58,171 bases of DNA from Deltaproteobacteria bacterium (lineage in GTDB: Bacteria; Myxococcota_A; UBA9042; DTJE01; S145-11): NCBI GenBank assembly GCA_015493765.1, contig WGCQ01000014.1:1-58171 (forward strand). The letters are read 5' to 3'. Position 1 is the first letter of the stretch; each line of letters opens with the position of its first letter. Below are positions 1 through 58,171 of the stretch, piece after piece. A program made the translations under genes and the position numbers. The notes under the pieces were generated by a model. It did no database searches, was not told the origin of the DNA, and was given only the letters and a program-made list of their open reading frames with translations.

Positions 1-165
1 CAATACGGATATTAAACGACCCGGTTGGGGTAAAAATTTGGAATTTTTGCAGGATTAGAGCCGGAAAACCCCATCTTACCGTTGATTCTTGGGGTAATTT
101 GATTTTTCGCACATAAAAATCATTTTTATATTCAATCACTTGTTTGCAGCGCAGTTGGCTCGAGG

Positions 166-372
166 CGGAGGCATCTTTGATACAAGTTATTTTTAAAGTG
201 CGTTATTTATCAAGGCATTACAAAACCCCGGATCAAAACCATCAAATCTAACAAACCGCAGGTACAGGGGATCAAGTCAAACACTTGGTGATCATAGCTA
301 CGCATTTACATACATTTATATCTATAGCGTTTTTTGAATTGCGAAATTTTTTATTGATATGTGATGCATATC
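166..372 (-). repeat. AT-rich dispersed intergenic element, B-type, inverted copy
   Basis: The reverse complement aligns by eye along its whole length with 28638-28843 and 45984-46227. Shared strings include ...cgcaattcaaaaaacgctat..atgtaaatgcgtagctatgatcaccaagtg... and the tail ctttaaaaataacttgtatcaaagatgcctcc. Confidence 0.75.
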
Positions 373-416
373 AAACTCAAATCCCGATCCATTACCCAGG
401 CTAATCCCGGAAGACC
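373..416 (+). repeat. 44-nt module (AAACTCAAATCCCGATCCATTACCCAGGCTAATCCCGGAAGACC) next to a GATATG..CATATC palindrome
   Basis: A near-identical 44-mer lies at 46004-46047 inside B copy 3 and is absent from B copy 2 (28.6 kb). Here it has the opposite orientation relative to the rest of the B element. Confidence 0.6.
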
Positions 417-514
417 CAAACCAAATGGGATGGCATAACGATTATTTATGCGTGTTTGCGAAATTGATTTTGTTTTTTGACCATTTTAATGCTAAAGTTT
501 TCATTGGCTTAAAC

Positions 515-523
515 TGGTAGAAT
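515..523 (+). promoter_or_regulatory. possible extended -10 (TGgTAGAAT) upstream of the helicase gene
   Basis: TGGTAGAAT lies 15 nt upstream of the ATG at 538. There is no clear -35 and only a weak SD (taaggt). Confidence 0.2.
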
Positions 524-537
524 TTAAGGTACTGACT

Positions 538-3500
538 ATGCCAACGATATACGACAACATAAAAAAACACCTGGAAGAAGGAATTACCAAAACACTGGAA
601 ACATCGAAACGTGCTGACTTTTGTATTGGTTATTTCAACTTGAGAGGATGGCAAAAGGTTTCACAACAGGTAAACAACCTTGAAGGGGATTATTTACCAG
701 AAGGATTTGAAGATGACAACAAATACTACTGTCGTGTTCTAATTGGCATGCAAAAACTTCCGGACGAACAGATAAAGGACTTCTTTGCTGGTAATTATGA
801 TTCTTTGGACAATAATAAAGCCATACAATTCAGAAAGAAAATTGCAAAGGAGTTTAAAGAGCAATTGACTATCGGTAACCCAACAAACGAAGATGAAAAA
901 GCCTTAAAGCAACTTGCCAAGCAGTTGAAGGAAAAAAGGGTAATCGTTAGACTACATCTCAGACATACTTTACATGCCAAGCTTTATTTGGCCTACAGAA
1001 ATGACTTCAATACTCCCATTATTGGTTTTGTAGGCAGTTCAAATTTGACGCTTTCTGGTATTTCAAAGCAAGGTGAATTGAATGTTGATGTTGTTGAAGG
1101 CGATGCGGCGACAAAACTATCGAAATGGTTTCAGGATCGATGGGAAGACCGCTGGAGTATTGATATTACAGAAGAACTTGCCGAAATAATAGAGAACAGT
1201 TGGGCGGCAGAAAAACTATATTCACCTTATCATATTTACCTGAAGATTGCCTATCATCTTTCCAGGGAAGCAAGAGCCGGAATTTCGGAATTCAACCTGC
1301 CAAGGGAATTCAAAAATATATTGTTGCCATATCAGCAAAGTGCCGTTAAAGTTGCTGCTCATCATCTTCACAAAAGGGGCGGAGTAATAATCGGGGATGT
1401 TGTGGGCTTGGGAAAAACATACACTGCAACGGCTTTGGCCAAACTGTTTGAAGATGATTTTTTCCTGGAAACATTGATAATCTGCCCTAAAAACCTTGTA
1501 AGCATGTGGGAAGATTATGCCCATAACTATCGGCTCAGGGCAAAAGTTCTTTCTATTACACAAGTACAATCAAAACTACCAAATGAGAGACGATATAGAT
1601 TGGTCATAATAGACGAAAGCCACAACCTTAGAAACAGGGAAGGAAAACGGTACAGGGCGATTCAGGAATATATTCGACTCAATGACAGTAAGGTTATTTT
1701 ACTCACGGCAACCCCTTACAATAAAACTTACCTTGATCTGAGTAATCAATTAAGGTTATTCATTGACGAAACGTATAATCTGGGAATAAGCCCGGAAAAA
1801 TATATTAAACATATTGGTGGAAGAATCCATTTCCTGGCAAATCATCAAGTTCCGGAAACTTCAATTTCCGCCTTTGAAAAAAGTTCTTTTGCAGAAGACT
1901 GGGCGGAGTTGATGCGGCTGTTTTTGGTAAGGAGGACCCGGAGTTTTATAAAAAACAACTATGCGAAACATGATGATAAGTTAAACAGGTATTATATAGA
2001 GTTTCCAAACGGTGAGCGCTCGTATTTCCCCGACAGAGTACCTAAAAAAGTTGATTACGCGTTTGACCCTGAAGACCCAAGCGACCAATACGCACAGTTA
2101 TACTCGGACAAAGTTGTAGATATCATTGATAGCCTGATTCTGCCAAGATACGGATTAGGACAGGAATGCTATGAAAATAAAAAAGCAGCTGTTCAAATAA
2201 CCGCAGAAGAAAAGATCATCAAAGAAAACCTGGGCAGAGCGGGTACTCGTCTGATTGGTTTTGCCCGAACAAATCTTTTCAAACGTTTGGAAAGCAGTGG
2301 ATACTCTTTTTTATTGTCGATTAGTCGTCATATTTTAAGAAATTACCTTTTTATTTATGCAATGGAAAACAATCTGCCATTCCCGATTGGAAAACAGGAA
2401 TCCGGTTTGATTGATGATTTTATGTATTCCGATAAGGATGTCGATGGTGACAATGATATTGGTATTCTGATTAAACCCGAAGACTATTTTGAACGGGCTG
2501 AAAAATATTACGCGTCTCTTTACAATAAAAAGGATAAATATCAATGGATTAAAAGCCAGTTGTTCAACGCAAAATTAAAAAAAGACCTGGAATTCGACAG
2601 CCAGGAATTGATGAAAATTCTGGACCTTGGTAAAAACTGGAAGCAAGAAAACGACCGGCAATTAAACGCATTATATGACCTGATCACTAAAACGCATAAA
2701 GGGGAAAAGATTCTGATATTCACTCAATTTTCGGATACCGCTTATTATCTGTTCGATTCGCTCAAAAGCAGAGATGTTGATAAAATTGAATGCGCAACCG
2801 GTGATTCGGAAGACCCTACAACGTTGGCATACAGGTTTAGTCCCAGAAGCAATGGAAAGAATATTCCCAAAGAACAAGAAATTAATGTGCTTATTACAAC
2901 TGATGTGTTGAGTGAAGGACAAAATTTACAGGATGCCCACATTGTATTGAATTACGATTTACCATGGGCAATCATACGATTAATTCAACGAGCGGGTCGT
3001 GTTGACAGGATTGGGCAAAAACACCACGAGATTTTGTGTTACTCGTTCTTACCGGAAGACGGGATTGAAAACATCATCAAACTACGCGGCAGACTAGGGC
3101 AAAGAATAAAAGAAAATGCCGAAACAGTCGGCTCGGATGAGGTTTTCTTCGAGGGTGACCCGATAAATATTGCCGACCTTTACAACGAAAAATCAGGTTT
3201 ATTGGACGAGGAAGACGATATTGAGGTCGATCTGGCTTCATATGCTTTCCAGATTTGGAAAAACGCCATTGATGCCGACCCTAAATTGGCGAAAATAATT
3301 CCCGATTTACCAAATGTAATTTACGCCACCAAAAAAGGCGATGATACCCAGGAACTAAATGGCGTGATCGTTTACACCAAAACGGCAAACGAAAATGATG
3401 TGTTGGCCTGGGTGGATGAAAAACAGCGCATTGTAACACAATCACAATTTGAAATATTGAAAGCCGTCAAGTGTAACCGTGATGAACCCGCGCTTGAGCG

Positions 3501-3885
3501 TTTTGAAAAACATCATGCCCTTGTAAAATTCGGCCTGGATTACATTAAAGAAACCGAATCAAAAATTGGTGGTCAATTGGGTAGAAAAACCGGGGCCCGG
3601 TACCGTGCGTATATGCGCTTGAATAATTACGCTGAGCGAAATGCCGGAACCCTTTGGGTAACCGAAGAGTTGAAACGCGCCATCCAGGATATTTACGACC
3701 ATCCGTTAAGAGAATATGCCCGGGAAACAATTAACCGCCAATTAAAAGCCGGCATCAGCGATGGAGATTTGGCAAATATTGTGATATCACTTCGGGAAGA
3801 CGGGAAACTGAGCCTGATTAGCGAGGACGAATCAACAGGCAAAGAACCTCAAATTATTTGTTCAATGGGATTAAGAATTAAGTAG
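538..3885 (+). CDS. HKD (phospholipase-D-family) nuclease domain fused to an SNF2/SWI2-family helicase-translocase
   Basis: 1115-aa ORF. A single N-terminal HKD motif reads LHAKLYLAY...GSSNLT (His codon at 973). SF2/SNF2 motifs follow: GLGKT (I), VIIDESHNLRN (II, nt 1612), LLTATPYNK (III), LITTDVLSEGQNLQ (V) and QRAGRVDRIGQ (VI). Composition is AT-rich. The stop TAG at 3883-3885 is 1 nt before the next ATG. Confidence 0.88.
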   Translation: MPTIYDNIKKHLEEGITKTLETSKRADFCIGYFNLRGWQKVSQQVNNLEGDYLPEGFEDDNKYYCRVLIGMQKLPDEQIKDFFAGNYDSLDNNKAIQFRKKIAKEFKEQLTIGNPTNEDEKALKQLAKQLKEKRVIVRLHLRHTLHAKLYLAYRNDFNTPIIGFVGSSNLTLSGISKQGELNVDVVEGDAATKLSKWFQDRWEDRWSIDITEELAEIIENSWAAEKLYSPYHIYLKIAYHLSREARAGISEFNLPREFKNILLPYQQSAVKVAAHHLHKRGGVIIGDVVGLGKTYTATALAKLFEDDFFLETLIICPKNLVSMWEDYAHNYRLRAKVLSITQVQSKLPNERRYRLVIIDESHNLRNREGKRYRAIQEYIRLNDSKVILLTATPYNKTYLDLSNQLRLFIDETYNLGISPEKYIKHIGGRIHFLANHQVPETSISAFEKSSFAEDWAELMRLFLVRRTRSFIKNNYAKHDDKLNRYYIEFPNGERSYFPDRVPKKVDYAFDPEDPSDQYAQLYSDKVVDIIDSLILPRYGLGQECYENKKAAVQITAEEKIIKENLGRAGTRLIGFARTNLFKRLESSGYSFLLSISRHILRNYLFIYAMENNLPFPIGKQESGLIDDFMYSDKDVDGDNDIGILIKPEDYFERAEKYYASLYNKKDKYQWIKSQLFNAKLKKDLEFDSQELMKILDLGKNWKQENDRQLNALYDLITKTHKGEKILIFTQFSDTAYYLFDSLKSRDVDKIECATGDSEDPTTLAYRFSPRSNGKNIPKEQEINVLITTDVLSEGQNLQDAHIVLNYDLPWAIIRLIQRAGRVDRIGQKHHEILCYSFLPEDGIENIIKLRGRLGQRIKENAETVGSDEVFFEGDPINIADLYNEKSGLLDEEDDIEVDLASYAFQIWKNAIDADPKLAKIIPDLPNVIYATKKGDDTQELNGVIVYTKTANENDVLAWVDEKQRIVTQSQFEILKAVKCNRDEPALERFEKHHALVKFGLDYIKETESKIGGQLGRKTGARYRAYMRLNNYAERNAGTLWVTEELKRAIQDIYDHPLREYARETINRQLKAGISDGDLANIVISLREDGKLSLISEDESTGKEPQIICSMGLRIK

Positions 3886-3886
3886 T

Positions 3887-6800
3887 ATGGAAAAAAACAG
3901 GTTTTCGAAATATATTAAAAACTTCGATTTTGTTACCCTCTTCAATGAATTGGGTTGGGATTATTTCAAAAATACTTTGTCCGTTGCGGTTAACCAGGAT
4001 ACATTCATACTGCAAGGCATTGTCGAGAAAAAAGGGTTTGTTATCCTGCACTGTTCGGCATTACCAAATGGCAAAATACCGTTAAGCAATATTCGAAAAC
4101 AGATTGAAGCAAAGGTTGCAAAGCATTATTTTGAGCATCTTATTATTTATTCGGACCGGAATCAATCTCAACAGATCTGGCAGATGGCCATAAAAGAAGA
4201 AAACAAACCCAAGCAGGTACGCGAAATTCCGTGGTACAGCCATCAGGATACGGAGATTCTTTTTCAGCGTTTAAGGAATTTACTGTTTACACTTGATGAG
4301 GAAGAAAAGATCACCATTGTTGATGTAAAGCGGCGTGTTTCCGAAAATTTCGCCCAAAACACGGAAAAAGTAACCAAAAGGTTTTATACGGAGTTCAAAA
4401 AGCAACATACCGCCTTTCTCGATTTTATTCAAGGAATTGACGATCACATTGGCAACAGGGAAAACACCAACAAACAATGGTATGCATCGCTAATGCTTAA
4501 TCGTTTGATGTTTTGCTATTTTATTCAGAAAAAGGGATTTTTGAACCAGGATATCAACTATTTGCGCAATAAATTGGACGAATCCAAGCGTTATGCGGGA
4601 AAAGACAAGTTTTACGGCTTTTACCGGAGTTTTTTATTGGAATTGTTCCACGATGGATTGGGCAAGCCCAAAGAGCGCCGGCATGAACATCCCATTGCCC
4701 TGGGCAAAATTCCATATCTCAATGGCGGCTTATTTGATGTGCACATGCTGGAAAAACAATTCGACAGCATTGATATCAAAGATGAAGCCTTTGAAAGGCT
4801 GTTTGCATTTTTCGATAAATGGAACTGGCATCTTGACAACAGCATTGAAGCAACCGGCAGGGATATCAACCCCGATGTGATAGGTTATATCTTCGAAAAA
4901 TACATTAACGACCGGGCTGCCATGGGCGCCTATTACACCAAAGAAGACATTACCGATTACATTGGCAAAAACACGATTATACCGTTTTTGTTTGACGAAA
5001 CCGAGCGGCACTACAAAAAGGCCTTTAAACCCGATAGCGAACTGTGGAAAATGCTTCAACAAAGTGGCGACACCTATATTTACGATGCGGTGAAAAAAGG
5101 GGTGCCGAAAAACGGTGATTTGTTTGGTGATTTGCCCGCGGAAATAAAAGAAGGTTTTAAGCCCGAACTTGAAAAAGAAATAGTCAAGGCAGAAACGTCA
5201 CCTCATTTATGGGAAATTCGTAAAGTATGGAACAAAAAAGCCCCTGGGGACATCGCGCTCCCCACTGAAATTTACCGTGAACTGATCGAACGCAGAAAAC
5301 GATATGCAGAAATAAAGTCGAAAATCGAGAACGGCGAAATAACACATATCAACGATTTTATTACTTACAATTTAAACATCCGCCAGTTTGCCCAGGATTT
5401 TATTGAAAACACCGGGGATGCCGATTTTATACGCCATTTTTTCAAAGCCATAAAAAAGATAACCATACTTGACCCCACCGCGGGTTCCGGCGCCTTTCTG
5501 TTTGCCGCAATGAATATTCTGGAACCGCTCTATGAGGCCTGCATAATGCGTATGGAACAATTTGTGGCCGAAGAACCCGGTAAACATAAATTTTTCGAGG
5601 AAGTGTTGCGGGAAGTAAATGCCCCTCAGCACCCAAACCTGAAATACTATATTTTCAAAAACATCATTTTGAATAACCTGTACGGTGTGGATATTATGAA
5701 GGAGGCCGTTGAGATCGCCAAACTCCGGCTGTTTCTGAAACTGGTTGCCACTGTTGATGTCAATCCCCGCAAAGAAAATTATGGCCTGGAGCCTTTGCCT
5801 GACATCGATTTTAATGTACGGGCCGGTAATACCCTTGTAGGCTTTGCCACTGAAAAGGAGCTGCTGGATACCATTGAAAAGCAAGAACCACTTTTTGCAA
5901 AAGACAAACTTGAAGCATTTAAAGAAGAATTCGAACTGGTCAGCAAAGCATACAGACACTTCCAGAATGCACAACTAATAAACGACCAGGGAAGCGAAAA
6001 TTTCAAAGCAGCCAAGGCGGAGCTGAACAGGCGATTAAACGATCTCAACCACAAACTGAATATTTATTTGGCGACCAATTATGGCATTACCGATGCCGAA
6101 GGCAAACAAAAAGATAAATACAAACAATGGTTAAGCACGCACCAACCCTTTCATTGGTTTGCCGAGTTTTACCGGATTGTTGCCGTCAACAGCGGTTTTG
6201 ACGTGATTATTGGGAATCCGCCGTATATTGAGTATTCTAAAGTCAGAGAATTATATAGGATATTAAGTGGGGTTTATAAAACAATAGAATGCGGTAACAT
6301 TTATGCAATGGTATTTGAAAGAAGTCTTCAACTGTCATCATTCAAAGGAAAAAATGGATTAATAGTTCCAATAAGTTTAGGTAGCACGAAACGAATTGAA
6401 CCTCTATTAAGAATATTGAGAGCAAAGTCTGGTTCTTTTTGGTCAAGTTTTTATGCTGAACGTCCATCAAAATTATTTTCTGGAGCAGAAGTATTATTAA
6501 ATATATCAATAGTTGATGTCTCAAAGGTTAAAGATGAACACATATATTATTCAACAGGACTAAGGAAATGGAGTGCTGAATACAGGGAACACCTTTTTCC
6601 AAGTCTAACATACACTCATTATTCAAATACTATTAGAGATTATCTAATTCCAAAATTCTTATCCAATTTAGAAATACACATTAGCAATAAAGTTTTCTCA
6701 AAATCAAAAAAATTAGGACAGTCATTTATTTCAGGAAGCACATGGAAAATATACTACCGTATAGGCGGAGGGAGGTATTGGAAAATATTTACAACCTTTC

Positions 6801-7291
6801 AACCTAAATTTGTTGTTGAAGGTAAACAAATAGCCTCAAGTAGGGAGCGTTGTCTATATTTTAGTTCAAAAGAAAATTTACATGTTAGCCTTATTACCCT
6901 AAATTCCTCAACTTTTTTTTGGTATTTCCAAATTACTACTAATGGTCGTGATTTAAATCCATTTGATTTAAAGAGTTTCCCTATTGACGTTAATTCACCA
7001 ATAATCTCAAAGGATGTAGGAATTATTGCAAATGATTTAATGGATGACTATAAATTGAATAAATTACAGAAGGAAAAAGTGTCAAAGAAGACAGGGCACA
7101 TTCTTTATGAGGAGTTTTACCCAAGAAAATCCAAGCCCATCATCGACCAAATCGACACTGTATTGGCCCAATACTATGGGTTCACGGAGGAGGAATTGGA
7201 TTTTATTATCAATTACGACATAAAATACAGGATGGGTAAAGAATTGGATGCTTATGTAAACGGTACTCTTGGTAAAACAGATGAAAAATAA
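3887..7291 (+). CDS. Large gamma-class N6-adenine DNA methyltransferase, type IIG / Eco57I / PglX-DrmMI-like, with C-terminal target-recognition domain
   Basis: 1134-aa ORF. It has a helical coupler motif WYASLMLNRLMFCYFIQKKGFL, the AdoMet motif I ILDPTAGSGAFLFAA (about nt 5468-5495) and the catalytic motif IV VIIGNPPYIEY (AAT CCG CCG TAT at 6215-6226). The C-terminal end YGFTEEELDFIINYD is typical of TaqI-C-like specificity domains. I recognise no clear PD-(D/E)xK motif. Confidence 0.88.
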   Translation: MEKNRFSKYIKNFDFVTLFNELGWDYFKNTLSVAVNQDTFILQGIVEKKGFVILHCSALPNGKIPLSNIRKQIEAKVAKHYFEHLIIYSDRNQSQQIWQMAIKEENKPKQVREIPWYSHQDTEILFQRLRNLLFTLDEEEKITIVDVKRRVSENFAQNTEKVTKRFYTEFKKQHTAFLDFIQGIDDHIGNRENTNKQWYASLMLNRLMFCYFIQKKGFLNQDINYLRNKLDESKRYAGKDKFYGFYRSFLLELFHDGLGKPKERRHEHPIALGKIPYLNGGLFDVHMLEKQFDSIDIKDEAFERLFAFFDKWNWHLDNSIEATGRDINPDVIGYIFEKYINDRAAMGAYYTKEDITDYIGKNTIIPFLFDETERHYKKAFKPDSELWKMLQQSGDTYIYDAVKKGVPKNGDLFGDLPAEIKEGFKPELEKEIVKAETSPHLWEIRKVWNKKAPGDIALPTEIYRELIERRKRYAEIKSKIENGEITHINDFITYNLNIRQFAQDFIENTGDADFIRHFFKAIKKITILDPTAGSGAFLFAAMNILEPLYEACIMRMEQFVAEEPGKHKFFEEVLREVNAPQHPNLKYYIFKNIILNNLYGVDIMKEAVEIAKLRLFLKLVATVDVNPRKENYGLEPLPDIDFNVRAGNTLVGFATEKELLDTIEKQEPLFAKDKLEAFKEEFELVSKAYRHFQNAQLINDQGSENFKAAKAELNRRLNDLNHKLNIYLATNYGITDAEGKQKDKYKQWLSTHQPFHWFAEFYRIVAVNSGFDVIIGNPPYIEYSKVRELYRILSGVYKTIECGNIYAMVFERSLQLSSFKGKNGLIVPISLGSTKRIEPLLRILRAKSGSFWSSFYAERPSKLFSGAEVLLNISIVDVSKVKDEHIYYSTGLRKWSAEYREHLFPSLTYTHYSNTIRDYLIPKFLSNLEIHISNKVFSKSKKLGQSFISGSTWKIYYRIGGGRYWKIFTTFQPKFVVEGKQIASSRERCLYFSSKENLHVSLITLNSSTFFWYFQITTNGRDLNPFDLKSFPIDVNSPIISKDVGIIANDLMDDYKLNKLQKEKVSKKTGHILYEEFYPRKSKPIIDQIDTVLAQYYGFTEEELDFIINYDIKYRMGKELDAYVNGTLGKTDEK

Positions 7292-7738
7292 ATGGAATAT
7301 TTGGGTGATAAGAATATATTGAAATTAGAAAAAACCGCTTTTCTGTGTTCTCAAAAATGCCCGGCGGAAATTGTACTTAAAAGCTTTGATTGGGCAAAGA
7401 AACAAAGAGAACAGGGAAACTGTATTGTTTGCGGCAACCATTCGCAAATCGAAAAAGATGTTTTTGAAATACTGCTAAAAGGGAAACAGCCATTAATACT
7501 CGTACTGGCCAGAGGAATGAAAACCAGGTGGGGCCCGGCAATCGAAAAAGCGGTGAAAGAAAACAGGTTGTTGGTGATAAGTTGTTTTAAAAAAGAAACC
7601 ACAAGGGTAACCAGAAAAACAGCAGAAAAGCGGAATAAAAAGATTATAGAGATCAGTGAGCATGTAGTCATTGGCTACAAATCGAAAAACGGACAATTGG
7701 AAAAGATATTGAAACAAACAGAATATGAACAATTGTAG
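7292..7738 (+). CDS. Small DprA/Smf-like (SLOG/Rossmann-like) protein
   Basis: 148-aa ORF whose ATG directly abuts the TAA of the methyltransferase. It resembles the DprA Rossmann core by eye: TAFLCSQKCP vs GSRxxS, CIVCGNHSQIEKD vs IVSGxARGID, PLILVLARGM vs xIAVLGxGL, and AEKRNKKIIE vs FPxRNRII. There is no SAM or DML1-like extra domain. Confidence 0.5.
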   Translation: MEYLGDKNILKLEKTAFLCSQKCPAEIVLKSFDWAKKQREQGNCIVCGNHSQIEKDVFEILLKGKQPLILVLARGMKTRWGPAIEKAVKENRLLVISCFKKETTRVTRKTAEKRNKKIIEISEHVVIGYKSKNGQLEKILKQTEYEQL

Positions 7739-7755
7739 CCCATGCCAAAGAAGAC

Positions 7756-7850
7756 GGACTCGTAATAAATCAAAACCGGCAAACCCATATCTAATAAAAT
7801 CAAATGGTTAGAGGGAAAAAAATGGTTAAAATCGGACTTTTTACGAGCCC
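7756..7850 (+). repeat. A-type ~95-bp AT-rich element with 10-bp terminal inverted repeat (GGACTCGTAA...TTACGAGCCC)
   Basis: It aligns with 45779-45873 through cgtaataaatcaaaa..ctaataaaatcaaa..aaaatcggactttttacgag. The ends are inverted repeats, which gives it a MITE-like look. Confidence 0.65.
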
Positions 7851-7855
7851 ATCAT

Positions 7856-7906
7856 GCTTTGATAAACAACGTACTCTAAAAATAACCTGTATCGAAGATG
7901 CCTCTA
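7856..7906 (+). repeat. Truncated tail of B-type element
   Basis: gctttgataaacaacgtactctaaaaataacctgtatcgaagatgcctcta matches the 3' ends of the B copies at 28795-28843 and 46175-46227. It is inverted relative to 166-200. Confidence 0.75.
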
Positions 7907-7919
7907 CCCCCAACGGGTG

Positions 7920-7948
7920 TTGACACTTTCTGCCTGGTATGCCAAAAT
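7920..7948 (+). promoter_or_regulatory. possible sigma70-type promoter (TTGACA-17 nt-CAAAAT)
   Basis: The match lies 34 nt upstream of the ATG at 7982. Called by pattern only. Confidence 0.25.
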
Positions 7949-7981
7949 CGCCTTGAACCTTGATAACCGACAGGAGGACGG

Positions 7982-8443
7982 ATGAATACGTTATGGAATG
8001 AAGTGCTTATGAAGACATTGATGGAGCGTTTTTCACCATTGGTGTTAAAACTTTTGACAGACCCCAGAATACAGTCATTGCTGGCCGAGGTCCTGAATCT
8101 CCAGTCAGGCCTGCGGGAAAACATCGAAAGCCAGGTCAAGACCGTTGCCAGGACGTTGGACCTGGCAACCCGTGACGAGGTTACTGGTGTGCGCGACGTG
8201 GTCAAGGCCCTGGAGGCCCAGGTTGCGGAACTCAAAAAGGCGCTGGCGGAAAAGGACCAGAAAATCGAGGCACAGGACAAGGCCATTGACGAGTTGAAAG
8301 ACGAGGTAAAAAAGGCCAAAACCACCGCAAAGAAGGCCAAGACGACGACAAAGACCAGCTCCACGTCCGGAGCCAAAAAGACTACTACTAAAAAAGCGAG
8401 CAAATCCACAAAAAAGGATTCAGCGGCTAAGACAGAAAAATAG
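7982..8443 (+). CDS. Phasin-like coiled-coil protein with Lys/Thr-rich histone-H1-like tail
   Basis: 153-aa ORF with an AGGAGG SD 5 nt upstream. The segment LDLATRDEVTGVRDVVKALEAQVAELKK resembles PHA-granule phasin/PhaF-type repeats. The C-terminal tail reads KKAKTTAKKAKTTTK...KKTTTKKASKSTKK. Confidence 0.5.
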   Translation: MNTLWNEVLMKTLMERFSPLVLKLLTDPRIQSLLAEVLNLQSGLRENIESQVKTVARTLDLATRDEVTGVRDVVKALEAQVAELKKALAEKDQKIEAQDKAIDELKDEVKKAKTTAKKAKTTTKTSSTSGAKKTTTKKASKSTKKDSAAKTEK

Positions 8444-8537
8444 TGCAAGTCCCATATCTTGGTAATTTGGGACGGCAATCTGGGTTTGATAAAAATCATG
8501 GCCTGTAGTTTTTGTGGTTGATTGTCATAAAAAATAC

Positions 8538-8564
8538 TTGACAGCAGTAAGTTACAGGTATAAA
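8538..8564 (+). promoter_or_regulatory. possible promoter for the sdh operon (TTGACA-15 nt-TATAAA)
   Basis: Pattern match about 40 nt upstream of the sdhC-like start. The spacer is short at 15 nt. Confidence 0.2.
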
Positions 8565-8602
8565 CCCAAGACGTTTTTGGAACCGTAACAGGGGGACAAA
8601 TT

Positions 8603-8986
8603 ATGGTAGTATTGAAGAACGAACGAATTGCCGGTTTCAACTGGTACATGCAGCGGATAACCGGCGTGTTACTGGCCCTGTGGCTGCTGGTTCACTTTCT
8701 GGTGATCCACTTCAGTCACCTGCGGGCCACGGGGGGACAAATCAACTTCAACTGGGTGCACCAGCGGCTTCAATCCGGCTGGTGGCAGGCCTTCTATGGC
8801 ATTTTCGGCGTGCTGGTCATCTATCATGGTCTGTACGGCATCTACAACATCTTTGCGGACTATGATATGAAACCCGGCACCCGCAAGGCCCTGGTATGGA
8901 CCCTGTGGATTATCGGAGTGGCGGCTGTAGTATTTGCTTGGATGGCACTTTCGCCCTTTATTCACGGTACACACGGAGGCATGTGA
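8603..8986 (+). CDS. sdhC: Succinate dehydrogenase/fumarate reductase membrane (cytochrome b-type) subunit
   Basis: 127 aa and hydrophobic. It contains YMQRITGVLLALWLLVHF with conserved His, and sits immediately upstream of sdhA/sdhB. Confidence 0.6.
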   Translation: MVVLKNERIAGFNWYMQRITGVLLALWLLVHFLVIHFSHLRATGGQINFNWVHQRLQSGWWQAFYGIFGVLVIYHGLYGIYNIFADYDMKPGTRKALVWTLWIIGVAAVVFAWMALSPFIHGTHGGM

Positions 8987-9453
8987 TGGCGGATCTCGGT
9001 TATAAAAAGGAAAGGGCTGCACGGCCCGAGTGGGCGCACCTGCATTACATCAAGGAATGGTTTTTGAACGCAAACGTGGGCAATTTTGCCTTCCTGATGC
9101 AGAGGCTTACCGGAATTTTGATTGTTTTGTACCTGTTTGCGCACCTGTACAGCATCGGCGAGGCCTTTTTGTATGGAAAGGCTGCAAACGGGCATTCCCT
9201 GGATGTAATGGGCGCCCAGGCATTCAACCACGGAATGGCGGTGTACAATACGCCGTTTTTCCACGCCATGGAGTACCTGCTGATGCTGGGCGTGTTGTAT
9301 CACATGCTCAACGGGCTGCGTGTAATCATGGTGGACTGGTTCGGCTTCAGCAGACAGCACAAATCCCTGTTCTGGCTGAGCATGGCGATCATCGTGCTCG
9401 TTGCGGTGATTGGCGTCTTTTACTTTTTCCCTGAATTACACCTGATTGGATAA
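8986..9453 (+). CDS. sdhD: Second membrane anchor subunit of succinate dehydrogenase/fumarate reductase
   Basis: The ATG at 8986 overlaps the preceding TGA (ATGTGATGG). The product has a paralogous motif FLMQRLTGILIVLYLFAHL and is hydrophobic. The ORF-track start at 8896 is probably an upstream extension. Confidence 0.55.
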   Translation: MADLGYKKERAARPEWAHLHYIKEWFLNANVGNFAFLMQRLTGILIVLYLFAHLYSIGEAFLYGKAANGHSLDVMGAQAFNHGMAVYNTPFFHAMEYLLMLGVLYHMLNGLRVIMVDWFGFSRQHKSLFWLSMAIIVLVAVIGVFYFFPELHLIG

Positions 9454-9465
9454 GGCGGTGAGGAT

Positions 9466-11223
9466 ATGAAATACTTCAAGGCATTAGTTGTCGGAGGCGG
9501 CCTGGCTGGCATGAGGGCCGCGGTTGCCTTCAACATGAAAAACGTTTCCGTGGCCCTGCTTTCAAAGGTCCACCCATTGAGGTCACACTCGATCGAGGCC
9601 CAGGGCGGAATTAACGCGGCCCTGGGTAACCACCCGAGGGGCAAGTTCGATTCACCCAAACTGCATGGCTACGACACGGTAAAAGGTAGTGACTACCTGG
9701 CTGACCAGCCTGCCGTGCTGAAGTTCACGGGACTGGCTCCTTTTATCGTACGTGAAATGGAATCATGGGGCGTGCCGTTCTCGCGTACACCCGAGGGCAA
9801 GATCGCCCAGCGTCCGTTTGGCGGCGCCGGATTTCCGCGCACCTGCTATGCGGCTGACAAAACCGGTCACGTGCTGCTGCACACGATGTGGGAGCAGGTG
9901 GTCAAGTACAAAACGTACGCGGAACGCAAGAACATCCAGATCTTTGATGAATGGATGGTGACTCGCCTGATCATTGATGCGGGTAAGGCCGTTGGTGTGG
10001 TTGCCATGAACATCCAGACCGGTGAAATCGACGCGTTCATGGCCGAGGCAATCGTGTGGGCCACCGGTGGCATGGGCAGGATCTTCAAGAACACGACGAA
10101 CGCCCTGATCAACACGGGCCTGGGCATGGCGATTCCGTACTGGGCCGGTGTACCGCTGAAGGACATGGAATTCGTCCAGTTCCACCCCACAACGCTGCTG
10201 GGGCCGAACATCCTGATGACCGAGGGATGCCGTGGCGAGGGTGGTTACCTGATCAACAAGGACGGCGAGCGCTTTTTGGCCAACTATCCGGACAGTTCCA
10301 AGTCCATGGAGATCTCGCCTCGTGACATCGTTTCACGTAACATCCAACGCGAGATCGATAAGGGCAAGGGCGGATATCCGTTTGCCGGCGGTGTCAAGGA
10401 AGGACCGTTCGTGGGGCTGGACCTGCGCCACCTGGGCGAGGCAAGGATCCAGGAACGGCTGCCTGCGATTCGTGAAATTGCAATCAATTTTGCCGGTGTT
10501 GACCCGGTTTATGAGCCGATCCCGATCCAGCCGGGCACCCACTACGCCATGGGCGGCCTGGATACCAATGAAAACGGCCAGGCACCCGAGGTCGAGGGCT
10601 TCTATGCCGCGGGCGAGGCGGGTTGCGCATCCGTACACGGCGCCAACCGCCTGGGCGGCAACAGCCTGCTGGAGACGCTGGTGTTCGGTAAGATTGCGGG
10701 TGAACACGCCGCCGATTACATCAACGCCAAGGAGACTTCGGTAATGACCAGCAAGGGCTTTGTCGCCGAGGTCCTGGAGGACGAAAAGAACCGGCTTAAG
10801 GAACTGAAAAACAAGAACGGCAAGGAAAAACACGCAAAGATCAACGACGAATTGCAGCAGACCATGCGCGACAACGTATGGATTTTCCGTAACGAGGAAA
10901 ATCTTACCAAGGCATATAACAAGATCCAGGAACTCAAAGAACGCTATAAAAACATTGGTATCCAGTACAAGGGCGACGTGATGAATTACGACCTGATCTG
11001 GGCACTGGAGGTCCAGGGCAACCTGTCCGTTGCAGAGGCCGTGGTTGCAGGTGCTTTGAACAGGAAGGAAAGCCGCGGGGCCCACTTCCGCCTGGAATAT
11101 CCCAAGCGTGACGATGAAAATTACCTGAAGCATACAATCATACGCTGGGACGGTGAAAAGGCCCAACTGGGCTGGAAGGACGTGGAACTGGGTATCTGGG
11201 AGCCCAAGGAACGCAAATATTGA
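9466..11223 (+). CDS. sdhA: Succinate dehydrogenase/fumarate reductase flavoprotein subunit
   Basis: 585 aa. It has the dinucleotide-binding motif VVGGGLAGMRAA, the covalent-FAD His motif RSHSIEAQGGINAA, and HPTTLLG..LMTEGCRGEGGYL. Confidence 0.95.
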   Translation: MKYFKALVVGGGLAGMRAAVAFNMKNVSVALLSKVHPLRSHSIEAQGGINAALGNHPRGKFDSPKLHGYDTVKGSDYLADQPAVLKFTGLAPFIVREMESWGVPFSRTPEGKIAQRPFGGAGFPRTCYAADKTGHVLLHTMWEQVVKYKTYAERKNIQIFDEWMVTRLIIDAGKAVGVVAMNIQTGEIDAFMAEAIVWATGGMGRIFKNTTNALINTGLGMAIPYWAGVPLKDMEFVQFHPTTLLGPNILMTEGCRGEGGYLINKDGERFLANYPDSSKSMEISPRDIVSRNIQREIDKGKGGYPFAGGVKEGPFVGLDLRHLGEARIQERLPAIREIAINFAGVDPVYEPIPIQPGTHYAMGGLDTNENGQAPEVEGFYAAGEAGCASVHGANRLGGNSLLETLVFGKIAGEHAADYINAKETSVMTSKGFVAEVLEDEKNRLKELKNKNGKEKHAKINDELQQTMRDNVWIFRNEENLTKAYNKIQELKERYKNIGIQYKGDVMNYDLIWALEVQGNLSVAEAVVAGALNRKESRGAHFRLEYPKRDDENYLKHTIIRWDGEKAQLGWKDVELGIWEPKERKY

Positions 11224-11241
11224 TGACCGGGAGGGTGAACG

Positions 11242-11976
11242 ATGAGTGAAAAATATACATTCAAGATTCTTCGGTTTGATCCGCAGACAGGCCAGGCCCC
11301 GTACTGGCAAAGTTACGAGGTACCGCAACTGAAAGAGGGAATGAGTGTCCTGGACGGCTTGCTGTACATCCAGCAGTATTTGGACGGTTCCCTGGGTTTC
11401 AGGACCTCCTGTCGCGCCGGCGTGTGTGGTTCCTGTGCCATGCATATTGCGGGTACGTACCGGCTGGCATGTGAGACCCAGGTGAAATTCCTGTCCACCA
11501 CGACAATCACGGTACGACCCCTGTCCCACATCCCGATCATCAAGGACCTGGTCGTGGACATGACCCCGTTCTATGAAAAATACGAAAAGATCAAGCCGTA
11601 CCTGATGCCCGGCACCAACGATGTTGACGAGCACCACGAGCGCCTGCAGTCCCGCAGCGACCGCGAAAAACTGGACAACATCATTGACTGCATCCTGTGC
11701 GGTGCGTGCTATGCCTCGTGTCCCATGACCGCGGCGGACCCGGAATACCTGGGGCCTGCGGCCTTGATGAAGGCCAACCGTTTCGTGGTGGACAGCCGCG
11801 ATGACAACGTGGGCGAGCGTTTGCAGATCGTGGGTGACGAGCACGGGATCTTCCGTTGCCACACCGCATTCAACTGCACCGAGGTCTGTCCCAAGCACCT
11901 CGACCCTGCCGGTTCCATTGCAAACCTGAAACGCAAGCACCTCAGCGTAAAGATCATGAAGGTCAGGCCGCAATAA
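11242..11976 (+). CDS. sdhB: Succinate dehydrogenase/fumarate reductase iron-sulfur subunit
   Basis: 244 aa. The three cluster motifs are present: CRAGVCGSCAM (2Fe-2S), CILCGACYASCP and CHTAFNCTEVCPK. Confidence 0.95.
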   Translation: MSEKYTFKILRFDPQTGQAPYWQSYEVPQLKEGMSVLDGLLYIQQYLDGSLGFRTSCRAGVCGSCAMHIAGTYRLACETQVKFLSTTTITVRPLSHIPIIKDLVVDMTPFYEKYEKIKPYLMPGTNDVDEHHERLQSRSDREKLDNIIDCILCGACYASCPMTAADPEYLGPAALMKANRFVVDSRDDNVGERLQIVGDEHGIFRCHTAFNCTEVCPKHLDPAGSIANLKRKHLSVKIMKVRPQ

Positions 11977-12119
11977 AAAGTGGTGTACTTGTCCAATAAC
12001 CATCTGCGATAGTTCCATATGTTTCGGCCCAACCGTTTATTACTTCAGAATTAATCCGGTAATTCGGGGATAGTGTCATAAGTTTGCCATATCGTTTGAC
12101 TCGTGGTAAAATTTCGACC

Positions 12120-13358
12120 ATGAAACGGCTTGCGGCAATCGTTTACGTTTCCCTGTTCATCGTTGCAATTCCTGCCTTCCATGGACAGGCCGATAACCTG
12201 TCCCAATGCAAGACAAGGCGTATTACAGTTGTACCCTACCCCTTTCCTGACGGCATTGCCCAGCGTACGGCCAAGGCATTTACAACCGCGGCTGCCATGG
12301 ACCCGTGTGTGACACCGGTAGATGTGTACGGGTTACTGGAGGGCGCGGATTCCAAGGGCCTCGTTGCAGTGGACAAGGCCAAGGACGCGCTGCACCAGGG
12401 TATCAGGGCGTTTGACAGCGGCTCGTACAAACATGCCGCTGACCTGTTACAACAGGCTGTAGACGGCTTTTTACCCAATTATGCGGCTGCTGGCATGTCC
12501 AGGGACGTGGTGGATGCACTTTTGTACCTGGGCAGCGCAAGGCTTGCCCTGGGTCAAAGGAAAATGGCCCGAAAAGCCTTTTTGATGGCCCTTACCCTGG
12601 ACCCGACGTCCGATGTATCTTCCGTGACCAGTATGCCGGAGGCAATGGACCTGATGCAGCAGGTCCAGGCCAGAATGCAGAGCCTTGGCACTGGTGCCGT
12701 TAGTATCTCATCCGTGCCGTCAGGCGCCCTGGTATATGTGGACGGGTCATTTCGGGGTAGTGCACCCATTACCATTCAGGAACTGCATGCGGGCAAACAC
12801 GTAATCACCCTGATGATGGTGGGATTCAGGCGTGAAACCAGGATTGTGAATATACTGCCAAACGGCCTTGTAAACGCAGGCACGGTCAACATGGTTGCAG
12901 TGCCTCGTGCCACGCTATTGTCGGAAATCATCAGGCGCCTGTTGTTTGGTGACGACAAGGCCTATATGGATGCAAAGTCCCTGGTGGCATCGGATTTCAT
13001 GCTGGTATGTCGGCATGACGGTGCAAGGATCAGCGCATCCTTGTTCGATTTGAATCGCGGTATGGTATTTACGCGAAAGTCCCTGGATTTGGGCATGGGC
13101 AGGCCGAGTGGACAGGCGGCCAGGCATGTGCTGACCGGCCTGTTACAGGATGCGAATCGTCGGCTCCAGGCGCACAATATACCTTTACCTAACGGTTCTG
13201 CCGGTTCTTCATCGATTGTAAGGAAATGGTGGTTTTGGACCGCTATTGGCGCCGTTGTGGTTGGGGGTACCACTGCGGCGGTATTGTTAACCCTGCCCGG
13301 CGGCGGTGGATCAGGCATGAAAAAGGATGGAACAGGTTCCATCATCCTGCAATTTTAG
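12120..13358 (+). CDS. Secreted/membrane-anchored PEGA-domain protein with TPR-like segment
   Basis: The signal peptide MKRLAAIVYVSLFIVAIPAFHG starts at the ATG at 12120. A PEGA-like motif reads SSVPSGALVYVDGSFRGSAPITI. There is a C-terminal TM helix WWFWTAIGAVVVGGTTAAVLL. Confidence 0.6.
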   Translation: MKRLAAIVYVSLFIVAIPAFHGQADNLSQCKTRRITVVPYPFPDGIAQRTAKAFTTAAAMDPCVTPVDVYGLLEGADSKGLVAVDKAKDALHQGIRAFDSGSYKHAADLLQQAVDGFLPNYAAAGMSRDVVDALLYLGSARLALGQRKMARKAFLMALTLDPTSDVSSVTSMPEAMDLMQQVQARMQSLGTGAVSISSVPSGALVYVDGSFRGSAPITIQELHAGKHVITLMMVGFRRETRIVNILPNGLVNAGTVNMVAVPRATLLSEIIRRLLFGDDKAYMDAKSLVASDFMLVCRHDGARISASLFDLNRGMVFTRKSLDLGMGRPSGQAARHVLTGLLQDANRRLQAHNIPLPNGSAGSSSIVRKWWFWTAIGAVVVGGTTAAVLLTLPGGGGSGMKKDGTGSIILQF

Positions 13359-13366
13359 GAGGTTGT

Positions 13367-14248
13367 ATGAAACGTCTTGTATTGGTGTCGATTGTACTGT
13401 GTATCCCATTGGTACTGGTGGCCCAGCAAAAACCCAAGGACTATTTCCGGAATGCGGCCACAGAACTCGCCGCAGGCAAGGTGGACCAGGCCATTGCGGA
13501 TTTCCAAAAGGGGTTGACACTGCGGCCCAAGGTCAAGGAAGGGTGGTACAACCTGGGTATTGCATACAGCCGCAAGGGAAACCATGCAAAGGAAGTGGAG
13601 TCCTACAAGAAATCCCTGGAAATCGATCCCGGGTACGAAAACGCATTGTACAACCTGGCTGTGAGCCTGATGGAACAGGGAAAATATGCGGATGCACAAA
13701 AATACCTGGAAAAACTGGTAAAAAAGGACCCCAAGTCCCCTGACGCCTTGAACAACCTGGGTGTCGTGCTGTTGAAACAGGGGCAGTTTGATGAGGCTGT
13801 CAAGTATTTTGACCAGGTATTGCAGGTATCACCATCCATGATCGAGGCCTTGTTCAACAAGGGACTGGCATTGCTGGAAAAATTCCGCAAGTCCAAGGAT
13901 AAAACCGCATTGGACGGGGCGATCAAGGCATTTCAGGATGTGCTGGCAAAACGTTCCAATTTCTACAGGGCAGCCTACAACCTGGGCGTGGCCTTTCATC
14001 TGAAGGGCCAGTTGGACCAGGAATTGAACGCCTACAAGCAGGCATTGAAGGCCAAGGACGACTATTTCCCTGCACTATACAACCTGGCCGTGGTTTACAC
14101 CAACCAGGGCAAGCGCCAGCAGGCAATGCAGGCATGGCAAAATTACATAAGCAAGGCAAAACAGGATGCCGCGGAAACCACTTTTGTCCAAAAGGCCCGG
14201 GAACAACTTCGGGTCCTGAAGGGTGTGAAAGCCAAGTCCAAGTCCTGA
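13367..14248 (+). CDS. Secreted tetratricopeptide (TPR) repeat protein
   Basis: The signal peptide MKRLVLVSIVLCIPLVLVAQQ follows a GGAGG SD. Repeated WYNLGIAY / LYNLAVSL / AYNLGVAF / LYNLAVVY motifs are TPR signatures. Confidence 0.8.
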   Translation: MKRLVLVSIVLCIPLVLVAQQKPKDYFRNAATELAAGKVDQAIADFQKGLTLRPKVKEGWYNLGIAYSRKGNHAKEVESYKKSLEIDPGYENALYNLAVSLMEQGKYADAQKYLEKLVKKDPKSPDALNNLGVVLLKQGQFDEAVKYFDQVLQVSPSMIEALFNKGLALLEKFRKSKDKTALDGAIKAFQDVLAKRSNFYRAAYNLGVAFHLKGQLDQELNAYKQALKAKDDYFPALYNLAVVYTNQGKRQQAMQAWQNYISKAKQDAAETTFVQKAREQLRVLKGVKAKSKS

Positions 14249-14323
14249 ATCCGGGCCATGGGTGAAACCTATCGGATTTAACTTACTCGGATTATCAATT
14301 TTCCAAAATATTTAATGTGATTC

Positions 14324-15502
14324 TTATAGCGGGCTGAAGGTGCGGCATTTTTTGCCCAGCAGGGCCGTCAGGTACGGCTCGAAGGCATCGGATTTTTGTT
14401 TACCCAGCAAACGCCCAATCTCTTTACCGGTATGGTCCAGGAACACGAATACCGGCACCCCCACGATACCGAATTGCTTGATATATTTCTTGTTTTTGGC
14501 CTGGGACACGTCGATCTGGCGTATTTTCAACCCCTGGCCGTAACACCGGTTGCGCAGGGCGCCAATAACAGGCATCATGGACCTGCAAATCGGACAGTTG
14601 TGCGAATAAAATTCGATCAGCGTGGGTGTACCCGAATCAACCAGGGTTTCAGGTGTCTGGAACACCTCCTGTCCTGGTGACACCTTGCACAGACCGTGCT
14701 CGCCTTTGCACTCCTTGGCCTTCTTCTTTTGCGTCGCTGCAAGGATGTGTTTCGATGCCTTGGCAGGGTTATGAGCGGGCTTTGATTCGGCAATCGCCGG
14801 TTGAGAACCGGGTAGCATGTTTTCGAACATACCGAGGTTGCCTGTCAGTAATAACAGCCCGACCAGCACGGCAAGCCCGCCGGTCACCCACTCGATGATT
14901 CCGCCATAACGCTTGATGCCTGCGACCAGTTTCGCGGTCTGGTCGATAAACAGGGACAACAGCAGCAGCGGCGTGGCAAAGCCCAGGGAATACACCAGCA
15001 GCATCAAGCCGCCTTTCAGAGGGTTAGCGGTAACCATGGCCGTGTAGGTCAGCACAGCGCCCAGTATAGGCCCCACGCAGGGTGACCAGCCAAAGGCGAA
15101 AGCAAAGCCCAGGATAAAGGCATTCAAGTACTTGAACCTGGTGTTGAGCCGGTCCGCATTCGGTCGCACATCCCGGTCAAGGAACGGGATGTTCAAATAA
15201 CCCATGAATTTGAGTCCCAGCAGGATCACCAGCAGCCCGCCCAGGCGCTCGAACAGGTCGCGGTGTGTTACCAGTGCCCGGCCGATATACGTGGCGGACA
15301 GCCCCATGAGCACGAAGACCACCGTGAAGCCGGCGGTAAAAAACAGGGTCGTAAAGAAGGCTGCCAGACGGTCCCTGGTGCCCGCCTTTTGCGGGATTGA
15401 CCCCAGCAACATTACCAGGTACACGGGGATCAACGGCAACACGCAAGGCGAGGCGAATGTCAGCAAACCGCCCAGAAACAAACCACCAAAAGAGGCATCC
15501 AT
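14324..15502 (-). CDS. CcdA/DsbD-type thiol:disulfide transporter fused to a C-terminal thioredoxin domain
   Basis: 392 aa. The N-terminus LLTFASPCVLPLIPVY plus GWSPCVGPILG are the two conserved Cys-Pro TM motifs of CcdA/DsbD. The C-terminal FYSHNCPICRSM is a Trx-type CxxC. Confidence 0.8.
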   Translation of the reverse strand: MDASFGGLFLGGLLTFASPCVLPLIPVYLVMLLGSIPQKAGTRDRLAAFFTTLFFTAGFTVVFVLMGLSATYIGRALVTHRDLFERLGGLLVILLGLKFMGYLNIPFLDRDVRPNADRLNTRFKYLNAFILGFAFAFGWSPCVGPILGAVLTYTAMVTANPLKGGLMLLVYSLGFATPLLLLSLFIDQTAKLVAGIKRYGGIIEWVTGGLAVLVGLLLLTGNLGMFENMLPGSQPAIAESKPAHNPAKASKHILAATQKKKAKECKGEHGLCKVSPGQEVFQTPETLVDSGTPTLIEFYSHNCPICRSMMPVIGALRNRCYGQGLKIRQIDVSQAKNKKYIKQFGIVGVPVFVFLDHTGKEIGRLLGKQKSDAFEPYLTALLGKKCRTFSPL

Positions 15503-15691
15503 TTTATAACCTCATCAGCAATCGCCTGCAGTAATCGGCATAAAAACAAAGTCTATCATCAATGACGGGCCTCCTTTTACGGAACACGCGATGGAGACCC
15601 GTTGTATCAGAGCCGCTAATCATGGTTTTGGTTTCCAAATCCAAGGTTCAAAACATAACATTCCATAGATAAAAATTCCATAAACGCCCTT

Positions 15692-17167
15692 TTATTCCTT
15701 TGATTCCTCCGAATTCAGCAACCTCTGGAGCCGTTCCTCGCGCAGGTCCACCGTAATGGTCTGCGACAGCCTGACATGCACTGCGCCTGCCTTGCCCTGC
15801 CTGGTCCTGTGTACGTGCCTGCGCTGCGTGTACATGACCTCTGCCCTGCCCTCGTCCCTGGCCTTTGAAAAATAGGCGGCCAGGATCGCGGCATCCCGTA
15901 TGCTTTCGAAATCCACGTCCTTCTTGTTTGCCCTTGCCAGCACCACGTGCGAACCGGGCATACCCACCACGTGAAACCAGTAATCGTTGTCCCGGGCGAT
16001 CTTGAAGGTCAGGGTCTCGTTGTCCTGGCCCGTCTTGCCCACCAGTATGCGCTCGTTATGTATGGAGCGAAATACCCTAAACGGCTTGTGTGTCGCGGCT
16101 TCTGACCTTTTCGGCGCCTCGGGTTCGGCCTCACCCCGACTTATGCGTATGCCCAGGCCAATGGCCTGTTCGGCCAGCTCGTCCACCCTGGTCCATGCCC
16201 CTTCGGACTTCACCTCCGCATATAACTGCCTGAGTTTTTGCAGTAATTCCTCGCTGTCAGCCATACGCTGCCTGAGTATGCCCTGTCCCTTTTTCAACGC
16301 CTTGGCCCGCTTGAACATCCACTGCATGTTCTGGGCCGGGGTCATCCTGGGGTCCAGGTTCAGGCGTATGGTTTTGCCATTCTCGTCCTGCAATTCCACG
16401 AAATGCGGCCTGGGCGGTCCATGCAATGTCGCCAGGTTGGCCTTCAGCAACTCCGCATTCCTGAACATCTCGTCGGCCCTTTGAGCCTTTTTCATATCCT
16501 GCTGGATCCTGAGTTGCTTGCGGGATTCGTGTCGGATCAGGCTGCGCAGCCGCCAGCGCAACTGGTGCAGCATCTCTTCCTTTTGATGCCTGGTCCACAG
16601 GTCCGCATAGAATGCGTCCACCTGCTCGCACACGGTCCTGGACTTGTCCAGGAAACGAAAGCCCTGGGCGCTCTGGCCGGATGAGGGCATGGGCCACTGG
16701 TAACGCAGCCCCTGCACGAGTTCGCGCTTCCTGGACAGGTTCGGCCCCAGGGAGCCCAAAATCACGTCGTTTTCATCCAACAGGAACACGTTCGGGTGGT
16801 GCCCAGTGGCCTCGAACAGCAAGGACATCCGGCCTTCCCCGGTTTCGAACAAAAATCGTACCACCCGGTCCCTGCGCTCCACCCGCATATCGTCAAGCCG
16901 CGCCATGGTCAATTCCTTGCGCAGTTTCATCATAAAGCCGCCAGGACCGCTGACCTTTGACCTGCGGACCCGGGCCTTGTCCACCGTGTGCAGCCGTACA
17001 AACCCGACCCGGGTGCATATCAGTACGCTGTGCGCACCGGTACGGCCGAAAAACTCCAGCAGCAGGGCGTGCTGGGAGGGTTGCTTGACCTTTTGTAGTA
17101 CCGCGCCGACCAGCAATGGCCGTAGTTCTGTCACCACGGCGCGGAGTTCTTCGAGGCTGAGACTCAT
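15692..17167 (-). CDS. NFACT-family protein (FbpA/RqcH-like, DUF814-containing)
   Basis: I place the start at ATG 17167 (MSLSLEEL...), 9 nt after the upstream gene's stop. The N-terminal NFACT-N-like region is followed by a coiled coil and the NFACT-R motif DNDYWFHVVGMPGSHVVL. Confidence 0.7.
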   Translation of the reverse strand: MSLSLEELRAVVTELRPLLVGAVLQKVKQPSQHALLLEFFGRTGAHSVLICTRVGFVRLHTVDKARVRRSKVSGPGGFMMKLRKELTMARLDDMRVERRDRVVRFLFETGEGRMSLLFEATGHHPNVFLLDENDVILGSLGPNLSRKRELVQGLRYQWPMPSSGQSAQGFRFLDKSRTVCEQVDAFYADLWTRHQKEEMLHQLRWRLRSLIRHESRKQLRIQQDMKKAQRADEMFRNAELLKANLATLHGPPRPHFVELQDENGKTIRLNLDPRMTPAQNMQWMFKRAKALKKGQGILRQRMADSEELLQKLRQLYAEVKSEGAWTRVDELAEQAIGLGIRISRGEAEPEAPKRSEAATHKPFRVFRSIHNERILVGKTGQDNETLTFKIARDNDYWFHVVGMPGSHVVLARANKKDVDFESIRDAAILAAYFSKARDEGRAEVMYTQRRHVHRTRQGKAGAVHVRLSQTITVDLREERLQRLLNSEESKE

Positions 17168-17175
17168 AATCGTCC

Positions 17176-18753
17176 TTAAAAACTGGCCGTGATCCTCATG
17201 CGCATGCCGGATGCAACCGATGCCGTACCACGGCCCGGCTCGTTCAATGCGGCCCCGGGAATCAAAACCGAGCCCGTCAATGCGGCCTGCAGGTGTTTGC
17301 CCATGTTGTATCTCAGGCCGATACCCGGTTCCGTACCCAGGTACCACGCATGCCCCGGCGTGCCTGCATTGTTGAATGCCGTGGCAATCAGCACCCACGC
17401 CCCGAGGCTAAGGTGGTGTCGCCTGTGGTCCACCAGGGTGTAAAAATACGCGGGTTTGAAGTACACGGCATTGGTAACGGTCCCGATCACCTCGCGGAAC
17501 AGGATCGAGTCCACGTGGTAGTCCCGGCTGAACAAAAACGAGGTTACGGTGTCATTTTTCGCATATTCCGGGTTCAATTTATAGGTCCGGTCGTCCGGGC
17601 CCACAAAGGTAAAATTATCCGTCACGCCAAAGTACGGCACATTGTCGCCGCTGGCAGCCCCCAGGTACAGCAGCCCCTGGTGGCGCGCCTTTTTCAGTTC
17701 CAGTTCCACGGCGAGCCCGAACGACAAAAAGGTCTTGGACGTGGAATCCTTGGTAAAACTCTGCACGTGGTCGATCTTGCCGAACTGGCCTGTCAACTCG
17801 GATTCGAACCTGAAATACGTGCCCTTGCGCCTTTGCCAATAACGCAGCCACAGCGACCCGTTGTACATGAATGCACCCCTGGGCGACAGGGTGTAGCAGT
17901 TGTACGGGATACCAAAAGGCCTGGCACCCGCGTATTTTGCGCATCCGTATGGGATCACCTTGTTCAGCCGCTCCGAACTGAGGTTTTGCTTGGTCAAGGC
18001 GTTGTAAAAACCGAAATCAAAACGTTTTGTCTGCGATGCCAGTTCCTCGAAGTCATCGGGGAAGGTGGGCTTGGAATCCAAAAGCAGCACCCAGCGATTT
18101 ATGTCGTCGGATTGTTCCAGGTCAAACACGGGACCCATGTATCGCGCGGGTGAACCGCTGACAGCACCCTCGTAGGGCATTTCCCAGCCAAACTGGAAAT
18201 ACACGTTGTGCGAGACCCTGATGCGCGCCCGGATACCGTCCACGGAGTCCCCGACGTCGGAATCGGGTGCAGATCCGGAATTGCGCAGGATGCCCAACCC
18301 GAAGTCATCCGGCATACGACCGCCGTACAGCATGAGGCGCTGGAACAGGGGCACCTCGATCCACACCATCTTCACCCGTACCGAGTGTTTCCAGGAGTTC
18401 CAAACGGTCCTCATGGAGGCCCTGGTATTTTCAAAAAACGGGTTTGATGGCGCGCTGCCGAATATGAAATTATCCAGGAAATCCAGGCGCATCCGGACCT
18501 TTGCGTACCCGGCCGCATCGATCCAGGGCTCCACCCGCAGGCGCATGTCCGCCCAGGTGGAGGTGCTTTCCGGTTGTATCGCGTGCCAGCCCGAGTGCCC
18601 GCCACGGCCCAGGTCCGCATTGTAATAGGAATTTACGCGCAAACGGAACGAGCCGCTCAGCCCCACCGTGGCCCAACTGGTGATCTTGTAGGTCAGTGCC
18701 GTGGCAGGAAGGCCCGTTAATATGACCAGCAGCAATGTGATTCGCCGAAACAT
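17176..18753 (-). CDS. Outer-membrane beta-barrel protein of unknown function
   Basis: The ATG at 18753 gives the signal peptide MFRRITLLLVILTGLPATA. The sequence shows alternating aromatic/hydrophilic beta-strand patterning and ends in C-terminal Phe (ITASF). The ORF-track start at 18771 is a TTG. Confidence 0.6.
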   Translation of the reverse strand: MFRRITLLLVILTGLPATALTYKITSWATVGLSGSFRLRVNSYYNADLGRGGHSGWHAIQPESTSTWADMRLRVEPWIDAAGYAKVRMRLDFLDNFIFGSAPSNPFFENTRASMRTVWNSWKHSVRVKMVWIEVPLFQRLMLYGGRMPDDFGLGILRNSGSAPDSDVGDSVDGIRARIRVSHNVYFQFGWEMPYEGAVSGSPARYMGPVFDLEQSDDINRWVLLLDSKPTFPDDFEELASQTKRFDFGFYNALTKQNLSSERLNKVIPYGCAKYAGARPFGIPYNCYTLSPRGAFMYNGSLWLRYWQRRKGTYFRFESELTGQFGKIDHVQSFTKDSTSKTFLSFGLAVELELKKARHQGLLYLGAASGDNVPYFGVTDNFTFVGPDDRTYKLNPEYAKNDTVTSFLFSRDYHVDSILFREVIGTVTNAVYFKPAYFYTLVDHRRHHLSLGAWVLIATAFNNAGTPGHAWYLGTEPGIGLRYNMGKHLQAALTGSVLIPGAALNEPGRGTASVASGMRMRITASF

Positions 18754-18805
18754 CCCGGCTATGGTAATCAAGGTTGGTTATTATGTCAAACGAATGGGTC
18801 AACCA

Positions 18806-18830
18806 CCAAGATTACCTGTCAAATTTGAGG
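18806..18830 (+). repeat. CCAAATTACCTG hairpin-motif instance
   Basis: ccaagattacctgtcaaatttgagg sits directly 5' of GC-rich mosaic element C1. Confidence 0.4.
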
Positions 18831-18834
18831 ATGA

Positions 18835-19206
18835 GACCGTGGCCGTGACCGTTGGCCGTGACCGTGGGCCGTGACCGAGGTTTCCGGTTACCACGGGAGC
18901 CTTTCCGAAAGGCCCGCAGCAACCGCAGGCTGCGTCCCGACGCCCGATACCAGAGGCCCGAATCCGTTGACCGTGGGCCGTTGGCCGTTGACCGTGGCCG
19001 TTGGCCGTGGCCGGGGTTTCCGGTTACTGCGGAAGCCTTCCCGCAAGGCCCGAAGGGCCGTCCCGCAGCAGCCGCAGGCTGCGTCCCGACGCCCGATACC
19101 AGAGGCCCGAATCCGTTGACCGTTGACCGTTGACCGTGACCGTGGGCCGTGGCCGTGTGATCCCGGTGAAAACGAAAGCCGTGGAGCGCAGGCGGCCTCG
19201 CCTGCC
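18835..19206 (+). repeat. GC-rich mosaic repeat C1: GRCCGT hexamer tracts flanking two ~137-bp core copies plus a conserved tail
   Basis: Tracts of GGCCGT/GACCGT/GGGCCGT surround the core GGTTTCCGGTTACNNCGGRAGCC...GCAGCCGCAGGCTGCGTCCCGA, which occurs twice (about 18878 and 19013). The tail GTGATCCCGGTGAAAACGAAAGCCGTGGAGCGCAGGCGGC is shared with 58010-58050. Confidence 0.8.
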
Positions 19207-19220
19207 TGTAACCCAGTGGG

Positions 19221-21650
19221 TCACACCACGATGTTGACAATCTTGTTCGGCACAACGATTACCTTGCGAATGTCTTTGCCCTCGACCCATGGCTGGATTT
19301 TTTCGTCTTTCAGTGCCAGTTCCCGGAGGACATCCCCGGGCAGGTCCTTCTGGACCACGAATTTGGACCGCAGTTTACCGTTTACCTGGATCACCACGGT
19401 GACCTCCTCGTCCACCACCAGTGCAGGGTCGTATTCGGGCCACGGGTGCTCGGTGATAGAGGGCGCATTGCCCAGTTTTTCCCACAATTCCTCGGCCAGG
19501 TGCGGTGCAAACGGTGAAATCAACAACGTGATCGTTTGCGCAATCACCCTGTAGCCCCGGGGTGCCTTCACTGCCTCGTTGAGCAGGGTCATTAGTTGGG
19601 CGATACCCGTATTGTACCGGATGCGCTCGATGTCCTCGGTCATCTTTTTGATCGTCTTGTGCATGGTACGTTTCAAAGGCAAGGGTGGCTCGGCGTCCGA
19701 CAGCGGCCCTGTTACATAACGATAGATCCTGTTCAAAAAACGTTGGGCCCCCCCCATGCCGTCCGTACTCCAGGGTTTAACCACCTCCAACGGCCCCAGG
19801 AACATCTCGAACACCCTCAAACTGTCAGCCCCGTAAGTGGCCACCATGTCGTCAGGATTTACCACGTTACCCAGGGATTTGCTCATTTTGCGACCGTCCT
19901 CACCCAGGATCAAGCCCTGATTTACCAGTTTCATAAATGGCTCCGGTGTGCTTACGACCCCTATGTCATACAAAAACTTGTGCCAGAACCGCGCGTACAG
20001 CAAATGCAACACCGCGTGTTCCGCCCCGCCTACGTACAGGTCAACCGGCGCCCAGTATTTTTCCTTTTGAGGTGCCACCATCCTTTCATCGTTATGCGGG
20101 TCCAGGTACCTGAGGTAATACCAGCAAGACCCGGCCCACTGTGGCATGGTATGGGTCTCACGCCTTGCCCTCCTGCCAGTTTCCGGGTCCGTGGTCCATA
20201 CCCAGTCCTCTATCAAGGCCAGGGGTGACTCCCCCGTACCTGCGGGCTTGTAACTCTTTACGTCCGGCAGGGTCAAGGGCAACTGGTCCTCGGGAATCGG
20301 CTTGATTTCCAGTACGTTATCATCGTCGTCCAGCACGTAAATCAAGGGGATGGGCTCGCCCCAATAGCGCTGCCTGGAAAATACCCAGTCCCTCAGTTTG
20401 TAGTTTACTGCACGCTTGCCAATGCCCTTTTCCTCCAGCCAGGCCGTGATTCGCTGTTTGAATTCCTGCGTGCCGAGCCCGTTGAACCTGCCGCTGTTAA
20501 TTGCAATACCCTGCCGGGTAAATGCCTCGTTGAGCGGGGCATGGGATTTGCCGTCAGGACTCACCACCTCAACGATGGGCAAACCAAACCGCCTGGCAAA
20601 CTCGAAATCCCGCTCGTCATGTGCAGGAACCGCCATGATCGCACCGGTCCCGTAGGACATCAACACGTAATCGGCCACCCAAATCGGGATTCGCTGGCCG
20701 TTGACCGGATTGATGGCATAACCACCTGTGAATACGCCGGTTTTTTCCTTGCCAGCCTCGATCCGCTGACGTTCCGAACGGTTGACAGCGGCCTGGACAT
20801 AGGCCTCCACCTGGGGCTTTTGTTCGGGCGTGGTCACTTTTGCCACCAGGGGATGCTCCGGCGCTATCACCATGTACGTGGCCCCGAACAGCGTGTCCGG
20901 ACGGGTGGTATAAACCGTCAGGTGCTCATCCATACCTGGAATTTCGAAATCCACCTGGGCGCCTTCGGACCTGCCGATCCAGTTTCGTTGCTGTTCTATG
21001 ATCCCCTGGGGCCAGTCCAGCAGGTCCAGGTCCTTCAACAGGCGGTCCGCATAGGCCGTGATCCTCAACATCCACTGCTTCATGGGCCTGCGGAACACGG
21101 GGAATCCGCCTCTCACGGACAGCCCGTCCTCGACCTCTTCGTCCGCCAGCACGGTGCCCAGGTCAGGACACCAGTTCACCGCCACCTCCTTTTGGTAGGC
21201 CAGACCCGCCTTGAACATCTGGATGAACACCCATTGCGTCCACTTGTAGTAATCCGGGTTGCTGGTCGCGATCTCGCGGTCCCAGTCGTACGCCAGGCCC
21301 AGCATCTGGATCTGCCGTTTGAAGGTCGATATATTCTTCCTGGTGGTCACTGCCGGGTGCACCCCTGTCTGGATCGCATACTGTTCGGCCGGTAGCCCGA
21401 AGGAGTCCCAGCCCATGGGATGCAACACATTGAAACCACGCATCTTTTTGTAACGAGTCATTACGTCTGTCGCGGTATAGCCCTCGGGGTGTCCCACGTG
21501 CAGCCCGGCACCTGACGGATAGGGAAACATGTCCAGGGCATAAAATTTTGGCCTTTTGTCGTTGTCCCTTGCCTTAAATGTCTTGTGTTCCAGCCAGTAC
21601 CTTTGCCACTTCGGTTCGATTTCCCAAAACGGATAGCCTTTTTTTGCCAT
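19221..21650 (-). CDS. leuS: Leucyl-tRNA synthetase
   Basis: The ATG at 21650 ([19 protein letters not shown]) has a GGAGG SD. The HIGH-type motif reads HVGHPEGY and KMSKS is present. Length and the CP1 region are typical of bacterial LeuRS. The ORF-track start at 21662 is a TTG inside the SD. Confidence 0.96.
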
Positions 21651-21716
21651 GTCAGCCTCCAAGTTGCCGGTTATTCTACAATATCAGCCACGGTTTGACC
21701 ACTAAAAAGTGGCATT

Positions 21717-21743
21717 CCCCAAATTACCTGCCTGAATTTGGGG
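21717..21743 (+). repeat. CCAAATTACCTG hairpin-motif instance (9-bp perfect stem)
   Basis: CCCCAAATT-acctgcctg-AATTTGGGG lies in the leuS/icd divergent intergenic region. Confidence 0.5.
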
Positions 21744-21873
21744 AGATTAACACTACCCCGAAAGGCAATCCCCAAAAACTTAAAATAGATCAATGTTTGT
21801 GGATATTTTCCTTGACCAGCAGTGTCGGGTCGGATAAAGTGCCTCAGGTATAAGGTTTCCACATGGAGGATAT

Positions 21874-23178
21874 ATGAGCAATACGGATTTGAAAGAAGGC
21901 AGAAAAATTACGGTCAATTCTGACCTTACGCTGAATGTACCCAACAATCCGATCATTCCGTTCATCCGGGGTGACGGGACAGGACCCGACATCTGGGCCG
22001 CGACCGTGCGGGTGCTGGATGCGGCGGTGCAAAAGGCGTACAAGGGCGAACGAAAGATCGTATGGAAAGAGGTCTATGCCGGGGAATTGGCATTCAATAA
22101 GGTAGGCGAATGGCTGCCCCAGGAAACACTGGACACGTTAAAGGAATACGTGGTAGGCATAAAAGGGCCTCTGACCACGCCGGTGGGCGGTGGGATCCGC
22201 AGCCTGAACGTGACGATCCGCAAAAAACTGGACCTGTATGCATGCGTCAGGCCGTCAAAATGGTACAAGGGCGTGCCCTCACCCATGAAACACCCGGAAA
22301 AACTGGATATTATCCTGTTCCGCGAGAACACGGAGGACGTGTATGCCGGCATCGAGTGGAAATCCGGGACCCCCGAGGCGGACAAGGTGCGTGATTTCCT
22401 GGTAAACGAGATGGGCGCCACTATCCGCGAGAAATCCGGTATTGGCATCAAGCCGATCAGCGAATTAGGGTCCAAACGCCTGATACGCATGGCAATCAAG
22501 TACGCCCTTAAGCATGGCCGCAAGAGCGTGACCATGGTGCACAAGGGCAACATCATGAAGTACACGGAAGGCGCATTCAAGGACTGGGGTTACGAACTGG
22601 CCAAGGAGGAATTCCGGGACCAGATCATCACGGAGGATGAACTGTGGGACATGGTAAAGGCCGAGGACGGTGTCACCCCCATCCAGAAACCGGGTGCATT
22701 TGCGGACCTGCGCGGCGGACGTCCGGCAGGTGACCCGGGTGATCGCCTGGTCATCAAGGACAGGATCGCGGACCAGATGTTCCAGCAGTTGCTGCTGAGG
22801 CCGGATGAATACGACGTGCTCACCACGCCGAATTTGAACGGTGACTACCTTAGTGATGCCGCTGCTGCCCAGGTCGGTGGGCTGGGCATGGCCGCAGGCT
22901 CCAACATCGGGGATTATGCCGCGGTATTCGAGGCCACCCACGGCACGGCACCGAAGTATGCGGGCCTTGACAAGGTCAACCCCTCGTCGCTGATCCTTTC
23001 GGGCGTGATGATGTTGCAGCACATGGGCTGGGACGAGGCCGCAGCACTGATCGAAAAGGGTGTTCAGGGCGCGATCAGCAACAAGACCGTGACCTACGAC
23101 CTGCACCGCCAGATGGAGGGTGCGACCCTGTTGAAGTGCTCTGAATTTGGGACCAAGGTTATTGAGAATATGGATTAA
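21874..23178 (+). CDS. icd: NADP-dependent isocitrate dehydrogenase
   Basis: 434 aa with a GGAGG SD. Motifs [14 protein letters not shown] and [19 protein letters not shown] are typical of prokaryotic homodimeric IDH. Confidence 0.95.
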
Positions 23179-23199
23179 CCCATTTAGCGAGGTGTAAAA

Positions 23200-24141
23200 A
23201 TGGCCAGAAAAAAAATCGCAGTTATCGGCGCGGGCAGGGTTGGTGAACACACTGTTCACAGCCTGGCTATGAAGCAACTGGGCGATATCGTCATGGTGGA
23301 TATCGTGGAAGGCAAGCCCCAGGGCATCGCACTGGACATCATGGAAGAACGGCCTCTTTCGGGCTGGGATGTGAACATCCTGGGGACCAACGACTATGCG
23401 GACATAGCGGGTGCGGACGTGATCGTGATGACCGCCGGTTTCCCGCGTAAGCCTGGCATGAGCCGTGACGATTTGATCGAAGCAAACATGAAGATCATCA
23501 AGCCTGCGGCCGAAAACTTCAAAAAATATGCACCCAATGCAATCGTGGTGGTTGTAACGAACCCGTTGGACGTGATCTGCTGGGCCGCATTGGAAGTGAC
23601 CGGATTCGCCAAAAACAAGGTCATGGGCATGGCCGGTGTGCTGGACACGAACCGCTTCAGGACCTTCGTGGCCATGGAAATGGGCGTATCCGTCAAGGAC
23701 GTGCAGGCGTACGTGCTGGGTGGACACGGCGATGACATGGTGCCACTGGTGCGGTATTCCAACATCGGCGGGATCCCGCTGGAGGAGATCATGCCCAAGG
23801 ACAAACTGGACTTCGTGGTACAGCGTACCCGCAAGGCCGGCGGCGAAATCGTGAAGCACCTGGGATACTCGGCGTACTTCTCACCGGGGCACAGCGCGGC
23901 GGAGATGGTCCAGGCGATTCTGCTGGATGAAAAGCGCGTACTGCCTGCAGCGGCGTACCTGCAGGGTGAATATGGCCTGGAAGGCATATTCCTGGGCGTC
24001 CCGATCCTGCTGGGCTCCAATGGTATCGAAAAGATCTTTGAATTGAACCTGACAGATGCGGAAAAGGCTGCACTGAATAAATCAGCGGCCGGCGTGAAAG
24101 AGGTCACAGGGATCGCCAAAAATATCCTTGCCAAGATGTAA
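23200..24141 (+). CDS. mdh: Malate dehydrogenase (LDH-like family)
   Basis: 313 aa. It has KIAVIGAGRVGEHT, PRKPGMSRDDL and GGHGDDMVPL. Confidence 0.94.
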   Translation: MARKKIAVIGAGRVGEHTVHSLAMKQLGDIVMVDIVEGKPQGIALDIMEERPLSGWDVNILGTNDYADIAGADVIVMTAGFPRKPGMSRDDLIEANMKIIKPAAENFKKYAPNAIVVVVTNPLDVICWAALEVTGFAKNKVMGMAGVLDTNRFRTFVAMEMGVSVKDVQAYVLGGHGDDMVPLVRYSNIGGIPLEEIMPKDKLDFVVQRTRKAGGEIVKHLGYSAYFSPGHSAAEMVQAILLDEKRVLPAAAYLQGEYGLEGIFLGVPILLGSNGIEKIFELNLTDAEKAALNKSAAGVKEVTGIAKNILAKM

Positions 24142-24353
24142 GACCACTCTGGACCGGATGCGCAAAACCGGTTCGAAGAATATCAGTCCGTTCACGAGAT
24201 TCACCTGAAAGATTATCAGTATTCTTATAAAAAATCTGACTTCTATGGTTCACTACAACTCAACCCGTGTCCTGCAAAAATTCATAAAAACTTACAAAAA
24301 AAGTTGACAAGACCTTTCTATTGACGTTACAATATAATGTAACTGGAGCCGTA

Positions 24354-24863
24354 ATGGAGCACATAGGGGCATATCTTACTAACGGGAGGACAGCGAAGGG
24401 CTTGAGCCGGGAAGATATTTCCCGCATCACAAAGATTCCCCTCAAGTTTGTGGTCGCACTCGAGGAGGAGGACTTTGAAACGTTGCCCGAGGCTGTTTAC
24501 ATACGCGGATTCGTCAGGACGTACTGCGAGGAAGTGGGACTGAGTCCTGACCCGGTACTTGGGCGTCTAAGCCAGGCCCTGCCAAAGGAAGGTCCTGTAC
24601 ACCATACGGACAATCCAGGCATATCTTTGGGTGGTACTCCGATCAGGCTTAGCGGTGGGAAAGCAAGTCCCAGGTCCAGGATGGGCATTGCACTGGTATT
24701 GTTGTTCGTTGTGCTGGGCCTGCTGTTTGGAATTCTGACCCTCACCCAGGGTCCCAGTAAGACGGATATGTCCCAGGTTGGCCGGCCATCTTCTTCCGTG
24801 CACACCACGTATCCATCGGTGATCGACCAGAACGTAAGTGAGCCAGGTCGCTATTATTTTTAA
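24354..24863 (+). CDS. rodZ: RodZ-like cytoskeleton protein (HTH + TM)
   Basis: From the ATG at 24354 the product reads MEHIGAYLTNGRTAKGLSREDISRITKIPLKFVVALEEEDFETLPEAVYIRGFVRTYCEEVGL, the characteristic RodZ N-terminal HTH signature. A TM helix IALVLLFVVLGLLFGILTL follows. The stop overlaps the recO ATG (TAATG). Confidence 0.75.
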   Translation: MEHIGAYLTNGRTAKGLSREDISRITKIPLKFVVALEEEDFETLPEAVYIRGFVRTYCEEVGLSPDPVLGRLSQALPKEGPVHHTDNPGISLGGTPIRLSGGKASPRSRMGIALVLLFVVLGLLFGILTLTQGPSKTDMSQVGRPSSSVHTTYPSVIDQNVSEPGRYYF

Positions 24864-25564
24864 TGGAAATCAAAAACAAGGCCCTGCTGTTGGCAGTGAT
24901 CCCGTTTCGTGAGAGGGATGCTGTCCTGCATTTCCTGTGCGAAGACCACGGACTTTGTACTGCCATGGCGCGGGGATTTTTTGCCGGCAAAAGGCGTTTC
25001 GGGTTTGCAGTGGATTATTTCAACCTGTTGAACCTGGGGATGAAGCAGGGCCGGGGTAACATGTACAACCTGTCATGGGCCGAGCCGTTGCGTATATTCG
25101 AAGGGATCCGTACGTCCCTGCCCGCTTCTGGCGCTGGAATGATGCTGCTTGCCGTGGTCAAATGGATTGCAAGCGATGCCCCACCAAACAAGGATGCGTT
25201 CAATACTGTTGTGACCGGCCTGACCGGGATCGAGCAGGCGGAAAACCCATGGCCTGTTGCAGTACGGGGTGTGCTCGCCCTCCTGGAATGTTACGGATTT
25301 TCATTGACAGGCCGAACCTGTGCACTCTGTAATCAACAAATGGATACGCCATACGGGATTTCCCGCCAGGGGTTGCCCGTGTGTCAGGAGTGCTGTCGCA
25401 AGGGGTGCAGGCGGTTATCACCGGCATTTCTGGCGGCTTTGCAGGGGCAAGCAACCCAGGGCCTGCTGCCAATGCTCCAGGACCTGGAGTTCATTTTGCA
25501 AGGAATACTCGAGCGCCCTGTCAACCTGCACGCCTTTTTGCAACTGCAAGCCACAGCAACATAA
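24863..25564 (+). CDS. recO: DNA repair protein RecO
   Basis: 233 aa. The OB-fold N-terminus KALLLAVIPFRERDAVLHFLCEDHGL is followed by a zinc-finger CALC...CQEC. Confidence 0.85.
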   Translation: MEIKNKALLLAVIPFRERDAVLHFLCEDHGLCTAMARGFFAGKRRFGFAVDYFNLLNLGMKQGRGNMYNLSWAEPLRIFEGIRTSLPASGAGMMLLAVVKWIASDAPPNKDAFNTVVTGLTGIEQAENPWPVAVRGVLALLECYGFSLTGRTCALCNQQMDTPYGISRQGLPVCQECCRKGCRRLSPAFLAALQGQATQGLLPMLQDLEFILQGILERPVNLHAFLQLQATAT

Positions 25565-27050
25565 AAATAAACGGCACTATCCAGTCGGTCCGTACCGGTG
25601 CACGGTCCCGGGTATCGCACGCCCCCCCATTGGGTTGGACACATTGGGCCTCGTCCGTGAGCCCGTCGCAATCATTGTCCATGTGGTCACCGCAGATCTC
25701 GGTGTGGGCAGGCCCTGGTGTCGCAGAGCATACGACCCGGGTTTTATCCTTTGAACATATGTACACCCCTGCGCTTTTGCATATGCCCTTCCCCACGTAA
25801 CAGACTGCTCCCACAGGGAAATCCTCGTCCGTAAGGCCGTCACAATCGTTGTCCTGGCCGTCGCATAGTTCCTTTTGAGCCTGTGAGTCGGACCCATCCG
25901 GATTGGTCGAACACACGGCCCGCGTGTGGTCCTTGGAACACACCACTTCACCGTGTCCGCACTGGCCCACGCCAGTGCACTCCGAGCCCACCGGCAGCCC
26001 GTGATACGTAAAGCCCTCGTCGGTAAGCCCGTCGCAGTCATTGTCCAGGCCGTCACAGGATGATTCCTGCGGTTCGTAGGTGTCAGGATAATTGCATTTC
26101 CACCCTGTAGGGCCTGTGCATATCGCAACAGAACCCTTGCATACCCCTTGTTGCAGACACGGATTTTTGTGTTCCCTTATATTATCCGTCAGCCCGTCGC
26201 AGTCGTTGTCCAGGCCGTCACATGTCGTTTCCTTTTTCTCGTAGGTGGAGGGATACAAACACACAAAACCGGCCGTACCCATACACGAGGGCGTTGTCCC
26301 CTTGCAAACGCCGAGTGCCTTGCACGTCATATCCGTGTGTACGTCTTCGTCAATTACCCCGTTACAATTGTCATCCAGCCCGTTGCAGATTTCGTGTGCA
26401 TTTGGATTGATCTTGCTGTTGCTGTCATTACAATCCCCCTGGTCCTCGGCAAAACCATCACCGTCATTGTCACAGTACGTGTTTGCCCGCCCCGGTGTCC
26501 CCAGGTCCCCTGACTCGCCTTCCATGGGAATCCTTGCATAGCACCACGGGTCCTGTTCATCCTTCGGTTCCCTGTTGAACGCAATCCCTTTCCGGGGTGT
26601 CAGTACGCCCCCGTAGGTAAACGAATCCAGGATATCGCCTTCCCTGGACAACTGGATCGTATCCGATTCCTGGTCCAGGCTGAAATTTTGCCCCACGGAA
26701 TACGTATGTACCCTGCCCTCTTGTGTCTTGGGATTGCCCTGGGCTGTCAGGACCACGTAATCCTTTGGCCGCAAGGTCAGGTCCTTGGACAGGCTGATCA
26801 CGTAAAATCCACCGCTTTTTGTCTGCAAAACCAGGCCTTGCAGGTTTACAGGCTGCTCCCCCCGGTTGAACAACTCCACCCACTGGGGTCCGAATGGGTC
26901 ATCATTACTACCAAGGACCATCACCTCACTGATCACGACGGATTTGTCCACACGGTCCTTGTGCCCGCGGGTCTTTCCGTAGGTCGAAAACGCGAACCAT
27001 GGCAATGACAACACCATGAATACTGTAAAAAGTAGAGGTCTCACAGCCAT
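25521..27050 (-). CDS. Secreted lamin-tail-domain protein with five MopE-type Cys-rich repeats and C-terminal TM anchor
   Basis: 509 aa with a signal peptide. The LTD signature reads VVISEVMVLGSNDDPFGPQWVELFNRGEQPVNLQGLVL. The CDGLDNDCDGLTDE-type motif occurs 5 times. The C-terminus is hydrophobic: WIVPFIFMLLWLAVA. Confidence 0.7.
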   Translation of the reverse strand: MAVRPLLFTVFMVLSLPWFAFSTYGKTRGHKDRVDKSVVISEVMVLGSNDDPFGPQWVELFNRGEQPVNLQGLVLQTKSGGFYVISLSKDLTLRPKDYVVLTAQGNPKTQEGRVHTYSVGQNFSLDQESDTIQLSREGDILDSFTYGGVLTPRKGIAFNREPKDEQDPWCYARIPMEGESGDLGTPGRANTYCDNDGDGFAEDQGDCNDSNSKINPNAHEICNGLDDNCNGVIDEDVHTDMTCKALGVCKGTTPSCMGTAGFVCLYPSTYEKKETTCDGLDNDCDGLTDNIREHKNPCLQQGVCKGSVAICTGPTGWKCNYPDTYEPQESSCDGLDNDCDGLTDEGFTYHGLPVGSECTGVGQCGHGEVVCSKDHTRAVCSTNPDGSDSQAQKELCDGQDNDCDGLTDEDFPVGAVCYVGKGICKSAGVYICSKDKTRVVCSATPGPAHTEICGDHMDNDCDGLTDEAQCVQPNGGACDTRDRAPVRTDWIVPFIFMLLWLAVAKRRAG

Positions 27051-27066
27051 ATTCTACTATTTTTGT

Positions 27067-27091
27067 CCAATTTAGTCAGGTAATTTGGTGG
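27067..27091 (-). repeat. CCAAATTACCTG hairpin-motif instance
   Basis: The reverse complement reads ccaccaaattacctgactaaattgg. It lies between the two minus-strand secreted-protein genes. Confidence 0.4.
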
Positions 27092-27124
27092 TAAATCGCG
27101 GTGGTTTAATGCACTTGATGTTTT

Positions 27125-28441
27125 TTACAGCAAGCCGGAATCAAGCCACGATGTAATCGCATCCCTGGGGTCAGTACCAGTGCCGGATGACCATACATAG
27201 GACATGTTTTTGCCCAACAGAAGGAAACTGAAGGGATAACCAATCTGGCTGGATTCGGGGCTGAAGTGTTGGAATATCACGGACCAGTTGTGGTCACCCA
27301 AAAACATGTGGGCCGGGTCAATGCCCTCCTGCTTGGCGTAGGACTTGCAGTCCTCAGCCGTCGGGTCAGAGCCCTGTGAAGGTCCTTCGGCAACATAAAC
27401 CCAGTAGTTGATGCTGTCCTTGTGCGCCATGTAGTAATCCCAGAACAACGGCAGGTTTGCCCTGCAATGGGGACACCACTCGGCAGCCGCGGTGATCCAC
27501 ATGATCTTGGGACCACCGCACAGGCTGTGCAGGTTTATCTTCTGGCCCAGGCAGTTTGTCAACGTGAAATCACCAATGTTATCAAAGTAATGCGTGCCAG
27601 TACCGTCAGCCACGCACTGGTCCTTGGGCAGGTACTCCACATTGTCCGCCTTGGCCTCGTAACCATCCAGGCACCAGGTCCTGCCGTCTTTTACGAACTG
27701 CATCCCGGACTGGGTGAATTTGATCTCTTTTAATTTGGCATTATGGAATACGGCATCGAACGGACCGGTTGCACCGCTGAGTTTTTTGATCTCGATGGTA
27801 CCCTCACCTCCGTAATAGTAATGGGCGCACTCCTTGTCAGGCGCCGGGCAATCCTCGAGTCCGATTACCTGGATATCGTCCTTGTCAAAGTCCGAACCCG
27901 CGATATTGTACGTGCCCGGTCCCACAGGCCCATTGTGCGGTGCCATCTGGTGGATCCGTATCACCAACTGGCTGAACGGATAACTGGTTGCGGATAATGC
28001 GTAATACATGAATTCCCCTTTGGGTTCAGTGTTTTTAATTGGATTTTTCCACTCCGCACCCGTTTTTACCGGTTTGAACATGCTGACATCACAATGGGCC
28101 TGGCATTTACCGTTCACGCACTGCATGCCAGTGGCGCACTTGCCGCAGCTCCCACCACAGCCGTTGTCGCCGCATTCCTTGTTCCAGCAGTTCGGCGTAC
28201 ATACCTTATCGGTTTGCGTGTCCGTGTTACCGGCAGTATCCACGCCCTTGGATGTATCCACCCCTTTGGATATGTCCGTGCCCTTGGTCGTGTCCGTGCC
28301 CTTGGCCGTATCAACGCCTTGGGACGTATCCACCTGCACGTCCACGCCAGGCTGATTATTATCCGGCGAATTGTTGCTGTTTCCCGCGCATCCAATGGCA
28401 ATAAACGCCAATGATGCTATTGCGATCATCCATGTTTTCAT
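27125..28441 (-). CDS. Lipoprotein with G(V/T)DT(S/A/T)K tandem repeats, Cys-rich module and C-terminal thioredoxin-fold domain (CPHC)
   Basis: The ATG at 28441 gives MKTWMIAIASLAFIAIGCAGN, which has a lipobox. The repeats read GVDTAKGTDTTKGTDISKGVDTSKGVDTAGNTDT. A Cys-rich module CGDNGCGGSCGKC follows. The segment ITAAAEWCPHCRANLP has a DsbA-like CPHC active site. Confidence 0.65.
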   Translation of the reverse strand: MKTWMIAIASLAFIAIGCAGNSNNSPDNNQPGVDVQVDTSQGVDTAKGTDTTKGTDISKGVDTSKGVDTAGNTDTQTDKVCTPNCWNKECGDNGCGGSCGKCATGMQCVNGKCQAHCDVSMFKPVKTGAEWKNPIKNTEPKGEFMYYALSATSYPFSQLVIRIHQMAPHNGPVGPGTYNIAGSDFDKDDIQVIGLEDCPAPDKECAHYYYGGEGTIEIKKLSGATGPFDAVFHNAKLKEIKFTQSGMQFVKDGRTWCLDGYEAKADNVEYLPKDQCVADGTGTHYFDNIGDFTLTNCLGQKINLHSLCGGPKIMWITAAAEWCPHCRANLPLFWDYYMAHKDSINYWVYVAEGPSQGSDPTAEDCKSYAKQEGIDPAHMFLGDHNWSVIFQHFSPESSQIGYPFSFLLLGKNMSYVWSSGTGTDPRDAITSWLDSGLL

Positions 28442-28520
28442 GACATCTCCTGAAATCTGGTAAAACACAAAACAGGGGGTATTGTATGGCATCTTGAATC
28501 TATGGTCAATACCAAATTAG

Positions 28521-28545
28521 CCCAAATTACCTGCCAAATTTGAGG
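28521..28545 (+). repeat. CCAAATTACCTG hairpin-motif instance
   Basis: cccaaattacctgccaaatttgagg. Confidence 0.4.
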
Positions 28546-28637
28546 ATAAAGGGGGCTGAAACGGGTTCAGATAAGCGGAGTTAAGCCAATTTGAGCGCAG
28601 GCATACTATCAGCGAGCATACATGGGTTCACATGCAA

Positions 28638-28843
28638 GCCGATATGCATCGCATATCAACAAAAAATCTCGTAACCTAAAAAACGCTATGAATGCATGTA
28701 AATTCGCTGCTATGGCTACCAAATGTTTACCCTAATCCCCCTTGTACACGTGTTTTGTCAGAATTGATGATTTTGGTCCTTGGTTTTGTAACGGTTTGAT
28801 GAATAACTTATTCTAAAAATAACCTGTATCGAAGATGCCTCTA
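28638..28843 (+). repeat. AT-rich dispersed intergenic element, B-type (copy without the 44-nt module)
   Basis: It aligns with 45984-46227 and with the reverse complement of 166-372. It ends 69 nt upstream of the mreB ATG. Confidence 0.8.
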
Positions 28844-28911
28844 ACCTGATTTTGTGCTCAACAACAGCAAACAAATGTGCTATAAATCGAAATGTTGTAC
28901 TGAGGAGCTTT

Positions 28912-29949
28912 ATGTTCTTCGATTGGTTATACGGATTGTTTTCCAGGGACCTCGCGATCGACCTGGGCACGGCAACGACGTTGATTTATGTGCGTGGCCA
29001 GGGTGTCGTGGCATCTGAACCGTCAGTTGTGGCCGTATCCACGGGTAGCAATGGTATGCGAAAGGTCCTGGCAGTGGGCAAAGAGGCCAAGGAAATGCTT
29101 GGCAGGACGCCGGAATTCATAGACGCAATCAGGCCCATGAAGGACGGCGTGATCGCTGATTACGATGTAACGGAGGCCATGTTGAGGTATTTCATCAACA
29201 AGGTCCACCGTCACAAGGCCTGGGTCAGGCCGCGCATTGTGATCAGCGTGCCCCATGGAATAACGAATGTTGAGCGCAGGGCTGTCAGGGAATCCGCGGA
29301 GTCGGCCGGGGCCCGTGCCGTGTGGTTGATCGAGGAGCCCATGGCGGCTGCAATAGGCGTGGGTTTGCCTATTACCGAGCCCTGTGGCAGCATGATCGTG
29401 GATATCGGCGGTGGGACAACGGAGGTGGCTGTAATCAGCCTGTCCGGGATCGTAAAGAGCCGCTCCATCAAGGTGGCTGGCGACAAGATGGACGAGGCAA
29501 TTATCTCGCACATGAAAAAACGTTACGGATTGGTCATCGGGGAGCGGACCGCCGAAGAGATAAAATTGAAGATAGGCAATGCCTATCCCATGGACAAGGT
29601 GCTGTCCATGGAGGTGAAGGGCAGGTCCCATTCCGAGGGCATACCCAAGAGGATCACGGTCAATTCCGATGAGATCAGGGAAGCCCTGTCCGAACCGGTT
29701 TCGCAGATTCTCAAGGCCATACGCATGACGCTGGAGGATGCACCTGCGGAACTGTCCGCTGACATCGTGGACAAGGGCATTGTGCTGGCTGGCGGCGGGT
29801 CGCTGTTGCAGAATATCGACGTGTTGATCAGGGAGGAAATCGGTCTGCCCGCGATCAGGGCCGATAATCCGAAGGCGGCAGTGGTCATGGGTGCGGGCAA
29901 GGTCCTGGAGGACGTGGACCTGCTCGACAAGAGCACTATCAGGCTCTAA
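28912..29949 (+). CDS. mreB: Rod-shape-determining actin homologue MreB
   Basis: From the ATG at 28912 the product reads [27 protein letters not shown]. It also has [22 protein letters not shown] and [10 protein letters not shown]. Confidence 0.96.
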
Positions 29950-29965
29950 CTGGACGAACCTGCCT

Positions 29966-30820
29966 ATGGATGCGTTGCAGAGACACAAAACAGCGTTGAC
30001 GGCCGTTATCCTGGTTACCGTATCGCTGGTTTTGATGTTCCTGAGTGGTCGGGTTGTCCCGGGCCGGCGAGGTGGGGCCGTGGCCGATGCAATGAACCGG
30101 ACGATCGGATTTGTGCAATCAGGGGTTTCCAGGGTTTTGGGTACGATTAGTAAGGGTTTTGACAGTTACACGGGGTTACTGAGTGTGCAGGAGGAAAACC
30201 AGAAACTGCGAAAACAGTTGAAAAACATGCGGCCTTTTTTAACATCGTATATGAGGCTCCAGCGTGAAAATGAACGTTTGAGACGGTTGATTGGGTATCG
30301 CAGCAAGCATCCCCGCCTGATAACCCTGGCCGCTCACGTGGTTGCCCGTTCGTTGAATGCCTATTTTCACGTGGTGCGTCTGCAAATAGCAGTGACACCG
30401 GACGCAAAAATCCCTCCAAGAGCGGCTGTGCTGTCGCCGGATGGGGTGGTGGGCAGGATACTGCACAGTTTCGGCCAGTATGCCGATTGCCTGTTGGTAT
30501 CGGACAGGCGCAGCCGAATCCCTGCATATGCCCCGGGAAAGCAGGTCCAGGGCGTGGTCATAGGCAAGGGTGCCTACATCAAATACCAGGCGGTGTTCAG
30601 GACATTGACATCATCGAAACGACTGTCGGACGGTACACTGATCGTGACATCCGGCCGGGATGGGACATTCCCGGAGGGCATGGAAATCGGACGTATTACG
30701 GACAGTAAACACTGCCAGCAGTCAGGTTTGTACATGGATTATCCTGTTGCATTGAGTAACGATATCGATGCGTTACAGGATGTAATGATCGTGTTGGGAG
30801 TCCGGGGGCAGGCAAAGTGA
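29966..30820 (+). CDS. mreC: Rod-shape-determining protein MreC
   Basis: The ATG at 29966 gives an N-terminal TM helix, then a coiled coil (LSVQEENQKLRKQLKNM...ENERLRRL) and a beta-rich C-terminal domain. It sits between mreB and mreD. Confidence 0.85.
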   Translation: MDALQRHKTALTAVILVTVSLVLMFLSGRVVPGRRGGAVADAMNRTIGFVQSGVSRVLGTISKGFDSYTGLLSVQEENQKLRKQLKNMRPFLTSYMRLQRENERLRRLIGYRSKHPRLITLAAHVVARSLNAYFHVVRLQIAVTPDAKIPPRAAVLSPDGVVGRILHSFGQYADCLLVSDRRSRIPAYAPGKQVQGVVIGKGAYIKYQAVFRTLTSSKRLSDGTLIVTSGRDGTFPEGMEIGRITDSKHCQQSGLYMDYPVALSNDIDALQDVMIVLGVRGQAK

Positions 30821-31335
30821 CGTATCCCGTAATATTCATCACTGCGTTTTTGTTGCAGGTGCTGGAAACGGCAGTGGCCAGGTATGCGGGTGTACAGTTT
30901 GTAACGCCGGACGTGGGCCTGGTTGCCGCGATTTATATGGGCGTAGGTGTTGGTCCTGTGGGTGGGCTCATAACGGCCTTTTTACTGGGGCTGAGTGCTG
31001 ACCTCATGTCCATGGGTGGTTTGATTGGGGTAAATGCAGGGGCCTACGTGGTGGTATTCCTGCTGGCCATGCAGGCCAGGTCCAAGGTGGTGGTGTGGGC
31101 GATCCCGGGACAGATGTTTATGACGTTTGCCTTGAGCCTGGTTGTGCTGGTGGTGCAGGTGCTTGCACAGGCCCTGTTCGAGCACTGGTTCAATGCGTAC
31201 GCCGGCCTGTGGCGGGTCGGGGTGGCAGGCGTGATCGTGACCACGGCCTCCGCCCCTGTTTTGTTTATCATGTTTGATATGTTGCAGGCCGCGGTTTCAG
31301 GCGCAACCCGACGCAGAGGCCATTTTATCCAATGA
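30817..31335 (+). CDS. mreD: Rod-shape-determining protein MreD
   Basis: 172-aa polytopic membrane protein. Its GTG start overlaps the mreC stop (GTGA). Called by position in the mre operon. Confidence 0.7.
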   Translation: MTYPVIFITAFLLQVLETAVARYAGVQFVTPDVGLVAAIYMGVGVGPVGGLITAFLLGLSADLMSMGGLIGVNAGAYVVVFLLAMQARSKVVVWAIPGQMFMTFALSLVVLVVQVLAQALFEHWFNAYAGLWRVGVAGVIVTTASAPVLFIMFDMLQAAVSGATRRRGHFIQ

Positions 31336-33263
31336 AGAACAGGGCGGGCGTAGAGTACACAAGGTCGTTCAAGGTTGCTGTGCTGGTGGTGATGCTGGGC
31401 TACCTGGCGATTGGTATAAAATTGGTGTACCTCCAGGTCATCAAGGGGGATTATTACCTGAAGCTGACATCCATCAACCACGTATCCAAAGAACGTATTC
31501 CACCGCTGAGGGGGACGATCCGTGACCGGTACGGGGAGGTGCTGGCACTGAACATACCGATTTTTGACCTGTACGCAGTGCCCAGGTATGTCAAAAAACC
31601 GGAAAAAGAGGTCTCCCTGTTGGAAAATACGGGAATTTTGTCGCATGAAGACGCCGAACGCCTGCTTGCGAGGTTGAAGAAGGCCAAGGGCCTTGCATCG
31701 TTCAGGCGGGTACTCGTAAAGAAGGGCCTGGTCGGCCGCAACTGCCCATTTGACGGCAGCCGGTTGATACCCACGGACTCGGGTCTGCTGAAGTGTCCAA
31801 AGTGTAAACGCACTTTCAAGGACCAGGTCTCCATGGTTACGGTAAATCGCAATGACCTCCCGGGGTTTTCCATTCGTACACGGATGCACCGTTTTTATCC
31901 CAAGGCCAATTTGACCGTCCACGTGGTCGGTTATGTAAACCAGGTGAACATGCGCGACCTGAAACGGCTGGGCAAGGCCTACGTCAGGGGTGACCTGATA
32001 GGCCGAACAGGCATAGAAAGGGCGTTCGAAAAGCAATTGAGAGGCAGCCCGGGGGTCCGGGTTTTTGTAAGGACAGCCGGTGGACGCAGGTTGAATCCGG
32101 CAACACTGCCACCGCCATTTAATAAACTCAAGGACAAACCGTCGGTCCCTGGTGACGACATCACATTGACCATTGACTGGGACCTGACGCGTGCCGCGGC
32201 CAGGGCCATGAGATACCATTATTCCGGGGCAGTTGTGGCGCTGGACGTGCATACGGGCGAGGTGCTCGTGTTGTATTCGAAACCTGGCTTCAATCCGAAT
32301 ATAGGTCACTTTGGCGCCAAAAAGACAAAAAATTTTGACCCGAACCTGTATTCCCCGATGCTGGACAAGGCCCTGATCGCATACCCACCGGGTTCCACAT
32401 TCAAGATGATAACCGCGGTGGCAGGACTGACGGAGGGCGTGGTTGACCCTGATACGGAATTGTTTTGCGGCGGCTATTACATGTACAAGGGGCATCGCTT
32501 TGGGTGCCATAACCGGTTCGGACACGGCGACGTGGACATGATCAAGGGGATTGAAGTATCATGCGATGTATATTTCTACCAGGTCGGGGAGGCACTGGGA
32601 ATGGATACGCTTGCCCATTATGCCAGGGATTATTTCGGCCTCGGGCAGCACACGGGCATAGAAATCCATGAAAGCACGGGTATCGTGCCCACGGTGCGCT
32701 GGCACAACAGGCACTCGCCCACTGGGTTTCTGCCGGGTTTCGTGTTGAATACTGCGGTGGGGCAAGGCGCGCTGAAGGTTACGCCCCTGCAAATTGCCCG
32801 CGCCTATGCGGCCCTGGCCAATGGAGGTCGCTTGATGCGTGTCACCCTGATCAAGCGCATTACTGACCATGAAGGCAAGGTGATTTTCCGGTCAAAACCC
32901 CACGTGGAGCGATACCTGGCCTTGTCGGACATGGTCCGGGCCACGGTCATGCAGGGGTTATACATGGTGGTCAACGGGCGTCACGGTACGGCGCGACACA
33001 GCGCGATCAAGGACCTCCCGTTTGCAGGCAAGACCGGCACAGCCCAGGCCCCTGAACGGCGCTCCGGCGGTGGCAAGCGATTCCAGGCATGGTTAAAGCA
33101 GGACCATGCCTGGTTCGTAGGCTATGCGCCAGCAGCCAATCCGCAGGTCGTGGTCGCCGCCTTTGTGGAACACGGCGGCGGTGGTGGAAAGGCGGCCGCA
33201 CCCGTGGTAAAACAGGTAATTGAGGCCTACTACAGGTTGTATCCCGAGAAGGTGAGGCAGTGA
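31332..33263 (+). CDS. mrdA: Penicillin-binding protein 2 (elongasome transpeptidase)
   Basis: 643 aa. It has PPGSTFKMITA (SxxK), an SxN-position SCD, and KTGTAQ. The start overlaps the mreD stop (ATGA). Confidence 0.92.
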   Translation: MKNRAGVEYTRSFKVAVLVVMLGYLAIGIKLVYLQVIKGDYYLKLTSINHVSKERIPPLRGTIRDRYGEVLALNIPIFDLYAVPRYVKKPEKEVSLLENTGILSHEDAERLLARLKKAKGLASFRRVLVKKGLVGRNCPFDGSRLIPTDSGLLKCPKCKRTFKDQVSMVTVNRNDLPGFSIRTRMHRFYPKANLTVHVVGYVNQVNMRDLKRLGKAYVRGDLIGRTGIERAFEKQLRGSPGVRVFVRTAGGRRLNPATLPPPFNKLKDKPSVPGDDITLTIDWDLTRAAARAMRYHYSGAVVALDVHTGEVLVLYSKPGFNPNIGHFGAKKTKNFDPNLYSPMLDKALIAYPPGSTFKMITAVAGLTEGVVDPDTELFCGGYYMYKGHRFGCHNRFGHGDVDMIKGIEVSCDVYFYQVGEALGMDTLAHYARDYFGLGQHTGIEIHESTGIVPTVRWHNRHSPTGFLPGFVLNTAVGQGALKVTPLQIARAYAALANGGRLMRVTLIKRITDHEGKVIFRSKPHVERYLALSDMVRATVMQGLYMVVNGRHGTARHSAIKDLPFAGKTGTAQAPERRSGGGKRFQAWLKQDHAWFVGYAPAANPQVVVAAFVEHGGGGGKAAAPVVKQVIEAYYRLYPEKVRQ

Positions 33264-34372
33264 TTCAATACTATCAAGGCAGAAAATGGCATTTTGGCGT
33301 TCTGTCGTGGGGTATATTGATTGCCACATCCATTTTGATCCTGATGGGATATGCCAACCTGGTCAACGCGGATTTCTATTCCCAAAGCGCCCTGCATCAT
33401 AAACAGGCCTTGTGGATCCTGATTGGCCTGCTCATTATGGTCGGTACAACCCTGATTGACCGCAATGTAATTGAATTATTTACGGATTTCTTTTACTGGC
33501 TGGTGGTGATCTTGCTGATCTTTTTACTGTTCTTTGGTCGCGAATTGAACTATTCCAAGCGATGGTTTTTTTTCCTTGGAATGGCCATTGAACCATCGGA
33601 GTTCGCCAAGCCTATTATAATTTTGCTGGTTGCAAAATATCTGCACTACTCCAGGCGCAGCGGCAGCCATACGCTGAAGTCCTTGATATGGCCGATTATA
33701 CTTGTGTTGCTGCCCGTATTTCTGATTATGGCGGAGCCGGACCTGGGCACCTCCGTGATATTATTGCTCGTGGCGTTTTCCATATTCCTTTTTGACGGCA
33801 TACACTGGCGTTCTCTGCTGATCCTGTTTGCCCTGCTTGTGGTATTTGTACCCATCGCATGGTACACCGGGATCATCAGGGACTACCAGAAAGTCCGCAT
33901 CAAGATCTGGCTGCATTTGACCGACAAGCCAAAAGACAAGAGACGGACCGGCATGCAGCCCAGGCAGGCTTTGTGGGCCGTGGGCTCAGGGGGGTTAACA
34001 GGTAAGGGGGCCAGGTGTGCTTCCCAGTCCAGGTTGAAATACCTGGCCGAGATGCATACGGACTTCATTTTCGGAACCTTTGCCGAAGAAAGGGGTTTTC
34101 GTGGCTCCATGTTCCTGGTACTCGTTTATATGGCCCTGATCCTGATGTCACTTGGTGCCGCTGTCAGGGCCAGGGAGCGATTTGGGGCACTGATCTGTGC
34201 AGGGGCTGCATTTTATTTATTCTGGCAAAGCGTGTTTAACCTGGCCATGGTTACGGGGCTGATCCCTGTTGTGGGCCTGACGCTGCCGTTGTTTTCCTAT
34301 GGCGGGTCATCAATGATTACAACACTTTTTACCATCGGACTCGTCCTGAATGTATCCGTGTTCGATGGATAA
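33260..34372 (+). CDS. rodA: Peptidoglycan glycosyltransferase RodA (SEDS family)
   Basis: 370 aa and polytopic. SEDS signatures include EFAKPIIILLVAKYL, DFIFGTFAEERGF and LPLFSYGGSS. The GTG start overlaps the mrdA stop. Confidence 0.92.
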   Translation: MIQYYQGRKWHFGVLSWGILIATSILILMGYANLVNADFYSQSALHHKQALWILIGLLIMVGTTLIDRNVIELFTDFFYWLVVILLIFLLFFGRELNYSKRWFFFLGMAIEPSEFAKPIIILLVAKYLHYSRRSGSHTLKSLIWPIILVLLPVFLIMAEPDLGTSVILLLVAFSIFLFDGIHWRSLLILFALLVVFVPIAWYTGIIRDYQKVRIKIWLHLTDKPKDKRRTGMQPRQALWAVGSGGLTGKGARCASQSRLKYLAEMHTDFIFGTFAEERGFRGSMFLVLVYMALILMSLGAAVRARERFGALICAGAAFYLFWQSVFNLAMVTGLIPVVGLTLPLFSYGGSSMITTLFTIGLVLNVSVFDG

Positions 34373-34381
34373 GCCGTCGTC

Positions 34382-35233
34382 CTATTGCCGCGAAATAGGT
34401 AAGGTCAGGACCTTGGCATTGCCGCTGTACGGGGGGAAATGCAGGCTTGAGGCCCCCCATTTTGCACATTTTACAAAGGCCTTTGTAACACCCGAATGCG
34501 ATTCCACTGATGTAAGCGAACCTGTACCTGAGCGTTTCAACAGGAAACTTACGCTTGCGTCGTGAAACCCCGGATTCCGCTTGATTTCGGACTGAGCGCA
34601 TCGTGAAATGATACGACCGAAGCGGTTTTTCACGGAAATTATGGTGTCCACCGCCAATTCACCATGGGCATTTGAGCCGGAGGATGTAAAATCCACGCTG
34701 GTTACGGCAGCCCAGTGATGCAGGAGGCGAAAGTGTCGCCTGTGTCGCCTGGTCTTTGGGCCGGTTGAGGTGGCATGATTTTGTATGATTACACCGGAGG
34801 CTGCCAGGGGTGTCAACCTGGCCAGGTCTATGTCCTTGAACAACAGTTTGGGCAGGAATTTTTTGTCCCTGGGTTTCGGTTTCAGCAAGACCCACAATAC
34901 GACCCCTGACACGACCAGCACGCCCACAATAATAAAAAGAGGTATCCATTTTCGTACACTGGTACCCTTTTCAATCCTGGTGACATCAGCCTCGATCTGG
35001 CGCTCTTCCCGTTCCCTGGCAACCCGTTCCTGGTACGCGTGTATCGCCTTTGACACCTCCTTGATGTCGCCTGCGCGTATGCGCTTTTTGTTGATGATGT
35101 CATTGAGCGATGTGTCGTAATCCACATCACCTTCCAGGGCCACCTCCACCAGTTCCTCAAGTGTAAACGGACCCCAGTCCTGACCATCCTTTTGAAATAC
35201 AAAGGCATTTCTTTGTTTTCTTTTCCTGCCCAT
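34382..35233 (-). CDS. GYF_2-like domain / TM / AgmX-PglI-like C-terminal domain protein
   Basis: From the ATG at 35233 the product reads MGRKRKQRNAFVFQKDGQDWGPFTLEELVEVAL, which is GYF_2-like. A coiled coil and the TM helix WIPLFIIVGVLVVSGVVLWVLL follow. The C-terminal region with RC..SEIKRNPGF...V.F..KRSG resembles the TonB/AgmX-type C-terminal fold. Confidence 0.5.
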   Translation of the reverse strand: MGRKRKQRNAFVFQKDGQDWGPFTLEELVEVALEGDVDYDTSLNDIINKKRIRAGDIKEVSKAIHAYQERVAREREERQIEADVTRIEKGTSVRKWIPLFIIVGVLVVSGVVLWVLLKPKPRDKKFLPKLLFKDIDLARLTPLAASGVIIQNHATSTGPKTRRHRRHFRLLHHWAAVTSVDFTSSGSNAHGELAVDTIISVKNRFGRIISRCAQSEIKRNPGFHDASVSFLLKRSGTGSLTSVESHSGVTKAFVKCAKWGASSLHFPPYSGNAKVLTLPISRQ

Positions 35234-35437
35234 CAATGCAAGTATAACTGAGAATACAGGTACAGGGCAAGGGTATTGTTGCATTTCCGGTGTCTTTATC
35301 CCGGGTAAAGATGCAACAAGTTGTCAAAAATTTGCTAAGCCTCTATATAAAAAGTAGAATAAAAATGAAGTGTGACGTGCCAATGACAGGATATTTTGGC
35401 ATGTCCGAACGGACGGCTGTTAGCTAAGGGGTATGAT

Positions 35438-36235
35438 ATGAGGTTTTACAGATTCATCGTCCTGCTTGGCGGGCTAATGCTGTTTACAGGCCCTGCAATG
35501 GCAAAAATCGACTTGTCGGCCTATAACAGCGCCTACCGCGGTATAGTATTCGGCATGAGCCTGGATTCATTCATGGATATTTGTCGTTCCAGGTTAAAGG
35601 CAAAGTACGGCGAAAAGATCGCGGCAACCACGGATGCCTCTGAAAAGGATCGGTTAACCCAACAGGAAGACGCCGCATTGAAGGCCTTGAACACGTGGAT
35701 AGTCCGGTTTACAAAAACCAACAGGACCTGGAATGCCTCGGTCCTGGCAGGGGAATTCATCAATGGCAGGGGTGAGGAAATGGTGGTCTCTCACCTGAGT
35801 CCTGTGAAACGCTATTTCTTTTTTCACAATAACAAACTGGCCAAGGTCATAGAAATCGGTACCCAACCTTTTGCCACGTACATGTTTCGGTTTTCCAATG
35901 CCTATGGCAAACCCAAGGTGGTCCGTTACCAGGGCAATCAGGTACGTAAACCTTCCGAGATCCTGTGGGAAGACCAGAATACCAGGTTTTCCATCAAAAA
36001 TATCGGACAGCCATTCAATTGTATCATCCTGCGCTGGGCACAAAAGGCGGAGGACGATAAGTGGCGGGCCTTGCGTGCCAAGCTGCAAAAGAAAAACAAT
36101 GGAGTAAACCAGATCGTCAAAGAAGTTCAAGGCAAACAGAAGGACAGTTCGGTTGACAGGAAACTGGACGAACTCCTGGGACCTGGCAAGGCAGGCGGTG
36201 CCAAGCCAGCACCCATGCAACCCCTCGTTCCCTGA
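35438..36235 (+). CDS. Secreted hypothetical protein
   Basis: The ATG at 35438 gives the signal peptide MRFYRFIVLLGGLMLFTGPAMA. I recognise no domain. Confidence 0.5.
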   Translation: MRFYRFIVLLGGLMLFTGPAMAKIDLSAYNSAYRGIVFGMSLDSFMDICRSRLKAKYGEKIAATTDASEKDRLTQQEDAALKALNTWIVRFTKTNRTWNASVLAGEFINGRGEEMVVSHLSPVKRYFFFHNNKLAKVIEIGTQPFATYMFRFSNAYGKPKVVRYQGNQVRKPSEILWEDQNTRFSIKNIGQPFNCIILRWAQKAEDDKWRALRAKLQKKNNGVNQIVKEVQGKQKDSSVDRKLDELLGPGKAGGAKPAPMQPLVP

Positions 36236-36259
36236 CCCGAATTACCTGACTGAATTCGG
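36236..36259 (+). repeat. CCAAATTACCTG hairpin-motif instance with compensatory stem change
   Basis: CCGAATT-acctgact-GAATTCGG. The A-to-G change in the 5' arm is matched by a T-to-C change in the 3' arm relative to the other copies. Confidence 0.45.
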
Positions 36260-36273
36260 CAGTCGGACACTAT

Positions 36274-36331
36274 CACGGCCACGGACGCGGTCAACGGCCA
36301 CGGCCACCGGTCAACGGCCACGGGTCACGGC
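36274..36331 (-). repeat. GRCCGT hexamer tract only (C-type element fragment, inverted)
   Basis: acggccacggacgcggtcaacggccacggccaccggtcaacggccacgggtcacgg is the reverse complement of the GRCCGT tracts in C1/C3/C4. It abuts the stop of the batE-like gene. Confidence 0.6.
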
Positions 36332-37116
36332 GTTGAGTCACCCGTCCCTTGCAAAACCTTTATCCGGTCGGATCGGACAAAGCCATCGGAGCCGTCCACC
36401 AGGCGGATCCGCGTCAGGGTCCCGGCCTGCCTGAGTACCCGCACCTCGAGACCTTCAGGCAGGTAGGACTGGGGGTCCAGGTTGTCCACGGACTTGTATA
36501 TGCCCGTATTTTGAACCAGCACGCCCAGCCTGTAGTCGTGGGTGACGTGGTACTTGCCCGCTGCAACGCCTGCGCCTGCAAACGCGAGTATCAACAGTAC
36601 CACCGCAACCTTGCCCGCGTACCTCCTGGCCCGGCCCAGCCTGAAGATACCCAGAAACACCAGGCCGAAAAACCATGCCACCAGGCTGAACCAGATCGCG
36701 TAATTCAGGTTGGCCCAGCCGAAGGTGGTGATCATGTAATCGTGGTACGGCTGAAACAGGAACCTGCGCATCGCGGACTTCTGTTTGGCCTGTGCCCTGG
36801 TCAGGTACTGGCGCAACCGCCTGGCCCCGGCCTTTGCGGCCTGGCGCACCGCGGGATTGCCGGACCTTTGGGCCATCAGCAGGTAATACAGGGCCAGCCC
36901 CGGGTGATGCAGGCGAAATTCGTCAGCCGCCAGGTTGTACAGGAGCGCACCGTCCGTGCGATGGAATTTTTCCACCAGCGGTTTCAGCAAACCTTCGGAT
37001 TCTTTGTACTTGCCGGCCTTGTACAGCACCACGGCCTTGTCAAACCGTTGTGTCACGGTCTGGGCCGCGACATTTACGGACACAAGCACCATAAATACCA
37101 GGAGCCAGTGTTTCAT
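36325..37116 (-). CDS. batE: BatE-like protein (TPR + TM + C-terminal SH3b-like)
   Basis: 263 aa with a signal peptide, a TPR-like segment (AVVLYKAGKYKESE..LLYNLAADEF), TM helices, and a C-terminal beta-rich domain (GLEVRVLRQAGTLTRIRLVDGSDGFV). It is the last gene of the Bat operon. Confidence 0.65.
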   Translation of the reverse strand: MKHWLLVFMVLVSVNVAAQTVTQRFDKAVVLYKAGKYKESEGLLKPLVEKFHRTDGALLYNLAADEFRLHHPGLALYYLLMAQRSGNPAVRQAAKAGARRLRQYLTRAQAKQKSAMRRFLFQPYHDYMITTFGWANLNYAIWFSLVAWFFGLVFLGIFRLGRARRYAGKVAVVLLILAFAGAGVAAGKYHVTHDYRLGVLVQNTGIYKSVDNLDPQSYLPEGLEVRVLRQAGTLTRIRLVDGSDGFVRSDRIKVLQGTGDSTP

Positions 37117-38969
37117 TTCGCCTCCCGGTCGATCTTGCGCAACAACTGTTCCACCTGTCCAATCACCTTGTCCACGGACATGTTTGCAGCAGCGGCCGGT
37201 GCAAACCGGACGAACGATATGGATTCGAGTTGTTCCGAAAGCCCGCGGATCGTTTCCCGGTCCAGTCCGGAATCCTCCAGGCCCTTTTGCATACCGCCGT
37301 TCGTGTCGTTCATGGCAATCCCCAGCCGTTCGTTCATGAATGTACGTATTACGCGTTCGATTTCGCCGTACACGTCAGCCGATCCCTGTTTTTTCAGTTC
37401 CTGGAGCCTGGTAATCGCCTTTTTCAATGCCTGGGCACGCCTGTATGCCGCAGGGTCCCGCAAACGACGCGAGAGAGCGACATTCCGGGCCTCCACGGAC
37501 AAATAAAAGACCAATGGGAGGGCGAAAAGGACCCACATAGCCGTCCTGGGTAAAGGACGTGCCCGTTTGTGGTGCTCCGGCAGAAACCGGGATAGTATCG
37601 GAATCACCATGTGCTCGTTGCCCTGTGACCGGGCAACCACGCCGCCGCCTGCCTTTGTCACCAGCAACGTTACAGGTTTGCTGTGTTCCACCTCGAATTT
37701 CCTGGCCAGCGGGTTGTACATGCCCAGTTGCAGCGCCGGGATCGTGTATTTCCCTACGCTTGAGGGCGTGATCAGGTACTGGAACACCCTCTTGCCCGCC
37801 AGGCCGCCCAGACCGGGCCTGACATCGTCCATATCCCTGGATGGCAGGACCTCCACCCGTAAACCCGGGTCTGTTTTGACCATTGGGCGTTTCACGGAAT
37901 TCAGGGAGCCGGAACCGGATATGGTTACGGTCAGCACCGTGGACTCGCCGACCTTAACCCTTGGCTTTGACAGCGACGCCTTGATGCGAAACTGGCCTAC
38001 CAGCCCGTAATAGCCGTCAGGCCTGCCCGCCTGGGGCACCTGTTTGACGTTTATCGTCACAGCACGGCTGGTCACCATGTAGGGCCTGGCAGTCATGAAA
38101 CGCTGGATGTACAGCCTGACCTTCATCTGGTCAACCTGCAACTGGCCGGCACGTATGGGTGTCAGTACGGCCCTGTACTCCGGGTACACCCTGTACTGAA
38201 CGTCCTGTACCTGGCGCAGGGTGCCGCTGCCCTGGTTCGTGTTCAGGGTTTGCGCCACAACGCCCTGGAAATTCGGGCTGTGTACCATGTCGGCATCGGT
38301 GGCGTCCAGGTCGGCCCGTATGTAGAGGTCGTATTCCACGTAAAACGGCTCGCCCACGTACACCTCCCGTGTCGGTGCTGTCACGTGAATGAAAAACGGT
38401 TTGCCCTTGTGCGCCTGGATCGATGGCACCGGCATCTGGGGGATCTGGATATTGAAGCCCGGTATCTGGATCTGGGGCATTCCTGGGATTTGAATTTGTG
38501 GCACGGAGGGCTGGGGCACACTTGGCCCTGCGGGATTCGACGGCGCCTTTGGTCCCGGTTGGTAGCCGTGTGCACTGGGCAGCACGGTCACCTGGATGGG
38601 ATTGCTCTGCGCAATGACCTTGCCGTCCTTCAGCAATTTTATTGGCCCGATGGTCAGTTTCCCGGTACGCCTGGCCGCCAACGTGATCTGAACCTGCTGC
38701 TGCCGGCTGACCTGGCCGTTGATGATCGATATGGAGGTGGATCGACTGGTCCCCAGGCGGTCGAAATCGTTCATGGCCGGCAGTTCGATCTGGTCAAAGC
38801 TACCGCTTGCAGTGATCAGCAGCGTGATGTACTGCTCCTGATAGACGCGCGAACGGTCCACCCTGGCCGTGATACTGCCCTTGCCATATACCTGCCCACA
38901 AGCCATGAGCGTAAACACGACCAGGCCCGACATCGCAAGCAGAAAATTTGTATGTCTGCATCCCTTCAT
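37113..38969 (-). CDS. batD: BatD-like oxygen-tolerance protein
   Basis: 618 aa with a signal peptide, repeated beta-sandwich-like regions and a C-terminal TM helix. There are 4-nt overlaps with the neighbouring genes. Position is as in Bat operons. Confidence 0.7.
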   Translation of the reverse strand: MKGCRHTNFLLAMSGLVVFTLMACGQVYGKGSITARVDRSRVYQEQYITLLITASGSFDQIELPAMNDFDRLGTSRSTSISIINGQVSRQQQVQITLAARRTGKLTIGPIKLLKDGKVIAQSNPIQVTVLPSAHGYQPGPKAPSNPAGPSVPQPSVPQIQIPGMPQIQIPGFNIQIPQMPVPSIQAHKGKPFFIHVTAPTREVYVGEPFYVEYDLYIRADLDATDADMVHSPNFQGVVAQTLNTNQGSGTLRQVQDVQYRVYPEYRAVLTPIRAGQLQVDQMKVRLYIQRFMTARPYMVTSRAVTINVKQVPQAGRPDGYYGLVGQFRIKASLSKPRVKVGESTVLTVTISGSGSLNSVKRPMVKTDPGLRVEVLPSRDMDDVRPGLGGLAGKRVFQYLITPSSVGKYTIPALQLGMYNPLARKFEVEHSKPVTLLVTKAGGGVVARSQGNEHMVIPILSRFLPEHHKRARPLPRTAMWVLFALPLVFYLSVEARNVALSRRLRDPAAYRRAQALKKAITRLQELKKQGSADVYGEIERVIRTFMNERLGIAMNDTNGGMQKGLEDSGLDRETIRGLSEQLESISFVRFAPAAAANMSVDKVIGQVEQLLRKIDREAK

Positions 38970-39014
38970 AGGGCAAATATAACCTAAATCACCACCATTT
39001 GAAAATCACCCGAA

Positions 39015-41516
39015 TCACCAGTCCTTCTGGGGCATGTAATTACGTACCTTGAACCGCTTCAACGCATCCTTTGCCTGGATGTTTTCCGGATTTTTGTCCA
39101 GTTGTTTCATCAACTGCTCCACGGCCTGGCGGTCCTGTTGCTTGTTTTGCTTTTTCTTCTGTTTCTTTTGTTTTTTGTTCCTGTTTTTATTGTTTTTGCG
39201 CTTATTTTTCTTGTTTTTGTTCTTATTTCTGTTGTTTTTATTCTGCTTTTGTTGGTTTTTGCCCTTGCCTTTGCCCACCTGGACCTGGTAAAAACCCTGG
39301 TCCCCGTCCTGTCCGTGTACATCCAGCAGGAACTTCTGAGCCGCTGCCTTCTGTTTTTTGATGTGGAAGATAAACGCCTCGCCCTGCTCGTTGCTGACGT
39401 GTTTCGGGGGCTGCACGTTGGCCTGCGCATCGTACAGCGTGACACTCAGCGGCCCCTGGCCCTTGGGCACCAGCACGCTCACATCCTGGCCCTGGCCCTT
39501 GGGCACGTTTATGGAAAAATAGTCCGGGTCATTCGGGCAAATGCGCAGCATGTGTTTACCCTGCTTCAGGGGTTTGGCCGTATCCAGGCTGTCGTTGTCC
39601 TCGAACTTGTCATCGCCCTGGGGACATGGCGGTACCACCTGGACACTCAGTTTATACGGCGCACCGTCCTCAGGCACACCCTTGGGCAACACGTGAATGA
39701 ACACGGTGCCGTCCTTTTGCATGGTCAACATGGCCTGCTGTGACGGCCCTTCCTTCCTTGCGCCTTCTATACGGAAATCCGGCGTGAAGCCCTTTTTCTT
39801 TTTGGCCTGCGTATTGACCATCAACGTCTCGCCCGCGTTCATGGGCAGTTTGAAAAAGTCAGGGTCGTTCGGACACAGGTACAGCATCATCCGGGCCTGG
39901 CCCGTCTTGGGATTTAGTTTGATAAATCTTGCCTCATCCCGGCTGTTGTTCGGCTCCTGGCCGTCCTCCATGCTCTTGCACGGCGGATACCCGCCGATGG
40001 CCGCGACCTCCAGGTTGTAACGCGCCGCCTTGTTTCCCGGGTCGTATTGCAGCGCCCTGGTCAAGGCATCCACCGCTGCCCTGTAACGCTTGAGCACCTC
40101 CTCGCGGTCCTTTTTTTTCTTTTGCATGGCCTGGGCCTGCTTGATCAATGTCGTGCCCTTTGCGTAATAAAATTTGCTCAGGGCCTTGGGGTCCTGCTTT
40201 TGCAAGTGGCTGATGGCAAACTCAAAACTTTTGATCGCATCGTCGAATTTCCGGTTTTTTGCCTGGATCAGGCCCTTGTCGTAGGCCAGCCATGGGGACG
40301 GAGGCAGTTTTTTTTGTGCCTGTTCAATGGTTTTCAATGCATCCCCGTACTTGCCCTGGGCATACAACCGGGCTGCCCTGGCCACGTCAGGCTGCTGTTT
40401 CTGCAAAAAGCCCTGGGCCTCGGCCCTGCCTGCCACCAGGGAGATTAGCAGCATTGCCACTGCGACGCCGCGCTTGCGCAAAGGCATCACCAACAGCATC
40501 AACAGCAGCAGCACCGCCAGGCCCAGGGGGTACTGGAAGCGGTCCTCCAACAGGCTGCGCACCCGGTGTACGTATTCGATCTTTTCCAGTTCCTGCAACC
40601 GTTTGTAGATTTGTTTTGACACGTCCCCGCCGCCGGACAGGGAAAAATACTCGCCCCCCGTGATGTTTGCGATGTTTTTCAGCAGTTTCTCGTTCAGTTT
40701 CGAGATCACCGGTGTCTTGCCGTCCTTTTCCCGTTGCACGCCGACCACCTTGCCCGATTTGTCCAGTCGTGGCACAGGCTTGCCCGAGGGTGTGCCCACG
40801 CCCACCGTGAACACCTTCACGTGTTCCCTGGCCAGTTTTTTTGCCACGGCAACCGGGTCGCCCTCGAAGTTTTCCCCGTCCGTGAACATGACCACGGCCT
40901 TGTTCAGGCTGCCCTTGTATTTGCCTACCCTGTGTTTTCGGCCCAGCCCCAGTGCCCGCCTGGCCGTATTCAACGCCCTGCCTATCGCAGTTCCCGGAAC
41001 CGGCATGTCCGTCACCTTCAGCGCGGCCAGGTACTGGCGTATCACCTCGTAATCCACGGTCAACGGGGTCTGGATGTATGCCAGGCCTGCAAAAGGCACC
41101 AAGGTCACGCGGTCGCCTTTCATCTGGTCCAGCAGCCGGTCCACCTGTACGATTGCACCCCGCAGCCTGTCCGGCACCACGTCCTTTGCCAGCATCGAGC
41201 GGCTCACGTCCACAACCACTGCCACGTCCACGCCAGCGCCGGGCACTGCCACGTCCTTCAGCCCGTACCTGGGCCGCATCAACGCCACGACAAACAGGGA
41301 CATGACCACCACCATGCCCAGCCAGTACACGGCCAGCCTGAAGCCCGACACACCCGGTGCCATGCGCCGAAACAGGCCCTTTGCCGGGATTGCGGCCAGC
41401 ATACGCCGCCTGAATCCCAGGTACAGGAAAAACAAGACCAGCACCAGGCCGGGCACCACGAACAGCCAGGCCGCACCCGGATTTTCCCACACCAATAATG
41501 CAAGGAAGTCCCTCAT
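39015..41516 (-). CDS. batB: BatB/BatC-like VWA + TPR protein with two PPC-like domains and a polybasic K/N/Q tail
   Basis: 833 aa. Two N-terminal TM helices precede a VWA MIDAS motif VVDVSRSM and TPR repeats. Two paralogous modules read LCPNDPDFFKLPMNAGETLMV and ICPNDPDYFSINVPKGQGQDVSV. The tail is GKGKGKNQQKQNKNNRNKNKNKKNKRKNNKNRNKKQKKQKKKQNKQQ. Confidence 0.8.
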   Translation of the reverse strand: MRDFLALLVWENPGAAWLFVVPGLVLVLFFLYLGFRRRMLAAIPAKGLFRRMAPGVSGFRLAVYWLGMVVVMSLFVVALMRPRYGLKDVAVPGAGVDVAVVVDVSRSMLAKDVVPDRLRGAIVQVDRLLDQMKGDRVTLVPFAGLAYIQTPLTVDYEVIRQYLAALKVTDMPVPGTAIGRALNTARRALGLGRKHRVGKYKGSLNKAVVMFTDGENFEGDPVAVAKKLAREHVKVFTVGVGTPSGKPVPRLDKSGKVVGVQREKDGKTPVISKLNEKLLKNIANITGGEYFSLSGGGDVSKQIYKRLQELEKIEYVHRVRSLLEDRFQYPLGLAVLLLLMLLVMPLRKRGVAVAMLLISLVAGRAEAQGFLQKQQPDVARAARLYAQGKYGDALKTIEQAQKKLPPSPWLAYDKGLIQAKNRKFDDAIKSFEFAISHLQKQDPKALSKFYYAKGTTLIKQAQAMQKKKKDREEVLKRYRAAVDALTRALQYDPGNKAARYNLEVAAIGGYPPCKSMEDGQEPNNSRDEARFIKLNPKTGQARMMLYLCPNDPDFFKLPMNAGETLMVNTQAKKKKGFTPDFRIEGARKEGPSQQAMLTMQKDGTVFIHVLPKGVPEDGAPYKLSVQVVPPCPQGDDKFEDNDSLDTAKPLKQGKHMLRICPNDPDYFSINVPKGQGQDVSVLVPKGQGPLSVTLYDAQANVQPPKHVSNEQGEAFIFHIKKQKAAAQKFLLDVHGQDGDQGFYQVQVGKGKGKNQQKQNKNNRNKNKNKKNKRKNNKNRNKKQKKQKKKQNKQQDRQAVEQLMKQLDKNPENIQAKDALKRFKVRNYMPQKDW

Positions 41517-42619
41517 GGAAACCTCCTGTAGATCGTCAATTCCAGTAACCCGCCCAGTGCCAGCAAGGCAAATGCCAGGCCCACCAGCGGCACGAACGCC
41601 TCGTCATACGTCCTGACCCTGGGCATCTTGAATTCCGTCTTGGCCAGCTTGGCAAATGTCCTGCGGAAGTCCGATGCCTTTGCGGTCCTGAAAAACTTGC
41701 CGTGCGTCATCTTTGATATTTTGGCCAGCAGTTTGGGGTTGACATCCATGGGCTGTTTGGGCTCCTGGTACATCAGCAGCCCGTTATTGTCACGCATGAA
41801 TCCCCCGGTAAACGGGTTGATAACAGGCATGTACGTGTATTTCGGCGAGCCCACCAAAAACGAAAACACCCGGGCCCGCTTGTTTTTCGGCTGGTCGGCA
41901 ATGTATTTGGCCACGGTTTCGGGCTGGATCTTGCCCGCATTGTTTGCCCCGTCCGTGATCAGGATGATGTTCTTGCTCTTTGCCTTGGAGTCCCGCAGGC
42001 GGTTGTAGGCCTTTGCCAGGGCATCGCCGATCGCGGTGGCGCTGCCCGGGATCGTACAGTCGTTCAGGCATCCGCCCTGGCCGTTGCGCCTGCCGTCGTC
42101 CAGGACCAGGCCGTCCAGGATGTCGAAGATCGCATCGTAATCCAGTGTCGGCGGGAACATCAGGTATGCCTTTTTTGCGAATATCACCAGCCCGATCCGG
42201 TCCTCTGACCTGGACAGGATGAAGCGCTTGATCGTGCTGATCGCCAGTTTGAACCGGTTCGGCGGCTCCTTGCCCATGGCGTGGTACGCCTGGATCCGGG
42301 CCGGCGACATGTCCACCGCGTTCATGGATGCGCTCATGTCCAGCGCGATCATGAAATCCGCGCCCTTGCCGGTCAGCCTGCCGCCGCCGCGTACCTGCGG
42401 CCTGGCCAGCGCGATTACGGCCACTGCCAGGGCGGCCACGAACAAGGCCCTGGGCAGGCGGGGAAAACGATACAGCAGGGGCGTGTCCAGGTGCCTGCGC
42501 CACCCCAATGCCGGGAACCCAAGGAAGGGGTCCCGTTTGTTGCGACGCAACAGGTACCAGCCCAGGGCCGCAACAACGACCTCAAGCAGTAGTATCAGCG
42601 GGTCGTGAAATCTCATCAT
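41513..42619 (-). CDS. batA: BatA-like VWA-domain membrane protein
   Basis: 368 aa with an N-terminal TM helix, the MIDAS motif ALDMSASM, ILITDGANNAG, and a C-terminal TM helix. Confidence 0.85.
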   Translation of the reverse strand: MMRFHDPLILLLEVVVAALGWYLLRRNKRDPFLGFPALGWRRHLDTPLLYRFPRLPRALFVAALAVAVIALARPQVRGGGRLTGKGADFMIALDMSASMNAVDMSPARIQAYHAMGKEPPNRFKLAISTIKRFILSRSEDRIGLVIFAKKAYLMFPPTLDYDAIFDILDGLVLDDGRRNGQGGCLNDCTIPGSATAIGDALAKAYNRLRDSKAKSKNIILITDGANNAGKIQPETVAKYIADQPKNKRARVFSFLVGSPKYTYMPVINPFTGGFMRDNNGLLMYQEPKQPMDVNPKLLAKISKMTHGKFFRTAKASDFRRTFAKLAKTEFKMPRVRTYDEAFVPLVGLAFALLALGGLLELTIYRRFP

Positions 42620-43619
42620 AGCGTTGTTGCACCTTCTGTATCATTTCCCTGACCGAACGGGGCATTTGTGCGATCTCCGCCGGTCCCGGGGTAAAATCCG
42701 CAAACTTTACCATGTCCGTGAAGCCCAGAAACTCCTCCACCTGCACAGGTGTCACCCGCCCCAGGTCCTTGCCCTGCAAATTCTGCATCACCTCCCAGGT
42801 GGTCATCTCGGCCCCTGCGAACCCCAGCATCCTGCCCAGGTACCAGCGCAATATCTCGCTGGTCTCGAATGCGATCACCTTGGCGTTTTCGGGCTGCGGC
42901 GGGTATTTTTCCTCCAGGCGTTTCAAGCGTTTCAGGGCCGTGATGTGTGCAGGCACCGGTGGCGGTGGCGGCCTGTGGGCCTCACGCCAGCGTCGGTAGT
43001 ACGCAAAGGCCAGTGCGCCCAGTATTGCGGCCAGCAGGGCCGCTGCACCCACGATCAGGCCTGTCTTCAAGGGGCGGTTCTGCACCCACACGGGGTGCAG
43101 TTTGCCCAGGGGCTTCAGGTGTACCTCGGTTACGTTGCCCAGTTCGCCTCGCACGCTGAATTTGTAATCGAGCGTCTTGATCAAGGGCACGTCCTGGTCC
43201 GTGGTGTAGGGGACCTCGATGTTTTTCACCTCCATGTCGCCCAGCCTGGGCGCAAAACACACGTAGGAAAAGGTCTCGGTCACCGTGTTGCCTTGCACGG
43301 ACTTTTTCCTGGGCTTTGCACGCAGCAATATCAGGGGCGACAGGTTCGGGTGCCGGTCCAGGAAGACCTTGTAGCCCTTTGGATGTGTGACCCGGATCGT
43401 GAGTGTGAATGGGGTACCCAGCATCACGCTGTCCGGGGCCTTCAGCACGGCCTTCAATTTCGATTTTTCGGGCCTTTTTCGTGTTTTTTCCTGTTTTTTC
43501 TGCGTTTTTTTTGCCTTGGCGGGTGCCTGGGCGTCCCTTGTCACGGGCCGTGCAGACACGGGTCCTGCCAGCATGGACAACAGGGCAATGACCGCCATAT
43601 TGCGGATGCTCAGCGCCAT
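42582..43619 (-). CDS. Bat-operon membrane protein (DUF4381-like position)
   Basis: 345 aa with a signal peptide, a Lys-rich linker, a beta-rich domain, a TM helix (LIVGAAALLAAILGALAFAYY) and a cytoplasmic tail. It lies between the DUF58 and batA genes. Confidence 0.5.
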   Translation of the reverse strand: MALSIRNMAVIALLSMLAGPVSARPVTRDAQAPAKAKKTQKKQEKTRKRPEKSKLKAVLKAPDSVMLGTPFTLTIRVTHPKGYKVFLDRHPNLSPLILLRAKPRKKSVQGNTVTETFSYVCFAPRLGDMEVKNIEVPYTTDQDVPLIKTLDYKFSVRGELGNVTEVHLKPLGKLHPVWVQNRPLKTGLIVGAAALLAAILGALAFAYYRRWREAHRPPPPPVPAHITALKRLKRLEEKYPPQPENAKVIAFETSEILRWYLGRMLGFAGAEMTTWEVMQNLQGKDLGRVTPVQVEEFLGFTDMVKFADFTPGPAEIAQMPRSVREMIQKVQQRYDEISRPADTTA

Positions 43620-44536
43620 TTTGCCCTCCTGCCGCGGAAGAATCCCATCAGGTCCTTGTCAAACGGCCTGTCCGTGGAAAAACGCTGGAACGGGACCCCG
43701 TATTTGCGCAGCATACCGGTGAAGGCCGCTGTCCTGTCCGCCATCCACTGCTCGAACTCGGCCTTGTAGGCGGGCGTGATGCCCACCCATTCGAGACGGC
43801 CTGTTTCCATGTCCCGCATGGGTACCACGCCACCGGGCAACAGGTGGTGTTCGAACGGGTCCTCGAACAGCAAAAAATTGACGTCGTGTTTCTTTGCCAG
43901 GATCTTCAGCGGGCGTTCAAAACCCTCGGCCCACAGGTCGGTCAGTACAAAAATGACGCTGCGCCGCTTCAACACCTTGCCCACGAATTCCAGGGCCTTG
44001 CCCATGTCCGTTGTGCTGGCCTCCATGCGCATGCCCAGCACCTCGCGCACGATCCTGAGGCTGTGGCGCCGGCCCTTCTTGGGCGGGATATAACGCGTCA
44101 CCTGGTCCGCAAATCCCACCAGGCCCACGCGGTCGTTGTTGCGCTGGGCCGCCAGGGCGATGCTGGCTGCACTGAGGGCCGCCAGTTCCCGTTTGCTCAT
44201 CTCGAGCACGTCCGTGCGTGCACCGGTCTTGTACTCGGCACTGGACAAGCCGAAGTCCATGCTGGCCGAGGCATCCGCCACCAGCACGATGTTCAACTCG
44301 CGCTCCTCGACGAATTCCTTGACATAGGGCTGGTTCGTGCGTGCGGTCACGTTCCAGTCGATGAAGCGGACCTCGTCCCCGGGCTCGTACTGCCGCACGC
44401 TGTCGAAACTCATGCCCCGGCCCTTGAAAACGGACAGGTACGTGCCTGCCAGTTGTTCGTTCACCAGTTTTTGCGCAGTGATCTCGATTCGCCGGATCCT
44501 GCGCAAGAGTTCTTTTGTGTCCAGACCTTCAGCCAT
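43610..44536 (-). CDS. DUF58-family protein (MoxR-associated, VWA-like)
   Basis: The ATG at 44536 (MAEGLDTKELLRRIRRIEI) precedes YEPGDEVRFIDWNVTART, the DUF58 signature. The start overlaps the moxR stop (TGATG). Confidence 0.85.
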   Translation of the reverse strand: MAEGLDTKELLRRIRRIEITAQKLVNEQLAGTYLSVFKGRGMSFDSVRQYEPGDEVRFIDWNVTARTNQPYVKEFVEERELNIVLVADASASMDFGLSSAEYKTGARTDVLEMSKRELAALSAASIALAAQRNNDRVGLVGFADQVTRYIPPKKGRRHSLRIVREVLGMRMEASTTDMGKALEFVGKVLKRRSVIFVLTDLWAEGFERPLKILAKKHDVNFLLFEDPFEHHLLPGGVVPMRDMETGRLEWVGITPAYKAEFEQWMADRTAAFTGMLRKYGVPFQRFSTDRPFDKDLMGFFRGRRAKWR

Positions 44537-45525
44537 CAAGGCACCTCAACGGATTCCAGCAGTTTCTGCACCACGTCGTCCGAACTGAGGTCCTCTGCCT
44601 CTGCCTCGTAGTTCAGGATCACGCGGTGACGCAGCACGTCGGGCGCCACGGCCTTCACGTCCTCGGGGATCACGTAGCCTCGGTGACGCAGGAATGCATG
44701 GGCCGTGGCCGCGCTGCGCAGGTAGATCGTGGCCCTGGGTGATGCGCCGTAACGTATGTACGAGGCCAGTTCCTTTGCGCCGTACTGGTCCGGGAAACGG
44801 GTGGCAAAGACCAGGTCCACGATGTAGCGCTTGAGTTTTTCGTCGAAATAAACCTGCTTTATCACCTCGCGTGCCTTCAGTATCTTTTCCGGTGTCAGTA
44901 TCTTGCGTACCTCGGGCACAACGCCGGTCCACATGCGCTCCATCACGTCGTATTCCTCGTCCTTGGTTGGGTACGAGACCTTTACCATCAGCAAGAACCG
45001 GTCCAACTGGGCCTCGGGTAACTGGTACGTGCCCTCCTGCTCGATGGGGTTTTGCGTGGCCATGACCAGGAAGGGCTCGGGCAGGGGGTACGTGGCGTCG
45101 CCTATGGTGACCTGGTGTTCCTGCATGGCCTCCAGCAGGGCGCTCTGGACCTTGGCCGGTGCGCGGTTGACCTCGTCGGCCAGTACCAGGTTGGCAAAGA
45201 CCGGTCCCTTTTTCACCGTGAATTTCCCCGTGACCTGGTTATAGATCATGGTGCCAACCACGTCCGCAGGCAGCAGGTCCGGCGTGAACTGGATCCTGGA
45301 GAACGAGGCGTCCATGACCTGGGCAAGGGTACGTATGGTCAGGGTCTTGGCCAGGCCGGGCACGCCCTGGATCAGCAGGTGTCCCTGCGCCAGCAGGCCG
45401 ATGAATACCCGTTCGATCAGGTTGCGCTGGCCCACGATCACCCTGGACATCTCGGCATAGACCTCGTCCAAAAACGCACCTTCCTTTTTCACCATTTCCG
45501 TCAAAAACGTTACATCCTGGGACAT
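44536..45525 (-). CDS. moxR: MoxR-family AAA+ ATPase
   Basis: The ATG at 45525 follows a GGAGG SD. Walker A-like GVPGLAKT, Walker B LADEVNRAPAK and ATQNPIEQEGTYQLPEAQLDRF are all present. Confidence 0.95.
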   Translation of the reverse strand: MSQDVTFLTEMVKKEGAFLDEVYAEMSRVIVGQRNLIERVFIGLLAQGHLLIQGVPGLAKTLTIRTLAQVMDASFSRIQFTPDLLPADVVGTMIYNQVTGKFTVKKGPVFANLVLADEVNRAPAKVQSALLEAMQEHQVTIGDATYPLPEPFLVMATQNPIEQEGTYQLPEAQLDRFLLMVKVSYPTKDEEYDVMERMWTGVVPEVRKILTPEKILKAREVIKQVYFDEKLKRYIVDLVFATRFPDQYGAKELASYIRYGASPRATIYLRSAATAHAFLRHRGYVIPEDVKAVAPDVLRHRVILNYEAEAEDLSSDDVVQKLLESVEVP

Positions 45526-45778
45526 GTGTACCTCCAAAGGTGTTCAAGGGAAAACTAAGCACCCGTCGCAAAATATCAACCCCATCCTCTCAAAACTATT
45601 CCCGACACGCTGACACTGAATACCACGCCAGCGGTCCGGGCAACAATCAGGCGAAGTCGAGGTTGTTGATTTGATGGCAAATTCAGGGCGGGTTTGGAAC
45701 CAGCCCCTACGAATATTTATTGTGTAAATTCAGTTGGTTACATTACAAGATAAATCTTATGGTTTGTAATATAACGAT

Positions 45779-45873
45779 GGACTCGTAATAAATCAAAATT
45801 GGCAAGATCACATCTAATAAAATCAAAGAGTTAGAAAGGTAGAACGGGCCAAAATCGGACTTTTTACGAGTCC
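45779..45873 (+). repeat. A-type ~95-bp AT-rich element with perfect 10-bp terminal inverted repeats
   Basis: GGACTCGTAA...TTACGAGTCC. It aligns with 7756-7850. Confidence 0.65.
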
Positions 45874-45983
45874 GTCATATAACGACTTTGTAACACTCTC
45901 GAGACCGCCTGCGGTCCGACTACAGTACCATCCATGACATCCGTACTCCACCATGAGTCTTCTTCCTCCCACCACCCCACACA

Positions 45984-46227
45984 GCCGATATGCATCGCAT
46001 ATCAAACTCAAATCCCGGTCCATTACCCAGGCTAATTCCGGAAGAGCCAAAAAATCTTGCAATTCAAAAAACGTTACGAATGCATGTAAATTCGCTGCTA
46101 TGAGCACCAAGTGCTTGTCCTAATTCCCCTTATGCGTTTTGCCAGAATGGACGATTTTGACCCAGGGTTTTGTAACGGCTTGATAAATAAGGTGTTCTAA
46201 AAATAACCTCACATCGAAGATCCCTCA
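45984..46227 (+). repeat. AT-rich dispersed intergenic element, B-type (copy containing the 44-nt module)
   Basis: It aligns with 28638-28843 apart from a 44-nt insertion at 46004-46047, directly after the palindrome GATATGCATCGCATATC. It ends 83 nt upstream of the ATG at 46310. Confidence 0.8.
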
Positions 46228-46309
46228 GGTCAAAATTCAGAGGAGGTATCCGTGATATGGTGTTATAATAGTCTCCTGAAACTATACCAGTAGACTTTAA
46301 AGGGGGATT

Positions 46310-49300
46310 ATGGCATCAGGAACACAGGCCAGGGCCATAGAGGTAATCAAGGCGAATAACGGAAAAATCACCCTGCCCGCATTGACCGCACAGATGGACA
46401 CGGACCGCATGAGCGCACTTCAGGCGTTAAAGGCCCTGATGAGGCGCTACCGGTGCAACCTGCTGGTCACGGACGACGGGGATATCATCTATGATTTCGG
46501 CAGGAATTTCAGGGCTGCTGAACCTTTTGTCAGCCTGGTGAGAACCTATGTTGCCACGTCATTCATCACGCTGTGGAAGGTGGTGGAGACATGGATGTTG
46601 TACGTGGTGTGGACCATAGTGGGCAGCATACGCCGAATTACTCCTGTCATAGGCATGGTATTCATGGGTCCGGGGGGATATATACTGGGGAGACTGCTGG
46701 AAAACGACAATGTGGATGATCCCGGCGGTGATGATGATGTCACGGACGCGGATCGCAAGCTGGCTGACATGGCCACGCCGCAGCCCACCAGGCGGGTCTG
46801 GGAATTTCCCATGCCTGACCCCGACATCTCCGGTAAGTACCCGTTTAAATCACGGCTGTATGCCGAGTTTGACAACCTGAAGCACTGGCGTTTGCCCAAG
46901 CACCACCGGGACCGCCTGTTCATGGCCTACGTCAACCGGGTGGGCGGCCTGGTTACACCCATGGAGTGGGCAATGCTGTTCGATACGGACCTGCGAGAGG
47001 CGGAGGACCGGATTACAAAATTGTACGCGGAATACGACGCGGATGTAAAGGTCAGCGACACAGGGGAACTGGTATTCGATTTCACCAAGGCCCTGGGCAA
47101 GGACTACGGGCCGGAACCCGTGCCCCGTTTCTACGAGATGATATTCCGGCGCCAGGTGGTAAAGTCCTCGACCAGATTGCCCCTGTACTCTTATGTGCTG
47201 TTGACGCTATTCTCTTACCTGCTGTTTATGCTCGTATTTGTGTTGCTATACCTTTTCCCTCACAGTATCGACACAGGGATAGGGTCCTTGGTTCTTATTT
47301 TATTGGGTCCGGCCATTTTCAATCTAATAAGTCAATATGCCATAAACGAAAATTTTCGTGTACTGTTGTTGGGCTCCATGATGATTCTTCCCCTGTTGAT
47401 GAGCGGAATACTGGCCATATTCCGCCAGGGTTTGGATTTCAGCCACATTGCTTCTCTTTCCATGGGTGGATTCCTGGCCCTGTGGTACGGAGGCGCATCC
47501 CTCGGTTTCTTTTACATGTTGCTTGAGGTCTCTTTGTTGATAAGACTATTGAGACGGCGGGACCTGTGGTTCAGGGTGGCCATGCACGGGTACCTGGTTA
47601 CCCACGATTACCGTATTCCTGCAGATCCAAGCGAGGCGGCCGCGGAACTGAATAAACTCACGGCTTTCAAGGTACCTGTGCCAAAGGACAAGGAATTCAC
47701 CCGGGCCATTGCCGCGCTGGGTGGGGAACTGGCCGCACCCGATGACCCGCAGGCGCCTGCATTCTTCGTGTTCGACCGCCTGAAGGCGCAGCAGGCCGCA
47801 GTCAACACAATCAAGCCTGCACATGCCCCGGGCGACCAAAAGGTGGTCTATGAAAGCGATGACACGGATGCAGCGGCACCCACAACTGGCTACGGCAAAA
47901 AGATAGCAGCCGGTATCGTGGCCGCTGTGGTGGCATCTGTGATAGCCACTGTGGTAACCGCTGTGGTAACCGCCCTGGTGTATGGTTTGGCCTTCATTGT
48001 TTTTCATATAGGCCGGAATCTTATTTATGAATACAAGGACTACAAGGACATCCAGAAACTTGACCAAGAAATCCAGGCCCAGGATGACAAGTACGAAAAA
48101 TTATGCAAAAAAGGAAGTGGTAGTGCGTGTCTGGAGTTGGCCAGTTACCCGGACGGCCTTGACACCTATATTGACAGGGGAAAGTTATTCAAATACTCCT
48201 GTCAGACGTGTGTGCGCGGGGATGCTGATGGCTGTGACGCTTGCGACATTTTATTTCAAAAGTTACACCCGAATGACAGGGCCATTGCCAGGCGGCTGTG
48301 TAACCAGGGTTTCGCATTGATGTGTACCCGGCTGGGGCTTTTGATGGATGCTGGTAAGGGTGGACCGAAGGATACAAAAGGCGCCTTGAGCATCTACAAA
48401 AAGGCGTGCGATATGGGTGAAGCCGTGGGTTGTTTTGACCTTGCAATCGATTTGGCGAAAGGTGATGGGGTGCCTAAGGACCTGAAGAGGTCATGGTCCT
48501 GTCTTTCAAAGTCATGCTGGATGGGGTTTCAAAAGTCCTGTAACGTAATGAAAGTATTTGTAAAAGACGAGATAACGGATACCGCACTGGCTGAAACCCT
48601 GTGTTACGCGGGATATGCGGATGCTTGCAACAAACTGGGCGATATACTGAAACGGCGGGGCTCACAAAATCCTGCCATTCAGGCCTATGCACGGGGATGC
48701 GACCTGGGAAATGCCGAATCATGCCTGCATGCGGCCGAATTGCTGGGATCGGGCCGGGACATGAAGCACCTGACAACGGCGCTGCTTTACTATGGCAGGG
48801 GCTGCGATTCAAAGAAATCCAAATTGTGTGACAAGCACAAGGGCTTTATAGCCCGCCACAGGTCGGCAATCATGCGATTGTGCGATTCATTGGATGACGC
48901 CGGTTGCCTGAGTGTGGCCAGGGGATTAAAGGCGAATTTCCCGGGACTTGCAGTGAAGGCGTACCGCAGGTCCTGCAACCTGGGTGACCCAAAGGGCTGT
49001 TACGAACTGGGCAGTATGCTGGAGGGCAAAAGAGCACACAAAAAAGAGGCATGGGAGGCCTATTTAAGGGCATGCGAGAACAAATACAAGGATGCCTGCG
49101 ACAAACTGGCTGATATGCTGGAAAAACCACCTGACAGGGCGTTTGCAAAGGGCCTGTGCAATCAGGGAAAGCCCGAATTTAGACCGGCAATTTGGGGGAA
49201 GGCATATGCCTGTACAATCATGGGCCAGATGTGGCAGTCGGGCAAGGGCGGGCCCAAAAACCAGGAAAAGGCCAGGGCCTTTTTCAAGCGGGCGTGCAAC

Positions 49301-50935
49301 ATGGACTTCGGTCAGGGTTGCATGTTACTGGGGGACAACCTTAAAGGCGACATGGCATGGACCTACCTGTCCAGGGCATGCGAACTGGGCGTTGATGAGG
49401 CGTGTGAAAGAATTTTGGATATGGGCAAAACGGTGGGTAAGGGCCGGAAAGTGGCGCAACTGTTGTGTGAGCAGGGTAAGGCGCGATACTGTTACGAACT
49501 GGGCAGGATGATGGAAAAGGGCAAAGGCGGCCCAAAGGATATGGCAGGTGCAATGGCCGGGTATGACCTGGGGTGCCGCCAGGGGCATTTGAATAGTTGT
49601 GTGCGACTTGCCAAGGGCCTGGTGGGGATGGGTAAGGCATCGGGCCGGATGAAATACCTGGTAAAGGCCGCAAAATTGTATGAAAAGGCGTGTAAGCACG
49701 AACAGGGACCGGGCTGTGACCTGTTGCCATCACTGATGGAAGACAAGAAATACGGACGTACACTGGACAGCAATCTATGCAAACAGGGGGACCCATTCGC
49801 ATGTAATGAGATGGGGGTGTTGATGGGACTCGGTAAATACGGCCCCAGGGATCTCAAGGGTGCCTTTGCCATGGTCAAGGAGGCTTGCAGGTTGGGCCTG
49901 GGATTGGGTTGTTCCAATGCGGCCGTCCTGCTGGACACCGATAACCATACCTCAAACAATGGCAAGGTTTTGGCTTTTTACATGAAGGCATGCGAAAGGG
50001 AGCACAAACAGGCGTGTAAAAAACTCAAGCGTGCGATCGATGACACAGACACGAACCATGTGTTCAGCAGGATATGTACCGAGGGAGGGTATGGGCCCGG
50101 CTGCAGGCGACTGGTATTATCCTTGAGCGCGGCAATAGGCGATGAACCCTATGCAAAAAAACTTGTTACCTGGTTTCAAAGGGCATGCGACCTGAAAGAC
50201 CCGGACGGGTGTTATTACCTGGCAAAGTATATACAGAGTAACGCAAGCAACGGGCCAGGCCTTGCAAGGGCCAGGCGGGTTTACAAAAAGGCATGCAATA
50301 TGGACAGTGCCAAGGCCTGTTTTCGCCTGGGTTGGATGATGGAGTACGGGGTCGGAGGTGGCAGGGACACGCAAAAAGCGATCCGGATGTATCACAAGGC
50401 ATGCCGGAAGGGGCAGGGGGATGCGTGTAAGGCCATGTACTTCCTGATGAGGACCCAGAAACAAGGCCGCAAGTGGGTACGGGCATTGTGTAAGGCAGGC
50501 GTCCCGGGGCTGTGTTACAAGGCAGGCTGGTGGATGTCCACGGGCCAATACGGCCCCAGGGACATAAACGGGGCGCTGACGATGTACAAAAACGCGTGCG
50601 CCGGGAAAGACGGTAAGTCGTGTTTCCAGGCGGCCCGTATCGTGCAGGCCACAGGCGGTCCGGATGCGATGAAAGCCGCATGGCAATTATATACCAGGGC
50701 ATGGAAATACAAGTACAAGCCTGCCCTGGCCGCGGCCTTCAAACTGCTGGAATCCGGCAAAGACGGTGCAATCCTGGCAACAGAACTGTGCAAACAAGGG
50801 GATGGCCTGGCATGCAGCGAACTGGCCTGGTGGCTGCAGAACAAGGTCTCCCTTGTGGACGCATCCATGGCCACATACAGACAGCATTGCCTGCTGGGCC
50901 TTGCCATAGGTCATAAAAACGTCTTGTGCCGGTAA
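46310..50935 (+). CDS. Giant membrane protein: N-terminal wHTH-like modules, polytopic TM region, then a ~950-aa array of Cys-bracketed Sel1-like repeats
   Basis: 1541 aa. Repeated N-terminal modules end in GDIIYDF / GELVFDF. Hydrophobic helices lie at about residues 70-130, 290-420 and 545-580. Then there are more than 20 repeats of the type C..G....C..LG.....GKGGPKD...A...YKKAC, which resemble Helicobacter Hcp-type SLRs. Confidence 0.8.
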   Translation: MASGTQARAIEVIKANNGKITLPALTAQMDTDRMSALQALKALMRRYRCNLLVTDDGDIIYDFGRNFRAAEPFVSLVRTYVATSFITLWKVVETWMLYVVWTIVGSIRRITPVIGMVFMGPGGYILGRLLENDNVDDPGGDDDVTDADRKLADMATPQPTRRVWEFPMPDPDISGKYPFKSRLYAEFDNLKHWRLPKHHRDRLFMAYVNRVGGLVTPMEWAMLFDTDLREAEDRITKLYAEYDADVKVSDTGELVFDFTKALGKDYGPEPVPRFYEMIFRRQVVKSSTRLPLYSYVLLTLFSYLLFMLVFVLLYLFPHSIDTGIGSLVLILLGPAIFNLISQYAINENFRVLLLGSMMILPLLMSGILAIFRQGLDFSHIASLSMGGFLALWYGGASLGFFYMLLEVSLLIRLLRRRDLWFRVAMHGYLVTHDYRIPADPSEAAAELNKLTAFKVPVPKDKEFTRAIAALGGELAAPDDPQAPAFFVFDRLKAQQAAVNTIKPAHAPGDQKVVYESDDTDAAAPTTGYGKKIAAGIVAAVVASVIATVVTAVVTALVYGLAFIVFHIGRNLIYEYKDYKDIQKLDQEIQAQDDKYEKLCKKGSGSACLELASYPDGLDTYIDRGKLFKYSCQTCVRGDADGCDACDILFQKLHPNDRAIARRLCNQGFALMCTRLGLLMDAGKGGPKDTKGALSIYKKACDMGEAVGCFDLAIDLAKGDGVPKDLKRSWSCLSKSCWMGFQKSCNVMKVFVKDEITDTALAETLCYAGYADACNKLGDILKRRGSQNPAIQAYARGCDLGNAESCLHAAELLGSGRDMKHLTTALLYYGRGCDSKKSKLCDKHKGFIARHRSAIMRLCDSLDDAGCLSVARGLKANFPGLAVKAYRRSCNLGDPKGCYELGSMLEGKRAHKKEAWEAYLRACENKYKDACDKLADMLEKPPDRAFAKGLCNQGKPEFRPAIWGKAYACTIMGQMWQSGKGGPKNQEKARAFFKRACNMDFGQGCMLLGDNLKGDMAWTYLSRACELGVDEACERILDMGKTVGKGRKVAQLLCEQGKARYCYELGRMMEKGKGGPKDMAGAMAGYDLGCRQGHLNSCVRLAKGLVGMGKASGRMKYLVKAAKLYEKACKHEQGPGCDLLPSLMEDKKYGRTLDSNLCKQGDPFACNEMGVLMGLGKYGPRDLKGAFAMVKEACRLGLGLGCSNAAVLLDTDNHTSNNGKVLAFYMKACEREHKQACKKLKRAIDDTDTNHVFSRICTEGGYGPGCRRLVLSLSAAIGDEPYAKKLVTWFQRACDLKDPDGCYYLAKYIQSNASNGPGLARARRVYKKACNMDSAKACFRLGWMMEYGVGGGRDTQKAIRMYHKACRKGQGDACKAMYFLMRTQKQGRKWVRALCKAGVPGLCYKAGWWMSTGQYGPRDINGALTMYKNACAGKDGKSCFQAARIVQATGGPDAMKAAWQLYTRAWKYKYKPALAAAFKLLESGKDGAILATELCKQGDGLACSELAWWLQNKVSLVDASMATYRQHCLLGLAIGHKNVLCR

Positions 50936-51046
50936 ATGCGTATCCTTACGATGTCATACATGAAAGTAATCGTCTTTATCCCCTAAAACCTGTTTTCCAC
51001 TGTGTAAAATTTCTGTATTTAGACCGTTAATTTGGGAAATCAGGTC

Positions 51047-52078
51047 TTACAAGGCCCTGGTGTGGCAAATGCGGCACATCTTGCTGTTGATCTTTGCAGA
51101 GGACTTGTTGCGCCACTTCCATGACGGCGGGTGCGGGTCGATCCCGCCTGTTGCATGGCACCTGACGCAATTCGATTTTGCCCCACGGTCGTGGCATGCG
51201 GCGCAGCGCAGGATATTCGCCCTGGCAGCGGGACCGTGCGACTGGACCCAGCCGGCAGGATGCGGGTCCTGCAACAGCCCCTGCGCGGTACGGACCCCCC
51301 GTTTTTCATGGCAATCCACGCAGTAAGTGCGGCTGTGGCACTTCATGCAGGACTGGGGGTTGCGCCGTGCATCGAAGCGGTGCCTGGTCTCGTAGTTGCC
51401 CCGGTGGACCAGGTTCATGCCCACCCGCTGCGGAAACTTCAATTCCGGCTTCAGGCGCGTGCTCTTGGCGTGGCAGTCCGTGCAAAAATGACGGTCATGG
51501 CACTGGACGCATGTCTTTTCACCACCAGGCGCCACCGTATGCTTTCCGGTGATCAGAATATCCCTGTGTGCGTATTCCGCCACCCGCCTGGGCGGCAGTT
51601 TCGCCATGTCCTTGTGGCACCTGGTGCACCTGGAGCGGGCCAGGTCCTGCCTGTGCACGTGGCATTTCATGCACACCACGGCCTGGTGGCCTGTAAACGG
51701 GCGGTGCTTCAGGTCCTTGCTGATGTTTGCATGGCAGGTCAGACAGCCGTTTTTGACGCGTTTCATGTGCTTTGCGTGCGAAAAATGAAACCTGCTGGCC
51801 TCCTGTTTCACCGGGACCGCCGCATCCGGGTTGGAATGGCACATCTTGCAGTTGTCCTGCTGGTCTTCGTGGCAGGTCAGGCACTGCGACATCCGGGGCA
51901 ACGCCGCCTTTGCCGCACTCTTGGCAGCGCCCTTGTGGCAGTCCGTGCACTCGGCCGCATCCATGTGCCGCTTGTGCGAAAAACGCAGCACGTCCCTTTT
52001 CACGTGGGTGGTGCTGCACGTCCAGTATATCACGGGCAGGCTTGCAATAAGGCAGATGCCGATGATACGCCCTTTCAT
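51047..52078 (-). CDS. Multihaem c-type cytochrome, 13 CxxCH motifs, N-terminal signal/anchor
   Basis: 343 aa. I counted 13 CxxCH motifs: CTDCH, CLTCH, CKMCH, CLTCH, CMKCH, CTRCH, CVQCH, CTDCH, CMKCH, CVDCH, CAACH, CVRCH and CRICH. The start overlaps the upstream stop by 4 nt. Confidence 0.9.
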   Translation of the reverse strand: MKGRIIGICLIASLPVIYWTCSTTHVKRDVLRFSHKRHMDAAECTDCHKGAAKSAAKAALPRMSQCLTCHEDQQDNCKMCHSNPDAAVPVKQEASRFHFSHAKHMKRVKNGCLTCHANISKDLKHRPFTGHQAVVCMKCHVHRQDLARSRCTRCHKDMAKLPPRRVAEYAHRDILITGKHTVAPGGEKTCVQCHDRHFCTDCHAKSTRLKPELKFPQRVGMNLVHRGNYETRHRFDARRNPQSCMKCHSRTYCVDCHEKRGVRTAQGLLQDPHPAGWVQSHGPAARANILRCAACHDRGAKSNCVRCHATGGIDPHPPSWKWRNKSSAKINSKMCRICHTRAL

Positions 52079-53334
52079 TTCTTACCTCCCGTTCCAAAGA
52101 AATAACTCAGCCGCAGTTCGCCCGAGGTGTCGTAGGCCCGGTAGGGGTCCCTGCGAAACATGCACACAGCGGCCACGTCGATGCCCACGGGGGACTGGTA
52201 ACCCAGCGAAACCGAGGAATAGACGTCGTAATCGACCCCTTTAACCGGGTCGTCGAAGTAGTCGAACTGCACGTCACCGGTCACACGCACCCGCCTGCGA
52301 AACCACCCGGGCCACCTGTACGACACGTAGGCCCTGGTACGGGTGTATCCATTGCGATAATCCCGGTACCTGCCAGCGTCCAGTCCCACGAAGTCGCCCG
52401 GCCCCCCGAACCCGTACCGAAAGCCCGCGTTGGCCGTGTATCCGTTCGATTCGCCCTTGAAGACGATGTAATCGAACGTACCCTTTATGGACCACCTCCC
52501 GACCCTGCCGCCCAGCATCAACCCCGCCCTGTGCTGGCCGTCGTCCGCGAACACGGAAAAGATGCTGGCCTTGGACAGAAACAATGACGGCACCAGGTAC
52601 TGGTAATTTAGGCCTATGTCAAATTGCGGATGCGGCCTGATCCCGATGTCGGCCGACACCTCCTGGACCTGTTGCGTGATGTCGTCGTACATGAATTCAC
52701 CGCTGATGTCCACGTATTTCGGTGCGTACCACGCCAGATCCGCGCCCAGCAGTTCCCGGGCGGCATCCCCGTCCTCCACCCGCCTGACGAACGACACGCC
52801 CACGTCGGTCAGGCCCCCGGCCCACAGCAGCCGGTCACCCAGCCTGCCGCCGAACATGTACGTATCCGCGCTGTCATCAAAGCCTTCTGTTACCGCGGCC
52901 CCGCCGAAGCCCTTGAACGTGAAACCACCGGGCCCGTCGTATTCGAACCTGCCGCCGTCCACCACGTCCCCAAAGGTCCCCGGGTCAAACAGCATCAGCC
53001 GGCCTCCCCGGATGTTGAACCTGCCTGCAGGGTCCTGGTATTCCAGGTACGCGATGTCCAAATCCCCCCAGCCACGGTGGTCGCCGCCCAGTTCGTACAG
53101 GTTGACCATGCCGTAGCCGCTGGCATACAGGTTCAAGCCCGGCACACCCAGGTCACGGGCCGTGATGTCCACGAATTCGTACATGGGCAGCCTGCCCGCA
53201 ATGCCCCCGTAGGCCTGCTCCGCATAACCCAGCCAGTAGGTGCGGCTGCTGATGTCCACGCCCTGGGCAAAGGCACTAACACCGCCCAGGCACAATACGC
53301 ACAACATGGCTGCACAACAAATATATCGTTTCAT
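52075..53334 (-). CDS. Porin-like outer-membrane beta-barrel protein embedded between two cytochrome genes
   Basis: 419 aa with the signal peptide MKRYICCAAMLCVLCLGGVSAFAQG. It has many alternating Y/F/G-rich strands (e.g. GFRYGFGG, VSYRWPGWF, ELRLSYFF) and no haem motifs. It overlaps both neighbours by 4 nt. Confidence 0.7.
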   Translation of the reverse strand: MKRYICCAAMLCVLCLGGVSAFAQGVDISSRTYWLGYAEQAYGGIAGRLPMYEFVDITARDLGVPGLNLYASGYGMVNLYELGGDHRGWGDLDIAYLEYQDPAGRFNIRGGRLMLFDPGTFGDVVDGGRFEYDGPGGFTFKGFGGAAVTEGFDDSADTYMFGGRLGDRLLWAGGLTDVGVSFVRRVEDGDAARELLGADLAWYAPKYVDISGEFMYDDITQQVQEVSADIGIRPHPQFDIGLNYQYLVPSLFLSKASIFSVFADDGQHRAGLMLGGRVGRWSIKGTFDYIVFKGESNGYTANAGFRYGFGGPGDFVGLDAGRYRDYRNGYTRTRAYVSYRWPGWFRRRVRVTGDVQFDYFDDPVKGVDYDVYSSVSLGYQSPVGIDVAAVCMFRRDPYRAYDTSGELRLSYFFGTGGKK

Positions 53335-54191
53335 TTCGACCCCCCGTTACCGTCGAACCTGCCGTTTATATGCAATGCAGGGTCGATTATGTGCAGGTTG
53401 TCATCGACCACTGCCTTATGACAGGATGCGCATTGCCTGTCCTGGGCATGGGGCTTGCCGTCCGGCGTCTTTTTGGGCGGCAAGCCGTGGCAATCCCCGC
53501 ATTTTACATGCATGGGCGTTGGCGAATTCCATTTTGCCTGCATCAGCCTGGACTCGGCAGGGTCCCAGCCATGACACATCACGTTTGCACACGTACCCTT
53601 TTTGCGGTCCCATTTGGGCTTGAACAGGCCGTAGCCCGTGGCGGCCGGCCCGAAGGACACCTCGGCGGGCAGGGGCGTGTCGTAGTGGCCCGCTGCCGGT
53701 TCGGCGTGGCATTGCGTGCACAGAAATCCGCGGTTGAACGGGTTTGCCTGGGTGTGCGACTGGTGGGCGCCCACGCCGATATAGGTTCGGCTGGTCTTGC
53801 CCAGGACCGACCGCGGTGGTGCCGGATTCCTTTTATTACCGTGACAGGTGTTGCAGGCCTTGGGGCTCTCCTTGTGGCAATTCATGCAGGACACCGGCCT
53901 TTGGTGAGGCATATCGTCCACATCCAGTTTTTTACCCGCGTGGCATTGGCTGCAACTGCTGTTGTCCTTGTCGCCGTCCAGGTCCTTGCCGTGGCACGTG
54001 GCGCAGACCCGCATGTCCCAGTGTGCATCCATGACCGCAAAGCCGTGGAATCCCTTTTCAAACGGCTGCATCCATTGCGGGTACGTGTGGGCAACCCGTA
54101 ACGTGGGGTTTGCATTGTTTCGAAACCTGCCGCACGCCCATTGGCCTGCCAGCAATAAAAACAGCAACAGGGGCAAATACTGTCTCGTCAT
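53331..54191 (-). CDS. Multihaem c-type cytochrome lipoprotein (7 CxxCH + 1 CxxxxCH)
   Basis: The ATG at 54191 gives MTRQYLPLLLFLLLAGQWACG, which is lipobox-like. The haem motifs are CATCH, CSQCH, CMNCH, CNTCH, CTQCH, CGDCH and CASCH plus CANVMCH. That combination resembles the Geobacter-type CxxxxCH...CxxCH paralog-family signature. Confidence 0.85.
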   Translation of the reverse strand: MTRQYLPLLLFLLLAGQWACGRFRNNANPTLRVAHTYPQWMQPFEKGFHGFAVMDAHWDMRVCATCHGKDLDGDKDNSSCSQCHAGKKLDVDDMPHQRPVSCMNCHKESPKACNTCHGNKRNPAPPRSVLGKTSRTYIGVGAHQSHTQANPFNRGFLCTQCHAEPAAGHYDTPLPAEVSFGPAATGYGLFKPKWDRKKGTCANVMCHGWDPAESRLMQAKWNSPTPMHVKCGDCHGLPPKKTPDGKPHAQDRQCASCHKAVVDDNLHIIDPALHINGRFDGNGGSK

Positions 54192-54322
54192 AGTCCTGCA
54201 CCCAAAGAGTCTATTATTTTGTAATAGATTCATGTGTAACTTGTCAATGATTAATCAGTCATAAACCCTGAAACCATACCAATCCCTGGCTTTTGTCATA
54301 AAATTGGGGGTGAGTAGTAGCA

Positions 54323-54693
54323 GTGGCCGTGGCCGAGTCCGTGGCCGTGGCCGTGGCCGTTGACCGTGTCCGAGACCGTTGACCGTGTCCGAGACCGTTG
54401 ACCGTGTCCGTGGCCGTTGACCGTGGCCGGGGTTTCCGGTTACGACGGAAGCCTTCCCGCAAGGCCCGCAGGGCCGTCCCGCGCAGCCGCAGGCTGCGTC
54501 CCGATGCCAGAGGCCCGAAGCCAGAATTCAGTGGCCGTGGCCGTTGACCGTGGCCGGGGTTTCCGGTTACGACGGGAGCCTTCCCGCAAGGCCCGCAGGG
54601 CCGTCCCGCCACCAGATGCCAGGAACCCGAGGCCGTTGGCCGAGTCCGAGTCCGAGTCCGAGTCCGAGTCCGTGACCGCGACCGTGACCGTGA
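54323..54693 (+). repeat. GC-rich mosaic repeat C3 (hexamer tracts plus two core copies)
   Basis: GTGGCC/GTGACC/GAGTCC/GAGACC hexamer tracts surround the core GGGGTTTCCGGTTACGACGGRAGCCTTCCCGCAAGGCCCGCAGGGCCGTCCCGC, which occurs at about 54429 and 54556. It lies in the divergent intergenic region between the cytochrome operons. Confidence 0.8.
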
Positions 54694-54818
54694 CGGGGGG
54701 CTTCGAGATTATGTATAATGAGTCATTGGTGAATAATCCATGATTCGTGTGACATTTGTCAATGAAAAATGATACATGAACCCGTATTCTTAATTACGGG
54801 CATGTGTTGGAGGCACAG

Positions 54819-56402
54819 ATGACGAACAGATTTTATTTGCTGTTGGGACTGGCAGGCGCAATGGCATTCGCCATATTCGCATGCGGCACCCAGGAAAACG
54901 AACAAAACGCGGAAGGCGTGGCTGAAGGGGGCTATACATGCCAGCAATGCCACACGAACAAGGCGCTGCTGAAGGCCAGCCTGGAGGCTGAGCCAACGCA
55001 CCACAAGCCCAAGGGCGGGGGCGGCTGCGGGGGGTCCGTGTCCAGGTTTTCGGGTACGGACCCGATCTATGTGGACCCCGCGTTTTTGGATACCGTGCAC
55101 GGTCGCATGGGCTGCCAGGCCTGCCACGGCGGTGTGATGCCGGCAAAGGACCGCGATGAGGCGCACTCCGGGGATTTCCACAAGGACGTGGACCCAAACA
55201 AGGTGTGCTCGCAGTGCCACGAGGACATCACCAAAAATTTCCTGCACAACTTGCACACGAAATTCAACGGGCTTAAACCCAAGGACAAGGAATTCATCAA
55301 ACGTGCCACGGTACACGAGATGCGTGTGTCCGATGACGAGCAGTCAAAGGAATTCCTTGCAAAGGGGCTGGAACAGGGCGGCTGTGCGGAATGTCACCGT
55401 GCAACGTGCGGGTCGTGTCACATCACGCTGCCCGAGCCGTCGGGCGGCGGGTTTCCTGCAACGGGTCACATGTTTTCAAAACAGCCCAGCGATGTGTACA
55501 ACTGCACGGCATGTCACGGCGGCCGCAAGGGCAAGGAATACATGTTGTCCGGCTACAGCGCCACCGAGGTCAAGGACTCGGACGTGGTCAAGGGACTGGG
55601 TTTGAAAAACTACAAATTGAAACGGGACGTGCATTATCAGAAAGGCATGCATTGCTCCGATTGCCACAATGAGAACTGGATGCATGGTGCAGGCCCGGAC
55701 ATGGCCGGTTCCCTGCGGTACAACGATCCGAAACTGCCCAAGTGCCAGGACTGCCACGTGACCGGTCAGGAGGACAAGTTCTACGAACAGCGGATGCACG
55801 CCATGCATGCCAACCCGGATGGCCCTGCGCCGTACCTGCAATGCGAGGTGTGCCACGCCCAGATGTATCCGAATTGCCTGTCCTGTCACGTGTCGCCCAA
55901 GGGCGATGGCAGCGAGCCGCCACCGGACTACAAGTTTTATACCTTTAAAATTGCGAAGAACCCGTTGAAACTGGACTTCTACAAGACGCATTTCCCCGAG
56001 ATGGGCAAGGAAAGGCCCTATGACTACAGCCTGGTGAGGCGGCCCAGCGTGGTGCCGGATACCTTTGACGCGTACAGGCCCGGGGGACCGACCGTGCTGG
56101 GACACTACACGGATTACCCCACCTGGAAGTATGCAACGCCGCACACGATCGCACTGGACACGCCCCAGACCAAGGACGGGTGCAAGGGATGTCACGCAAG
56201 TTCGGGCGGCGGCAAACTGGCCAAGGATAAAAAGGTATTGTTCCTGACCAGCGATTACCTGGATGACCTGTTTACAAACGGCCTGGGCAAGGTAAAGGGT
56301 GGCCCGGGGGCTGCAAAGGCCGCAAAGTACTTGAAAAAGGAACTGGAGGCAAACAAACCGATCCTGATGGATGATTTCTTCAAGGAGGACAGTGGCAAAT
56401 AG
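54819..56402 (+). CDS. Multihaem c-type cytochrome lipoprotein, 11 CxxCH motifs
   Basis: The ATG at 54819 follows a GGAGG SD and gives MTNRFYLLLGLAGAMAFAIFACG, which has a lipobox. I counted 11 CxxCH motifs. Confidence 0.88.
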   Translation: MTNRFYLLLGLAGAMAFAIFACGTQENEQNAEGVAEGGYTCQQCHTNKALLKASLEAEPTHHKPKGGGGCGGSVSRFSGTDPIYVDPAFLDTVHGRMGCQACHGGVMPAKDRDEAHSGDFHKDVDPNKVCSQCHEDITKNFLHNLHTKFNGLKPKDKEFIKRATVHEMRVSDDEQSKEFLAKGLEQGGCAECHRATCGSCHITLPEPSGGGFPATGHMFSKQPSDVYNCTACHGGRKGKEYMLSGYSATEVKDSDVVKGLGLKNYKLKRDVHYQKGMHCSDCHNENWMHGAGPDMAGSLRYNDPKLPKCQDCHVTGQEDKFYEQRMHAMHANPDGPAPYLQCEVCHAQMYPNCLSCHVSPKGDGSEPPPDYKFYTFKIAKNPLKLDFYKTHFPEMGKERPYDYSLVRRPSVVPDTFDAYRPGGPTVLGHYTDYPTWKYATPHTIALDTPQTKDGCKGCHASSGGGKLAKDKKVLFLTSDYLDDLFTNGLGKVKGGPGAAKAAKYLKKELEANKPILMDDFFKEDSGK

Positions 56403-56456
56403 GAGACCACGGGCGGTGGGCCCGATTTGTTTAACCCCTTTGTTTGGGAGGTATCC

Positions 56457-57443
56457 ATGAAACGTAAATCTTTTCTTATGATGCTGGTACTGGGCGTGTT
56501 TGCGTTTGCCTGTTCCAGCGGCAGCAACAGCACAAGCAAGGCTGCCAACCGGTTCGAGGAGGTGAGGGCCCATGCGGCCCAGTGGCTGGCCGGGCTGGAG
56601 CACCCGGTGATCACCGCGGACCAGGTCAAGGCGATCACCGACGACCCGAACAAGGCGAAAAACTACCAGATTATCAGCGTGCGTGCGCCGGATGACTACG
56701 CCAAGGGGCATGTCAAGGGTGCGATCAACATCCCGTACAAGACCATTGCGTCCGATGCGGCCCTGGCCAAGGTGGACAAGTCAAAGAAGATCATCACGTA
56801 CTGCTATACCGGGCATACCGGGCAGATAGCCATGGTGACCCTGGGGCTGCTGGGCTACGATTCGATCAACATGAAATACGGGATGATGGGCTGGACGGAT
56901 GACCAGAGTGTGCTAAACCAGAACGTGTTCGCGTGTAACCCGCCGAATTACCCCACGGAAACCAAGCAAAACAAGCCGAGCGGCAAGTTTGATCCCCCGC
57001 CGATCCTGGCGAATGCGGACGAGCCCTTGGAAAAGGTGATCCAGACCCGGTTGAACGAGTACCTGTCCCACCTGGAGCACCCGGTGATCACCGCGGACCA
57101 GGTCAAGGCGATCATCGACGACCCGAACAAGGCGAAAAACTACCAGATCGTCAGTGTGCGTGCGCCGGATGACTATGCAAAGGGGCATGTCAAGGGCGCA
57201 ATCAACATTCCCTGGAACAAGATTGCCGACCCTGAAAACCTGGCCAAACTGGACCCGGGCAAAAAGATCATAACGTACTGCTATACCGGTCATACAGGCA
57301 TGATAGCCGCCATGATTCTGAACCTCCTGGGTTACGATGCCGTGGACATGAAATACGGGATGATGGGCTGGACGGATGACCAGGGCGTGCTGAACCAGAA
57401 CGTGTTCGCGTGCAACCCACCGGATTATTCCACGGAAAAATAG
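56457..57443 (+). CDS. Lipoprotein with two tandem rhodanese (sulfurtransferase) domains
   Basis: The ATG at 56457 gives MKRKSFLMMLVLGVFAFACSSG, which has a lipobox. Two ~159-aa halves each carry the active-site loop CYTGHTG. The halves are near-identical at the DNA level. Confidence 0.85.
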   Translation: MKRKSFLMMLVLGVFAFACSSGSNSTSKAANRFEEVRAHAAQWLAGLEHPVITADQVKAITDDPNKAKNYQIISVRAPDDYAKGHVKGAINIPYKTIASDAALAKVDKSKKIITYCYTGHTGQIAMVTLGLLGYDSINMKYGMMGWTDDQSVLNQNVFACNPPNYPTETKQNKPSGKFDPPPILANADEPLEKVIQTRLNEYLSHLEHPVITADQVKAIIDDPNKAKNYQIVSVRAPDDYAKGHVKGAINIPWNKIADPENLAKLDPGKKIITYCYTGHTGMIAAMILNLLGYDAVDMKYGMMGWTDDQGVLNQNVFACNPPDYSTEK

Positions 57444-57580
57444 TAAGTTATGATTTTCCCACAAACCTCCTTTCCCTGGTTAATCGGTTAGTTAATCGAT
57501 ATTTCCGACTAAATATCAGAAAAAGTGAAAAAAAATCCGATTTCTTTCGATTGTTATATCAGGAACCTGTGGAGGTGAAC

Positions 57581-57814
57581 ATGGAAAAGTTCGTGGCAGT
57601 CAATCAGGTGGGGGATATGCTGGTGATACACATGGACGATCCTGCCCAACCCGTGATCCGGGAGCGCTTGCAAATGCTGCTGATGTCCGATGTGGACCCT
57701 CAATCCCTGGTGGTATTCGATGGGGAGCGCTACACCGTGTATCCCGGGCCGAAGGATGAAACTACGCATGTCCCCGGTGCCGCCTGGGCCGTGCCCATGA
57801 GTTTCATGCTGTAG
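57581..57814 (+). CDS. Small hypothetical protein (77 aa)
   Basis: The ATG at 57581 follows a GGAGG SD. I recognise no domain. The ORF-track start at 57410 lies in an AT-rich leader. Confidence 0.4.
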   Translation: MEKFVAVNQVGDMLVIHMDDPAQPVIRERLQMLLMSDVDPQSLVVFDGERYTVYPGPKDETTHVPGAAWAVPMSFML

Positions 57815-57816
57815 GC

Positions 57817-58060
57817 TGTGGCCGGTGGCCGTGGGCCGGTGACCGTGGGCCGGTGACCGTTGGCCGTGGCCGTGACCGTGGGTTTCCGGTTGCAACGGAA
57901 GCCTTCCTGAAGGCCCGCAGGGCCGTCCCGCGCAGCCGAAGGCTGCGTCCCGATGCCCGATGCCAGATACCCGAGACCGTGGCCGAGACCGTTGGCCGTG
58001 GCCGTTACCGTGTGATTCCGGTCAAAACGAAAGCCGTGGAGCGCAGGCGGCGCCTCGACC
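57817..58060 (+). repeat. GC-rich mosaic repeat C4 (hexamer tracts, one core, conserved tail)
   Basis: It has the same architecture and tail (GTGATTCCGGTCAAAACGAAAGCCGTGGAGCGCAGGCGGC) as C1. Confidence 0.8.
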
Positions 58061-58171
58061 CGCAAATCAGGCTTTACAACTGCGGCCTCTTTTGTCAGAA
58101 TGCGTGCGGAGGCTGGCAATGGCAAAGGAACGAACATCAATACGCCAGATGCGGCGGATTCGTAATATTGG

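Follow-up and report, generated by a model that had tools for sequence, protein, structure and literature searches.

The window, a stretch of 58,171 nt, carries near its left end a 7.3-kb AT-rich block of three genes, all on the forward strand. The first gene (538–3885) encodes a protein of 1,115 amino acids in which an HKD nuclease of the PLD family is fused to a SNF2/SF2 helicase. The assignment follows from Pfam matches (PLDc_2, RE_NgoFVII, SNF2-rel_dom, ResIII, and Helicase_C), a PADLOC match to HKD+Snf2 (5.5e-59), and the motifs LHAKLYLAY...GSSNLT, GLGKT, and DESH in the translation. The second gene (3887–7291, 1,134 amino acids) encodes an Eco57I/PglX-type N6-adenine DNA methyltransferase with a specificity region; it matches Eco57I and MmeI_Mtase in Pfam and the motifs ILDPTAGSGAF and GNPPY are present. 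The PADLOC type IIG model REase_MTase_IIG (PDLC03628) matches this protein over its full length (3.2e-289), with no Pfam nuclease domain in residues 1–500; the nuclease domain is carried instead by the neighbouring helicase gene. The segment encoded by 6226–7127 differs from the nearest relative, as a specificity region would. The third gene (7292–7738, 148 amino acids), whose ATG directly abuts the methyltransferase stop codon, encodes a DprA-like protein of the Rossmann/SLOG type, matched by DNA_processg_A at 2.4e-5, which is below the family cut-off, and by PADLOC PsyrA at 7.6e-10. All three genes, the small one at 7292–7738 as well as the two large ones, are intact. Upstream of the operon lies an AT-rich leader (421–537, forward strand, 32.5% G+C), which has no other copy in the genome and no match to the related cassette loci.

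Judged from their domains, the three genes are predicted to form a restriction-modification-like defence operon, with the HKD-SNF2 protein as a predicted ATP-dependent restriction subunit. The methyltransferase would mark the cell's own DNA at sites recognised through its variable C-terminal part, the HKD-SNF2 protein would translocate on unmarked DNA using ATP and then cut, and the conserved DprA-like protein would be an accessory subunit. Domain searches of the three ORFs gave no match to integrase or transposase families, in agreement with the first-pass annotation, which had described the cassette as free of mobility genes. Rfam gave no match at the gathering threshold throughout the window.

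The block at 538–7738 has a G+C content of 38.9%, compared with 54.5% for the 3.57-Mb assembly (279 contigs). Among 1,904 sliding windows of 7.2 kb (mean 54.6%, sd 2.5%) none has a lower value, and the block lies more than 6 sd below their mean. Its tetranucleotide distance is the maximum for the genome (z = 8.7), and GC3 of the two large genes is 0.39–0.41 against 0.658 ± 0.076 across the 1,666 ORFs that encode 250 or more amino acids. With its borders included (166–7906) the G+C content is 38.7%. The contrast with the DNA to the right, noted by eye in the first-pass annotation, is borne out by calculation (38.9% for 538–7738 against 55.6% from 7980 to the end of the window), and the G+C and tetranucleotide profiles it had proposed to compute deviate from the genome, as does GC3. 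A three-taxon count (387:102 against 226:194) had suggested an island-specific amelioration from AT to GC. In a control with a closer relative (L065, which lives in a contig of 39% G+C), both branches were equally biased (365:153 against 233:107, p = 0.54), and the claim was therefore dropped. The composition of the island is simply that of its closest relatives.

Both borders are built from dispersed repeats of the host genome. On the left, the contig begins exactly at the first base of a module C (1–162, forward; about 160 nt, with about 46 genome copies), the bases of which are covered by 23–40 other copies at up to 99% identity (contig C98). Next to it is a full B element in reverse orientation (166–372, starting at 166 or 168), one of 86 B copies, with its tail forming the outer end (166–216). 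The palindromic head P of this B (356–372, GATATGTGATGCATATC) is shared with a P+X module on the forward strand (356–420), whose X part, present in about 70 copies, is intact and ends at 420. With modules C and P+X in place, the entire left end from 1 to 420 is repeat. Module C at 1–162 and P+X at 356–420 had been missed in the first-pass annotation, whereas its full reversed B at 166–372 agrees with our genome repeat comparison. On the right, an intact A module (7753–7855, forward, about 61 copies) starts 14 nt past the stop codon of the DprA-like gene and is fused to a B tail, the last 51 nt or so of B (7856–7909, forward). These two elements had been recognised before, with bounds (7756–7850 and 7856–7906) that needed correction. 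The outermost 32 nt of the two borders are inverted copies of each other, as had been noticed, with four mismatches in 32 rather than about three; three is the count in 31 nt when the first base is omitted.

The modules occupy 333 sites in the genome, among them 86 copies of B, 61 of A, 70 of X, and 46 of C, and form a mosaic of at least seven modules with a common palindromic head; the roughly 330 sites account for the strong fragmentation of the assembly. No copy of B occurs in 20 further genomes of the order, and A, B, P, X, and C are all absent from 36 related cassette loci (L025–L059 and L065). By these comparisons the module family is lineage specific and belongs to the host. In 65 of 77 copies, B precedes the next gene and shares its orientation, at a median distance of 63 nt. 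A σ70-like site follows in 33 of 74 copies (4.1 ± 1.7 in shuffles), and in 27 of these 33 the −35 box begins 13–17 nt past the end of B. As read from these positions, B is a promoter-phased element held at a fixed phase upstream of σ70-type promoters. The B copies inspected have neither terminal inverted repeats nor target duplications. A search of the genome with Y1_Tnp found a single transposase-like gene (on C83), which is flanked by a different, GC-rich repeat, and an explanation of the palindromic head P in terms of RAYT/REP was rejected on this ground. The repeat system, in which one module is held at a fixed phase ahead of the promoters of about 65 unrelated operons, merits a study of its own as a possible mobile regulatory element.

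The B tail at the right border fits this pattern. A σ70-type promoter-like site (7920–7948, forward; TTGACA-17-CAAAAT with TG before the −10) lies 13 nt past it, the phasing seen at most B copies, and by position serves the phasin-like/sdh operon. The first host gene on the right is the phasin-like gene (7982–8443, forward, 153 amino acids, from ORF and domain searches), followed by sdhCDAB; all have host-normal G+C. Homologues of the phasin-like gene occur in 35 of the 41 related genomes, with the surrounding synteny not kept in the order, and the phasin-like protein had no match in a metagenome scan. To judge from position and phase, the right-hand B copy belongs to the phasin/sdh promoter. 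The left B points away from the island; beyond it come module C and the contig end, with no recognisable promoter, so that its assignment to a leftward promoter is an inference only.

The junction between the island and the host repeats recurs in three assemblies, L001 (108–13885), L002 (376–7808), and the MAG contig, at identities of at least 99.9%. Searches for identical proteins led back solely to assemblies of this population, each of them interrupted at these repeats, and in all three the break falls within the left repeat stack. As the three join island DNA to host-specific repeats, the linkage is real. A Bacteroidota fragment of the same sample wrongly joined to the contig during assembly or binning would account for an island G+C equal to that of its Bacteroidota relatives, and the genome, a metagenome bin, is split into 279 contigs and has 2.9% contamination. 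Such an artefact is nevertheless highly improbable: both sides are joined to repeats with about 50–90 copies in the genome that occur in none of the Bacteroidota loci, a separate Logan contig contains the island flanked by P/X (162 nt) at its left and by A (70 nt) at its right, and a further assembly extends from position 108 across the island into sdh.

The combination of an HKD-SNF2 helicase, a PglX-like methylase, and a DprA-like protein is found very widely. Every one of the 8,000 top word-sharing candidates matched with E ≤ 1e-50, giving at least 8,000 matches; a survey of a small part of the literature found no tested example. Among 35 loci with a relative of the methyltransferase, nearly all from Bacteroidota, the helicase is upstream in 32 and the DprA-like gene downstream in 24, where it is the final gene of the cassette. 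The same cassette is present in about 30 Bacteroidota genomes at matching G+C. Among named matches the best comes from a Lentimicrobium MAG (locus L026, 38.2% G+C), with identities of 88.6% for the helicase, 68% for the methyltransferase, and 79.7% for the DprA-like protein, and about 80% DNA identity to the island across 537 to 7740. In the metagenomic relative L065, the helicase is 86% and the methyltransferase 82% identical. In the search for an empty site, the helicase gave no match above 86% identity. In the helicase tree, the island and Lentimicrobium form a clade with support of 100/99; the named members of the enclosing clade are Bacteroidota plus one Chlorobi MAG. No close homologue of the helicase was found in 40 related genomes of other families, which lack the cassette and where the best match has 33% identity. 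The extreme composition, the Bacteroidota cassettes at like G+C, the nesting in the tree, and the lack of a close homologue in the 40 relatives together give strong support to a horizontal acquisition, as the first-pass annotation had proposed. At the DNA level even the closest known relative reaches only about 80% identity, which counts against naming it as the donor or dating the transfer.

The first-pass annotation had further suggested that the repeats on either side captured the cassette or mobilised it, in the manner of a composite or MITE-bounded unit. This part found no support in any available test. Outside 166 and 7906, where a target-site duplication would be expected, the two sides have no k-mer of 5 nt or longer in common. 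The pair 420 and 7753 shares only the 6-nt GAAGAC, and direct repeats of at least 9 nt, beyond a trivial one, are absent at either border pair. Of the other integration hallmarks, an integrase is likewise absent and Rfam identified no tRNA target. DNA homology to the closest cassette ends at 537 and 7740, inside the repeats. The island resembles a composite or MITE-bounded unit in having about 50 nt of related sequence inverted at its outer edges and no internal transposase, but it differs in lacking a target-site duplication and in having ends that are not a matched pair; they are different composites, absent around the same cargo at other loci.

The bracketing itself is unusual. In an ORF-based census of 5,215 gene blocks of 3–12 kb, B occurs in both flanking intergenic regions of only five (about 0.1%) and any module on both sides of 49 (about 0.9%), an estimate that is post hoc and is biased by assembly breaks at the same repeats. 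The rarity of B on both sides makes pure coincidence an uncomfortable explanation. The operon could once have sat on another replicon or locus of the lineage with the same modules and been moved from there by recombination between repeats or in trans. Apart from the census, this would fit the two border tails, which both fall in the minority GTATCG subfamily of B, and the near-identical B copies that break the assembly, a sign of recent activity of the family. It would also fit contig C209, where the order B(−)-P-X(+), cargo, A(+) surrounds a low-G+C block of two genes that is flanked by a perfect 19-nt direct repeat unique in the genome. At the island itself, however, neither border pair has a target duplication or direct repeat, and the two B tails are only 87.5% identical and not nearest relatives, ranking 26th and 4th of 72 as relatives of each other. 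The left end, B(−)-P-X(+), and the right end, A(+)-B-tail(+), differ as composites, and each is found elsewhere without cargo, as on C221; the left recurs on C195, C92, and C209 and the right at C221:16379–16524 and C174:31096–31247. Moreover, the island is single copy in the genome; the modules have no linked enzyme, the Y1 gene having its own GC-rich repeat; and low-G+C segments in general are not enriched for modules (of 51 such segments, about 14 have one or more within 1.5 kb). We therefore consider such a movement unlikely. Quite unlikely, too, is a broader version in which A, B, P, X, and C form a lineage-specific mobile promoter-phased system, with palindromic P and the module stacks acting as capture hot spots beside host promoters. 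If this were true, B(−)-P-X(+), cargo, A(+) would be a capture signature and the island would have been installed or moved by the repeats. As compared here, the inverted repeats look like two independent members of the host family rather than ends of a transposable unit, and a role for them as mobilisers is not supported.

Related cassettes occupy many different chromosomal contexts and also plasmids. Homologues were identified in 72 plasmid records, of which 36 are conjugative or mobilizable; in one of the plasmid examples, pPRO1 of Pelobacter propionicus, the homologue adjoins a serine recombinase. A scan of 68 flanking proteins at 24 of the 35 related loci (L026–L051) found no recurrent mobility genes beside the cassette, and phages gave weak partial matches only. 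The plasmid homologues, together with a contig whose first base is also that of a repeat module and three assemblies that break in the same stack, would allow the visible block to be the right part of a larger acquired region, with the stack at 1–420 internal and mobility genes beyond the left end. We regard this as very unlikely, because the repeats at 1–420 are host specific, which suggests that host-type DNA resumes there, and because the flanks of related cassettes lack recurrent mobility genes.

Our preferred reading, to which we give a probability of about 0.72, is that 421–7752 is an operon acquired from a Lentimicrobiaceae-like member of the Bacteroidota and that the repeats at its edges are independent host modules, not transposon ends. 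As related cassettes are found in many contexts and on plasmids without mobility genes, the operon would most likely have travelled on a plasmid or by DNA uptake. Illegitimate or short-homology recombination would then have inserted it in the repeat-rich intergenic region upstream of phasin/sdh. The edge repeats would either predate the insertion or be later additions into AT-rich DNA. The locus is a clear and well-documented transfer of a defence operon between phyla, from Bacteroidota to an uncultured multihaem-cytochrome-rich lineage of about 55% G+C, with the donor-like composition kept. The case is useful for annotation and unsurprising in kind.

The Correia elements of Neisseria are small dispersed repeats associated with promoters. 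Module B is likewise short, high copy, lineage specific, intergenic, located beside genes, and promoter associated. It differs in that the copies inspected lack terminal inverted repeats and target duplications, in that it is phased upstream of an independent −35 box instead of supplying the promoter, and in that it belongs to a mosaic comprising at least seven modules with a shared palindromic head. Among defence systems, the BREX-related Type-2 BR system, as described in PMC12839542, combines an HKD-endoDNase and a Swi2/Snf2 helicase with an N6-adenine methyltransferase and has genes for DUF499 (a BrxC-like ATPase) and DUF3780. The island shares with this system the helicase with an N-terminal HKD nuclease, the PglX/Eco57I-type methyltransferase, and the predicted restriction-modification-like logic, but none of its three ORFs between the repeats is a DUF499 or DUF3780 gene, and a conserved DprA-like third gene is present instead. 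The NCBIfam BREX and DISARM models all score far below their cut-offs on the island proteins. For DISARM class 1, the DrmD model reaches 121.9 bits against a cut-off of 610, the matches to DrmD, DrmA, and DrmMI are partial, and the island has no separate DrmA, DrmB, or DrmC genes. Restriction-modification operons that are transferred horizontally act as self-standing 'selfish' units without mobility genes of their own. The island differs from these in that its joints abut intact host modules (X at 420 and A at 7753) and not ordinary unique DNA. It resembles them in being a compact operon of methylase and nuclease with an atypical composition and a phylogenetically patchy distribution, present in many chromosomal settings as well as on plasmids, and devoid of its own integrase, tRNA site, and terminal repeats.

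The island is located at the extreme start of contig C14, which the window covers in full, so that any DNA on its left falls outside the window; the contig belongs to a metagenome-assembled genome of 3.57 Mb in 279 contigs (96.8% complete, 2.9% contamination). Its genes (538-7738) have a G+C content of 38.9%, and the region 166-7906 has 38.7%, as compared to 55.6% for the remainder of the window and 54.5% for the genome. Among 1,904 windows of 7.2 kb taken across the assembly (mean 54.6%, sd 2.5%), the island gives the lowest value, the tetranucleotide distance to the genome mean is the maximum of 598 windows (z = 8.7), and the two large genes have a GC3 of 0.39-0.41, compared to 0.658 ± 0.076 in the 1,666 ORFs of 250 aa or more. 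The AT-rich island that the first-pass annotation had judged by eye is thus borne out by computation. A drift of the island towards the host G+C appeared in a first test, but the effect was gone with a better control; the island has the same G+C as its nearest cassette relatives. It consists of three closely packed genes, all intact. The product of the first (538-3885) combines an HKD (PLD-family) nuclease and an SNF2-type helicase in one polypeptide, with the motifs HxK...GSSN, GLGKT, and DESH. The second (3887-7291) encodes an Eco57I/PglX-type N6-adenine methyltransferase with the SAM-binding motif and GNPPY, which matches the PADLOC model PDLC03628 over its full length (3.2e-289). The ATG of the third (7292-7738), a DprA-like protein of 148 aa, abuts the stop codon of the methyltransferase gene. 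No match to an integrase or transposase family was obtained with any of the three ORFs, in agreement with the original description of an island devoid of mobility genes.

Both borders are built from the small dispersed repeat modules (A to E, P, and X) of the host genome. On the left, the reversed B module (166-372) is accompanied by two repeats that had escaped notice, module C (1-162) and P+X (356-420, X being intact to 420), so that all of 1-420 is repeat. On the right, an A module that begins intact at 7753 (7753-7855) is followed by a B tail (7856-7909, the end lying at 7906/7909), and unique sequence is limited to 421-7752. The repeat positions first proposed were right within a few bases, and the outer inverted repeats are real, with four mismatches in the outer 32 nt. 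The left composite, B(-)-P-X(+), is found also on contigs C195, C92, and C209, and the A + B-tail chimera of the right border on C221 and C174. Contig breaks in this assembly mostly fall on stacks of such modules (one internal B position is the start or end of nine contigs), and fragmentation is therefore largely due to the repeats. In 40 of 60 B copies a contig end lies no more than 400 nt from the head, and only the left copy of the island has its tail so placed. Since head-side repeat stacks break assembly, all three available assemblies end inside 1-420. An assembly chimera that placed foreign DNA on a host contig is unlikely, as independent contigs join island DNA to host-only repeats on both sides.

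A scan with one genome per species identified relatives of the methyltransferase at 35 loci, nearly all in Bacteroidota (Dysgonamonadaceae, Lentimicrobium, Aequorivita, Paludibacteraceae, Muribaculaceae, Prevotella, and others) and one in Lentisphaerales. The helicase gene is directly upstream in 32 of these loci and the DprA-like gene downstream in 24, at times with one to three additional genes in between. The best named locus, L026 of Lentimicrobium sp. BF4_106 (locus G+C 38.2%), is identical to the island at 88.6% of positions for the helicase, 68% for the methyltransferase, and 79.7% for the DprA-like protein; a metagenomic locus (contig G+C 39%) reaches 86% for the helicase and 82% for the methyltransferase. 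At the DNA level, L026 matches at about 80% from 537 to 6226 and again from 7127 to 7740; the outer limits fall one base ahead of the helicase ATG and two bases past the last stop codon, and the unmatched segment is the specificity region of the methylase. Similarity to the closest relatives is lost over these ~900 nt (6226-7127) and is ~80% on each side, as would be expected of a swapped target-recognition region. Extra genes separate the methyltransferase from the DprA-like gene at L026:13444-14958 and, at a further related locus, L027:13421-17067; one of them, in Lentimicrobium, codes for a protein of 504 aa that carries a deaminase domain of the cytidine/RibD type. As the DprA-like gene remains last, it is the middle of the cassette that offers a variable slot. 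In a maximum-likelihood tree of the helicase, the island, Lentimicrobium, and unnamed metagenomic sequences form a clade with 100/99 support, nested in a larger clade (100/95) with Bacteroidota and one Chlorobi MAG as its named members; the sister group comprises Desulfobacterota and Scalindua homologues. Among 40 host relatives, the closest of which belong to a different family of the same order, the best match to the island helicase has only 33% identity. Taken together, the Bacteroidota cassette loci, the helicase tree, and the low identity among host relatives lend strong support to the horizontal acquisition claimed at the outset, with a Bacteroidota-like organism as the donor.

The further suggestion that the flanking inverted repeats captured or mobilised the island is not supported. 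No target-site duplication is present beyond the outer positions, 166 and 7906, nor at the inner pair, 420 and 7753, and no direct repeat of at least 9 nt joins the two island sides. The ends are different composites; their B tails are 87.5% identical and rank only 26/72 and 4/72 to each other, having closer relatives elsewhere in the genome. The cargo is single-copy, none of 36 related cassette loci carries these repeat ends, and the low-G+C segments of the genome, taken as a whole, show no enrichment in modules. Movement by recombination between repeats is kept as a minority explanation, improbable on these grounds, because B occurs on both sides of only 5 of 5,215 gene blocks and contig C209 has the same module order round another low-G+C gene pair, with a unique 19-nt direct repeat. 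That block (C209:1912-5800, 46% G+C) lies between B(-)-P-X(+) and A(+) and encodes two proteins, a secreted orphan of 666 aa and a PG_binding_1/GH46-like one. Its perfect direct repeat, TAAATTTGCAAATCCAAAC, occupies 1912-1930 and 5639-5657 and has no further copy in the genome; the -35 region of the promoter that belongs to the block lies in the second of these copies. A search of the genome for the Y1_Tnp family gave a single Y1-transposase-like gene, and a different, GC-rich repeat flanks it. This RAYT/IS200-like gene (C83:1785-2369) has GGAGCGCAGGCGTCCTCGCCTGC (~55-90 copies) on both sides, the classical REP/RAYT arrangement. Near 19180 and 58040 the window has related repeats. Its GC-rich mosaic elements are probably explained by this GC-rich repeat, which has no relation to the AT-rich A/B family.

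The modules are host elements. B is absent from 20 other genomes of the host's order, and no module occurs in 36 related cassette loci. The mosaic occupies 333 genome sites, with approximately 88 copies of D, 86 of B, 79 of P (the palindromic head), 70 of X, 61 of A, 46 of C, and 15 of E. B measures ~205 nt plus a conserved extension of ~28 nt upstream of the palindromic head, and further copies in the window are at 28637-28846 and 45983-46226. Several copies are near-identical, which points to recent activity of the family. In 65 of 77 copies B is co-oriented with the next gene (the ORF starts at a median distance of 63 nt); such a bias is lacking in X, A, D, and C. In an alignment of 73 B tails, conservation stops at ...ATCGAAGATNCCTC, the DNA beyond is not conserved, and TTGACA-like and TATAAT-like hexamers follow in register. 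A sigma-70-like site lies within 70 nt of 33 of 74 tails, against 4.1 ± 1.7 in shuffles, and in 27 of the 33 the -35 box begins 13-17 nt past the B end. The right border fits this phasing exactly: TTGACA-17-CAAAAT (7920-7948) follows the B tail and precedes the ATG of a phasin-like gene at 7982. B has the appearance of an upstream promoter module, either mobile or recruited.

The chromosomal surroundings of related cassettes are unrelated to one another, and no integrase or transposase recurs beside them. Relatives are present on plasmids as well, in 72 records of which half are conjugative or mobilizable; in pPRO1 of Pelobacter propionicus the helicase-methylase pair adjoins a serine recombinase. 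Phages gave weak, partial matches only. Plasmid transfer or DNA uptake would be the likeliest route of arrival, with illegitimate or short-homology recombination then placing the island in an intergenic region rich in repeats; these small elements may have been there already or have accumulated later in the AT-rich flanks. The feature is of an ordinary kind, a foreign restriction-modification-like island within an unusual repeat landscape.

In the island, the NCBIfam models for BREX, DISARM, and Dpd components all stay below their cut-offs. From this, the domain content, and the missing DUF499 and DUF3780 genes, we read the cassette as a predicted ATP-dependent restriction-modification-like system. 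In this scheme self DNA would carry the mark of the methylase, the HKD-SNF2 motor would cleave DNA that lacks it, and a conserved accessory role may fall to the DprA-like protein. A 2026 survey (PMC12839542) describes BREX-related 'Type-2 BR' systems that combine an HKD-Snf2 helicase and an N6-methylase with DUF499 and DUF3780 genes. The island differs from these in carrying neither of the two DUF genes and shares with them the same HKD-Snf2 helicase/N6-methylase pair.
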